Of a DNA stretch of 45,410 bases, positions 1 through 45,410 are shown piece after piece. Location: positions 1-45,410 of the forward strand of contig JANPOW010000248.1 of assembly GCA_031428185.1 (NCBI GenBank), read 5' to 3'. The first letter of the stretch is position 1. Every line of letters starts with the position of its first letter. The DNA comes from Betaproteobacteria bacterium (GTDB lineage Bacteria; Pseudomonadota; Gammaproteobacteria; Burkholderiales; Burkholderiaceae_C). The position numbers were made by a program, and so were the translations under genes. Under the pieces are notes generated by a model. That model was not told the DNA's origin. It saw nothing but the letters and a program-made list of their open reading frames with translations, and did no database searches.

Positions 1-83
1 CCGCCCCGCCGACCGCGCGGCGCGTGCGGAACGAGCCGCGCGTGCCGCGCATGCGGTAGGGCGGTGCTGCCGTCACCGGCGCA

Positions 84-509
84 TCAAACCACCGTCAGCG
101 TCACATCGACATTGCCGCGCGTGGCGTTGGAGTACGGGCACACCTTGTGGGCAGCGGCCACCAGCGCTTCAGCCGCTTCGCGCTCAAAACCCGGCAGGGT
201 GATGGCCATGGCCACCTGGATGCTAAAACCGCCGGGGATGGGGCCGATGCCCACGGTGGACGTGATGCTCACGTCGTCAGGCACCTTGATCTTCATGCCG
301 GCGCCCACCGCTTTCATCGCGCCGATAAAGCAGGCCGAATAACCGGCCGCAAACATCTGCTCCGGGTTGGTGCCGGCGCCGCCTGCGCCGCCCAGCTCAT
401 GCGGGGTGGACAGGCCCACCTTCAGGGCGCCGTCCGATGAGGCTGCGGTGCCGGTGCGGCCCCCGGTGGCGGTGGCAGTGGCGGTGTAGAGAACTTTATC
501 GAGGCTCAT
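84..509 (-). CDS. ohr: Organic hydroperoxide resistance protein Ohr
   Basis: [18 protein letters not shown] start; both Cys motifs present ([26 protein letters not shown]); ATG at 509 gives 141 aa. Confidence 0.95.
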
Positions 510-525
510 GGTCTTGGTCCTTGGG

Positions 526-1101
526 TCAGGGGGTTGAAGTGCGCGGTGCAACGCGCTTGGGGCCACGCGCCTTCGCGCGTGCGGCAGCAGGCCTTTTGGA
601 GGCCGGCGGTGATGGGCTGCCAACAGCGGCAGCCCCGGGGGACCGGGTGGTGAGTTGGCGGCGCAGCGCATGCAGCTGGCTGGTCAGCGCGGTGATCTGC
701 TGCAGGTCACAGGCGGTGGCGCAGGCGATTGCCCGGGGCACCGCCAACGCGGCAGTGCGCAAGTTGCGGCCGGCGGGGCTGAGCTGCAACAGCACCCGCC
801 GCTCGTCTGCCACATCCCGCTGGCGCTGCAGCAGGCCCAGCGTGCCCAGCCGCTTGAGCAGTGGTGTCAGCGTGCCCGAATCCAGCGTCAGCCGCTCGCC
901 CAGTTGCGAGACGGAGATGCCGTCACCCTCCCACAGCACCAGCATGGCCAGGTATTGCGGGTAGGTCAGGCCCAGCGGCGCCAGCAGGGGCTTGTAGGTT
1001 TTGGTCATGGCCAGTGACGCGGCGTACAGCGCAAAACACAGTTGGTGGTCCAGCGCCAACCAGTCGGTAGCGCTGCACGCGGGCATCACGTTGTGTGGCA
1101 T
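526..1101 (-). CDS. ohrR: MarR-family peroxide sensor OhrR (2-Cys type)
   Basis: [10 protein letters not shown] sensing-Cys motif, [13 protein letters not shown] wHTH, DERRV, C-terminal ACATAC; directly upstream of ohr; about 40-aa low-complexity tail. Confidence 0.93.
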
Positions 1102-1108
1102 GGATCAT

Positions 1109-1137
1109 ATAATAGTACACAATTAAATTGTGTGCAA
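1109..1137 (-). promoter_or_regulatory. ohrR promoter with OhrR operator
   Basis: Perfect IR ACACAATT-A-AATTGTGT (1117-1133), resembling the TACAATT-N-AATTGTA OhrR box; lies within TTGCAC-17bp-TATTAT on the minus strand. Confidence 0.8.
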
Positions 1138-1232
1138 GTTAATTGATTGACCTGACACAACGAGGCGCCTGAGCAAGGGCACGCAGGCGCGCTGCAAAGC
1201 CGCTGAAGCGCTGGGTGCAGCCAGCCCGCAGC

Positions 1233-1886
1233 CTATCTGGGCTTTTTTGCAATCGGCAAGCCTGAGGCCTCGGCCGGCAAGGTGAAGCGGTTGGCGTCTG
1301 GTGAACAGGCGCAGAGGTTGTAGCCTTTTTTGTCGGCCCGCCCGTCACAGAACACCCAGTGCGCCGCGTCAGATTTGGAGACGAAGAACGAACTGCCGGG
1401 CTGGCGCGCGCTCGCCGTCTTGCAGACATGTGCCGTGCCGTCCACCTGCTGGCGCACCGTGAACAAGGCATAGCTGCAGTCGTTGTCGACCACCAGATTG
1501 TTCGGGTCCACAGCACGCAGGTCCGGGTCCCAGAGTTGTTGCACTTTCACGCAGGCGGGCACTGCACCCGGCTTGGCATTGATGCCGCCCTGGTGGCCGG
1601 ATTCGGCCTGTCGGGCTTGTTCACGCTGCAGCACGCGCTCGCGTGCGGACAGGTGGGGCGCGGGGCTGTCGGTGGCCGTGGCTGGCGGCGGCGTCGCGGG
1701 CGGGGTTGCGGCGGCCGCAGGGGGCGGTGCCGGCTGGGCAAGGCCAAGCTGGCCCCTGGCTTTCTCGATGGCCTGACGGAACGGGTCTGCCACTTCGACC
1801 AGCGGCTGCCAGGATTTTGGTTGAGCAGCGGCAGCAGCGCAGGCGACGACCAGCGCGGCAGCAGTGACGGTGTGGAAGGCGTTCAT
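1233..1886 (-). CDS. Hypothetical secreted protein with a Pro/Ala linker and a six-Cys C-terminal domain
   Basis: Signal-peptide-like N-terminus (AAALVVACAAAAAQ), RBS-like AAGGGA upstream; no family recognised. Confidence 0.7.
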   Translation of the reverse strand: MNAFHTVTAAALVVACAAAAAQPKSWQPLVEVADPFRQAIEKARGQLGLAQPAPPPAAAATPPATPPPATATDSPAPHLSARERVLQREQARQAESGHQGGINAKPGAVPACVKVQQLWDPDLRAVDPNNLVVDNDCSYALFTVRQQVDGTAHVCKTASARQPGSSFFVSKSDAAHWVFCDGRADKKGYNLCACSPDANRFTLPAEASGLPIAKKPR

Positions 1887-1968
1887 TGTCTGGTTCCCTT
1901 TCGGCGTTGTGTGCCGGTGCGTGCGGCGGCTGGGTTGGTCGGGCGCAGCAAACGGGCTTTGATGTCGA

Positions 1969-2487
1969 CTATTGCGACAGAAACTTCCATACCCACCAGA
2001 CGCAGTAGGCGGCGCTGACCCCCAGGCTGGCCGTCAGGGCCAGCAGCAGCACTGCCACCGCCAGCTCAATCAACTTGCCGCCGAACCAGATGGCCCCTGC
2101 GACAGCGACCCCGGTTGCCGCGCCGACAACGCCGACAGTGACAACTCGCAGCGGCGGCAGGCCCAGGACGAAGTGCGTGCAAAGCATGACCAGCACTGCA
2201 GCGCAAGCTGCAATAGCGTTGGCGTTTGCGGCCCATCCTGCACGCGCCGCCGACGCAGGCGCAACGCGCGTGCCTGCAGCATGACGGACTTGGGTATCGC
2301 CGTCTGAGGCCGGCCAGGACATGGGCAGAGACACAGATGGCGGCGCGGGTGCCGGCGGCGGCGACGGGTACCTCCAAGGCTTTGGACCCATGTCAGTCGG
2401 GTCGCCGAGGTCATTCCAGGACGGTGTCTTGGAATAGTCGTTCCGTGCCATTGAACGAGTCCATTTCGGCTGTGGCGTAGGTTTCAA
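1969..2487 (-). CDS. Hypothetical membrane protein
   Basis: Pro-rich N-terminus followed by about 3 hydrophobic segments; TTG start overlaps the upstream stop (TTGA); alternative ATG at 2451. Confidence 0.6.
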   Translation of the reverse strand: MKPTPQPKWTRSMARNDYSKTPSWNDLGDPTDMGPKPWRYPSPPPAPAPPSVSLPMSWPASDGDTQVRHAAGTRVAPASAARAGWAANANAIAACAAVLVMLCTHFVLGLPPLRVVTVGVVGAATGVAVAGAIWFGGKLIELAVAVLLLALTASLGVSAAYCVWWVWKFLSQ

Positions 2488-3227
2488 GCCTGGCGTCTGT
2501 CCGCAGGGCGATGAGACCTGTGACGCAAAGAAAACAGCACTGCCAGCCCACTCAGCAGCAATGCCTGGATTGGTACTTCGGGCACGGACGTCACCACATT
2601 GTCGATGCCGTCGCTGAAGCGAATCGAGTAGTCGGGGAATGCCCGCACCGACGCTGCACTGATCGTGATGCGCGGGTCGGCATAGGCAAAACTGGCGCTG
2701 GTGGCTGGTGGCACATAGTTCGCGCCGGCAAACGCTGTCAAGGTGACGCCATACGGGAGGTTTTCTGATACCAGAACAGTGGCATGGTGCAGGCCTTGAT
2801 TGGTGTCTTTCGCAGTCTTCTTCCCGACGGTTCTGGATGATTCGGCAGAGTCTTTGAAGACGATGGTTGCAAATCGTTGAATGAGAAGCGCTGTAGTGGC
2901 TGATTGGCTGCGGCCCGCATTGGGGAATGTCGGCTCAGTCCAAGTCAAGGACGCAGTCGTATCGAAGACGTAGTCAACATCGACGGACAAGGTTGCTGCT
3001 GCCGGTCCGTCCACCTCGAAGTAGTAGATCATTGAGATGGTGTTGAGGTGACCGATGCCACTGATGTCGGTCACCGACCCCATCGCTGCACTGACCCAGG
3101 ATGTGCCACTGGCGGTGCCAGGGCCACCGCCCTGAATTTGGACGGCGGGCAATGCGGCGGGCAACGCGAGTGCCGGACTCAGCAAAGCCAATTGCAGTGC
3201 GACGCGCTGAATGCCAAAGTAGTTCAT
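2484..3227 (-). CDS. PEP-CTERM-like exosortase-sorted surface protein
   Basis: Signal peptide; Ser/Thr-rich body; C-terminal VPEVP + hydrophobic IQALLLSGLAVLFSL + basic RHRSHR tail. Confidence 0.75.
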   Translation of the reverse strand: MNYFGIQRVALQLALLSPALALPAALPAVQIQGGGPGTASGTSWVSAAMGSVTDISGIGHLNTISMIYYFEVDGPAAATLSVDVDYVFDTTASLTWTEPTFPNAGRSQSATTALLIQRFATIVFKDSAESSRTVGKKTAKDTNQGLHHATVLVSENLPYGVTLTAFAGANYVPPATSASFAYADPRITISAASVRAFPDYSIRFSDGIDNVVTSVPEVPIQALLLSGLAVLFSLRHRSHRPADRRQA

Positions 3228-3397
3228 GCCTGCTCCCAGTCTCCAAGCGAGTGGATAAAACACGGAGCAAGCGCTGCCGCCCCCCGCGTCGCAGTCAGCT
3301 TGGGATCAATTGCGTTCCTGGACCGTTACTGGCCCAGCACAGCGGCCATTGACCCAATGCCGCCGTGTGCTCGCGCCCACACGAACCCCCTGGTCCC

Positions 3398-5140
3398 ATG
3401 TCCACCTTTCCGAAATTCGCCATTCAGCTGCTGCACACCCCGCTGCTGGTGCTGCACAAAGACGGCCAGGTTGTGTCCCACACGCTGGAGCGCAAAGACG
3501 CCGCGCTGCTGGCGATGCTGGCCACCGAGGGGCCGTGGCCGCCTGCACGTGCGGCCGGCCGGCTGTGGTCCGACAGCAGCGAGGCCCAGGCCCGCGCCAA
3601 CCTGCGTCAGCGCCTGTACCGCTTGCGCCGGCTGGCGGGCGGCAATGTCGTGCTGGCCGACCCCAGCCTGCGCCTGGCGCCCGCTGTCACGGTCGATCTG
3701 CTGCACTTTGCGCAGGCGCTGGCCGACGACCCTGGCGCCGGTACCGGCGATCTGCTGGGCGGCCTGGACTACAGCGACACCGACGACCTGGCCGCCTGGG
3801 GGACCAGCGCCCGCGAGCGCTGGCGCCGGCAGCGCGCCGAGGTGCTGGCCGCGCGCGCCAGCCAACTCGAGCATGACCAGCAGATTGCCGCTGCGCTGGT
3901 GCTGGCGCAGCGCCTGGTGGCCGACGATCCGCTGCATGAGCATGCCCAGCGCCGCCTGATGCGCCTGCATTACCTGCGGGGCGACCGCGCTGCCGCGTTG
4001 GCCATCTTCCACAAGTGCCGCGACACGCTGCGGGCTGAGTTGGGCGTCGCGCCGGGCACTGAAACCCTGCACCTTGCAGCGCTGGTGGAGTCAAGTGCGG
4101 CCTGGCCCGATCCGGCGGCAGTGCCTGCACCGGCGCTACACGCTATCGCCACGTTGCGGCCACCCCGCCTGGTCGGCCGGGACGCGCCCTGGGCCAGGCT
4201 GGACCGGGCCGCGCGCGACGGCAAGGTGCTGCTGCTGGTGGGCGAAGCCGGCATCGGCAAGACCCGGTTGCTGGCCGACTTTGCGGCGGCGCATGCGGCC
4301 CTGCCACCCTTCAGCGGTTTGCCCGGTGATGGCGTGCTGCCCTACGCGCTGCCGGCGCGCCTGGTGCGTGGCCTGCTGGCACGTCGGGGCGCAGCGTCGG
4401 CGGCCTGGGTGCTGCCCGAACTGGCGCGCGTGGCGCCTGAACTGGGTGCGCCGGCCGCTGGCCAGTTGCTGCCGCTGCGCCTGGCGCAGGCGGTGCAACA
4501 GGCCTTGCTGGACTGGCACGGCGCCGGCCTGCGTCTGCTGCTGATCGACGACCTGCACCATGCCGACGCCGCCACGCTGGCGCTGCTGCCCTCGCTGGTG
4601 GCCACGCCGCCGGGCGGCATCACCTGGCTGCTGGGTGTGCGCCCGGATGAACTTCCGCCCGCCATCGCGCAGTGGCTGGAGGCATCCGCACCAGCGCAGA
4701 TCGAGCGCTTCGACCTGGCCCCGCTCGATGCGCCTGGTGTGCAGGCGCTGCTGGCCTCGTTGGCCTTGCCCGGGCTGGCCGCCGACCGATGGACGCCTCA
4801 ATGGATGCAGCACACCGGCGGCAATCCATTGTTCCTGCTGGAAACCCTGATCGCGCTGTTCGGCCGGCCAGGTACCGGCCCGCCGCAGCTGGACGGGGCG
4901 GCGCCGCAATTGCCGGCGCCCGCGTCCATCGGCCGCCTGATCGCGCAGCACCTGGCCCGCCTGTCACCGGCAGCGCTCAAGCTGGCCCGCGTCGCCGCCG
5001 TGGCCGGGCCCGACTTCAACGCTGCGTTGGCGACGCGCGTGCTGGGCCTGGCCGCGCTGGAGATTGCCGACAGCTGGCAGGCCCTTGAGGCCGCCGGCGT
5101 GCTGCGCGGCCCCGCTTTTGCGCACGACCTGGTGCGCGGT
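3398..5140 (+). pseudogene. BTAD (SARP-like) regulator with STAND/AAA ATPase, C-terminally truncated and reading in frame into the downstream permease
   Basis: QARANLRQRLYRLR, DPLHEHAQRRLMRLHYLRGDRAAAL (BTAD), Walker A GEAGIGKT, Walker B LLLIDDLH, TGGNPLFL; family similarity stops at FAHDLVR; no TPR tail. Confidence 0.8.
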
Positions 5141-5149
5141 GGTACTGAC

Positions 5150-6112
5150 ATGGTTGCCACCAAACCCGACGCAACATTGCCGATGATCGACGCCGCCGCG
5201 GCCGAGTTGCTGTCCACTGAATCGTCGTCGGTGCATAGCCAGCCCAGCGCGTGGGCCCGTGTGCGCAAAAACGGCGGCGTGCAGATCGGCGGCACGGTGA
5301 TGCTGCTGCTGCTGATCGCCCTGGCCGCACCCTGGCTGGGCACGGTAGACCCGTCGCTGTTTGACCCCGCCAGCCGCGACCTGCTGCCCGGCAAAACCGG
5401 CGAGATCACCACGCTGGAAGGTCAGGTGCTGCAACACCGCTTCTTGATGGGCAGCGACAGCTTCGGGCGCGACATCTACAGCCGCGTCATCTTTGGCACC
5501 CAGGTCTCGCTGATCGTGGGCCTGGCCACCGCGCTGGTGGCGCTGGCCGTGGGCATCAGCTTCGGCCTGATGGCGGGCTATCTGCGCTGGCTGGACGGGC
5601 CGCTGATGCGGGTGATGGACGGCGTGATGGCCATCCCCGCCATCCTGATTGCCATCTCGCTGGTGGCGATGTGGCGCGGCAGTTTGGCCACCGTGGTGGT
5701 GGCCATTGCCATCCCCGAAATCCCCCGTGTCACGCGGCTGGTGCGCGCGCTCGTGCTCACCATCCGCGAAGAGCCGTATGTGGAGGCGGCCATCTCGCTG
5801 GGCACACCCACCTGGCGCATCATGGCCCGCCACATCCTGCCCAACTGTGTGGCGCCGCTGGTGGTGCAGGGCACCTTCATCTGCGCGTCGGGCATCCTGA
5901 CTGAGGCCATCCTGTCCTTCCTGGGCGTGGGCCTGCCGCCCGACATCCCCACCTGGGGCAATGTGATGGCCGAGGGCCGGGCGCAGTTCAACGAGTACCT
6001 GCACAACATCTTTTTCCCGGGCATTTTTTTGGCGTTGACGGTGCTGGCGGTCAACATCCTGGGGGACGGATTGCGTGACACGCTGGACCCAAAAATGGCC
6101 AAACGCGGATGA
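5150..6112 (+). CDS. Peptide/nickel ABC transporter permease (DppC/OppC type)
   Basis: MGSDSFGRDIYSRV, EEPYVEAAISLG (EAA loop), NILGDGLRDTLDP; own ATG at 5150, in frame with the 915-aa fused ORF. Confidence 0.9.
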   Translation: MVATKPDATLPMIDAAAAELLSTESSSVHSQPSAWARVRKNGGVQIGGTVMLLLLIALAAPWLGTVDPSLFDPASRDLLPGKTGEITTLEGQVLQHRFLMGSDSFGRDIYSRVIFGTQVSLIVGLATALVALAVGISFGLMAGYLRWLDGPLMRVMDGVMAIPAILIAISLVAMWRGSLATVVVAIAIPEIPRVTRLVRALVLTIREEPYVEAAISLGTPTWRIMARHILPNCVAPLVVQGTFICASGILTEAILSFLGVGLPPDIPTWGNVMAEGRAQFNEYLHNIFFPGIFLALTVLAVNILGDGLRDTLDPKMAKRG

Positions 6113-7776
6113 GCGCGATGCGCGACGCCACACCGGACACCACCCCGATCCTTGAGGTGCGCGGCCTCACCATCGCGCTGCCCGCTGGCGCTGATCGCAG
6201 CAGCGCGGTGCGCAACGTGTCGTTCACCGTCGGCAAGGGCGAAATCCTGTGCCTGGTGGGCGAGTCGGGCTCGGGCAAATCCGTCATCGCGCAAAGCGTG
6301 ATGGGCTTGTTGCCCAACGCCTTGCCCGTCACCAGTGGCCAAATCCTGCTGCAGGGTGAGGACATCACCCACGCACCGCTGCAGCGCCTGCGCGCACTGC
6401 GCGCCACCCGCATGGCGATGATTTTTCAAGAGCCGATGACGGCCCTGAACCCGGTGATGACCTGCGGCGACCAGATTGACGAAGTGCTGCAGCAGCACAG
6501 CAACTTGTCCGCCGAGCAGCGCCGCGCCAAGGTGCTGGCCACCGTGCGTGAGGTGCTGCTGCCTGACCCACAGCGCATGGTGGCCAGCTATCCGCACCAA
6601 CTGTCAGGCGGCCAGCGCCAGCGCATCATGATTGCGATGGCGCTGGTATTGAACCCGGTGCTGCTGATTGCCGACGAGCCCACCACCGCGCTGGATGTGA
6701 CCACCCAGGCGCAAATCCTGAAACTGGTGCTGGACCTGCAGCACCGCCACGGCGCCGGCGTGTTGTTCATCACCCATGACTTTGGCGTGGTGGCCGAAGT
6801 GGCGCACCGCGTGGCCGTGCTGTGCCTGGGTGACATGGTGGAGGTGGGCAGCAAACACGACGTGCTGCAGCGCCCGCAACAGGCTTACACCCGCATGCTG
6901 ATTCAGGCTGTGCCCACGCTGCGCCTGAAACAGCGGCCGGTGGATGCCAACGCGCCAGTGGTGCTGCAAGTGCGGGGCCTGCAAAAAACCTACCTGGACA
7001 AACGCTGGTTTGGGCCGGCGCGCACAGTGCAGGCGGCGCAGGATGTCAACTTCGAGATCCGCCGTGGCCAGACCTTGGGGCTCGTGGGTGAATCGGGTTC
7101 AGGCAAAAGCACGGTGGCGCGCTGCATCGTGCGGCTGATCGACCCGAGTGGTGGCAGCGTGCTGCTGGGTGGCGCCAAGTTGGGCCAGGCGGGCGAGACG
7201 GCGGAAGACATCGCGCTGATGCCGGCGGCCCGGTTGCGGCCGCTGCGGCGCCGGGTGCAGATCGTGTTTCAAGACCCGTACCGGTCACTCAACCCGCGCC
7301 GCACCGTGGCCCAGGCGCTGGTGGAAGGCGCGGTCAATTGCGGCTTGGGCCAGGCCGAGGCACTGCAGCGCGCCCGTGAGTTGCTGGCCCTGGTGCGGCT
7401 GGACGGCAGCGCGCTGGGCCGTTACCCGCACCAGTTTTCGGGCGGCCAGCGCCAGCGCATCTGCATTGCCCGCGCGTTGATGATGGAGCCCGAGCTGCTG
7501 GTGGCCGATGAAGCGGTGTCGGCACTGGACGTGTCGGTGCAGGCCCAGGTGCTGGATTTGCTGGAAGAGATCCGCAGCCGCCTCAACCTCGCGATGTTGT
7601 TCATCACCCACGACTTGCGCGTGGCCAGCCAGATTTGCGACCAGTTGGCCGTGATGCGGCAGGGCCGGGTGGTGGAATACGGCCCGGCGCACCAGGTCTT
7701 CGGCGCGCCGCAACATGCCTACACCCAGGCCTTGTTTGCCGCTGCGCCGGGGCGGGGTTTTGCGTTTGGTGTTTGA
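6109..7776 (+). CDS. Peptide ABC transporter ATP-binding protein with two ATPase domains
   Basis: Two GESGSGKS Walker A motifs, [12 protein letters not shown] / [21 protein letters not shown] / ADEAVSALD; ATGA overlap with the permease. Confidence 0.95.
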
Positions 7777-7829
7777 CGTACTTGATGCGCTTGAGGCGCT
7801 TGAGGCGCCGTTCTTTTGAAAGCTCCCCC

Positions 7830-9329
7830 GTGACCCGTGTCCTGATTGCCGGCTACCAGCACGAAACCAATACCTTTGCCCCCAGTCTGGCCGATTGGGC
7901 CGCGTTCAACCGGGGCGATTCGTTCCCGGCCTTTGTGCGTGGTGCGGCGATGCAAGACCAGCTCACCGGCATCAACATCCCCGTGGGTGGGTTCATTGAT
8001 GCGGCCAAGGCCAGGGGTTGGACGCTGATCCCGTCAGTCTGGGCCGGCGCCATCCCGTCCAGCTTTGTCACCCAGGATGCGTTTGAGCGCATTGCCGGCG
8101 CGATTTGCGATGACGTGACCGCTGCGCTCGAGACCGGCCTGGACGCCATCTACCTGGACCTGCACGGCGCCGCCGTGGCCCAGCACGCACCCGACAGCGA
8201 GGGCGAGCTGATCGCCCGGCTGCGCACCTTGGTCGGCCCCGGCCTGCCCATCGTCGCCAGCCTGGACCTGCATGCCAACGTCACCCACCGCATGCTGGCC
8301 CAGGCCGATGCGCTGGTGGCCTACCGCAGCTACCCGCATGTGGACATGGCGGACACCGGCGCACTGGCGGCTGACTTGCTGGCCCGGCGATTGAAGGCCG
8401 GCCAAACCGAGCCGCAGCACAGCCGGCGCCTGCCGTTTTTGATTCCACTCAACGCGCAAAGCACCTGGCTGCAGCCAGCCCAAGGCCTGTACGGGCAACT
8501 GGTTGGGCTGGACCACACACACGGCACGGTGTTGAGCTTTTGCATGGGTTTTCCGGCGGCGGATTTTGAGGAATGTGCGCCCATGGTCTGGGGCCACGGC
8601 GCGGCAGCAGAGGCTGCGGTCGACGCGCTTTACGCCTTGGTGGCCGAGCCCACGCAATGGCGGCTGGACATCCTGTCCGCACGCGATGCGGTGGTGCAGG
8701 CGATGTCGCTGGCCGAGACGGCAACCCAACCCGTGATCATTGCCGACACACAAGACAACCCCGGCGCCGGTGGCGACAGCAATACCACCGGCCTGCTGCA
8801 CGCGCTGCTGGCCCAGGGTGCCGGCCGCAAATACCCTGGCCGGGTTGCGCTGGGCCTGCTGTTTGACGCACCCGCAGCCGCCGCTGCCTGCGCCGCCGGT
8901 GTGGGCGCCACGCTGGACCTGGCCCTGGGCACCGCCGTGCCCACCTTCACCGGCCAGCCGAGCGACCCACCGGTGTCTGGCCGCTTCAAGGTGCTGGCCG
9001 TCAGCGAAGGGCATTGCACCCTGACCGGCCCGATGATGCGCGGCCTGACGGTGCACCTGGGCCCCAGCGCCTGCCTGGAGATTGACGGCGTGCGGGTGGC
9101 CGTGGTCAGCGGCAAAAAGCAGTTGCTGGACCGTGAGCTGCTGCGCATGGTGGGCATCCAGCCCGAAGACATGCGCATCGTGGTGGTCAAAAGCAGCAAC
9201 CACTTTCGGGCCGACTTCTCGCCCATCGCCAGCCAGGTGCTGGTGGCCAAGGCCGCCGGGCCGATGGCGGCGGACCCGGCCGATCTGCCGTGGTTGCACC
9301 TGACGCCGGGTGTGCGGCTGCGGCCGTGA
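7830..9329 (+). CDS. M81 family metallopeptidase (MlrC-like)
   Basis: HETNTF, DLHGA, LDLHAN, YPHVDM, DTQDNPGAG, VVKSSNHFRADF motifs; GTG start at 7830. Confidence 0.9.
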   Translation: MTRVLIAGYQHETNTFAPSLADWAAFNRGDSFPAFVRGAAMQDQLTGINIPVGGFIDAAKARGWTLIPSVWAGAIPSSFVTQDAFERIAGAICDDVTAALETGLDAIYLDLHGAAVAQHAPDSEGELIARLRTLVGPGLPIVASLDLHANVTHRMLAQADALVAYRSYPHVDMADTGALAADLLARRLKAGQTEPQHSRRLPFLIPLNAQSTWLQPAQGLYGQLVGLDHTHGTVLSFCMGFPAADFEECAPMVWGHGAAAEAAVDALYALVAEPTQWRLDILSARDAVVQAMSLAETATQPVIIADTQDNPGAGGDSNTTGLLHALLAQGAGRKYPGRVALGLLFDAPAAAAACAAGVGATLDLALGTAVPTFTGQPSDPPVSGRFKVLAVSEGHCTLTGPMMRGLTVHLGPSACLEIDGVRVAVVSGKKQLLDRELLRMVGIQPEDMRIVVVKSSNHFRADFSPIASQVLVAKAAGPMAADPADLPWLHLTPGVRLRP

Positions 9330-10065
9330 GGGGGGTTTCGGCGTCAACGCACAAGCCCGCAAAACCGGCGCCGCAGGCAAGTGCAGCAAGCGCCGCGTGT
9401 GCTGGCCGCGCTGCCGTTTGGCACTGTGGTGGTGGTGGGGCCGGCCTGCTCGGTGCTGGCTTGTGCGGTGATGCTGGCCACGCTGCTGCGGCCCAGCGGC
9501 TGGCTGGCCGGTCTGTCCTTCGTCCTGTTCGGCGTCGGGCCTGGTCTTTGGACCATCAGCTCGACCACGCGGCGCCAGCAGCGCGCCGATGACCATGCCG
9601 GCGCCGTCGCTGGCGAGCGTGAAGCCCACGCCGCTGGCGTCCAGCCCCAGGCTGCGCATGGCGTCGGGCACATAAGCCGCCTGCCATACAAACCAGGCCA
9701 GGTTCCAGACCACGGCGGTCAGCAGCACCGGGCGCAGCAGCGTGTGGCCCCACACCAGGCGGGCGCCGTCTTGCAGCTGCAGCAGCGGGTGGCGCGCCGC
9801 CGGGGCGGGGCTGCGCGGTGGCGCTTGCAGTTGCAGCAGCAAGACCACCGCCAGCAGCGACAAGACTGTTGCCAACAGGAATGCCGCGCTGCCACCGGCC
9901 CAAGCCACCAGCGCACCGGCCAGCGCCGGCCCGGCGGTAAACGCCGCGCTGCGCGCCAACTCGGGTTTTGTACTGGTGCTGGCCGCTGCCGGGTTGGTGC
10001 TGGTGCTGGTGCTGGCGCCGGCAAGGCCACCCCCAGCGCAAGTACGCAGTTCGGGTGCGGGTTGA
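9330..10065. pseudogene. Scrambled MFS transporter remnant
   Basis: Minus 9962-9567 encodes ELARSAAFTAGPALAG...GAGMVIGALLAPR; its continuation APRVLAALPFG...GPGLWTISSTT is on the plus strand at 9390-9569; N-terminal part absent. Confidence 0.8.
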
Positions 10066-10100
10066 AAATCAGCACCACCACATCCCCCGGAGACAAGACG

Positions 10101-10814
10101 GTGATCAACAAAATCGTGGCCACAGTGGCCGACGCCCTGGCCGACACAGCACACGGCGCCACCGTGATGATTGGCGGCTTTGGCACCGCCGGTATCCCCA
10201 ACGAATTGATTGACGGCCTGCTGCTGCAAGGCGCGCGCGATCTGGTCATCGTCAACAACAACGCCGGCAACGGCGACACCGGCCTGGCCGCGCTGCTGCA
10301 GGCCGGCCGGGTGCGCAAGATCATCTGCAGCTTTCCGCGCCAGGCCGACAGCCAGGTGTTTGATGCGCTGTACCGCAGCGGCAAGGTCGAGCTGGAGCTG
10401 GTGCCGCAAGGCAACCTGGCCGAGCGCATCCGCGCCGCCGGCGCCGGCATTGGTGCCTTCTTCACCCCCACCGGCTGCGGCACTGCGCTGGCCAGCGGCA
10501 AGGAGACGCGCGTGATCAACGGCCGCCCGCAGGTGCTGGAGCAGGCCCTGCACGGTGATCTGGCGCTGATCCGCGCCGAGCGTGGTGACCGCTGGGGCAA
10601 CCTGACCTACCGCAAAGCCGCGCGCAACTTCGGCCCGGTGATGGCCACCGCGTGCAGCACCACCGTGGCCACGGTGCATGAGATTGTTGAACTGGGCGCG
10701 CTGGACCCGGAGGTGGTGGTCACGCCCGGCGTTTACGTGCAGCGGGTGGTGCTGGTGCCGCGCCAGGCCACCCAGGCCGGTGGTTTTGCCGCATCAACCA
10801 CAAAGGCGGCTTGA
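10101..10814 (+). CDS. pcaI: 3-oxoadipate/3-oxoacid CoA-transferase subunit A
   Basis: GTG start after GGAG; VMIGGFGTAG, NNNAGNGDTG, ICSFPRQADS, PQGNLAERIRAAGAG. Confidence 0.9.
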   Translation: MINKIVATVADALADTAHGATVMIGGFGTAGIPNELIDGLLLQGARDLVIVNNNAGNGDTGLAALLQAGRVRKIICSFPRQADSQVFDALYRSGKVELELVPQGNLAERIRAAGAGIGAFFTPTGCGTALASGKETRVINGRPQVLEQALHGDLALIRAERGDRWGNLTYRKAARNFGPVMATACSTTVATVHEIVELGALDPEVVVTPGVYVQRVVLVPRQATQAGGFAASTTKAA

Positions 10815-10815
10815 C

Positions 10816-11457
10816 ATGGCTTACCAGAAACGCAGCAAAGACCAACTCGCCGCCCGCGTGGCCTTGGACATCTTCGAGGGTGCGGTGGTCAACCTGGGCA
10901 TCGGCATGCCCACGGCGGTGGCCAACCACATCCCGCCCAGCCGCGAAGTGTTGCTGCACAGTGAAAACGGCATCCTCGGCATGGGCCCGGCGCCGGCCGA
11001 GGGCGACGAGGACTACGACCTGATCAACGCCGGCAAACAGCCCGTCACGCTGCTGGCCGGCGGCAGTTACTTTCACCATGCCGACAGTTTTGGGCTGATG
11101 CGCGGTGGCCACCTGGACATCTGCGTGCTGGGCGCGTTTCAGGTGTCGGCCACCGGGGATCTGGCCAACTGGCACACCGGCGCGCCGGGTGCCATCCCCG
11201 CCGTGGGCGGCGCGATGGACCTGGCGGTGGGCGCCAAGCAAACCTGGGTGATGATGGATTTGCTGAGCAAACAAGGTGTGCCCAAGGTGGTGGCGGCCTG
11301 CAGCTACCCGCTCACCGGCGTGGCCTGCGTCAAACGCATCTACACCGACCTGGCCACCCTGGCCTGCACGCCGCAAGGTCTGCAGATCATTGACTTGGTG
11401 GACGGGCTGGACCACGCCACGCTGCAGGCCCTGCTCGGCTTGCCGGTGTTGCGCTGA
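10816..11457 (+). CDS. pcaJ: 3-oxoadipate/3-oxoacid CoA-transferase subunit B
   Basis: VNLGIGMPT, catalytic SENG, GGAMDLA, YPLTG. Confidence 0.9.
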   Translation: MAYQKRSKDQLAARVALDIFEGAVVNLGIGMPTAVANHIPPSREVLLHSENGILGMGPAPAEGDEDYDLINAGKQPVTLLAGGSYFHHADSFGLMRGGHLDICVLGAFQVSATGDLANWHTGAPGAIPAVGGAMDLAVGAKQTWVMMDLLSKQGVPKVVAACSYPLTGVACVKRIYTDLATLACTPQGLQIIDLVDGLDHATLQALLGLPVLR

Positions 11458-11466
11458 GCCGGCTGA

Positions 11467-12246
11467 CTACAGCGTGCGCTGATTGACCCGCGCCGCCAAC
11501 TGCTCAGCCGATTCACGCCGCTCGCTGTAGCGGTCGGTCAGGTAGGGCGCCACATCGCGCGTCAGCAGCGTGAACTTGACCAGCTCTTCCATCACGTCCA
11601 CCAGCCGGTCGTAAAACGCGGATGGCAGCATGCGGCCGGCGGCGTCAAACTCGGTAAAGGCCTTGGCGACTGAGGACTGGTTGGGGATGGTCAACATGCG
11701 CATCCAGCGGCCCAGGATGCGCAATTGGTTGACAGCGTTGAAGGATTGCGAGCCGCCCGAGACCTGCAGCAGCGCGAGTGTTTTGCCCTGGGTGGGCCTT
11801 TGGGCGCCGAGGGCCAGCGGGATCCAGTCGATCTGCGCTTTCATGATGCCGGTCATCGCGCCGTGGCGCTCGGGCGTGGACCACACCATGCCCTCGGCCC
11901 AGGTGGCTGCATTGCGCAACTCCTGCACCTTGGGGTGGCTGTCGGGCGCGGCGTCGGGCAGCGGCAGGCCGGTGGGATCAAACAAGCGCACTTCAGCCCC
12001 CATGGCCAGCAGCAACCGGCCGGCCTCTTGGGCCAACAGCCGGCTGTACGAGCGCTCACGCAGCGAGCCGTACAGCAGCAAAAAGCGCGGTGGGTGCGGG
12101 CTGGGCGCGGCTGTGGCCAGCCGCGCCAGGCGGGGGATGTTGAACAGTGCGCGGTCGAGGTTGGGCAGGCTGGTGTCAGCAAGCAGGCCGGCGCCGTTGA
12201 GCATGGCTGCGCCTGGGGCATCAGGCTTGGACTCAAGGCTGGACAC
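11467..12246 (-). CDS. arsH: Arsenical resistance NADPH-dependent FMN reductase ArsH
   Basis: [53 protein letters not shown]; start uncertain (GTG 12246 or ATG 12204). Confidence 0.95.
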
Positions 12247-12670
12247 GGCGGCCCTCCGCATCCACCAGCGCTGTGCCGTCTTCCTTGTTGAGCGCCCCGC
12301 GCTGCGGTGTGGGCAGGATGTCCAGCACCACCTCGGATGGCCGGCACAGCCGGGTGCCCAGCGGTGTCACCACGATGGGCCGGATGATCAGGATGGGGTG
12401 GGCCAGCATGTGGTCTATCAACTGGTCGTCACTCAGGCCCGGGTCGTCGAGTTGCAATGCGTCATACGGCGTGCCTTTGCGGCGCAGCAGCGCCCGCACC
12501 GGCAGGCCCAGCGCGGCAATCAGGCCTTGCAGCGTGGCGCGGCTGGGCGGTTGGTCCAGGTAGGGGATGACCAGCGGCTGCGCGCCGCTGTTGCGAATCA
12601 GCGCCAGCACATTGCGCGAGGTGCCGCAAGCCGGGTTGTGGAAGATGGTGATGGTGTGGCTGCTGCTCAT
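12233..12670 (-). CDS. arsC: Glutaredoxin-dependent arsenate reductase
   Basis: [10 protein letters not shown] catalytic loop, [17 protein letters not shown]. Confidence 0.95.
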
Positions 12671-13824
12671 GGTCGCTGGGCTGGGCTGTTGACGGGTGTG
12701 GCGGGTATTGCGGCTATTGCGGGTATGGCGGGTATGGCGCCGGCGGGTTGGCCCCTGGCATACCAGGCTGTGCTGGCATTCACCACCTTGACCACCAGCA
12801 GCATCACCGGCACCTCGATCAGCACCCCCACCACGGTGGCCAGCGCGGCGCCGGACTCAAACCCGAACAGGCTGATGGCCGCCGCCACCGCCAGCTCAAA
12901 AAAGTTGCTGGCGGCTATCAGCGCCGACGGGCCGGCCACGTTGTGCGCCTCACCCAGCCGGCGGTTCAGCCAGTAGGCCAGCGCGGACGTGCCCAGCACC
13001 TGGATCAGGATGGGCACGGCCAGCATCGCGATCACCAGCGGCTGTTGCAGGATGGCCTGGCCCTGGAAGGCAAACAGCAGCACCAGCGTGGCCAGCAGTG
13101 CGCTGATCGACCAGGGGCCGAGGCGCAGCAGCAGCGCGTCCAGCGCGGGCTGGCCGGTTTGCAGCACAACTGCCCGCCAGGCCTGGGCCAGCAGCACCGG
13201 CAGCACGATGTAGAGCAGCACCGAGGTTGCCAGCGTGGCCCACGGCACCACGATGGCCGACAAGCCCAACAGCAGCGCCACGATGGGCGCAAAGGCAAAC
13301 ACCATGATGGCGTCATTCAAGGCCACCTGCGACAGCGTGAACAGCGGGTGGCCACCGGTCAGCCGGCTCCAGACAAACACCATGGCTGTGCAGGGCGCCG
13401 CGGCCAGCAGGATCAGGCCGGCCACATAACTGTCAGCCTGTGCGGCCGGCAACCAGGGCGCAAACACATGGCGCACAAAAACCCAGCCCAGCAACGCCAT
13501 TGAAAACGGTTTGACCGCCCAGTTGACAAACAGCGTGACGCCAATGCCGCGCCAGTGCTGGCCCACCTGGCCCAGTGCCTTGAAATCCACCCGCAACAGC
13601 ATCGGGATCACCATCACCCAGATCAGCAGGCCCACCGGCAGGTTGACCTGGGCAATCTCCATCCGGCCCACCGCCTGGAACACCCCCGGCAGCCACTGGC
13701 CGAGCGCAATGCCCACCACGATGCAGGCCGCCACCCAGACGCTGAGATAGCGCTCAAACAGCGACATGGGTGCGGGCAGCGGCAGGGCAGCGGCTGGGGG
13801 CTGAGGCAAGCGAGCGGGTTGCAT
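12667..13824 (-). CDS. acr3: ACR3-family arsenite efflux transporter
   Basis: FERYLSVWV, NWAVKPFSM, AAPCTAMVFVWS, SNFFELAVA, GVLIEVPVML; start at ATG 13824 or 13767 (the ORF-track N-terminus is repeat-derived). Confidence 0.95.
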   Translation of the reverse strand: MQPARLPQPPAAALPLPAPMSLFERYLSVWVAACIVVGIALGQWLPGVFQAVGRMEIAQVNLPVGLLIWVMVIPMLLRVDFKALGQVGQHWRGIGVTLFVNWAVKPFSMALLGWVFVRHVFAPWLPAAQADSYVAGLILLAAAPCTAMVFVWSRLTGGHPLFTLSQVALNDAIMVFAFAPIVALLLGLSAIVVPWATLATSVLLYIVLPVLLAQAWRAVVLQTGQPALDALLLRLGPWSISALLATLVLLFAFQGQAILQQPLVIAMLAVPILIQVLGTSALAYWLNRRLGEAHNVAGPSALIAASNFFELAVAAAISLFGFESGAALATVVGVLIEVPVMLLVVKVVNASTAWYARGQPAGAIPAIPAIAAIPATPVNSPAQRP

Positions 13825-13830
13825 GGGTTC

Positions 13831-13976
13831 GGTGTTGGGTATTGGGTATTGGGTATTGGGTATCGGGACATCGGGATATCGGGATATCGGGGTATCGGGG
13901 TATCGGGGTATCGGGGTTTCGGGACATCGAGAGATCGGGACATCGGGACATCGGGACATCGGGACATCGGGTATTG
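13831..13976. repeat. Compound tandem repeat of 7-mer GGTATTG-type and 8-mer GGACATCG/GGATATCG/GGGTATCG-type units
   Basis: Five 7-mers, thirteen 8-mers and one 7-mer, counted by eye, between arsR and acr3. Confidence 0.95.
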
Positions 13977-13988
13977 GATGGCGGGTGG

Positions 13989-14342
13989 TCAGCCGGTGCT
14001 GCAGTGCTGTGGCATGCCAGCGCCGCAGGCCTCGGGGATTTGGCCGGCAACCGCATCCATGGCGTTGCAGCAGTGCGCAGTCAGGTAGCTGACCAGCGCA
14101 TTGATCTGGCCGAGTGAGGGGCGGTAGATCAAGCTGCGGCCGTCGCGCTGTTGGGTCACCAGCCCGGCATGCAGCAAGGCTTTGAGGTGAAACGACAGGG
14201 TGGACGCCGGCATGCCCAAGGTGGCAGACAAGGCGCCGGGTGTCAGCCCCGTGGGGCCGGCACCCACCAGTGCGCGCACTACACGCAAGCGCATGTTTTG
14301 CGCCAGCGCTGCCAAGCTTGCCACCGCCAGGTTTTCATCCAT
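13989..14342 (-). CDS. arsR: ArsR-family repressor with C-terminal vicinal CC arsenite site
   Basis: LAALAQNMRLRVVRAL, STLSFHLKAL HTH, RDGRSLIY, YLTAHCC; alternative ATG at 14354. Confidence 0.92.
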   Translation of the reverse strand: MDENLAVASLAALAQNMRLRVVRALVGAGPTGLTPGALSATLGMPASTLSFHLKALLHAGLVTQQRDGRSLIYRPSLGQINALVSYLTAHCCNAMDAVAGQIPEACGAGMPQHCSTG

Positions 14343-14370
14343 TTCAGCAGCCATCAAGCACCTGTTGAAT

Positions 14371-14388
14371 ATTCCACGATAGTGGAAT
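14371..14388. promoter_or_regulatory. Putative ArsR operator
   Basis: Perfect IR ATTCCAC-GATA-GTGGAAT just upstream of arsR, overlapping the end of a minus-strand TATCAT -10-like hexamer. Confidence 0.7.
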
Positions 14389-14444
14389 GATAGAACAGTT
14401 TTGGTGACAGGCCTGTGTCGGCGCAGGCGGTGCGGGCCACTACA

Positions 14445-15569
14445 TCACATCAGCGCCACGCCCTTGATCTGGGCATACAAGGCATCACCAGCCCGCAGCG
14501 CCAGCGCATCGGCGCTGCGGCGGGTGATGCGCGCCAGCAGTTGCACGGGCGGTGCCGGAGCGTCAGCGCGGCTGCCTGGCCCGGCCACCTGCAGGTGCAG
14601 CAGCACGGTGTGCGCTTGGCCCTGCAGCGCCAGCAGGCGCACCGGCAGCACGTTGAGCACACTGGTCTGCTGCGGCAACTGCCGGGTGACGCTGACATCG
14701 CGCGCCAGCACCCGCGCCCGCACGGCCTGGCCAGGTTGCACTGCTGCTGCGCCCAGCCACAGCGCGCCACCGGCAAAGCGCACACGCGACAAGCCGTAGG
14801 CGGCATCGTGCCGGTCCAGCGTGGCGTGGATCACCACGCCGGCATCGTCCAGCTTGGCCAGTGGCAGGTCCGTGCGGGCCAACACCTCGGCCAGCGGGCC
14901 GGCGGCCAGCACACGGCCGGCGTCCAGCAGCACCAGGTGGTCGGCCAGCCGGGCCACCTCGTCCAGCGCGTGGGTGACGTAGACGATGGGCAGTGCCAGG
15001 TGGCGTTGCAGGCGCTCCAGATAGGGCAGGATTTCGGCCTTGCGGGCGGCGTCCAGCGCGGCCAGTGGCTCGTCCATCAACAGCAGGCGGGGGGCGCTGG
15101 CCAGCGCGCGGGCAATGGCCACACGTTGGCGCTCACCGCCGGACAGGGTGGCGGGCCAGCGGTCCATCAGGTGCTTGATGCCCAGCAGGGTGATCACCTG
15201 GTCCAGCGCCAGGCTGGGGTCGGTGGTGGCGGCCGTGGCCCGGGCCGCAGCGCTGCGGCGGCGGCCGTAGTCCAGGTTGGCGCGCACCCGCAGGTGGGGG
15301 AATAACACCGACTCCTGGATCACATAACCCAGCGGCCGCTGGTGCGTGGGCAGCCAGCGGCCGGTGGCATCGTCTTGCCACACGTCCGCGCTGTCACTGC
15401 CGATCGCCACCCGGCCGGCCGCGCGGTCCAGGCCGGCCAGGGCGCGCAGCACACTGGTCTTGCCGCAGCCCGATGGCCCGAACAGCGCGGTGATGCCGCT
15501 GGGCGGCAGTTGCAGCGCCACGTCCAGCGTGAAGTTGGGGCGCTTGAGCGCCAGCGTGGCCTGCAGCAT
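14445..15569 (-). CDS. modC: Molybdate ABC transporter ATP-binding protein
   Basis: GPSGCGKT, LSGGERQRVAIARAL, MDEPLAALD, C-terminal TOBE-like SVLNVL and YAQIKGVAL. Confidence 0.95.
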   Translation of the reverse strand: MLQATLALKRPNFTLDVALQLPPSGITALFGPSGCGKTSVLRALAGLDRAAGRVAIGSDSADVWQDDATGRWLPTHQRPLGYVIQESVLFPHLRVRANLDYGRRRSAAARATAATTDPSLALDQVITLLGIKHLMDRWPATLSGGERQRVAIARALASAPRLLLMDEPLAALDAARKAEILPYLERLQRHLALPIVYVTHALDEVARLADHLVLLDAGRVLAAGPLAEVLARTDLPLAKLDDAGVVIHATLDRHDAAYGLSRVRFAGGALWLGAAAVQPGQAVRARVLARDVSVTRQLPQQTSVLNVLPVRLLALQGQAHTVLLHLQVAGPGSRADAPAPPVQLLARITRRSADALALRAGDALYAQIKGVALM

Positions 15570-16252
15570 CAGGCGGTATGGCCCAGCGCCGGCCGGGCGC
15601 GGTTGGCGGCATACAGCGCCAGCAGCACCAGCAGTGCAAACACCACCATGCCAGCGGCCAATTGGTGGGCCTGGGCAAACTCGGCCGCCTCCACATGCTC
15701 GTACAGCGCCACCGACAACACCCGGGTCTGGCCCGGGATGTTGCCGCCCACCATCAGCACCACGCCAAACTCACCCACGGTGTGGGCAAAGCCCAGCACG
15801 CTGGCCGTCACCAGGCCGGGCCGGGCCAGCGGCAGCGCGATGCTGAAAAACCGGTCCAGCGGCGCGGCGCGCAGGGTGGCGGCGGCCTCCAGCAGGCGCT
15901 CGGGGATGGCCTCAAACGCCTGCTGCAGCGGCTGCACCACAAACGGCAGGCTGTACAACACTGACGCCACCACCAGCCCGGCAAAGGTGAAGGGCAGCCG
16001 GCCCAGCCCCAGCCACTGGGTGAACTGCCCCACCGCACCCTGCGGCCCCATCAGCAGCAGCAGGTAAAAGCCGATCACGGTGGGCGGCAGCACCAGCGGC
16101 ATGGTCACCAGCGCGGTGGCCAGCGGTTTGAGCGGTGAGCGGGTGCGCGCCAGCCACCAGGCCAGCGGTGTGCCCAGCAGCAGCAGCAGCACGGTGCTGC
16201 AGGCCGCCAGTTGCGCGGTCAGGCGGAGCAGGACCCAGGTGCTGTCGGTCAT
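15569..16252 (-). CDS. modB: Molybdate ABC transporter permease
   Basis: PLVLPPTVIGFYLL, LEAAATL, FAHTVGEFGVVLMVGGNIPG. Confidence 0.95.
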   Translation of the reverse strand: MTDSTWVLLRLTAQLAACSTVLLLLLGTPLAWWLARTRSPLKPLATALVTMPLVLPPTVIGFYLLLLMGPQGAVGQFTQWLGLGRLPFTFAGLVVASVLYSLPFVVQPLQQAFEAIPERLLEAAATLRAAPLDRFFSIALPLARPGLVTASVLGFAHTVGEFGVVLMVGGNIPGQTRVLSVALYEHVEAAEFAQAHQLAAGMVVFALLVLLALYAANRARPALGHTA

Positions 16253-16279
16253 GGGCTGCGGGGCATGTTCAGCAGCAGC

Positions 16280-17038
16280 TCATGGGCGGTAACCATGTTG
16301 CGTGATCAGTGCCTTGGCCGCTGCAGTTTGCAGGTAGGCCAGCAGCGCCGCAGCGGCGGCTTGCTGCGCTGCGGGCTTGTTGAGCAGCACCGCGTCCTGG
16401 CGGATGGTGCCGTACAGATTGGCGGGTATGCGCCAGTGCGATCCGGCGCTGGGCCGGCCGGGCTGCAGCACCTGTGACAGCGCCACAAAACCCAGCTCGG
16501 CGTTGCCCGTGGCCACAAACTGGTAGGCCTGCGCAATGCTGTCGCCCATCACCAACTGGGGCGCCAGCGCCTTGTCCAGCCCTTTGGCCTGCAGCACCTG
16601 CAAGGCGGCCTGGCCATAGGGTGCCAGCTTGGGGTTGGCGATGGCCAGTTTGTTGAAACGGCCACTGGCCAGCACCGCGCCTTGTGCGTCCACCAGGCCG
16701 GGCTGGGCGCTCCACAACACCAGCTCACCGGTGGCGTAGGTGATGGTGCTGCCGGCCACCGCGTGGCCGCTGTTGATCAGTTTTTGCGGGGTTTGGGCGT
16801 CGGCGGCCAGCAGCACATCAAACGGCGCACCGGCCATGATCTGGCTGGCCAGCTTGCCGCTGGACCCGGCTGACAGCCGCAGCGTATGCCCGGTGGCGGC
16901 GGTAAAACCGGGCGCCAGCGCCGCCAGCGTGGTGCTGAAGTTGGCGGCCACGGCCACCGCCACCACATCGGCGTGGCTGATGGGCGGGTGCAGCAGCAAC
17001 AAGGCAAACAGGGCAGCGCTGATGGGTTTCATCGGCAT
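16280..17038 (-). CDS. modA: Molybdate-binding periplasmic protein
   Basis: Signal peptide, VAVAANF, GSSGKL, GAPFD, IANPKLAPYG, GFVALSQ. Confidence 0.95.
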   Translation of the reverse strand: MPMKPISAALFALLLLHPPISHADVVAVAVAANFSTTLAALAPGFTAATGHTLRLSAGSSGKLASQIMAGAPFDVLLAADAQTPQKLINSGHAVAGSTITYATGELVLWSAQPGLVDAQGAVLASGRFNKLAIANPKLAPYGQAALQVLQAKGLDKALAPQLVMGDSIAQAYQFVATGNAELGFVALSQVLQPGRPSAGSHWRIPANLYGTIRQDAVLLNKPAAQQAAAAALLAYLQTAAAKALITQHGYRP

Positions 17039-17895
17039 CAATCCAGCATGGCCAGGATCACGCTGGATGGCGCAAACATGGCGCAGGCGGCTTGGCCTGA
17101 CCGCAGGCCGGCCAGGCCCGCGGTGGCGAGTGTGGTGTTGGGCAGCACGGCGGTGGCGCTGTGGCCGGCGCCCAGGTCCAGCGTCACCTCAGTGCCCTGT
17201 GCGCCAGCTGCCACGTGCTGCACCGTGCCCTGCAATTGGTTGGGATGCGTGGCTGGCGGCGTGCCGGCCGGCAGCAATTGCAGCGCTGGCGCCTTGACCA
17301 GCAGCACCACCGCGCTGCCGATGGTCAGCGCCAACTGGCTGGCGGATTGGGCGGTGATGCTGGCCAGCAGCGGCGGGCTGCCGGCCAGGCCGGCGACCTG
17401 CACCCGCACCGCCACCTGCGTCGGGCCGGCGTCCAGCGCGGTGACCGTGCCGCTGAACTGGTTGCGGGCGCTGGTGCGCAGCGTGCTGCGGCGCAGCAGG
17501 CGCTGGAAGGCCTGCACATCGCCCACCGGGGTGTGTGCAAACTGGCCGGCCAGGTGGTCCAGCGCGGCCTGATATTGGGCGTGCACGGCGTGGTACATGG
17601 CCAGCAGGCGGCGGCCGTGCTCGGTCAACACCGTGCCGCCACCGGCCCGGCCACCGGCCGAGCGCTGCACCAGCGGCTGGTCGGCCAGGCTGTTCATCGC
17701 GTCCACCGCGTCCCAGGCCGCTTTGTAGGACAACGGCACATGCGGCGCGGCTTGCGAAATCGAGCCGTGCCGGTCAATCGCCTCCAGCAGGCGCACCCGG
17801 GTGTGGCCCAGAAATACACCTTGCGCGGTGCTGACCTCCAGCCGGCCGGTGAGGTGGGTGTTGGGGGCTTTGCCTGAGGGTGCAGATGACGCCAT
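17038..17895 (-). CDS. modE: Molybdate-responsive regulator ModE
   Basis: LLEAIDRHGSISQAA, SYKAAWDAVDAMN, GGGTVLT, TSARNQF mop domain; ATG at 17895. Confidence 0.93.
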   Translation of the reverse strand: MASSAPSGKAPNTHLTGRLEVSTAQGVFLGHTRVRLLEAIDRHGSISQAAPHVPLSYKAAWDAVDAMNSLADQPLVQRSAGGRAGGGTVLTEHGRRLLAMYHAVHAQYQAALDHLAGQFAHTPVGDVQAFQRLLRRSTLRTSARNQFSGTVTALDAGPTQVAVRVQVAGLAGSPPLLASITAQSASQLALTIGSAVVLLVKAPALQLLPAGTPPATHPNQLQGTVQHVAAGAQGTEVTLDLGAGHSATAVLPNTTLATAGLAGLRSGQAACAMFAPSSVILAMLD

Positions 17896-17913
17896 ATTGC
17901 AATCAATATAGCG
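17890..17913. promoter_or_regulatory. ModE-type operator
   Basis: CGCCATATTG-CAAT-CAATATAGCG, a 10-bp IR with one mismatch resembling the CGnTATAT...ATATAnCG ModE box; overlaps the modE start codon. Confidence 0.75.
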
Positions 17914-17935
17914 CATGGACGCTGGGTGGCCGGCA

Positions 17936-17995
17936 GTGCGTCGGTTGTGCGTCGGTTGTGTGTCGGTAGTGCGTCGGCAGTGCGTCGGTTGTGCG
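17936..17995. repeat. 11-bp tandem repeat GTGCGTCGGTT, about 5.5 copies
   Basis: Units start at 17936, 17947, 17958, 17969, 17980 with 0-2 mismatches. Confidence 0.9.
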
Positions 17996-18045
17996 GGCCG
18001 GCAGATAGGATCAAAAGACCAGCCATGCATTGGAGAACGCCTGTG

Positions 18046-18522
18046 ATGCCCAAAAACACGATCTGTCTTTGGTACCACGGCAACGCGCTGGACGCCGCGG
18101 CGTTTTATGCCAAGACCTTCCCGGACAGCGCGGTGGGCACCGTCTACCGCGCGCCTGGCGACTATCCGGCGGGCAAGCAGGGCGATGTCTTGACGGTCGA
18201 GTTCACCGTGATGGGTATCCCGTGTCTCGGCCTGAACGGTGGCCCTGCGGTCAAGCACAGCGAGGCTTTTTCGTTCCAGGTTGCGACGGACGATCAGGCC
18301 GAAACCGACCGCTTGTGGGCCGCGATTGTGGGCAACGGCGGCCAGGAAAGCGCCTGCGGCTGGTGCAAGGACAAGTGGGGCTTGTCGTGGCAGATCACGC
18401 CACGCGCCCTCAGTGCCGCCATCGCCGATCCGGATCGCGCCGCTGCCAAACGCGCTTTCGAGGCGATGATGCAGATGGGAAAAATCAACATCGCAGCGAT
18501 TGAAGCGGCCCGGCGGGGCTGA
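18046..18522 (+). CDS. VOC/PhnB-like protein (3-demethylubiquinone-9 3-methyltransferase family annotation)
   Basis: TICLWY, VLTVEFT, LNGGP, EAFSFQV, CGWCKDKWGLSWQITP; GGAG RBS. Confidence 0.92.
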   Translation: MPKNTICLWYHGNALDAAAFYAKTFPDSAVGTVYRAPGDYPAGKQGDVLTVEFTVMGIPCLGLNGGPAVKHSEAFSFQVATDDQAETDRLWAAIVGNGGQESACGWCKDKWGLSWQITPRALSAAIADPDRAAAKRAFEAMMQMGKINIAAIEAARRG

Positions 18523-18692
18523 CATTCAGCAGCCGGCACGGGCTCACCGGCGCGATGTGCCGTGCCGCCGCTTCGGCCAGGCCGGCACCGGCGTCATGCA
18601 GTTCAAGCGCGGTCTGTCGGGTTGCGCAACCGCGCCATTGATCCCGGCTGTGCCGCGCGGCGAGGCTGTGTCCATCGTTGTCACCAGAAGCA

Positions 18693-18763
18693 TGCTGTCG
18701 TGTGGTCGTGCTGTCCTGCTGTCCCTGCTGTCGTGCTGTCGTGCTGTCGTGCAGCGTGCAGCG
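18693..18763. repeat. Degenerate 8-bp tandem repeat TGCTGTCG grading into TGCAGCG
   Basis: About 7 TGCTGTCG-like units, then 2 TGCAGCG units, between convergent genes. Confidence 0.85.
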
Positions 18764-18796
18764 TGGCGTGCAGGCCGTGCGCGGCAAGCACGCCGG

Positions 18797-19684
18797 TCAA
18801 GCCACCTCGCGCCCCGCCCCCGCCGACCAGATGCGCCACCAGGTCTGCACATCCAGCTGCAGCCCCAGCGCGGCCAGTGCGTCTTGCGCCACGCTGATGC
18901 GGCGCGATCCCAGGATGGGCAGCGGAGCGCTGGGGTGGCGCAGCACCCAGGCAATGGCCAGCGTGGTGGTGGAGATGCCCAGCTCGGCGGCTATGGCCTC
19001 CAGCGTCTGGCGCACACGCTGGGCGGTCTCGTCCCGGCCGGTGAACAGGCGCCCGCCGGCCAGCGGCGACCAGATCATGGGCCGCAGGCCCAAGTCCTGG
19101 CACTGGTCCAGCACACCGTCGTGCAGCCGGTCCAGGTGCAGCGGCGACAACTCGATCTGGTGGCTGGCCAGGGCGATGCGCCGGTGCAGCGGTGCCAGTT
19201 GCGCCGGGCTGAAGTTGCTGACGCCAAAGTGGCGCACCTTGCCGGCGCGGCGCAAGGCCTCAAAGGTGTCGGCCAGCGCGTCAAAGTCCGTCAGCGCGTC
19301 AGGCCGGTGGATCAGCAGCAGGTCCAGGTGGTCGCAGCGCATGGCCTGCAGCGATGCGTCCACAGCCGCCCGCACATGAGCGGCTGTGGTGTCGTAGTGC
19401 TTGACGTGGTGATCAGGCCGTGCCGGGCTGCGCAACTGGATGCCGCATTTGCTGACCAGCTGCATGCGGCTGCGCAAGGCCGGCCGCAGCGCCAGCGCCT
19501 CACCAAACAGCGCTTCGACCCGGTAGTCGCCGTAGATGTCGGCATGGTCAAAGCTGGTCAGGCCGAGATCCAGGTTGGCCTCCACCCAGGCCAGGCGCTG
19601 CTGCGCTGTCCAGCCCCAATCGGCCAGGCGCCAGGCGCCGGCCACGATGGGCGACAGCCCCGCCGGGTTGTGCATCAAGGCCAC
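18797..19684 (-). CDS. Aldo/keto reductase (YdhF-like)
   Basis: FDHADIYG, SKCGI, DLLLIHRPD, GKVRHFGVSNF, WSPLAGG; alternative ATG at 19675. Confidence 0.92.
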   Translation of the reverse strand: MALMHNPAGLSPIVAGAWRLADWGWTAQQRLAWVEANLDLGLTSFDHADIYGDYRVEALFGEALALRPALRSRMQLVSKCGIQLRSPARPDHHVKHYDTTAAHVRAAVDASLQAMRCDHLDLLLIHRPDALTDFDALADTFEALRRAGKVRHFGVSNFSPAQLAPLHRRIALASHQIELSPLHLDRLHDGVLDQCQDLGLRPMIWSPLAGGRLFTGRDETAQRVRQTLEAIAAELGISTTTLAIAWVLRHPSAPLPILGSRRISVAQDALAALGLQLDVQTWWRIWSAGAGREVA

Positions 19685-19688
19685 CGGC

Positions 19689-20282
19689 TCAGACCTTGGC
19701 CTTGGGCACCCGCCCCATCAGATAAAACTCGTCATTGGGCCGCATGCCGGCAAGGTTGGCCATGCGGTTGCTGAGGCCAAAAAACGCGGTGATGGCGCCG
19801 ATGTCCCAGATGTCTTCGTCATCGAACCCGTGGTCGCGCAGCGCGCTGTAGTCGGCGTCATCCACCTCGTGTGAGCGCTGGCAGACCTTCATCGCAAAGT
19901 CCAGCATGGCGCGCTGGCGGGCTGTGATGTCGGCCTTGCGGTGGTTCACCGCCAACTGATCCGCAATCAACGGTTTTTTCTCGTAGATGCGCAGAATGGC
20001 GCCATGTGCCACCACGCAGTACAGGCACTGGTTGGCGGCCGAGGTGGCCACGATGATCATCTCGCGCTCACCCTTGCTCAAACTGCCGGTGGTCTTGAGC
20101 AGCAGCGCGTCGTGGTAGGCCATGAAGGCACGCCATTCGGCGGGCCGGTGCGCCAGCGCCAAAAATACGTTGGGCACAAAGCCTGATTTTTCCTGCACCG
20201 CCAGGATGCGCTCACGCAGGTCGTCGGGCAGGTCTTGCAACGCAGGCACGGGGTAGCGGCTGATGGGCAAGGGGGTGGTCAT
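19689..20282 (-). CDS. Peroxidase-related enzyme (AhpD/carboxymuconolactone decarboxylase family)
   Basis: GFVPNVF, EREMIIVATSAANQCLYCVVAHG, FFGLSNR. Confidence 0.92.
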   Translation of the reverse strand: MTTPLPISRYPVPALQDLPDDLRERILAVQEKSGFVPNVFLALAHRPAEWRAFMAYHDALLLKTTGSLSKGEREMIIVATSAANQCLYCVVAHGAILRIYEKKPLIADQLAVNHRKADITARQRAMLDFAMKVCQRSHEVDDADYSALRDHGFDDEDIWDIGAITAFFGLSNRMANLAGMRPNDEFYLMGRVPKAKV

Positions 20283-20356
20283 CGGGTCTGTCCTGGTGGG
20301 GTGGGGCGCAGCAGTGTGAGGGGGGTGCAGCAGCGCGGGGCGCTGGCTGCATTACA

Positions 20357-20500
20357 TCAGCCGCGCTGCGACCAGCCGCGATTGCCGTGCGGGGGGTGCA
20401 GCGGCATGCCCACCGTGCCGGGCACAAAGTAGGGTGATGGGATCAGCACCCGCCGGCCCGCCTGGCCCAGCAACAGCGTGGCGCGGACGGCTGCCGCGCA
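20357..20500 (-). pseudogene. Possible short remnant of a phospholipase D / ClsC-like gene
   Basis: One frame reads AVRATLLLGQAGRRVLIPSPYFVPGTVGM; SPYFVPG recalls the PLD/cardiolipin-synthase family; no start codon or HKD motif. Confidence 0.4.
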
Positions 20501-20538
20501 CCAAGCCCCACGGGACGCAGCCGCCAGGTGTCAGCGCC

Positions 20539-22281
20539 TTAGCTGCGGAACTGCAGCGCATGCAGCCGCGCATACAGCCCGCCTGCGGCCAGCAGCGCGG
20601 CGTGCGGGCCGATTTCCACCACGCGGCCGGCGTCCAGCACCACGATGCGGTCGGCATGCTCGATGGTGGACAGGCGGTGGGCAATGATCAGCGTGGTGCG
20701 GCCGTGCATCAGCGTGTCCAGCGCGGCTTGCACCGCACGTTCACTCTCGCTGTCCAGCGCCGAGGTGGCTTCGTCCAGGATCAGGATGGGCGCGTTTTTG
20801 TACAGCGCCCGGGCAATCGCCAGGCGCTGGCGCTGGCCGCCCGAAAGCTGGCTGCCGTTGTGGCCGATCACGGTGTGCATGCCTTGCGGCAGGCCATCGA
20901 CAAAATCCAGCAGATGGGCACCGGCCAGCGCGGCGCGGATGCCCGTGTGATCGGCTGTGGCAGCCGGGTTTGTGCCCAATGCCACGTTGGCCGCAATGCT
21001 GTCGTTGAACATCACCACGTCCTGGCTGACCAGCGCAAATTGCTGGCGCAAGGTGCCGGGCTGCCAGTCGGCCAGTGCCACGCCGTCCAGCAGGATGCGG
21101 CCGCTGCTGGGGTCTACAAAGCGCGGCAGCAGGTTGATCAGCGACGATTTGCCGGCGCCTGACGGCCCCACCAGCGCCACCGTCTGGCCGGCCGGGATGT
21201 CCAAGCTCAGGTGGTCCAGCGCGGGCAACTGGTCGTCGCGGTAGCGCAGCACCAGGTCTTGCAACTGCAGATGGCCATGCGCCCGGCCACCGGCGGGCTG
21301 GTGGCTGCCGCCCACCTCGGCCGGGCTGTCGTCCAGCAGCTCCAGCCCGCGCTCGATGGACGCCAGGCCACGGGTGATGGGTGCCATCACATCCGATAAA
21401 TGCTTGACCGGCGCCACCAGCATCAGCATGGCGGTGATGAAAGCCACAAACCCCCCCACCGTGGCGCCGTTGCTGCTGCTTTGCCACAGCGCCATCACGA
21501 TCACGGCGGAGAGCGCCAGCGCGGTGAAGATTTGCGTCACCGGCGTCATCGCGCCACTGGCGGCCACGATCTTGAGCAGCACCCGGCGCAGCGTGAGTGC
21601 GTGTTGCTCGAACCGGCTGGCCTGCGGCGCGGTGGCGCCGTGCAGCCGCACGATGCGCCAGGCCAGCACGTTTTCTTCCACCACGTAAGCCAGCGCGTCG
21701 GTGGCGTCCTGGCCCTCGCGGGCCAGCCGGTGCAGGCGTTTACCCACGCTGCGCATCAGCAGCGCCACGGCCGGGAACAGCACGCCGACAAACAGCGTCA
21801 ACCTCCAGTTCAGCCACAGCAAGTAGCCCAACAAGGCCAGCAGCGTGAGCGAATCCTTGACCAGCGTGAGCACCGAGTTGACCAACTGGGTGGCGCCGTT
21901 TTGCACCTCGTAGACCAGGGTGTTGGTCAGGCTGCTGGCGCTGCGCTGGCCAAACAGCGCCGGCTGGCCGGTCAGGATGCGCTGGAACAGCGCCTCGCGC
22001 AGGTCTTGCACCCCGCGCAGCGCGGCCCACGACAGCGCGTACTGCGCCACAAAACCCGCCACCCCACGCACCGCAAAAATACCCACGATGGCCACCGGCA
22101 CCGCCCACAGCGGCAGCTTGCCGGCGGTAAAGCCCTGGTCCAGCAGTGGCCGCATCAGCTCGGGGATCAGCGGCTCGGTGGCCGCGCCAACCAGCGAGCC
22201 GACAAACGCCACCAGCACGCCGATGCGGCCATGGCGGAAGTACGGTGCGATGCGGGCAAAGCGCTGCAGCAGGGTGGGCAT
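20539..22281 (-). CDS. msbA: Lipid A export ABC transporter MsbA
   Basis: TM domain plus NBD: [44 protein letters not shown]; ATG at 22281. Confidence 0.9.
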   Translation of the reverse strand: MPTLLQRFARIAPYFRHGRIGVLVAFVGSLVGAATEPLIPELMRPLLDQGFTAGKLPLWAVPVAIVGIFAVRGVAGFVAQYALSWAALRGVQDLREALFQRILTGQPALFGQRSASSLTNTLVYEVQNGATQLVNSVLTLVKDSLTLLALLGYLLWLNWRLTLFVGVLFPAVALLMRSVGKRLHRLAREGQDATDALAYVVEENVLAWRIVRLHGATAPQASRFEQHALTLRRVLLKIVAASGAMTPVTQIFTALALSAVIVMALWQSSSNGATVGGFVAFITAMLMLVAPVKHLSDVMAPITRGLASIERGLELLDDSPAEVGGSHQPAGGRAHGHLQLQDLVLRYRDDQLPALDHLSLDIPAGQTVALVGPSGAGKSSLINLLPRFVDPSSGRILLDGVALADWQPGTLRQQFALVSQDVVMFNDSIAANVALGTNPAATADHTGIRAALAGAHLLDFVDGLPQGMHTVIGHNGSQLSGGQRQRLAIARALYKNAPILILDEATSALDSESERAVQAALDTLMHGRTTLIIAHRLSTIEHADRIVVLDAGRVVEIGPHAALLAAGGLYARLHALQFRS

Positions 22282-22476
22282 GGGGGTGTGTTGGGCGGCC
22301 GGCGCCAAGCGGTCGAATGCCGGGATCAAGGCCGGGATCAAGGCCAGGATGGCCGCTGCAGGGCAGGGCGTTGGGCTGGCGCGTGCCCAAGGGCTGCCAG
22401 GACAGCGGCGGATTATCCGGGTCAGCCGCAGGGCAGCCGGCCCCGGTGTGGCGCGCTGCCGACACGGCCACCCGAC

Positions 22477-22505
22477 TTGCCGCAATGACTGTATGAACGT
22501 ACAGT
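22477..22505 (+). promoter_or_regulatory. LexA (SOS) box within the imuA promoter
   Basis: CTGT-ATGAACGT-ACAG at 22489-22504 (CTGT-N8-ACAG); TTGCCG-17bp-TACAGT promoter-like pair. Confidence 0.9.
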
Positions 22506-22511
22506 TATTAC

Positions 22512-23567
22512 GTGAACCTGTCGCTGCCCCTGTTTCCTGAGCTTGACGGCCTGCCGGCGCCACAAGGCGGGCCGCAGGCGGCTGAGCGGCCTGTGCCTGC
22601 AGCGGTTTTGCCAGCCACCCCACCGGCGGCTGCGCACCAGCCCGCGCACCTGCTGCTTGGCCAAACGCAGGGCGATGACCACGACGACCCCATCAGCCGC
22701 GCCCTGACCGACCCGCTGGCCGGTCTGCAGGGCCAGGGCCTTGCCAGCCCACGAGACCTTGCCGCGCTGCACCCCGCTGTCTGGCGCGCCAGCCAGATCG
22801 GGGGGGCGCCGCGCCGCACCACGGCCAGCGGTTTTGCGGTGCTGGACGCCCAGTTGCCCGGCGGCGGCTGGCCGCACGGTGTGCTCACTGAGCTGCTGCT
22901 GCCCCACCCCGGGGTGGGTGAGCTGCGCCTGCTGGCACCCGCGCTGGCGGCGCTGGCCCCCGCTGTGTCCGCTGCCACAGCCGGCAGCGGACACGGCCGC
23001 TGCGTGATGCTGTTTGACCCCCCCGCCGCGCTCAGCGCCTGGGCGCTGTTGCAATGTGGCCTCAACAGCCGGCACTGGCTGGTGGTGCAGGCCAGGGCCG
23101 GGCAGGGCAGCCGCAGCCAGCCAAATCAAGCCAGGCGTAGCGTGCCCCGCAGCGCCAACCGCCTGGCCCCGCTGCTGCCGGGCGCCGATGTGCTGTGGGC
23201 GCTGGAGCAAGCCCTCAAAAGTGGCCATGTCGGCGCCATCCTGGCCTGGCTACCACTGCAGGTGCAGGCCGACGCCCTGCGCCGGCTGCAGATCGCCGCC
23301 CAGGCGCATGACGGGCCGGTGTTCATCCTGCGCGACGTGCTGGCCGCCAGCCGGCCCAGCCCGGCGCCGCTGCGCCTGCTGCTGCAGCCGGCGGGGGTGG
23401 ACGGGCTGGCGCTGCGCCTGCTCAAACGGCGCGGCCCACCGCTGGCCCAGCCGCTGCGGCTGGTGTTGCCGTCCGTGCTGGCGCCGCATCTGCAAGCCCA
23501 GGCCCAGGCCGATGACCTGCTGCGCCAGGCCGCAGTGCCAGCCCGTGGCGCCGCAGCACGCGGTTGA
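22512..23567 (+). CDS. imuA: Translesion synthesis protein ImuA
   Basis: SGFAVLDAQLPGGGWP, LTELLLPHPGVGELRLL, LWALEQALKSG, LRRLQIAA, PSPAPLRL, LLKRRGP. Confidence 0.92.
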   Translation: MNLSLPLFPELDGLPAPQGGPQAAERPVPAAVLPATPPAAAHQPAHLLLGQTQGDDHDDPISRALTDPLAGLQGQGLASPRDLAALHPAVWRASQIGGAPRRTTASGFAVLDAQLPGGGWPHGVLTELLLPHPGVGELRLLAPALAALAPAVSAATAGSGHGRCVMLFDPPAALSAWALLQCGLNSRHWLVVQARAGQGSRSQPNQARRSVPRSANRLAPLLPGADVLWALEQALKSGHVGAILAWLPLQVQADALRRLQIAAQAHDGPVFILRDVLAASRPSPAPLRLLLQPAGVDGLALRLLKRRGPPLAQPLRLVLPSVLAPHLQAQAQADDLLRQAAVPARGAAARG

Positions 23568-23610
23568 ACCGTCTGAACCCGTCTGAACCCGTCTGAACCC
23601 TTCTGAACAC
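23563..23610. repeat. 10-bp tandem repeat GTCTGAACCC
   Basis: Three exact copies at 23571-23600 plus degenerate flanking copies, in the imuA-imuB spacer. Confidence 0.9.
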
Positions 23611-23638
23611 CACCCATCACGACGGAACCCACCCGCCC

Positions 23639-25393
23639 ATGCTCTGGCTTGCCCTGCACCTGCCCCACTTGTCGCTTGAATCCTGCGCCGCCACCCGTGA
23701 CCCGGCCCAGGCCCACCTGCCGCTGGCGCTCTTGCATGCGCACCAGGTGCAGCATGCCGATGCCCTGGCGCTGGCACGGGGGGTGCGCCCGGGCATGCAG
23801 CGCGCCACCGCGCTGGCGCTGGCACCCGATCTGCTGCTGGCCGCCGCCGACGCCCGGCGTGATGCCCAGGCCCTGCGCGCCGTGGCCCATGTGGCGCTGG
23901 CCTTCAGCCCGTCTGTCACCTGGGCCACACCGGCCGGCCTGCGCCCGTCCAGCGCCCAGGCCGATGCCGACGCCCAACCCGTGGCCACCGCCGGCCTGGT
24001 GGGGGTGCGGCTGGAGGTGCAAGCCAGCCTGCGCTACTTTGGTGGCCTGCCCAAGCTGCTGGGCCGGCTGCGTGCCGCACTGGCCCCGCTGGGCCACACG
24101 GTGCGCATCGCCAGCGCCCCCACCGCGCTGGGTGCGGCGCTGCTGGCCGCCTGGGGTGGCGGCGGGGCTGACGCTCAAACGGGTGGCCTGGCTGATGACC
24201 TGGCCGATGATCTGGCCGATGATCTGGCCTCAGGCCCCCACAGCACCCAGCCCGCCGCCCTGCAAACCCTGCTGGACGCCGTGCCGCTGGCCCTGCTGGG
24301 CGCCGGCCTGCAGCACCAGGCAGCGTTGCAAGGCATGGGCCTGCACACGCTGGGTGATTTGCAACGCCTGCCACGCGACGGCCTGGCGCGGCGCTTTGGC
24401 CCGGCGCTGTTAGACCAGATCGACCGCGCCCGTGGCCACGCCCCCGACGCCTACCACTGGCTCACCCTGCCGCCCACGTTCGATGCCCGCATCGAGCTGC
24501 TGTGCCGTGCCGATACCAGCACCCAGGTGCTGGCCGGCGCCCAGGTGCTGCTGGCCCGGCTGCTGGCCTGGGCCGGCGCCCGGCAGGCGCGCATCGGCCG
24601 TTTCAGCCTGGTGCTGCACCATGAGCCGAGGCGCCAGCGGGACCCCGCCACGCCCAACAGCACGGCGCTGGACATCAACCTGGCTGAGCCGGTGGCTGAC
24701 GCCAAACACCTGCACAGCCTGCTGGCCGAGCGCCTGGGCCGGCTGCCGCTGGCCGCGCCCGCGCTGGAGCTGAGCCTGCGCTGCAACCACCTGGTGCTGG
24801 CCGCCGCACCCAACGGAGAGCTGTTTGCCAGCCACGCCAGTGAGCGCGAAGGCCTGGCCCGGCTGGTGGAGCGGCTGCAAGCCCGGCTGGGCCCCGCCCA
24901 GGTGCTGAGCCTGAGCCCCGTGCCTGACCACCGGCCCGAGTACGGCACCCGCTGGCAGCCGGCTGACCCGGCCCGGCTGGGCGCAGCACCCGCCAGCACA
25001 CCCGCCGCCGCATCATTTGCGGCAGCACCCACCACACCAACCACCACCGTACCCGACACCCCAGCCGACACCCTGGCTGGCCCCCCAGCCGCGAGCACCG
25101 GCCTGCCCGCCGCCCACCCGCTGGCGGGCCAGCCGCTGTGGCTGCTGCCTGACCCGCAAGCCCTGGCCGAATGGGGCCAAGGCCCACTGCTGGACGGCCA
25201 CCTGCTGCAACTGCTGGCCGGCCCCGAGCGGCTGGAATACGGCTGGTGGTCACCACAAGGCCCGGCGGTGCGGGACTACTTCATCGCCCGTGCCAGCAGC
25301 GGCGCGCTGGTCTGGGTCTACCGCCACCGCCTGCCGCCCCGGCCGGGCGCAGCGGGCGCGCCAGCCTGGTTTTTGCAGGGCCGGTTTGCGTGA
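23639..25393 (+). CDS. imuB: Inactive Y-family polymerase ImuB
   Basis: MLWLALHLP, GVRPGM, EVQASLRYFGG, LPRDGLARRFG, GPERLEYGWW, RDYFIA, WFLQGRFA. Confidence 0.92.
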   Translation: MLWLALHLPHLSLESCAATRDPAQAHLPLALLHAHQVQHADALALARGVRPGMQRATALALAPDLLLAAADARRDAQALRAVAHVALAFSPSVTWATPAGLRPSSAQADADAQPVATAGLVGVRLEVQASLRYFGGLPKLLGRLRAALAPLGHTVRIASAPTALGAALLAAWGGGGADAQTGGLADDLADDLADDLASGPHSTQPAALQTLLDAVPLALLGAGLQHQAALQGMGLHTLGDLQRLPRDGLARRFGPALLDQIDRARGHAPDAYHWLTLPPTFDARIELLCRADTSTQVLAGAQVLLARLLAWAGARQARIGRFSLVLHHEPRRQRDPATPNSTALDINLAEPVADAKHLHSLLAERLGRLPLAAPALELSLRCNHLVLAAAPNGELFASHASEREGLARLVERLQARLGPAQVLSLSPVPDHRPEYGTRWQPADPARLGAAPASTPAAASFAAAPTTPTTTVPDTPADTLAGPPAASTGLPAAHPLAGQPLWLLPDPQALAEWGQGPLLDGHLLQLLAGPERLEYGWWSPQGPAVRDYFIARASSGALVWVYRHRLPPRPGAAGAPAWFLQGRFA

Positions 25394-25463
25394 CGCACAC
25401 CCACCCTGCTGGCCTGGCTGCGCAGCAAGGGCTGCATCGGGGGCGACAAGACCGACAGCGCGC

Positions 25464-26873
25464 TCAGGCGTTGTCCACCGGCCGCGCCTTCACCCGCTTG
25501 CCCTTGACCGTGCCGTTGTTCAGCGCCTGCAGCGCGCTGTCGGCAATCTCACGCGCCACCGCCACATAGGTGCTGAACTCGTTCACATTGATCTTGCCGA
25601 TCAACCCGGCGGCAAAGCCTGCGCTGCCGGTCAAGGCGCCCATCACGTCGCCAGCGCGGATTTTTTCCTTGCGGCCACCCAGGATCTGCAGCGTCACCAT
25701 CGGTGCCAGCAGCGGGCCGCTTCCTGTGGGGGTCAGCTCGGCCAGCGGATGAAAGGTGCTGGCCCGGCCCTGCAACTGCTCGATGCGGCCCACCCGGCCC
25801 ATCTCGTCCAGGCTGGCCAGGCTGAAGGCCCAGCCCTGGGCACCGGCACGGCCGGTGCGGCCCACGCGGTGGATGTGCAGCTCGGCGTCGGGTGTGATGT
25901 CCACATTGACAACCGCTTCCAGGTCGGTGATGTCCAGCCCACGTGCGGCCACATCGGTGGCCACCAGCACCGGGCAACTGCGGTTGGCAAACTGGATCAG
26001 CACCTGGTCGCGGTCCCGCTGGTCCAAATCACCGTGCAAGGCCAGCGCGGTGATGCCCTGGGCGCCCAGCACCGCCACCAAATCCCGGCCCTGCGCCTTG
26101 GTATTGCAAAACGCCAGCGTGCGCTCGGGCCGGTAGTGGTTCAGCAGCAGGCCCACGGCGTGCAGGCGCTGGTCCTCCGTCACCTCGTAAAAGCGCTGGC
26201 GGATTGCCGTGGCGGTGGGCTGCTCGGTCAGCTTGACCTCTTGCGGGTTGCGCAAGAATTTTTTGCCGATCTGCGCGATGCCCTCGGGGTAGGTGGCCGA
26301 GAACAGCAGCGTTTGCCGGTTTTTTGGGCACTGCGCGGCGATTGCCGCGATGTCGTCCATGAAGCCCATGTCCAGCATGCGGTCGGCTTCGTCCAGCACC
26401 AGGCAGTTCAGTGCGGCCAGCAGCAAGCTGCCGCGCGCCAGGTGGTCGCTGATGCGGCCAGGTGTGCCTACCACGATGTGGGCGCCGTGCGCCAGGCTGT
26501 CCAGCTGGCTGCGGATCGGCGCACCACCACACAGTGTCAGCACCTTGATGTTGTCGGCAGCACGCGCCAGGCGGCGGATCTCTTGCGTCACCTGCTCGGC
26601 CAGCTCCCGCGTGGGGCACAGCACCAGCGCCTGGGTGTCGGGGCGTTTGCTGTCCAGCCGGGCCAACCTGGCAAGAAGGGCCAGCGCAAAGGCGGCGGTT
26701 TTGCCGCTGCCGGTCTGGGCCTGGGCGATCAGGTCCTGGCCGGCCAGGGCCAGCGGCAGGGCGGCGGCCTGGATCGGCGTCATCACCAGGTAGCCCAGCG
26801 TCTGCAGGTTGGCCAGCGTGGCAGGGCCTAGCGGCAGAGTGTCAAACGTGGGGGCGGCAACAGAGGCGGTCAT
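25464..26873 (-). CDS. dbpA: ATP-dependent RNA helicase DbpA
   Basis: AQTGSGKT, PTRELA, DEAD, SAT, HRVGRTGR, C-terminal GGRKEKIRAGDVMGALT RNA-binding domain. Confidence 0.95.
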   Translation of the reverse strand: MTASVAAPTFDTLPLGPATLANLQTLGYLVMTPIQAAALPLALAGQDLIAQAQTGSGKTAAFALALLARLARLDSKRPDTQALVLCPTRELAEQVTQEIRRLARAADNIKVLTLCGGAPIRSQLDSLAHGAHIVVGTPGRISDHLARGSLLLAALNCLVLDEADRMLDMGFMDDIAAIAAQCPKNRQTLLFSATYPEGIAQIGKKFLRNPQEVKLTEQPTATAIRQRFYEVTEDQRLHAVGLLLNHYRPERTLAFCNTKAQGRDLVAVLGAQGITALALHGDLDQRDRDQVLIQFANRSCPVLVATDVAARGLDITDLEAVVNVDITPDAELHIHRVGRTGRAGAQGWAFSLASLDEMGRVGRIEQLQGRASTFHPLAELTPTGSGPLLAPMVTLQILGGRKEKIRAGDVMGALTGSAGFAAGLIGKINVNEFSTYVAVAREIADSALQALNNGTVKGKRVKARPVDNA

Positions 26874-26986
26874 GCACGATTGTCGGTGACGCCCCGCCGT
26901 CCAACAGGCGTGGGATGTGGCCAGCACGCCAGTCAGGCTAGAAGCGGCCAAGCCAGCTCACCAACCCCCGACTTCTGGAGCCGATC

Positions 26987-27847
26987 ATGAAAAAAATTGC
27001 CCTCATCGCGCTGCACGGCATGGGCATCACCGCGCCCGACTACGTCAACGAGTTGTCGCAAGACCTGGCGCGCCGGCTGGGGCCGGCGTTTGATGCGCTG
27101 CACATCGGCGCGGTGTACTACAAAGGCCTGCTGCTGGCCAACGAGCAGCGGGTCTGGAACAGCCTGGGCCGCCAGGTGCGCTGGGACGGCCTGCGCCAGT
27201 TTTTGCTGTACGGCTTTGCCGATGCCGCCGGGCTGGAGAGCGCCAAGATGCTGCACGGCAGCGTCTACACCATGGCCCAGGCGCGTATTGCGCGTGAGCT
27301 GTACCTGGCGCGCCAGGCCATGGGCCATGACGGCCCGGTGGTGGTGCTGGCCCAATCGCTGGGCGGCCATGTGATGTCGTGTTATTTTTGGGACGCGCAG
27401 GGCGAGTTGTTGGGCGACAAGGCCAACGTCGGCATCTGGCAGGACATCCAGCAGTTCCGCCCCGAGATCTCGGGCGCCCAGCCACTCAGCGACGCCGACA
27501 TCGGGTTTTTGCGGGGCAGCAGCATCAGCCATGTGCTGACCACCGGCTGCAACATCCCCATTTTTGTGGCGGCGCATGCGGTGCAGCAGATCTTGCCGAT
27601 GCGGCCCAACAGCAGCTTCAAGTGGAGCAACTACTACGACAAGGACGACGTGCTGGGCTGGCCGCTGGCTGAGTTGTCAGAGCAATACCGCGCCGCCGTC
27701 ACCGATGTGCCGGTGAATGCGGGTGGTGGCCTGTTTGGCTGGATCGCGCGCAGCTGGAACCCGCTGTCGCACTTGCAGTACTGGCGTGACGACGAGGTGC
27801 TGGACCCGCTGACCGACACCTTGCGGGGCTTGATCGACGGCGCTTGA
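26987..27847 (+). CDS. Hypothetical protein with alpha/beta-hydrolase-like motifs
   Basis: GGAG RBS; IALHGMG, VLAQSLGG nucleophile elbow, YDKDDVLGWPL, SHLQYW. Confidence 0.8.
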   Translation: MKKIALIALHGMGITAPDYVNELSQDLARRLGPAFDALHIGAVYYKGLLLANEQRVWNSLGRQVRWDGLRQFLLYGFADAAGLESAKMLHGSVYTMAQARIARELYLARQAMGHDGPVVVLAQSLGGHVMSCYFWDAQGELLGDKANVGIWQDIQQFRPEISGAQPLSDADIGFLRGSSISHVLTTGCNIPIFVAAHAVQQILPMRPNSSFKWSNYYDKDDVLGWPLAELSEQYRAAVTDVPVNAGGGLFGWIARSWNPLSHLQYWRDDEVLDPLTDTLRGLIDGA

Positions 27848-27862
27848 TCTCAGGGCGTGGGC

Positions 27863-29020
27863 TCAGTGCCCACCCCGCGGCATGGTGCCTTCAAGCTTGC
27901 AGATGATGCCCAGCATCACCTCGTCCGCCCCACCGCCGATGCTGGCCAGCCGGCTGTCGCGGTAACTCTGGCTGATCGGGTTGTCCCAGGTAAAACCCAT
28001 GCCACCCCAGTACTGCAGGCAGCTGTCGGCCACCTCGCGCACCAGGCGGCCGCACTTCAGCTTGGCCATCGAGGCCAGCTTGGTCACGTCCTGGCCGCTC
28101 ACGTACAAATCCACCGCGTGGTAGGTCAGGGCGCGCAGCGCGGCCACCTCGGTGCGCAGCTCGGCCAGGCGGAAATGCACCACCTGGTTGTCCAGAATGC
28201 TTTTGCCGAATGCTTTGCGCTCGCGGGTGTAGGCAATGGTCTGGTCAATCAGCAAATCCATGCTGCGCAGGGCGCCGGCGGCGGCAAACAGCCGCTCCTC
28301 CTGGAACTGCTGCATCTGGTAGGCAAACCCCAGGCCCTCTTGGCCGATCAGGTAGCGGCGCGGCACCCGCACGTTGACAAAAAACAGCTGGGCGGTGTCG
28401 GACGAGTTCATGCCCATCTTCTTGATCTTCTGCTTGCTGATACCCAGCGCGTCCATCGGCACGATGATCAGGCTTTTGTTTTTGTGCGGGCCGCCGCTGT
28501 CGCTGGTATTGGCCAGCAGGCAGCACCAGTCGGCTTGCAAGCCATTCGTGATCCACATCTTGCTGCCGTTGATCAGGTAGTCGGCACCGTCATGACTGGC
28601 GCGGGTTTTGAGGGCCGCCACGTCACTGCCGCCGCCCACCTCGCTGACGCCGATGCAGCCCACCATCTCACCGGCAATCGACGGCGCCAGCCACTGCTGG
28701 CGCAACTCATCGCTGCCAAAACGGGCCAGCGCGGGGGTGCACATATCCGTTTGCACGCCGATGCTCATGGGCACACCACCGCAGGTGCAAGCGCCCATGG
28801 CCTCGGCCATCACGGCGGAGTAGCTGAAGTCCAGCCCGGCGCCGCCAAACTGCTCGGGGTATTTGAGGCCCAGCAGGCCCAGCGCACCCAGTTTTTTCAT
28901 CACCGCGTGGGCCGGGTAGGTCTCGGCCGCCTCCCAGGCCGGGACGTGCGGGTTCAACTCTTTTTCGACAAACTTGGTGACGGTGTCGGCCAGGGCGCGG
29001 TGTTCAGCGGTCAGTTGCAT
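27863..29020 (-). CDS. Acyl-CoA dehydrogenase (citronellyl-CoA dehydrogenase AtuD-like)
   Basis: IGVSEVGGGSDVA, NGSKMWITNG, QFQEER, QYWGGMGF, SIGGGADEVM. Confidence 0.9.
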   Translation of the reverse strand: MQLTAEHRALADTVTKFVEKELNPHVPAWEAAETYPAHAVMKKLGALGLLGLKYPEQFGGAGLDFSYSAVMAEAMGACTCGGVPMSIGVQTDMCTPALARFGSDELRQQWLAPSIAGEMVGCIGVSEVGGGSDVAALKTRASHDGADYLINGSKMWITNGLQADWCCLLANTSDSGGPHKNKSLIIVPMDALGISKQKIKKMGMNSSDTAQLFFVNVRVPRRYLIGQEGLGFAYQMQQFQEERLFAAAGALRSMDLLIDQTIAYTRERKAFGKSILDNQVVHFRLAELRTEVAALRALTYHAVDLYVSGQDVTKLASMAKLKCGRLVREVADSCLQYWGGMGFTWDNPISQSYRDSRLASIGGGADEVMLGIICKLEGTMPRGGH

Positions 29021-29064
29021 GGGGTCTCCAGCGGGGGTGTTGGCAGCAAAAGGGGGGTGTGGGG

Positions 29065-29931
29065 TCAGCGCAAGACTTGCGGCCGCACCGCGCGGTGGAA
29101 GCCCTCAAACGGCAGGCTGCGGTTGTGGTCAGCGGTCGGGAACACGGCATGGCCCAGTGAGGCACCACCGTCGATCTGCAGCGTCACGCCGGTGATGAAG
29201 GCCGCGCCGGGCGAGAGCAGAAACACGATGGCCGCGCTGACCTCGGCTTCTTCAGCCATGCGGCGCAGCGGCACGTGTTGTTTCAGGCCACGGATGTGGG
29301 TTTTCATGGCCTCGCCGTAGCTGTCCATGCCGCTGCTGGCAATCCAGCCCGGCGCCACCGCGTTGACCCGCACTCCGGCGTAAGCCCATTCATAGGCTGC
29401 GGTCTGGGTCAGGTTGCTCATGCCGGCGCGCGCCGCGCCGCTGTGGCCCATGGTGGGCATGCCGTTCTTGAAGTCGGCCGTCATGTTGACGATTGCCCCG
29501 CCGTGCTGCAAAAAACACTGGTTGAACAACTCACGCATCATCAAAAAGCCGCCGGTCAGGTTGTTGGCCACCACCGCGTCAAAGCCCTTTTTGCTGATGC
29601 TGGCCAGCGGCGCGGGGAACTGCCCCCCGGCGTTGTTGACCAGGCCGCTGATGGGGCCAGCTTGCAAGGCCTCGGCCACCCCGGCCCGGGCGGCGTCTTC
29701 ATCGCGGATGTCAAACGCCAGCCAGCTGCACTTGCCACCGTCGGTGCTGATTTCATCGGCCACCGCCTGCAACTTGTCGGCCTTGCGGCCCGAGATCACC
29801 AGCTCGGCGCCCAGCGCGGCCAGCTCATGCGCCACGCAGCGGCCAATGCCCGAGCCGCCGCCCGTCACCCAAATCCGTTGGCCGGCAAACAGGCCGGGGT
29901 GGAATACGCTGCGGTAGCTGTTGCCGCTCAT
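29065..29931 (-). CDS. SDR oxidoreductase (AtuB-like)
   Basis: YRSVFHPGLFAG, TGGGSGIG, NNAGGQF, HSGAARAG, VRVNAVAPG; ATG at 29931. Confidence 0.9.
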   Translation of the reverse strand: MSGNSYRSVFHPGLFAGQRIWVTGGGSGIGRCVAHELAALGAELVISGRKADKLQAVADEISTDGGKCSWLAFDIRDEDAARAGVAEALQAGPISGLVNNAGGQFPAPLASISKKGFDAVVANNLTGGFLMMRELFNQCFLQHGGAIVNMTADFKNGMPTMGHSGAARAGMSNLTQTAAYEWAYAGVRVNAVAPGWIASSGMDSYGEAMKTHIRGLKQHVPLRRMAEEAEVSAAIVFLLSPGAAFITGVTLQIDGGASLGHAVFPTADHNRSLPFEGFHRAVRPQVLR

Positions 29932-29975
29932 CGGGCATCCTTTTTGGGGTGAAGCGGAGCAGGGATTGGACGGGC

Positions 29976-29995
29976 GGTTGACGTTAACGTCAACC
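29976..29995. promoter_or_regulatory. LiuR-type operator
   Basis: Perfect 20-bp palindrome GGTTGACGTTAACGTCAACC, just downstream of a minus-strand TTGACC-17bp-CAGATT promoter-like pair (30025-29997). Confidence 0.75.
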
Positions 29996-30238
29996 AAATC
30001 TGACCTAGGTAACTTCCCGGGTCAAACCCGTCCGCTTGCCGCCCGAGCATCGCGCCGCATGGCCGTGCTGCCCATCGGCCGATCCGACGATCCTGCGGCC
30101 CGGTTCTGCGCGGCCGATCCGCCGCAACACCCGGCCGCAACACCCGGCCGGCACCAACCAACCCGCCGTTAGGATGCGGCGCTGCCACTGCCGACCCGTA
30201 CCCGCTGCCCACCCGCGCGGCCAGCCGTCCTGCCCTTG

Positions 30239-30907
30239 ATGCACCTTGATCCAACCCCTGGCCCGCCCATCACCCGCGCTGCAGGCACCAGCCTGCTGCA
30301 GGCGCAGGGCCTGGCTTGCCGGCGCGGCCGGCGCTGGTTGTTCAAAGGCCTGAATCTGCAGTTGCAGCCCGGCAGCATCACCTGGCTGCGCGGCCGCAAC
30401 GGCAGTGGCAAGACCAGCCTGCTGCGCATCCTGGCCGGGCTGTCCACCCCAGCCGATGGCACCGTGCTGCTGGCGGGCCAGCCGCCGACCCAGCGCGCCG
30501 GGGCGCTGCTGTACATCGGCCATGCCAACGCGCTGAAAGACGACCTGACCCTGGCCGAGGCGGTGATATTTCTGGCCCGCCTGCAAGGCCTGGACGACGC
30601 GCTTGCAAGGGCACTGGCGGCATTGCACCGCCTGGGCCTGGCCAACCGCCGCGACGCCCCGGTGCGCACCCTGTCACAAGGCCAGCGCCGGCGTGGTGCG
30701 CTGGCCCGGCTGGCGCTGGACGATCACCCGTGCTGCTGGGTCCTGGACGAGCCGTTTGATGCGCTGGACCAGGACAGCGTGGCCCTGCTGGCCGGCCTGA
30801 TCACCGCCCACGCCGCACGCGGCGGCGCGGTGCTGATGACCAGCCACCAGGCGGTGGACCTGCCCGGCGCGCTGGAATTCGACCTGGAACCCTACCGCAC
30901 AACATGA
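30239..30907 (+). CDS. ccmA: Heme exporter ATPase CcmA
   Basis: GRNGSGKT, YIGHANALK, LSQGQRRR, WVLDEPF, MTSHQ. Confidence 0.93.
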   Translation: MHLDPTPGPPITRAAGTSLLQAQGLACRRGRRWLFKGLNLQLQPGSITWLRGRNGSGKTSLLRILAGLSTPADGTVLLAGQPPTQRAGALLYIGHANALKDDLTLAEAVIFLARLQGLDDALARALAALHRLGLANRRDAPVRTLSQGQRRRGALARLALDDHPCCWVLDEPFDALDQDSVALLAGLITAHAARGGAVLMTSHQAVDLPGALEFDLEPYRTT

Positions 30908-30965
30908 GCCCGCACGGCCGCCCACAAGGCGCATCCACCGCAGTGCGCAGCACAAAGGTTCTCCA

Positions 30966-31634
30966 GTGAGCCACCTGCTGCTCACCGTGGCCAGGCGTGA
31001 CCTGCTGCTGGCCGGCCGGCGCCGCATCGAAGCACTGCTGCCGCTGGGCTTTTTTATCGTCGCTGCGGGGCTGTTCCCCATCGGCGTGGGGCCTGAGCCA
31101 CAAACCCTGCGCCAGATCGCCCCGGGGGTGGTGTGGGTCTGCGCGCTGCTGGCCGCGATGTTGTCGGTCACCCAGATGTTTGCCAGTGACCACCAGGATG
31201 GATCACTGGAGCAACTGCTGCTGGCGCCGGGTGCGCTGGTGGCCATCGTGGGTGGCAAGGTGCTGGCGCATTGGCTCAGCGCAGGCCTGCCGCTGGTGCT
31301 GGCCGCGCCGCTGATCGGCCTGCTGTTTGGCATGCAGGCCAGCGCCATCAGCACCCTGACACTGACGCTGCTGCTGGGCACGCCCATCCTCAGCCTGCTG
31401 GGCGCGGTGGGTGCGGCGCTCACGCTGGGCCTGCGCAGCGGCGCGGCGTTGGTGTTTTTGCTGGTGCTGCCGCTCACCGTGCCGGCGCTGATTTTTGGCA
31501 CCGGCGCGGTGGTGGCGGTGGACGCCGGCCTGCCGGCCCAGGCGCATTTGTCACTGCTGGGCGCCTTGTTGATCCTCACCCTGCTGGGCGCACCACCGGC
31601 CACCGCCGCCGCACTGCGCATCGCGCTGGATTGA
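30966..31634 (+). CDS. ccmB: Heme exporter permease CcmB
   Basis: LFPIGVGPE, IAPGVVWV, DHQDGSLEQLLL, LPLTVPALIFG. Confidence 0.95.
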   Translation: MSHLLLTVARRDLLLAGRRRIEALLPLGFFIVAAGLFPIGVGPEPQTLRQIAPGVVWVCALLAAMLSVTQMFASDHQDGSLEQLLLAPGALVAIVGGKVLAHWLSAGLPLVLAAPLIGLLFGMQASAISTLTLTLLLGTPILSLLGAVGAALTLGLRSGAALVFLLVLPLTVPALIFGTGAVVAVDAGLPAQAHLSLLGALLILTLLGAPPATAAALRIALD

Positions 31635-31692
31635 GCAGTGGCAGGCGGGCCGCCGTGTCTTGCGACAATCCGGGTTGACCTGATACCCGCTG

Positions 31693-32442
31693 ATGCCGCC
31701 CACCTTCACCACCTACGCCGCGCCATCGCGTTTCTACGCGCTGGCTGGCACGTTGATCCCCTGGTTCTGGGCGCTTGCGCTGCTCAGCGGCGCGGCCGGC
31801 CTGTACACCGGTTTTGCCATCGCGCCAACCGATTTTCAACAGGGTGACGCCTACCGCATCATCTTCATCCACGTGCCTGCGGCCTGGATGTCGATGCTGA
31901 TCTACCTGGTGATGGCCTTTTGGGCCGCGTGGGGCTGGATGCTGAACGCCCGCATGGCGGCGATGTATGCCCGCGCCCTGGCGCCCACCGGCGCGCTGTT
32001 CACCGTCATCGCACTGTGGACGGGTGCGCTGTGGGGCAAGCCCACCTGGGGCACCTGGTGGGTGTGGGACGCCCGGTTGACGTCTGAGTTCATCCTGCTG
32101 CTGATGTACGGCGGCTACATCGCCCTCACCGAAGCCATTGACGACCCCAAACGCGCTGCCAACGCCGGCGCGTTGCTGGCCCTGGTGGGCGCGGTCAACG
32201 TGCCCATCATTTATTTTTCAGTGCGCTGGTGGAACACTTTGCACCAGGGCTCATCCATCAGCATGACGGCCGCACCCAAGATGGCCAGCACCATGCTCAC
32301 AGCCATGCTGCTGATGACGCTGTGCTTCTGGGCCTACAGCGTTGCCGTTGTTTTTGCCCGCGCCAGGGCACTGGTGCTGGAGCAGGAATCCGACACCGAC
32401 TGGGTCAAGGCCCTGACCTCTGCGCGCACCGCACACGGCTGA
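31693..32442 (+). CDS. ccmC: Heme exporter CcmC
   Basis: IHVPAAW, WGKPTWGTWWVWDARLT (WWD domain), WWNTLHQ. Confidence 0.96.
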   Translation: MPPTFTTYAAPSRFYALAGTLIPWFWALALLSGAAGLYTGFAIAPTDFQQGDAYRIIFIHVPAAWMSMLIYLVMAFWAAWGWMLNARMAAMYARALAPTGALFTVIALWTGALWGKPTWGTWWVWDARLTSEFILLLMYGGYIALTEAIDDPKRAANAGALLALVGAVNVPIIYFSVRWWNTLHQGSSISMTAAPKMASTMLTAMLLMTLCFWAYSVAVVFARARALVLEQESDTDWVKALTSARTAHG

Positions 32443-32461
32443 TTTTTTTGATGGACACGGT

Positions 32462-32638
32462 ATGAACTGGCAATCCCTGGATCAATTCCTGCACATGGGC
32501 GGTTATGGCCTGTACGTGTGGGGCGCATATGGCGTCACGCTGCTGGTGCTGCTGGCCGAGGTGCTGGCCGTGCGCCGCCGCCAGCGGCTGGCGTTTGCCA
32601 GCGCCCGCGCTGAAGCGCTGCACGGGGCCGCAGCATGA
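32462..32638 (+). CDS. ccmD: Heme exporter CcmD (58 aa, not in the ORF track)
   Basis: Own translation MNWQSLDQFLHMGGYGLYVWGAYGVTLLVLLAEV...; MGGY..YVW..YG signature; ATGA overlap with ccmE. Confidence 0.92.
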   Translation: MNWQSLDQFLHMGGYGLYVWGAYGVTLLVLLAEVLAVRRRQRLAFASARAEALHGAAA

Positions 32639-33108
32639 AGCCGCGCCACAAAAGTGCGGCCATCGTGCTGGGAGTGTTGTCGGCCGTGGGCGTGGCGGTG
32701 GCGCTGGTGCTCAACGCCTTCAACAGCAACCTGGTGTTTTTCTACACCCCGGCGCAGATCGTGTCCAACGAGGCACCGCAGGGCCGCACCTTCCGCGTGG
32801 GCGGGCTGGTGCAGGCCGGCAGTGTGGTGCGTGATGGCGTCACCGTGCGCTTCAAGGTCACCGACACCATCCAGACTGTGCCGGTGCGTTTTGAGGGTGT
32901 GCTGCCCGATTTGTTCAAAGAGGGCAAAGGTGTGGTGGCGCAAGGCCAACTGGGCAGTGACGGCGTATTTGCCGCCCGCGAGGTGCTGGCCAAACACGAC
33001 GAAAACTACATGCCGCCCGAAGCCGCCGACGCGCTGCAACGGGCCGACAAGATGCGCGCCAAGATGGGCGGCACGCTGGCCGCACCGTCAACCGGAAGCC
33101 AAAAATGA
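32635..33108 (+). CDS. ccmE: Heme chaperone CcmE
   Basis: LVFFYTP, RVGGLV, LPDLFKEGKGVV, LAKHDENYMPPE. Confidence 0.96.
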   Translation: MKPRHKSAAIVLGVLSAVGVAVALVLNAFNSNLVFFYTPAQIVSNEAPQGRTFRVGGLVQAGSVVRDGVTVRFKVTDTIQTVPVRFEGVLPDLFKEGKGVVAQGQLGSDGVFAAREVLAKHDENYMPPEAADALQRADKMRAKMGGTLAAPSTGSQK

Positions 33109-35111
33109 TCCCAGAACTGGGCCACCTGATCCTGATCCTGGCGCTGGCCACTGCGCTGGTGCAAGGCGTGTTGCCGCTGCTCGGCGCGCAAATCGGCCGC
33201 GCTGACTGGATGGCGCTGGGCCGGCCCACCGCCTACCTGCAACTGCTGCTGGTGGCGCTGTCGTTTGTCTGCCTCACCGCATCCTTTGTGCAGCATGATT
33301 TTTCGGTGCTGTATGTGGCGTCCAACTCCAATTCGGGCCTGCCGTTGCAATACCGCATGGCCGCGGTGTGGGGCGGGCATGAGGGCTCGTTGCTGCTGTG
33401 GGTGTTGATGTTGTGTCTGTGGACAGCCGCCGTCGCGCGCTTCTCGCGTAGCCTACCGACCGTGTTTGTGGCGCGCATCCTGGCCGTGCTGGGCCTGGTC
33501 TCGGCGGGTTTCCTGTTGTTCATGCTGGTCACGTCCAACCCGTTTGATCGCCTGATCCCGGCCGCCGCCGACGGCCGCGACCTGAACCCGCTGCTGCAAG
33601 ACCCCGGCATGGTCATCCACCCGCCCATGCTCTACATGGGCTATGTCGGCTTCTCGGTGGCGTTTGCGTTTGCCATTGCCGCGCTGATCGGCGGCAACCT
33701 GGACGCCACCTGGGCGCGCTGGACCCGGCCCTGGACATCCGCCGCCTGGGTCTTTTTGACCTTCGGCATCGGTCTGGGCAGCTGGTGGGCCTACAACGAG
33801 TTGGGCTGGGGCGGTTGGTGGTTTTGGGACCCGGTTGAAAACGCGTCCTTCATGCCCTGGCTGGTGGGCACCGCGCTGATCCACTCGCTGGCCGTCACAG
33901 AGAAACGCGGTGGCTTCAAGGTCTGGACCGTGCTGCTGGCCATCCTGGCGTTTTCGCTCTCGCTGCTGGGCACGTTTTTGGTCCGCTCGGGGGTGTTGTC
34001 GTCGGTGCATGCGTTTGCCACTGACCCACGCCGCGGCCTGTTCATCCTGGTCTTTTTGGTGATCGTGATCGGCGCGTCGCTGCTGCTGTATGCCTGGCGC
34101 GCGCCCAGCGTGGGCCTGGGCCAGCGCTTCGGCCTGTTCAGCAAGGAGAGCATGCTGCTGGTCAACAACATGCTGCTGGCCGTGGCCTGCGCTGGTGTGC
34201 TGCTGGGCACGCTGTACCCGCTGTTTTTGGACGCGGTGGGCGGCGGCAAGATCTCGGTCGGCCCGCCGTACTTCGACACCGTGTTCACGCTGATGATGGC
34301 GCCGCTGCTGCTGGCCATGGGCATCGGGCCGATGATGCGCTGGAAGCAGGACGACGCCGGCAGCCTGGCGCGCAGGCTGCGCGCTGCGTTTGTGCTGGCC
34401 ATCGTGGCCGCACTGGCCACCGGCTGGCGGATGGGCCGCATCAGCCCGGCCACCACCGGCGGGCTGTTTTTGGCCTACTGGATCGTGTTCACCATCGCCA
34501 CCGATCTGGTGGAGCGCCTGCGCCCCAAGCGCGGCCTGGGCGGCAGCGTGCTGGGCCGCGCCCGGCTGCTGCCGCGCGCCATGATCGGCATGATGATTGC
34601 GCATGCCGGGGTGGCGGTATTTGCGCTGGGTGTGGCCATGGTCAAGACCTACGAGACCGAGCGCGACGTGAAGATGGGGCCTGATACCACCACCAGCGTG
34701 GCGGGTTACCAGTTCCGCATGCTGTCCATCAAGCCGGTGCAGGGCGCCAACTACCAGGCCGCGCAAGGCCTGATCGAGGTCAGCAAGGGCGGCACGCTGG
34801 TCGCCACGCTGTACCCTGAAAAGCGCGTCTACAAAGTGCAGAGCAACCCGATGACCGAAGCCGCCGTGGACAGCAACCTGCTGCGTGATTTGTATGTGTC
34901 GATGGGCGAGCAATTGCCCACCGGGGAGTGGGTCGTGCGGGTGCAGCACAAGCCTTTCATCGCCTGGATCTGGGGCGGTTGCCTGATCATGATGCTGGGC
35001 GGCATCGTGGCGGCCAGTGACCGGCGCTACCGCGCACGCGCCACACGCAGCGCGGCGCTGCCGGCGGGGGTTGGGGCCGGGGTTGGGGCAGGCACGGGGG
35101 CAGGGCAATGA
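33105..35111 (+). CDS. ccmF: Heme lyase CcmF
   Basis: WGGHEGS, HPPMLYMGY, WGGWWFWDPVENAS, SVHAFA. Confidence 0.97.
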   Translation: MIPELGHLILILALATALVQGVLPLLGAQIGRADWMALGRPTAYLQLLLVALSFVCLTASFVQHDFSVLYVASNSNSGLPLQYRMAAVWGGHEGSLLLWVLMLCLWTAAVARFSRSLPTVFVARILAVLGLVSAGFLLFMLVTSNPFDRLIPAAADGRDLNPLLQDPGMVIHPPMLYMGYVGFSVAFAFAIAALIGGNLDATWARWTRPWTSAAWVFLTFGIGLGSWWAYNELGWGGWWFWDPVENASFMPWLVGTALIHSLAVTEKRGGFKVWTVLLAILAFSLSLLGTFLVRSGVLSSVHAFATDPRRGLFILVFLVIVIGASLLLYAWRAPSVGLGQRFGLFSKESMLLVNNMLLAVACAGVLLGTLYPLFLDAVGGGKISVGPPYFDTVFTLMMAPLLLAMGIGPMMRWKQDDAGSLARRLRAAFVLAIVAALATGWRMGRISPATTGGLFLAYWIVFTIATDLVERLRPKRGLGGSVLGRARLLPRAMIGMMIAHAGVAVFALGVAMVKTYETERDVKMGPDTTTSVAGYQFRMLSIKPVQGANYQAAQGLIEVSKGGTLVATLYPEKRVYKVQSNPMTEAAVDSNLLRDLYVSMGEQLPTGEWVVRVQHKPFIAWIWGGCLIMMLGGIVAASDRRYRARATRSAALPAGVGAGVGAGTGAGQ

Positions 35112-35632
35112 AGCGATTCCTGCTGCCGCTGGGCCTGTTTCTGGTGCTGGCCGCCTTCCTGGCCGTGGGCCTGCGGCTGGACCCGCGTGAAGTGCCGTCG
35201 CCGCTGATCGGCAAGCCCGCGCCGGCTTTCCAGGCCACAGCACTCGCCCGGCCCGAGGCCACCCTCAAGCGCGACGATCTGCTGGGCAAGGTGTGGGTGC
35301 TCAATGTCTGGGCGTCATGGTGTGGTGCCTGCCGGGATGAACACCCGGTGCTGGTCGGCTTTGCCAAAAAAGGCCTGGTGCCCATCTACGGCCTCAACTA
35401 CAAAGACCAGCGTGCTGAGGCCTCAAGCTGGCTGCAGCGCTTTGGCAACCCCTACACCGATTCGCTGTTTGACCCGGACGGCCGCATCGGCATCGACTAC
35501 GGCGTCTACGGTGTGCCCGAGACTTTTGTAATCGACCGCGCCGGTGTCATCCGCTACAAACACATCGGCCCCATCACGCCCGAGGTGCTGCGCGACAAAC
35601 TGGAGCCGCTGCTGCGGATGCTCAATGCGTGA
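35108..35632 (+). CDS. ccmG: Thiol:disulfide oxidoreductase CcmG/DsbE
   Basis: WASWCGAC, GLNYKD, GVYGVPETF. Confidence 0.95.
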   Translation: MKRFLLPLGLFLVLAAFLAVGLRLDPREVPSPLIGKPAPAFQATALARPEATLKRDDLLGKVWVLNVWASWCGACRDEHPVLVGFAKKGLVPIYGLNYKDQRAEASSWLQRFGNPYTDSLFDPDGRIGIDYGVYGVPETFVIDRAGVIRYKHIGPITPEVLRDKLEPLLRMLNA

Positions 35633-36089
35633 GCGGCTGCTGTCGGGCCTGTGCAGGCTGCTGCTGCTGTGCGGCGTGTTGGCCGTCGGCCTGGCCACCC
35701 AGGCCACCGAGGCACCGCCCGTTGCCCAAGACCCGGCAATAGAGGCCCGCATGATGCTGCTGGCCGCAGAACTGCGCTGTCTGGTGTGCCAGAACCAGAC
35801 CATTGCCGATTCACATTCCGGCCTGGCCGATGACCTGCGCCGCCAGATCCGCGAGATGCTGGCCAAGGGCCAGACCGACGACCAGATCCGCGACTACATG
35901 ACCCAGCGCTACGGCGATTTTGTGCTCTACAACCCGCCTTTCAAGGCCAGCACCGCACTGCTGTGGGTAGGGCCGGCGCTGCTGATGGCGGGCGCCCTGG
36001 GCACGCTGTTTGTGGTGCTGCGCCGCCGCCAGCGCCTGGGCGCTGATGCGTTTGACCCCGACACGCCCGGAGACGACGACCCGCGATGA
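35625..36089 (+). CDS. ccmH: CcmH
   Basis: LRCLVCQNQTIADS, RYGDFVLYNPP; ATG at 35625. Confidence 0.95.
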   Translation: MRERLLSGLCRLLLLCGVLAVGLATQATEAPPVAQDPAIEARMMLLAAELRCLVCQNQTIADSHSGLADDLRRQIREMLAKGQTDDQIRDYMTQRYGDFVLYNPPFKASTALLWVGPALLMAGALGTLFVVLRRRQRLGADAFDPDTPGDDDPR

Positions 36090-37336
36090 GCCGCCTTGAT
36101 ACCTTGAAGGGCCAACTCGCCCAGTTGGATGACTTGGTGCGCAGCGGCGTGTTGACAGGTGATGCGGCGCACCAGGCGCGTGACAAGTTGGAAGCTGAGG
36201 TGCTGGCCGCCGTGGCGCCAGCAGTCGGCACGGTTGGCACGGTTGGCACGGTTGGCACGGCTGCTGCCGCAACCGCAGGCGCCGCGCCGGTGCAGCCCGA
36301 CAACACCGGCCCATCACGCCGGTTGGTGCTGGGCTTGGTGGTGTTTGTGCTGGCCTTTGGCGCTGCAGGTTATGCCTGGCTGGGCAACCCTGCGGCCTTG
36401 GCCGTGGCGCCTGGACAAACCGGTACAACAGCCGCCGCAGGCACTGAGCAGGCGCCCGACCGGACCCAGTTCGAGGCCATGACCGCACGCCTGGCCGAGC
36501 GCCTCAAGGCCAAGCCGGACGACGCTGAAGGCTGGTCCATGTTGGGCCGCTCGTACTGCGTGCTGGATCAATTCCCACAGGCGCTGGAGGCGTTCAAGCA
36601 GGTCATCATGCTGCGCCCGCAAGACGCGCAAGGTTATGCCGACATGGCCGACGCACTGGGTATGGCCAGTGGCCGCAAGCTGGGCGCCGAATCCGAAAAA
36701 TTGCTGGCCAAGGCGCTGCAACTGGACCCGGATAACGTCAAGGCCCTGGCGCTGCTGGGCACCCTGGCGCTGGACCGGGGTGATGCTGCCGGCGCCACCA
36801 AACAGTGGGAACACGCACTGCGCAAGACCGAGCCCGGCAGCGAGATGGCCAGCCGTTTGCGCAGCGGCATTGATGACGCGCGCCAGCGTGCCGGCTTGCC
36901 TGCATTGCCTGCACTTGCGGCAGCACCGGCAGCAACGCCCAGCATGGCGGCTGCACCTGCAGCATCTCCCGCAGCGTCGGCTGCCGGAGGCACCGTGCAA
37001 GTGCACATCAGCCTGGCCCCGGCACTGGCCGCCAAGGCCGCGCCAGCCGACACGTTGTTCATCTTTGCCCGTGCCGTGCAGGGCCAAGGCGCCAAAGCCC
37101 CACTGGCCATCCAGCGCCGTCAGGTCAAGGATTTGCCACTCACCCTGACACTGGACGATTCCATGGCCATGAGCCCGGCGCTGCGCCTGTCGGGCGTCAG
37201 CCAGGTGGTGGTGGGGGCGCGCATCAGCAAGAGTGGCAACGCCATGCCGCAGCCGGGTGATCTGCAAGGCCTGACACCCACTGTCGCGGTGGGCGCGAGT
37301 GGCCTGCAATTGCAGATCAACCAGACCCTGCCTTGA
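36086..37336 (+). CDS. ccmI: TPR-containing CcmI
   Basis: TM segment, PDDAEGWSMLGRSY TPR, C-terminal LDDSMAM...VGARISKSG.A.PQPGDL domain. Confidence 0.9.
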   Translation: MSRLDTLKGQLAQLDDLVRSGVLTGDAAHQARDKLEAEVLAAVAPAVGTVGTVGTVGTAAAATAGAAPVQPDNTGPSRRLVLGLVVFVLAFGAAGYAWLGNPAALAVAPGQTGTTAAAGTEQAPDRTQFEAMTARLAERLKAKPDDAEGWSMLGRSYCVLDQFPQALEAFKQVIMLRPQDAQGYADMADALGMASGRKLGAESEKLLAKALQLDPDNVKALALLGTLALDRGDAAGATKQWEHALRKTEPGSEMASRLRSGIDDARQRAGLPALPALAAAPAATPSMAAAPAASPAASAAGGTVQVHISLAPALAAKAAPADTLFIFARAVQGQGAKAPLAIQRRQVKDLPLTLTLDDSMAMSPALRLSGVSQVVVGARISKSGNAMPQPGDLQGLTPTVAVGASGLQLQINQTLP

Positions 37337-37377
37337 TCGATTGCTGTCGTGATGGTCCGACAACCGAAGGAGCCACC

Positions 37378-37884
37378 GTGAGCCAAGCCAAGCTGCCGTC
37401 CACCTGTGATCTGTGTGATGTGTACAAGCTCGACACCAGCGGCGCCTTCCGCGTGCTGCCAGCCGTGTTCAAGGCCTTCGGCGCGCGGGCCGCATTTGCC
37501 GGGCTGGTCAGCACCGTCAAATGCCATGAGGACAACACCTCGGTCAAAGCGGCGGTTGAATCCCCCGGCCACGGCCGCGTGCTGGTGGTGGACGGTGGTG
37601 GATCATTGCGCCACGCGCTGGTGGGCGGCAACCTGGCTGCGGCTGCCGCCCGCAACGGCTGGGTCGGCCTGGTGGTGGATGGCTGTGTGCGTGACGTGGC
37701 AGAGCTGAACGCCACCCCCATCGGTATCCGCGCATTGGCCTTGCTGCCACTGCCCACCGAGCGCCGCCACGTCGGCCTGGTGGACGTGCCGGTGCAGGTG
37801 CAGGGCGTGGCGGTGCGGCCGGGTGAGTGGCTGCTGGCAGACGCCGACGGCATCGTGGTGATGAAGACGGCGCCCACGCCATGA
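37378..37884 (+). CDS. rraA: RraA family protein (putative HMG aldolase)
   Basis: TCDLCD, KCHEDN, VLVVDGGGSLR, GCVRD, ADADGIVV; AAGGAG RBS and GTG start. Confidence 0.9.
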   Translation: MSQAKLPSTCDLCDVYKLDTSGAFRVLPAVFKAFGARAAFAGLVSTVKCHEDNTSVKAAVESPGHGRVLVVDGGGSLRHALVGGNLAAAAARNGWVGLVVDGCVRDVAELNATPIGIRALALLPLPTERRHVGLVDVPVQVQGVAVRPGEWLLADADGIVVMKTAPTP

Positions 37885-38387
37885 GCACTTCGGTGTTCAA
37901 GGCCAAACCGGCCGCACATCCCGAAGCCCCGCCGGACAGCCTGGCCCGCACCGCCGCCCGCTGCCGCAAGCGTGTCACACAGCGCGCCCTGTTTGCGGCC
38001 GGCGTGGCCATGGTGCCGGTGCCCGGGGTGGACTTGATCACCGATGTGGGCCTGCTGCTCAGGCTGCTGCCCGAGATCACCACCGCCTTCGGCCTCAGCC
38101 CGGCCCAGGTGGAGCAATTGGCGCCTGAGCGCAGGGTGGTGGTCTACAAAGCCATCTCGGCCGGTGGCAGCATGGTGCTGGGCCGGCTGGTCACGCGTGA
38201 GCTGGTGATGGCCGTGCTCAAGACCGTGGGGGTGCGCCTGAGCACCCAGCAAGCGGCCAAATTCTTGCCGGTTGCCGGGCAGGTGGTGTCGGCGGCGCTC
38301 ACCTTCTCGGCCCTGCGCTACGTGTGTGAACAGCACATCCGCCAGTGTGAGGCGGTGGCCCGCCAACTGCTGTTGCCAGCCCGCTGA
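37881..38387 (+). CDS. Hypothetical protein (DUF697-like)
   Basis: AAGVAMVPVPGVD...AKFLPVAGQVVSAA pattern; ATGA overlap with rraA. Confidence 0.75.
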   Translation: MSTSVFKAKPAAHPEAPPDSLARTAARCRKRVTQRALFAAGVAMVPVPGVDLITDVGLLLRLLPEITTAFGLSPAQVEQLAPERRVVVYKAISAGGSMVLGRLVTRELVMAVLKTVGVRLSTQQAAKFLPVAGQVVSAALTFSALRYVCEQHIRQCEAVARQLLLPAR

Positions 38388-38426
38388 ACCGGCACTGCGC
38401 AAACCGCAGGCTAGAATGCGAGGCTT

Positions 38427-38503
<77 letters not shown>

Positions 38504-38580
38504 TTTTCAAGTGCCGTGGCAGCCGTTTGTGGCTGTGCCGGCCGGCAGTGCCTCAGCAGCCGTTTGTGGGTGTTGCCAAA

Positions 38581-39042
38581 TCAAGGTCTGGTGATCGTCG
38601 CACGGTCGCCAGGCCCTTTTTTCTTGCACCGCACGGCGGCCACGCCGGCCAACGCCAAGCCAGCCAGGCGCAGGCTGGTGGGCCCTGACACCACCCTGAC
38701 CAGCGGTGTGCGCTCAAACAGCACAACATCGTGCGGGCTGGCGCGGTACAGCCGCGCCGCGGTGACCACTGGCTGTAGGTGTAGCGCGTGTTCCAGGCAA
38801 AGCAGTGGTAGACGTCGGTGCAGTAGGTCAGAAACGAGCTGGTCACGCCGCCCTGGGTGATCTGGCCGGTGAACTCTGCCGCGCCCACCCAACCGGTCTT
38901 GGACGTGTCCACCGCGCCGTAGCCCAGCGCAACACCGCTCAGGCGAAGCGCGACATCGGACCCACCCCCGGTCAACAGGCCGGCCTGTGCCGAGGCGCTC
39001 GGCAGGGACGGTGATCAATACCAGCACCGGGCGGGTGCGCAT
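38581..39042 (-). pseudogene. Decayed PEP-CTERM protein gene
   Basis: Frameshifted signal peptide MRTRPVLVLITV/LPSASAQA, body with SFLTYCTDVY, second frameshift, eroded sorting signal VSGPTSLRLAGLALAGVAAVRCKKK. Confidence 0.7.
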
Positions 39043-39215
39043 GGGCAGGCCTGTGGTCAGCGGGATGGGGCCGGGCGGTATGCCAGGGTGAGCAGGGCAA
39101 CAACGCCCTTGCCATCGGCTCGTCAGCGCGGCGGTTGCCGGCTGCACCCTGCCTGGCAGCAAGCGGGCTTTGTCCGTGACACGCTGCGCGCCCGGTGCCA
39201 GCGCTGGTGCGCGGC

Positions 39216-39292
39216 TGGCCTGCCCGGCGAGGATCGAACTCACAACCTGCTGCTTAGAAGGCAGCTGCTCTATCCAATTGAGCTACGGGCAG
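39216..39292 (-). tRNA. tRNA-Arg(TCT)
   Basis: 77 nt; CTGCCCG/CGGGCAG acceptor stem, GCTGC-CTTCTAA-GCAGC anticodon arm, GTTCGAT, CCA; TAGAAT upstream. Confidence 0.97.
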
Positions 39293-39575
39293 AAATCTGA
39301 GTGCGGATTCTAGGAGCCGGTCGGGCTTGGGGAACGTCGGCTGCGAAACGGCCTCAGCGGTCCATTTTTTACCGGCTTTTTGTCCCATAGTTGAACTATG
39401 GGCCTGCAAATCCGGCAAACACTGTCCTCGCTGGGGCCGTTTCTCGCTATCGACGCCCCAAGTCCGACAGGCTCCTAGGTGGGGGTCTGCCCCACCCCGC
39501 AGCCCGGGCGGCGGGCGCCGGCCGGTGCGCTGTGAGAATGCCGGCATCTCCGACCACGCCCACCACCGCCACGCC

Positions 39576-40616
39576 ATGCCCACACCCCGTCCCAGCGTGC
39601 CTGCCCTGCCCGGCGCGGTTTTGGTGATGGGCGCTGGCAGCATCGGCTGCTGGCTGGGTGGCCGGCTGCAGGCGGCTGGTGCGCTGGTGCATTTTGTCGG
39701 CCGGCCGCGCATGCTGGCCGCACTGGCCCAGCATGGCCTGACCCTGACCGACCGCGACAAAGGCCGCGCCGTGCTGCCGGCCGACGCCCTGCGCCTGCAT
39801 GCCAGCGTGCCGGGCGACCTGGGCAGCGCGCCGCTGCTGGTGCTGCTGTGCGTGAAAAGTGGCGCCACCCAGGCTGCTGCGCTGGAGCTGGCCGCCCATC
39901 TGCCCACCGGCACACTGGTGTTGTCGATGCAAAACGGCCTGGCCAACGCGGCCACCGCGCAAGCCGCAGCGCCCCAGCTCACCGTGCTGCCGGCGATGGT
40001 GCCGTACAACGTGGCCGAGTTGGGCCCCGGCCACCTGCACCGGGGCAGCGCCGGCCAGTTGGCGGCGCAAGCGCACAGCCTGCTGCAGCCCTGGCTGGCC
40101 CTGCTGGCCAGCGCCGGCCTGGCGCTGGACCTGCATGCCGACCTGGCGCCGGTGCAGTGGGGCAAGCTGCTGCTCAACCTGAACAACTCGGTCAATGCGC
40201 TCAGCGGCCTGCCGCTGCGCGCCCAGTTGCTGGACCGTGACCTGCGCTGCTGCACCGCCGCGCTGGTGGCCGAGGCGCTGTCGGTGCTGCACCGCGCCAA
40301 CATCCAGCCGGCGTCACTGGCGCCACTGCCGGCCAGCTGGCTGCCGTGGATGCTGCGCCTGCCCACACCGCTGTTCCGGTTGGTGGCCGCCCGCATGCTG
40401 CGCATTGATGCCCAGGCCCGGTCCAGCATGGCCGACGACCTGGCGCGTGGCCGCAGCACCGAGGTGGACGCGATCAACGGCGAGGTGATGCGCCTGGCCA
40501 CCCGTGCCCGCACCCTGGCGCCGCGCAATGCCCGCATGGGCGAGCTGGTGCGGGCCTGGCCTGAGCACCGGCGCCCAGTCAAAGGCCGCCTGCTGCGCGA
40601 GGCGCTGGGGGTTTGA
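39576..40616 (+). CDS. 2-dehydropantoate 2-reductase (ApbA/PanE family)
   Basis: MGAGSIG, LCVKS, MQNG, WGKLLLNLNN, SSMADDL, TEVDAING. Confidence 0.88.
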   Translation: MPTPRPSVPALPGAVLVMGAGSIGCWLGGRLQAAGALVHFVGRPRMLAALAQHGLTLTDRDKGRAVLPADALRLHASVPGDLGSAPLLVLLCVKSGATQAAALELAAHLPTGTLVLSMQNGLANAATAQAAAPQLTVLPAMVPYNVAELGPGHLHRGSAGQLAAQAHSLLQPWLALLASAGLALDLHADLAPVQWGKLLLNLNNSVNALSGLPLRAQLLDRDLRCCTAALVAEALSVLHRANIQPASLAPLPASWLPWMLRLPTPLFRLVAARMLRIDAQARSSMADDLARGRSTEVDAINGEVMRLATRARTLAPRNARMGELVRAWPEHRRPVKGRLLREALGV

Positions 40617-40671
40617 GGCAACGCTGACATCGGGGTGGTGCACGGCGCACCGCGCACCAGTCAACACCCGC

Positions 40672-41529
40672 TCAAGCGCCCGCCGACACCTCAAGCCGAT
40701 GGCTGGCCCCGGCGTACTGGCCCAGCAGCCGCACCAGCACCGGCAAGGCTGCGTGCAATGCGGGCGCCAGGGTGTGCGGCGGGTTGATCACCACCAAACC
40801 ACTGCCCAGCATGCCAAAACCCCGCGCATTGGGCAGGGCCAGCGTCAGCCGGGCATGCAGCCAGCCTTTTTTGGCTTGGGTGTCGGCCACGGCTTTCAGG
40901 CGTTGGGGCAATTGGGCGGCTTCACGCAAGTCCAGTTGCGGATACCAGACCAGGATCACGCCCTCGGCAAACCGGGTCAGCGCGTCGCGGCAGGCGGTGA
41001 CCACCGCTGCGTAGTCGGTCTTGATCTCGTAGCTGGGGTCGATCAGCAGCACACCGCGCCGGCTGGGTGGTGGCAGTTGCGATTTGAGGCCGACAAAGCC
41101 ATCGGCCTGCTGCACCTGCACCTGCTTGTCGCCGGCAAAGTGCTCGGCCAGCAGCGCGTGGTCGGTGGGGTGCAGCTCAAACAGGCGCAGCTGGTCTTGT
41201 GGCCGCATCAGATTGCGCGCAATGCACGGTGAGCCGGGGTATTGCGTCAAGTCATCGGCCGGGTTGAACAGGCGCAGCTGTGCCACGTAGTCGGCCAGCA
41301 GCGGTGGCAGGTCTGGTGCCTGCCACAGCCTGGCCATGCCTTGTTTGTACTCGGCGTGTTTTTGTGCCTGCTCACTGTGCAGCAGGTAGGCGCCGGCACC
41401 GGCGTGGCTGTCCACCAGGCGCCAGGCTTTGTCTTTGGCGTTCATGTGGCGCAGCACCGCTACCAGCAGGGCGTGCTTGAGCACATCGGCATGGTTGCCA
41501 GCGTGAAAGGCGTGTCGGTAAGCGAGCAT
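40672..41529 (-). CDS. rlmJ: 23S rRNA m6A2030 methyltransferase RlmJ
   Basis: MLAYRHAFHAGNHADVLKH, DSHAGAG, YPGSP, ELHPTD, IDPSYE, WYP, INPP. Confidence 0.96.
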   Translation of the reverse strand: MLAYRHAFHAGNHADVLKHALLVAVLRHMNAKDKAWRLVDSHAGAGAYLLHSEQAQKHAEYKQGMARLWQAPDLPPLLADYVAQLRLFNPADDLTQYPGSPCIARNLMRPQDQLRLFELHPTDHALLAEHFAGDKQVQVQQADGFVGLKSQLPPPSRRGVLLIDPSYEIKTDYAAVVTACRDALTRFAEGVILVWYPQLDLREAAQLPQRLKAVADTQAKKGWLHARLTLALPNARGFGMLGSGLVVINPPHTLAPALHAALPVLVRLLGQYAGASHRLEVSAGA

Positions 41530-41582
41530 GGGGCGGCATGGTGCCATGCCGTGTCGTGTTGACGGCCCGGCCACAGGTCGTG

Positions 41583-41611
41583 TTGACGGCGCGGCGGCAC
41601 GCCGCTATGGT
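41583..41611 (+). promoter_or_regulatory. Sigma70 promoter of the argD leader
   Basis: TTGACG (41583-41588), 17-bp spacer, TATGGT (41606-41611). Confidence 0.7.
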
Positions 41612-41620
41612 CCGCGCTCC

Positions 41621-41680
41621 ATGTGCAATCACACCACACCGGTCCGCAGCTTGCGACGCCGCGCTCGACGCCAGCGTTGA
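41621..41680 (+). CDS. Putative Arg-rich attenuator leader peptide MCNHTTPVRSLRRRARRQR
   Basis: 19 codons with 7 Arg (6 of the last 8; two CGA); lies between the promoter and a terminator upstream of argD. Confidence 0.75.
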   Translation: MCNHTTPVRSLRRRARRQR

Positions 41681-41731
41681 GCGGGATCGTTGCTGACCGG
41701 CCTGTGCAAACCTTGCACCTGGCCCCCACCC

Positions 41732-41764
41732 AGGCCACGACACCCGTCGTGGCCTTTGTTTTTT
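41732..41764 (+). terminator. Intrinsic terminator (attenuator) in the argD leader
   Basis: AGGCCACGAC-ACCC-GTCGTGGCCT perfect 10-bp stem followed by TTGTTTTTT, 70 nt before the argD ATG and on the same strand. Confidence 0.9.
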
Positions 41765-41834
41765 GCGCAGCCGCGATGGGCTTCTGGCTTGGGATCACCC
41801 CCAAAGCCTGAGCCAACCCTGAAACGGAAACCCC

Positions 41835-43085
41835 ATGTCTGCTGCCACTTCAAGCCCCTGCACAGCCCTGTGCCCACCTGCGCTGATGCACCTCGGGCCG
41901 CGCCCGGCCCAGGTGTTTGTGCGTGGCCAGGGCAGCTGGCTGTGGGACAGCACGGGCCAGCGCCACCTGGACCTGGTGCAAGGCTGGGCCGTCAACACGC
42001 TGGGCCACGCGCCGCCACAAGTCGCCAAAGCACTCAGCACACAGGCCGGCCGCTTGCTGCAGGCCGGGCCAGGCTTTTACAACGACCAGGCCCTGCTGTT
42101 GGCCCAACGGCTGGCCCAACTCAGCGGGTTGGACCGGGTCTTCATTGGCACCAGCGGCAGCGAGGCCAACGAGGCCGCCGTGAAGCTGGCGCGCAAGTTT
42201 GGCCAGGTGATGCGGGGCGGCGCCAGCACCATCCTGAGCTTCGAGAACAGCTTTCACGGCCGCAGCCTGGCCATGATGGCGGCCAGCGGCAAACCCGGGT
42301 TTGACCGCATCTTCAGCCCGGCCGTGCCGGGGTTTGTGAAGCTGCCGTTCAACAACATCGACGCGGTGCGGGCCGCCATCACACCCGATGTGGTGGCGGT
42401 GCTGGTCGAGCCCATCCAGGGTGAAGCCGGTGTGGTGGAGGCCAGCGCCAGCTTTCTGCCACAACTGCGTGCGCTGTGTGATGCCCACGGCCTGCTGCTG
42501 ATCCTCGACGAGGTGCAGACCGGCATTGGCCGCTGCGGCAGCTTGTTTGCACACAGCCAGTGGGCTGTGACGCAAGCGCTGCAACCCGACATCCTGACCC
42601 TGGGCAAAGGGCTGGGCGGTGGGGTGCCCATCGGCGCCATGCTGGCGCGTGAAGCAGTGTGCTGTTTTGCGCCCGGCGACCAGGGTGGCACCTACCACGG
42701 CAACGCGCTGGCTTGCGCTGCCGCACTGGCGGTGCTGGATGCGGTGACGGCGCCGGGGTTCCTGGACGGCGTGCAGCAGCAAGGCGAGCGGCTGGCCGCC
42801 GGGCTGGCAACGCTGGCGGCGCGCCATGGCCTGGGCGGCGCGGCACCGGCTGTCAGCGGCCGTGGCCTGCTGCGTGCGCTGGCCTTGCCGCCCGGGCTGT
42901 CATCGGGCTTGCTGGCCGATGCCGCACGCCAAGGCCAGCCGGGTGGTGATGGGCTGCTGGTCAACCCGGCCCAGCCGCAGCGCCTGCGGCTGATGCCCGC
43001 GCTCAACATCAGCGCCGATGAGGTGGATCAAGCGCTGGATTTGCTGGATGCCAGCTTGCAGCATGTGACGGCGCCGGCGCATTGA
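41835..43085 (+). CDS. argD: Acetylornithine aminotransferase (class III PLP enzyme)
   Basis: LDLVQGWAVNTLGH, SGSEANEAAVKLARK, SFHGRSLA, EPIQGEAGV, DEVQTG, TLGKGLGGG (PLP Lys). Confidence 0.85.
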   Translation: MSAATSSPCTALCPPALMHLGPRPAQVFVRGQGSWLWDSTGQRHLDLVQGWAVNTLGHAPPQVAKALSTQAGRLLQAGPGFYNDQALLLAQRLAQLSGLDRVFIGTSGSEANEAAVKLARKFGQVMRGGASTILSFENSFHGRSLAMMAASGKPGFDRIFSPAVPGFVKLPFNNIDAVRAAITPDVVAVLVEPIQGEAGVVEASASFLPQLRALCDAHGLLLILDEVQTGIGRCGSLFAHSQWAVTQALQPDILTLGKGLGGGVPIGAMLAREAVCCFAPGDQGGTYHGNALACAAALAVLDAVTAPGFLDGVQQQGERLAAGLATLAARHGLGGAAPAVSGRGLLRALALPPGLSSGLLADAARQGQPGGDGLLVNPAQPQRLRLMPALNISADEVDQALDLLDASLQHVTAPAH

Positions 43086-43132
43086 CCGGCCTGGGCGGAC
43101 CAGCCAAACCGGGGGCGGCCCGGGCTGGCCGC

Positions 43133-43855
43133 TCACTCGCCCAGGTAAGCCGCCCGCACCTTCGGGTCATTCAGCAGCGCTTTGGCGTCACCGCTCATGG
43201 TCACCAGGCCCGACTCCATCACATAGCCCCGGTCAGCCAGGCTGAGTGCCCGGCTGGCGTTTTGCTCGACCAGCAAGATGGTGGTGCCGCGGCTGTGGAT
43301 GTCAGCCACCACCTCAAAGATCTTGTCCACCATGATGGGCGACAGGCCCATCGACGGCTCGTCCAGCAGCAGCACCTTGGGCCGCGCCATCAGCGCCCGG
43401 CCCATGGCCAGCATCTGCTGCTCGCCACCGCTCATGGTGCCGGCCAGCTGGTCTGCCCGCTCTTTGAGGCGCGGGAAGATGGCAAACACCTTGGCGATGT
43501 CGGCTTGCACTTCGTCGTCGTCGCGCACGTAGGCGCCCATCAGCAGGTTCTCGGTGATGGTCATGCGGCTGAACACACCCCTGCCCTCGGGCACCATCAC
43601 CAGGCCTTGTTTGACCAGATCCCAGGCACCCTGGCCCTTGATGGACTGGCCCATGAAGCGGATGTCGCCATCAGCGGCCGGCTGGGTGCCGGTGATGGCT
43701 TTGAGCGTGGTGGTCTTGCCGGCACCGTTGGCGCCGATCAGCGAGACCAGCTCACCCCGGCGTACTTCAAAGCTGGTGCCCTTGACGGCCTGGATGCCAC
43801 CGTAGGCCACTTTGAGGCCGCTCACTTCCAGCAATATCTCGTTGTTGTTTGCCAT
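43133..43855 (-). CDS. livF: Branched-chain amino acid ABC ATPase LivF
   Basis: GANGAGKT, VPEGRGVF, MSGGEQQM, LDEPSMGL, VEQN, AYLG. Confidence 0.93.
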   Translation of the reverse strand: MANNNEILLEVSGLKVAYGGIQAVKGTSFEVRRGELVSLIGANGAGKTTTLKAITGTQPAADGDIRFMGQSIKGQGAWDLVKQGLVMVPEGRGVFSRMTITENLLMGAYVRDDDEVQADIAKVFAIFPRLKERADQLAGTMSGGEQQMLAMGRALMARPKVLLLDEPSMGLSPIMVDKIFEVVADIHSRGTTILLVEQNASRALSLADRGYVMESGLVTMSGDAKALLNDPKVRAAYLGE

Positions 43856-43868
43856 GTTGGTCCCCGGC

Positions 43869-44645
43869 TCAATGCGCTTTGTGGCCAGCGCCGAGGTAAG
43901 CCTCGATCACCTTGTCGTTGCGCTGCACCTCATACGGCGTGCCCTCGGCAATCTGCTTGCCGTAGTCCAGCACGGTGACGCGGTCACACAGGCCCATCAC
44001 CAGCTTCACGTCGTGTTCGATCAGCAGGATGGTGCGGCCGTCGTTGCGGATCTGGTCGATCAACGCACGCAGCACCACTTTTTCGGTCGCGTTCATGCCG
44101 GCGGCGGGCTCGTCCAGCGCAATCAGCTTGGGGTCGGTGGCCAGGGCGCGGGCAATCTCCAGCCGGCGCTGGTCACCGTAGCTCAGGGTGCGGGCCTTGA
44201 AATCGGCGTAGCGGCCGATGCCCACGTAGTCCAGCAACTCTTGCGCGCGGTGCGCAATCGCGGCCTCTTCGGCCTTGAAGCCTGGCGTGCGAAACACCGC
44301 GCCGATCAGGCCTGATTTGCTGCGCACATGGCGGCCCACCATCACGTTCTCAAGCGCCGTCATCTCGGCAAACAGGCGGATGTTTTGAAAGGTGCGGGCA
44401 ATGCCGGCCTTGGCCACCTCATGCACCGCGGTGGGTTTGTAGGGCGCACCGCCCAGCTCAAAGCTGCCGGCATCAGGCGTGTACAGCCCGGTGATGACGT
44501 TGAAGAAGGTGGTCTTGCCGGCGCCATTTGGGCCGATCAGGCCGTAGATCTGGCCTACGGTGATGGTGATGCCCACGTCCGACAAAGCCTGCAGCCCGCC
44601 AAACCGTTTAGACACCCCACCCACCCGGAGAACGACTGTACTCAT
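43869..44645 (-). CDS. livG: Branched-chain amino acid ABC ATPase LivG
   Basis: GPNGAGKT, ARTFQNIRLF, LSYGDQRRLEIARAL, DEPAAGMN, IEHD. Confidence 0.93.
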   Translation of the reverse strand: MSTVVLRVGGVSKRFGGLQALSDVGITITVGQIYGLIGPNGAGKTTFFNVITGLYTPDAGSFELGGAPYKPTAVHEVAKAGIARTFQNIRLFAEMTALENVMVGRHVRSKSGLIGAVFRTPGFKAEEAAIAHRAQELLDYVGIGRYADFKARTLSYGDQRRLEIARALATDPKLIALDEPAAGMNATEKVVLRALIDQIRNDGRTILLIEHDVKLVMGLCDRVTVLDYGKQIAEGTPYEVQRNDKVIEAYLGAGHKAH

Positions 44646-44660
44646 GGTCTTCTCCTGTCT

Positions 44661-45410
44661 TTAGTTCTTGACCGGCGACGGCGCAGCCTTGCCGTGCTCG
44701 GGCGACGGCCACAGGCCACGCGGGCGCATCAGCATGATGACGATCATGGCCAGCGCAATCATCAACTGGCGCAGTATTGCCGCGTCGATGCGGCCGTCAG
44801 TGAGGCGCTGCAAGTCCAGCTCACCGGCCACCCAGCGCAGCGCCTCAGGCAAGGCCGCCAGCAGCACCGCGCCCAGCACCACGCCGGGGATGTGGCCGAT
44901 GCCGCCCAGCACCACCATGGCCACGACCATCACGCTCTCTTGCAGCGAGAACGATTCGGGCGAGACAAAACCCTGGAAGGTGGCAAACATCACCCCCGAC
45001 ACCCCGCCAAACGTGGCGCCCATGCCGAATGCGAGCAATTTCAAATTGCGGGTGTTGATGCCCATGGCCTTGGCGGCAATTTCGTCTTCCCGAATCGCCA
45101 TCCAAGCGCGGCCGATGCGGCTTTGCTCCAACCGGTAGCAAATCACCACGCTGATCACCACCAGCAGCAAAAACAGGTAGTAGTACTTGGTGACGGACGA
45201 GACCTCCAGCCCGAACAAATCACCCGGCTTGCCCAGGTCGATGCCAAACATCTTGATGCTGTCGATCTGCTGCAAGCCCTTCGGGCCATTCGTGATGTTG
45301 ACCGGCCGGTCCAGGTTGTTCATGAACACCCGCACGATCTCGCCAAAACCCAGCGTGACGATGGCCAGGTAATCGCCGCGTAATTTAAGCGTGGGCGCGC
45401 CCAGCATCAC
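44661..45410 (-). CDS. livM: Branched-chain amino acid ABC permease LivM (5' end outside the window)
   Basis: LRGDYLAIVTLGFGEI, GRAWMAIREDEIAA, MVVLGGIG, RPRGL. Confidence 0.92.
   Translation of the reverse strand: MMLGAPTLKLRGDYLAIVTLGFGEIVRVFMNNLDRPVNITNGPKGLQQIDSIKMFGIDLGKPGDLFGLEVSSVTKYYYLFLLLVVISVVICYRLEQSRIGRAWMAIREDEIAAKAMGINTRNLKLLAFGMGATFGGVSGVMFATFQGFVSPESFSLQESVMVVAMVVLGGIGHIPGVVLGAVLLAALPEALRWVAGELDLQRLTDGRIDAAILRQLMIALAMIVIMLMRPRGLWPSPEHGKAAPSPVKN

What the first reader, a model, noticed from the sequence alone, without database searches (positions are those of the whole stretch)
41583..41835. Candidate arginine-sensing leader-peptide transcription attenuator controlling argD
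Seen: a TTGACG-17-TATGGT promoter, then an ORF at 41621-41680 encoding MCNHTTPVRSLRRRARRQR (Arg codons CGC, CGA, CGC, CGC, CGA, CGC, CGT), then a perfect 10-bp terminator hairpin with a U-tract (41732-41764), then argD. Mutually exclusive pairings are visible. Protector 1:2 = CCGGTC (41639-44) with GACCGG (41695-700), GCGA (41653-56) with TCGT (41687-90), and the inner hairpin CGCTCGACG/CGTTGAGCG (41662-83) over the Arg codons and stop. Antiterminator 2:3 = GGCCTG (41699-704) with CAGGCC (41731-36) and GGGATCGT (41683-90) with ACGAcaCCC (41737-45), enclosing GTGCAA-ACC-TTGCAC; this sequesters the 5' arm of the terminator. Established: this is the his/trp/leu/thr/ilv/phe attenuator layout, whereas bacterial arginine biosynthesis is normally controlled by ArgR; SpeFL and the fungal arginine attenuator peptide are metabolite-sensing arrest peptides, a different mechanism. 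Inference: Arg-tRNA shortage stalls the ribosome on the Arg run, frees region 2 and allows read-through into argD. I do not know of a described Arg-codon attenuator for argD, but novelty needs a literature check. Caveat: CGN codons are common by chance at this GC content, so the case rests on all elements coinciding.
Basis: partly seen in the sequence, partly recalled or inferred. Interest (0 to 1): 0.92.

Follow-up and report, generated by a model that had tools for sequence, protein, structure and literature searches.

The report
Leaderless arginine attenuator before argD
A tiny gene packed with arginine codons and a transcription stop signal sit in front of a likely arginine-synthesis gene in many betaproteobacteria, and they likely let a stalled ribosome switch that gene on when arginine runs short, a textbook control for tryptophan or histidine that I could not find described for arginine synthesis.

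Summary
Real and conserved. The layout recurs before this argD clade across the order: 77 of 77 promoter-anchored leader ORFs carry at least 3 Arg; peptides are otherwise unconserved; CGA is 40% of their Arg codons (1.9% in this genome). E. coli-type ArgR was found in 0 of 41 genomes. New here: the ORF is leaderless or nearly so, and the Burkholderia counterpart is Rfam RF02884 (BcKCsr7, filed as an sRNA), whose published start site is the ORF's ATG and whose 156-nt transcript ends at the terminator. Translation and arginine response are untested. Best reading: classical ribosome-mediated transcription attenuator for arginine (0.8); new variant of a known kind; not found in ten literature searches. 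This scan noted the same idea before on other DNA.

The parts
41583..41611 (+). sigma-70-type promoter-like site, TTGACG-17-TATGGT; start of transcription predicted at about 41616-41621
   Evidence: same spacing in homologues; the Burkholderia counterpart has a mapped start site 7 nt after its -10 box
41621..41680 (+). leader ORF, 19 codons, 7 Arg (6 in the last 8 codons; run starts with CGA at 41654); no Shine-Dalgarno site, leaderless or near-leaderless
41639..41700 (+). protector (1:2) structure of the untranslated leader: inner hairpin 41662-41683, 41653-56 with 41687-90, 41639-44 with 41695-700
   Evidence: inner helices 92-97% paired in 25 relatives with compensatory changes
41683..41694 (+). 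antiterminator strand (region 2), predicted to pair with 41733-41744 when the Arg codons are covered
   Evidence: 84% paired in 25 relatives, weak covariation; not stronger than shuffles in this window
41699..41724 (+). spacer hairpin (GGCC / GTGCAA-ACC-TTGCAC / GGCC) that brings region 2 next to the terminator arm
41732..41764 (+). intrinsic terminator: 10-bp stem, 4-nt loop, U-rich tail
41835..43085 (+). argD-like class III aminotransferase of the PRK03715 clade; second argD paralog of this genome

Best explanation
This is likely a ribosome-mediated transcription attenuator that reads arginyl-tRNA supply: a short Arg-codon ORF starts at or within a few bases of the predicted transcription start, an intrinsic terminator follows it, and a ribosome stalled on the Arg run would let RNA polymerase read through into argD. 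Shown in sequence: promoter-like site, ORF, terminator, conservation. Shown by others for the Burkholderia counterpart: transcription starts at the ORF's ATG and a short RNA ends at the terminator. Inferred: a 70S ribosome loads on the 5' AUG without a Shine-Dalgarno site; with plenty of arginine it reaches the stop codon (41678-80), covers 41683-90 and the terminator forms; without translation the protector helix holds region 2 and the terminator also forms; when Arg-tRNA is short the ribosome waits at the run that begins with the rare codon CGA, the protector melts, 41683-94 pairs with the 5' arm and loop of the terminator (41733-44) before the 3' arm is made, and argD is transcribed. In this organism that would switch on a second acetylornithine aminotransferase; in some Oxalobacteraceae it would control argD-argF.
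For: Promoter-anchored calling that ignored Arg content: 77 of 77 ORFs ending 10-80 nt before the terminator have 3 or more Arg, 54 have RRR. Arg is 22.7% of codons in frame against 11.5% and 11.9% in the other frames; CGA 191 of 472 Arg codons against 1.9% in this genome's long ORFs; the first RR pair begins with CGA in 64 of 77. Outside Arg the peptide is not conserved: length 15-39, first RR at position 5-23. Start codon 6-7 nt after the -10 box in 64 of 77. Pattern searches that named neither Arg codons nor argD: 9 of 48 metagenome matches have argD behind them and all 9 have the Arg run, against 2 of the other 39; 13 of 52 genus matches examined have a U-rich tail and all 13 precede argD. 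RF02884: 27 of 27 full-length matches lie before argD and encode RRR. Published start site at the ATG, TEX-enriched, and 156-nt short RNA with terminator. Footprint model: terminator arm sequestered 0.79 at the Arg run, 0.32 at the stop, 0.47 untranslated; higher at Arg than stop in 70 of 77; profile peaks at the RR codons and native region 1 protects better than shuffled in 50 of 64; native antiterminator 8.3 kcal/mol against 5.0 shuffled and 6.0 with a foreign terminator; 4 of 5 E. coli controls switch in the same model. ArgR 0 of 41 genomes. argF follows argD in 8 leader loci, argC in 1.
Against: No translation or arginine-response data. In the window itself the antiterminator (5.0 kcal/mol) is matched by 5 of 12 shuffles and the switch is modest (0.69 against 0.35). 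Covariation of the antiterminator helix in the window's clade is weak (25 of 500 shuffles; two of eight pairs mismatch in 12 of 25 rows in that register). At equilibrium the terminator wins in every footprint state (0.98-0.99), by 12-16 kcal/mol, more than for trp, thr or leu, less than for his. A lower value at the stop codon is partly built into the masking. The start codon is 9 nt after the -10 box here, not 6-7. The enzyme scores 492 bits against a cut-off of 568 for PRK03715 and aminotransferase specificity is hard to annotate. 86 of 178 clade members lack the terminator pattern. The leaders are related, so counts are not independent.
Confidence: 0.8

Rival explanations
1. The switch is real but senses slow decoding in general (the rare CGA codon, modification or supply of the tRNA that reads CGA/CGC/CGT, or ribosome-stalling antibiotics acting on Arg-X-Arg motifs), not arginine supply as such.
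For: CGA is kept at the head of the run in 64 of 77 leaders. Arg-Leu-Arg leader motifs are linked to antibiotic-induced stalling (PMC8632094, passage).
Against: The downstream genes are argD, argF and argC types, not resistance or tRNA-modification genes. Biased synonymous codons are normal in amino-acid attenuators (PMC1183508, passages).
Confidence: 0.07
2. The nascent peptide binds a metabolite (ornithine, acetylornithine or arginine) in the ribosome and arrests, as recalled for SpeFL and the fungal arginine attenuator peptide.
For: Salmonella speF has an upstream ORF with two consecutive Arg codons in a conserved domain (PMC6386406, abstract); the pathway has such intermediates.
Against: No residue other than Arg is conserved; best non-Arg column is Leu at 36%; length 15-39 and Arg position 5-23 vary freely.
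Confidence: 0.06
3. The unit is an independent or trans-acting small RNA (as Rfam files RF02884) or a fixed leaky terminator that merely damps argD; the ORF is incidental.
For: The short RNA is abundant enough for Northern detection (review passage and table); the terminator always wins at equilibrium.
Against: In-frame Arg enrichment over both other frames, start codon pinned to the start site, variable peptide but fixed Arg run; always in the same place before argD; Sass 2017 itself lists it as a short 5'UTR. A second job in trans is not excluded.
Confidence: 0.05
4. Chance coincidence of CGN codons and hairpins in GC-rich DNA.
For: 67% GC genome; the window's own antiterminator is not above shuffles.
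Against: 1 of 27 comparable sites in the genome has this Arg density; conservation across many families.
Confidence: 0.01

Closest known systems
Classical leader-peptide transcription attenuators (E. coli trpL, hisL, leuL, thrL, pheL, ilv leaders)
   Same: Short ORF with a cluster of cognate codons, protector / antiterminator / terminator helices, stop codon placed so that a finished ribosome covers region 2; behaves like 4 of 5 E. coli controls in the same footprint model (definition from PMC1183508, passages).
   Different: Cognate amino acid is arginine; the ORF is leaderless or nearly so with no Shine-Dalgarno site; controls mostly a single gene; no sequence relation shown.
Rfam RF02884 BcKCsr7 = Bc_KC_sr7 = nc5U30 (Burkholderia cenocepacia, before BCAL2701)
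   Same: Same position before the same argD clade, start codon at the transcript start, CGA-led Arg run, GCCACG-type terminator.
   Different: Filed as an sRNA or short 5'UTR with no ORF, arginine or argD link mentioned in the texts I saw; the window's leader does not score against the model.
Mycobacterial polycysteine leaderless sORF attenuators (Ms5788A; bioRxiv 10.1101/834739)
   Same: Leaderless short ORF with a run of the sensed amino acid's codons as first element of the transcript (passages).
   Different: Cysteine; acts by freeing the downstream ribosome-binding site and not by termination.
Staphylococcus aureus rbfL (PMC13009471) and Salmonella speF orf34 (PMC6386406)
   Same: Upstream ORFs whose Arg codons report arginine supply.
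   Different: rbfL uses AGA/AGG, blocks translation of a biofilm regulator when arginine is low; orf34 acts through Rho, RBS access and RNase G on a polyamine gene. Neither uses an intrinsic terminator or controls arginine synthesis.
ArgR regulon
   Same: Controls arginine biosynthesis genes including argD in Gammaproteobacteria (PMC5343134, passages).
   Different: Protein repressor; that paper reports it absent outside Gammaproteobacteria among Proteobacteria, and PF01316 was found in 0 of 41 genomes here.

Membership tests
Classical leader-peptide transcription attenuator | Short ORF at the 5' end with clustered codons for one amino acid | tested here: met
Classical leader-peptide transcription attenuator | Intrinsic terminator between the ORF and the first structural gene | tested here: met
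   short terminated RNA published for the Burkholderia counterpart
Classical leader-peptide transcription attenuator | Protector helix (1:2) over the regulatory codons | tested here: met
Classical leader-peptide transcription attenuator | Antiterminator helix (2:3) exclusive with 1:2 and 3:4 | tested here: inconclusive
   supported across the family but weak covariation in the window's clade and not above shuffles in the window
Classical leader-peptide transcription attenuator | Geometry: ribosome on the regulatory codons leaves region 2 free, ribosome at the stop covers it | tested here: met
   footprint model only
Classical leader-peptide transcription attenuator | Downstream genes make the sensed amino acid | tested here: inconclusive
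   best family acetylornithine transaminase, below cut-off in the window, above in orthologues; argF or argC adjacent in 9 leader loci; no enzyme assay
Classical leader-peptide transcription attenuator | The ORF is translated and read-through rises when the amino acid is short | not testable with these tools
   no RNA run listed; needs reporters or ribosome profiling
Rfam RF02884 (BcKCsr7) | Score above the gathering threshold of 59 bits | tested here: not met
   no match of the window's leader up to E = 10; relation rests on position and shared motifs
Metabolite-sensing arrest peptides (SpeFL, fungal AAP; features recalled) | Conserved peptide sequence and length | tested here: not met
Mycobacterial leaderless poly-amino-acid sORF attenuators | Start codon at the transcription start | tested here: inconclusive
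   shown for the Burkholderia counterpart, predicted for 64 of 77 homologues; 9 nt after the -10 box in the window
Mycobacterial leaderless poly-amino-acid sORF attenuators | Control by sequestering the downstream ribosome-binding site rather than by termination | tested here: not met
   a terminator ends about 70 nt before the argD start

The most novel reading that the evidence does not exclude
Betaproteobacteria, in which the arginine repressor was not found, control arginine synthesis by an old, widespread family of leaderless Arg-codon attenuators that came with this argD clade and was lost many times; arginine joins the amino acids sensed by classical attenuation, and the Burkholderia 'sRNA' family RF02884 is its attenuated transcript.
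Probability: 0.7. Interest if true: 0.8.

Novelty: new variant of a known kind. Interest (0 to 1): 0.7.

Why it matters
It would supply a missing control for arginine synthesis in a class where the known repressor is absent, extend classical attenuation to arginine, show leaderless leader peptides working in Proteobacteria, and re-annotate an Rfam sRNA family as a cis-acting attenuator. It is directly testable with a reporter and gives a compact arginine sensor.

Tried and rejected
Rfam on the window's leader: no relevant match. RNA runs: no RNA holder listed, which is no evidence. Equilibrium folding of the full leader as a test of switching: rejected, since it gives terminator near 1 for thr, leu, trp and his controls too; hisL also failed the prefix model at its stop codon. 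The metagenome and genus DNA patterns were mostly chance matches (37 of 48; 39 of 52 examined) and were used only with those misses counted. Two short weak RF02884 matches were unrelated terminators. A maximum-likelihood tree did not finish; only a FastTree tree was made, so no claim on order of events or transfer is made. No second Arg leader was found in the window's genome under my filter; other arg genes of relatives were not surveyed. An AraC-type arginine regulator (Pseudomonas kind, recalled) was not searched. Look-up of earlier findings by sequence and by place gave nothing.

Full report
Observation. The leader folds far better than shuffles (z -5.2). In the whole assembly, 891 promoter-like sites open a 12-41 codon ORF within 5-11 nt, 27 of these have a terminator behind, and only this one has 5 or more Arg in 8 codons.

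The gene. Best NCBIfam family is PRK03715 acetylornithine transaminase, 492 bits against a cut-off of 568; orthologues L010 and L152 pass it (739 and 798). The genome holds a second, distant argD in front of argF on C52/C313, so this is an extra paralog; the type was found in 32 of 250 family genomes and 70 of 401 order genomes including this one. In 8 leader-bearing Oxalobacteraceae loci the next gene clusters with an ornithine carbamoyltransferase, and in L187 it is argC. Substrate is inferred, not assayed; PMC5764234 (passages) warns that aminotransferase specificity is hard to annotate.

Conservation. I collected loci by protein similarity only plus 10 metagenome loci. Of 200 loci, duplicates included, 97 distinct leaders had a GCCAC/GCCGC-type terminator pattern. 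A promoter was called blind to Arg content in 95, a start codon lay 3-15 nt after the -10 box in 81, and in 77 the ORF ended 10-80 nt before the terminator; all 77 have 3 or more Arg and 54 have RRR. Of the 20 dropped, most show an Arg-run ORF, but L176 and L196 do not. Arg is 22.7% of codons in frame, 11.5% and 11.9% in the other frames. CGA makes 191 of 472 Arg codons against 1.9% in 2038 long ORFs of this genome (other genomes' usage not measured), and heads the first RR pair in 64 of 77. Nothing else in the peptide is kept. On a FastTree tree of 178 distinct clade proteins, 89 carry the terminator pattern (L176 and L196 set to 'none' by hand), 86 do not, 3 are cut; leaders are spread over the clade and absent in Polynucleobacter, Alcaligenes, Zoogloea and operon-internal copies. 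The window's gene sits in a 20-row group with 18 leaders. This fits an old element lost repeatedly, but origin was not tested. Rows are related, so counts overstate independence.

Independent checks. A DNA pattern without Arg codons or argD gave 48 metagenome matches; 9 have argD behind and all 9 have 4 or more Arg in the last 8 codons, against 2 of the other 39, one of them a cut-off true leader. A terminator pattern in 58 genus genomes was noisy; of 52 matches in the 34 loci I fetched (not all matches were fetched), 13 have a U-rich tail and all 13 precede argD; they include the window and several loci seen before. PF01316 (ArgR) rang in 0 of 41 genomes and in 9 of 14 controls; PMC5343134 (passages) reports ArgR absent outside Gammaproteobacteria.

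First, initiation. The start codon lies 6-7 nt after the -10 box in 64 of 77 leaders and 8-10 nt in the other 13, the window among them; an SD-like word precedes it in 3 of 77. Second, the Burkholderia counterpart is already catalogued. Rfam RF02884 (BcKCsr7, 'Burkholderia sRNA 7') covers exactly the leader in L150, L151, L152, L154. In 81 genomes of that family it matched 27; all 27 full-length matches lie before argD and encode RRR, two short weak ones are unrelated. Table S1 of PMC6321483 lists the B. cenocepacia J2315 RNA nc5U30 (= Bc_KC_sr7), 156 nt, beginning at the ATG and ending in the U tract, and a Northern-detected copy in KC-01. Supplements of PMC4603805 give 2967641 as primary start site of BCAL2701, enriched by TEX (510 to 955 read starts). 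PMC5688073 lists it among 82 short 5'UTRs from processing or attenuation, terminator 'yes'; its main text has no 'leader', 'arginine' or 'BCAL2701'. So a leaderless start and a terminated short RNA are observed for a relative. The window's leader does not itself score against RF02884.

Structure. With a ribosome mask, folded up to the terminator loop, E. coli thrL, leuL, trpL and pheL switch as known and hisL does not at its stop codon. The window gives 0.67-0.69 arm pairing with the A site on codons 9-19, 0.35 at the stop, 0.51 untranslated; the helix is 41683-94 with 41733-44 around a local hairpin 41699-41724. Across 77 leaders: 0.79, 0.32, 0.47; Arg above stop in 70, below in 1. In 64 less redundant leaders the profile peaks at the RR codons for two footprint sizes, and native region 1 protects better than shuffled in 50. 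Native antiterminators cost 8.3 kcal/mol to open against 5.0 for shuffled leaders (61 of 77 higher) and 6.0 with foreign terminators (60 of 77); for the window, 5.0 against 4.2, with 5 of 12 shuffles as high. In a 25-row alignment of the window's clade, protector plus terminator are 96.6% paired with covariation above all 500 shuffles; the antiterminator is 84% paired with weak covariation, 25 of 500, partly because 12 rows use a shifted register and one row is misaligned. Across clades the strand changes with the terminator arm. At equilibrium the terminator wins in all states, as for most controls, so the switch must be kinetic.

Mechanism. Most likely a classical attenuator for arginyl-tRNA with leaderless initiation (0.8); steps shown and inferred are set out in Best explanation. 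Rivals: general slow-decoding sensor 0.07, metabolite arrest peptide 0.06, sRNA or fixed terminator 0.05, chance 0.01.

Literature. Ten full-text searches found no Arg-codon attenuator of arginine synthesis. Seen as passages: PMC13009471, PMC6321483, PMC7011215, PMC4046766, PMC2965389, PMC8632094, PMC1183508, PMC5688073, bioRxiv 10.1101/834739, PMC5764234, PMC4833913, PMC5343134, PMC11109978; PMC4603805 main text had none of my terms; abstract and outline only: PMC6386406. Supplements searched: PMC8632094 (one file, no arg terms), PMC6321483, PMC4603805, PMC5688073. Not seen: Ghosh 2017, the supplement of PMC11109978, Vitreschak 2004 and Lopatovskaya 2010 (recalled as attenuator surveys, not read); any of these could hold a prior mention. 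SpeFL and fungal AAP features are recalled. Earlier notes of this scan report the same idea in many other genomes, some before argD in Proteobacteria; none named RF02884; they are leads, not support.

Verdict. Observation confirmed, interpretation supported with one helix corrected; new variant of a known kind; interest 0.7.

Noticed in passing
G000:C52 just before the argD start; L015, L016, L020, L021, L022, L030; L019, L023-L029: The other (housekeeping) argD, which precedes argF in this genome, has no Arg ORF but a different conserved hairpin with a U-rich tail directly behind its promoter-like site, across several families. No Rfam match in L015, L019, L020, L022, L030. Possibly a separate control element.
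   Followed up: partly
PMC5688073 Table S3, row BCAL2354: The short 5'UTR of B. cenocepacia leuA also begins with AUG and, read by eye, opens a Leu-rich ORF: a likely leaderless leucine attenuator in the same organism.
   Followed up: no
window 41553-41566 and 41577-41590: A 14-base direct repeat that contains the -35 hexamer; only the second copy has a -10 box at the right distance.
   Followed up: no
window 40672-41529, minus strand: rlmJ (PF04378) is transcribed away from the leader; upstream neighbours of the leader differ between relatives.
   Followed up: partly
L086 and L096: Records titled Rhodospirillaceae and delta proteobacterium carry this argD type with an Arg-run ORF; L086 shows no terminator, L096 a variant one.
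   Followed up: no
L009, L049, L054-L060, L077, L113, L208, L209; L040, L043, L047: Leader-less copies of this argD clade inside operons; in L040, L043 and L047 the gene follows an argC-like gene.
   Followed up: partly
G000 whole assembly: ARAGORN finds no tRNA-Arg(ACG) among 41 tRNA lines; the assembly is 90% complete, so this is probably a gap.
   Followed up: no
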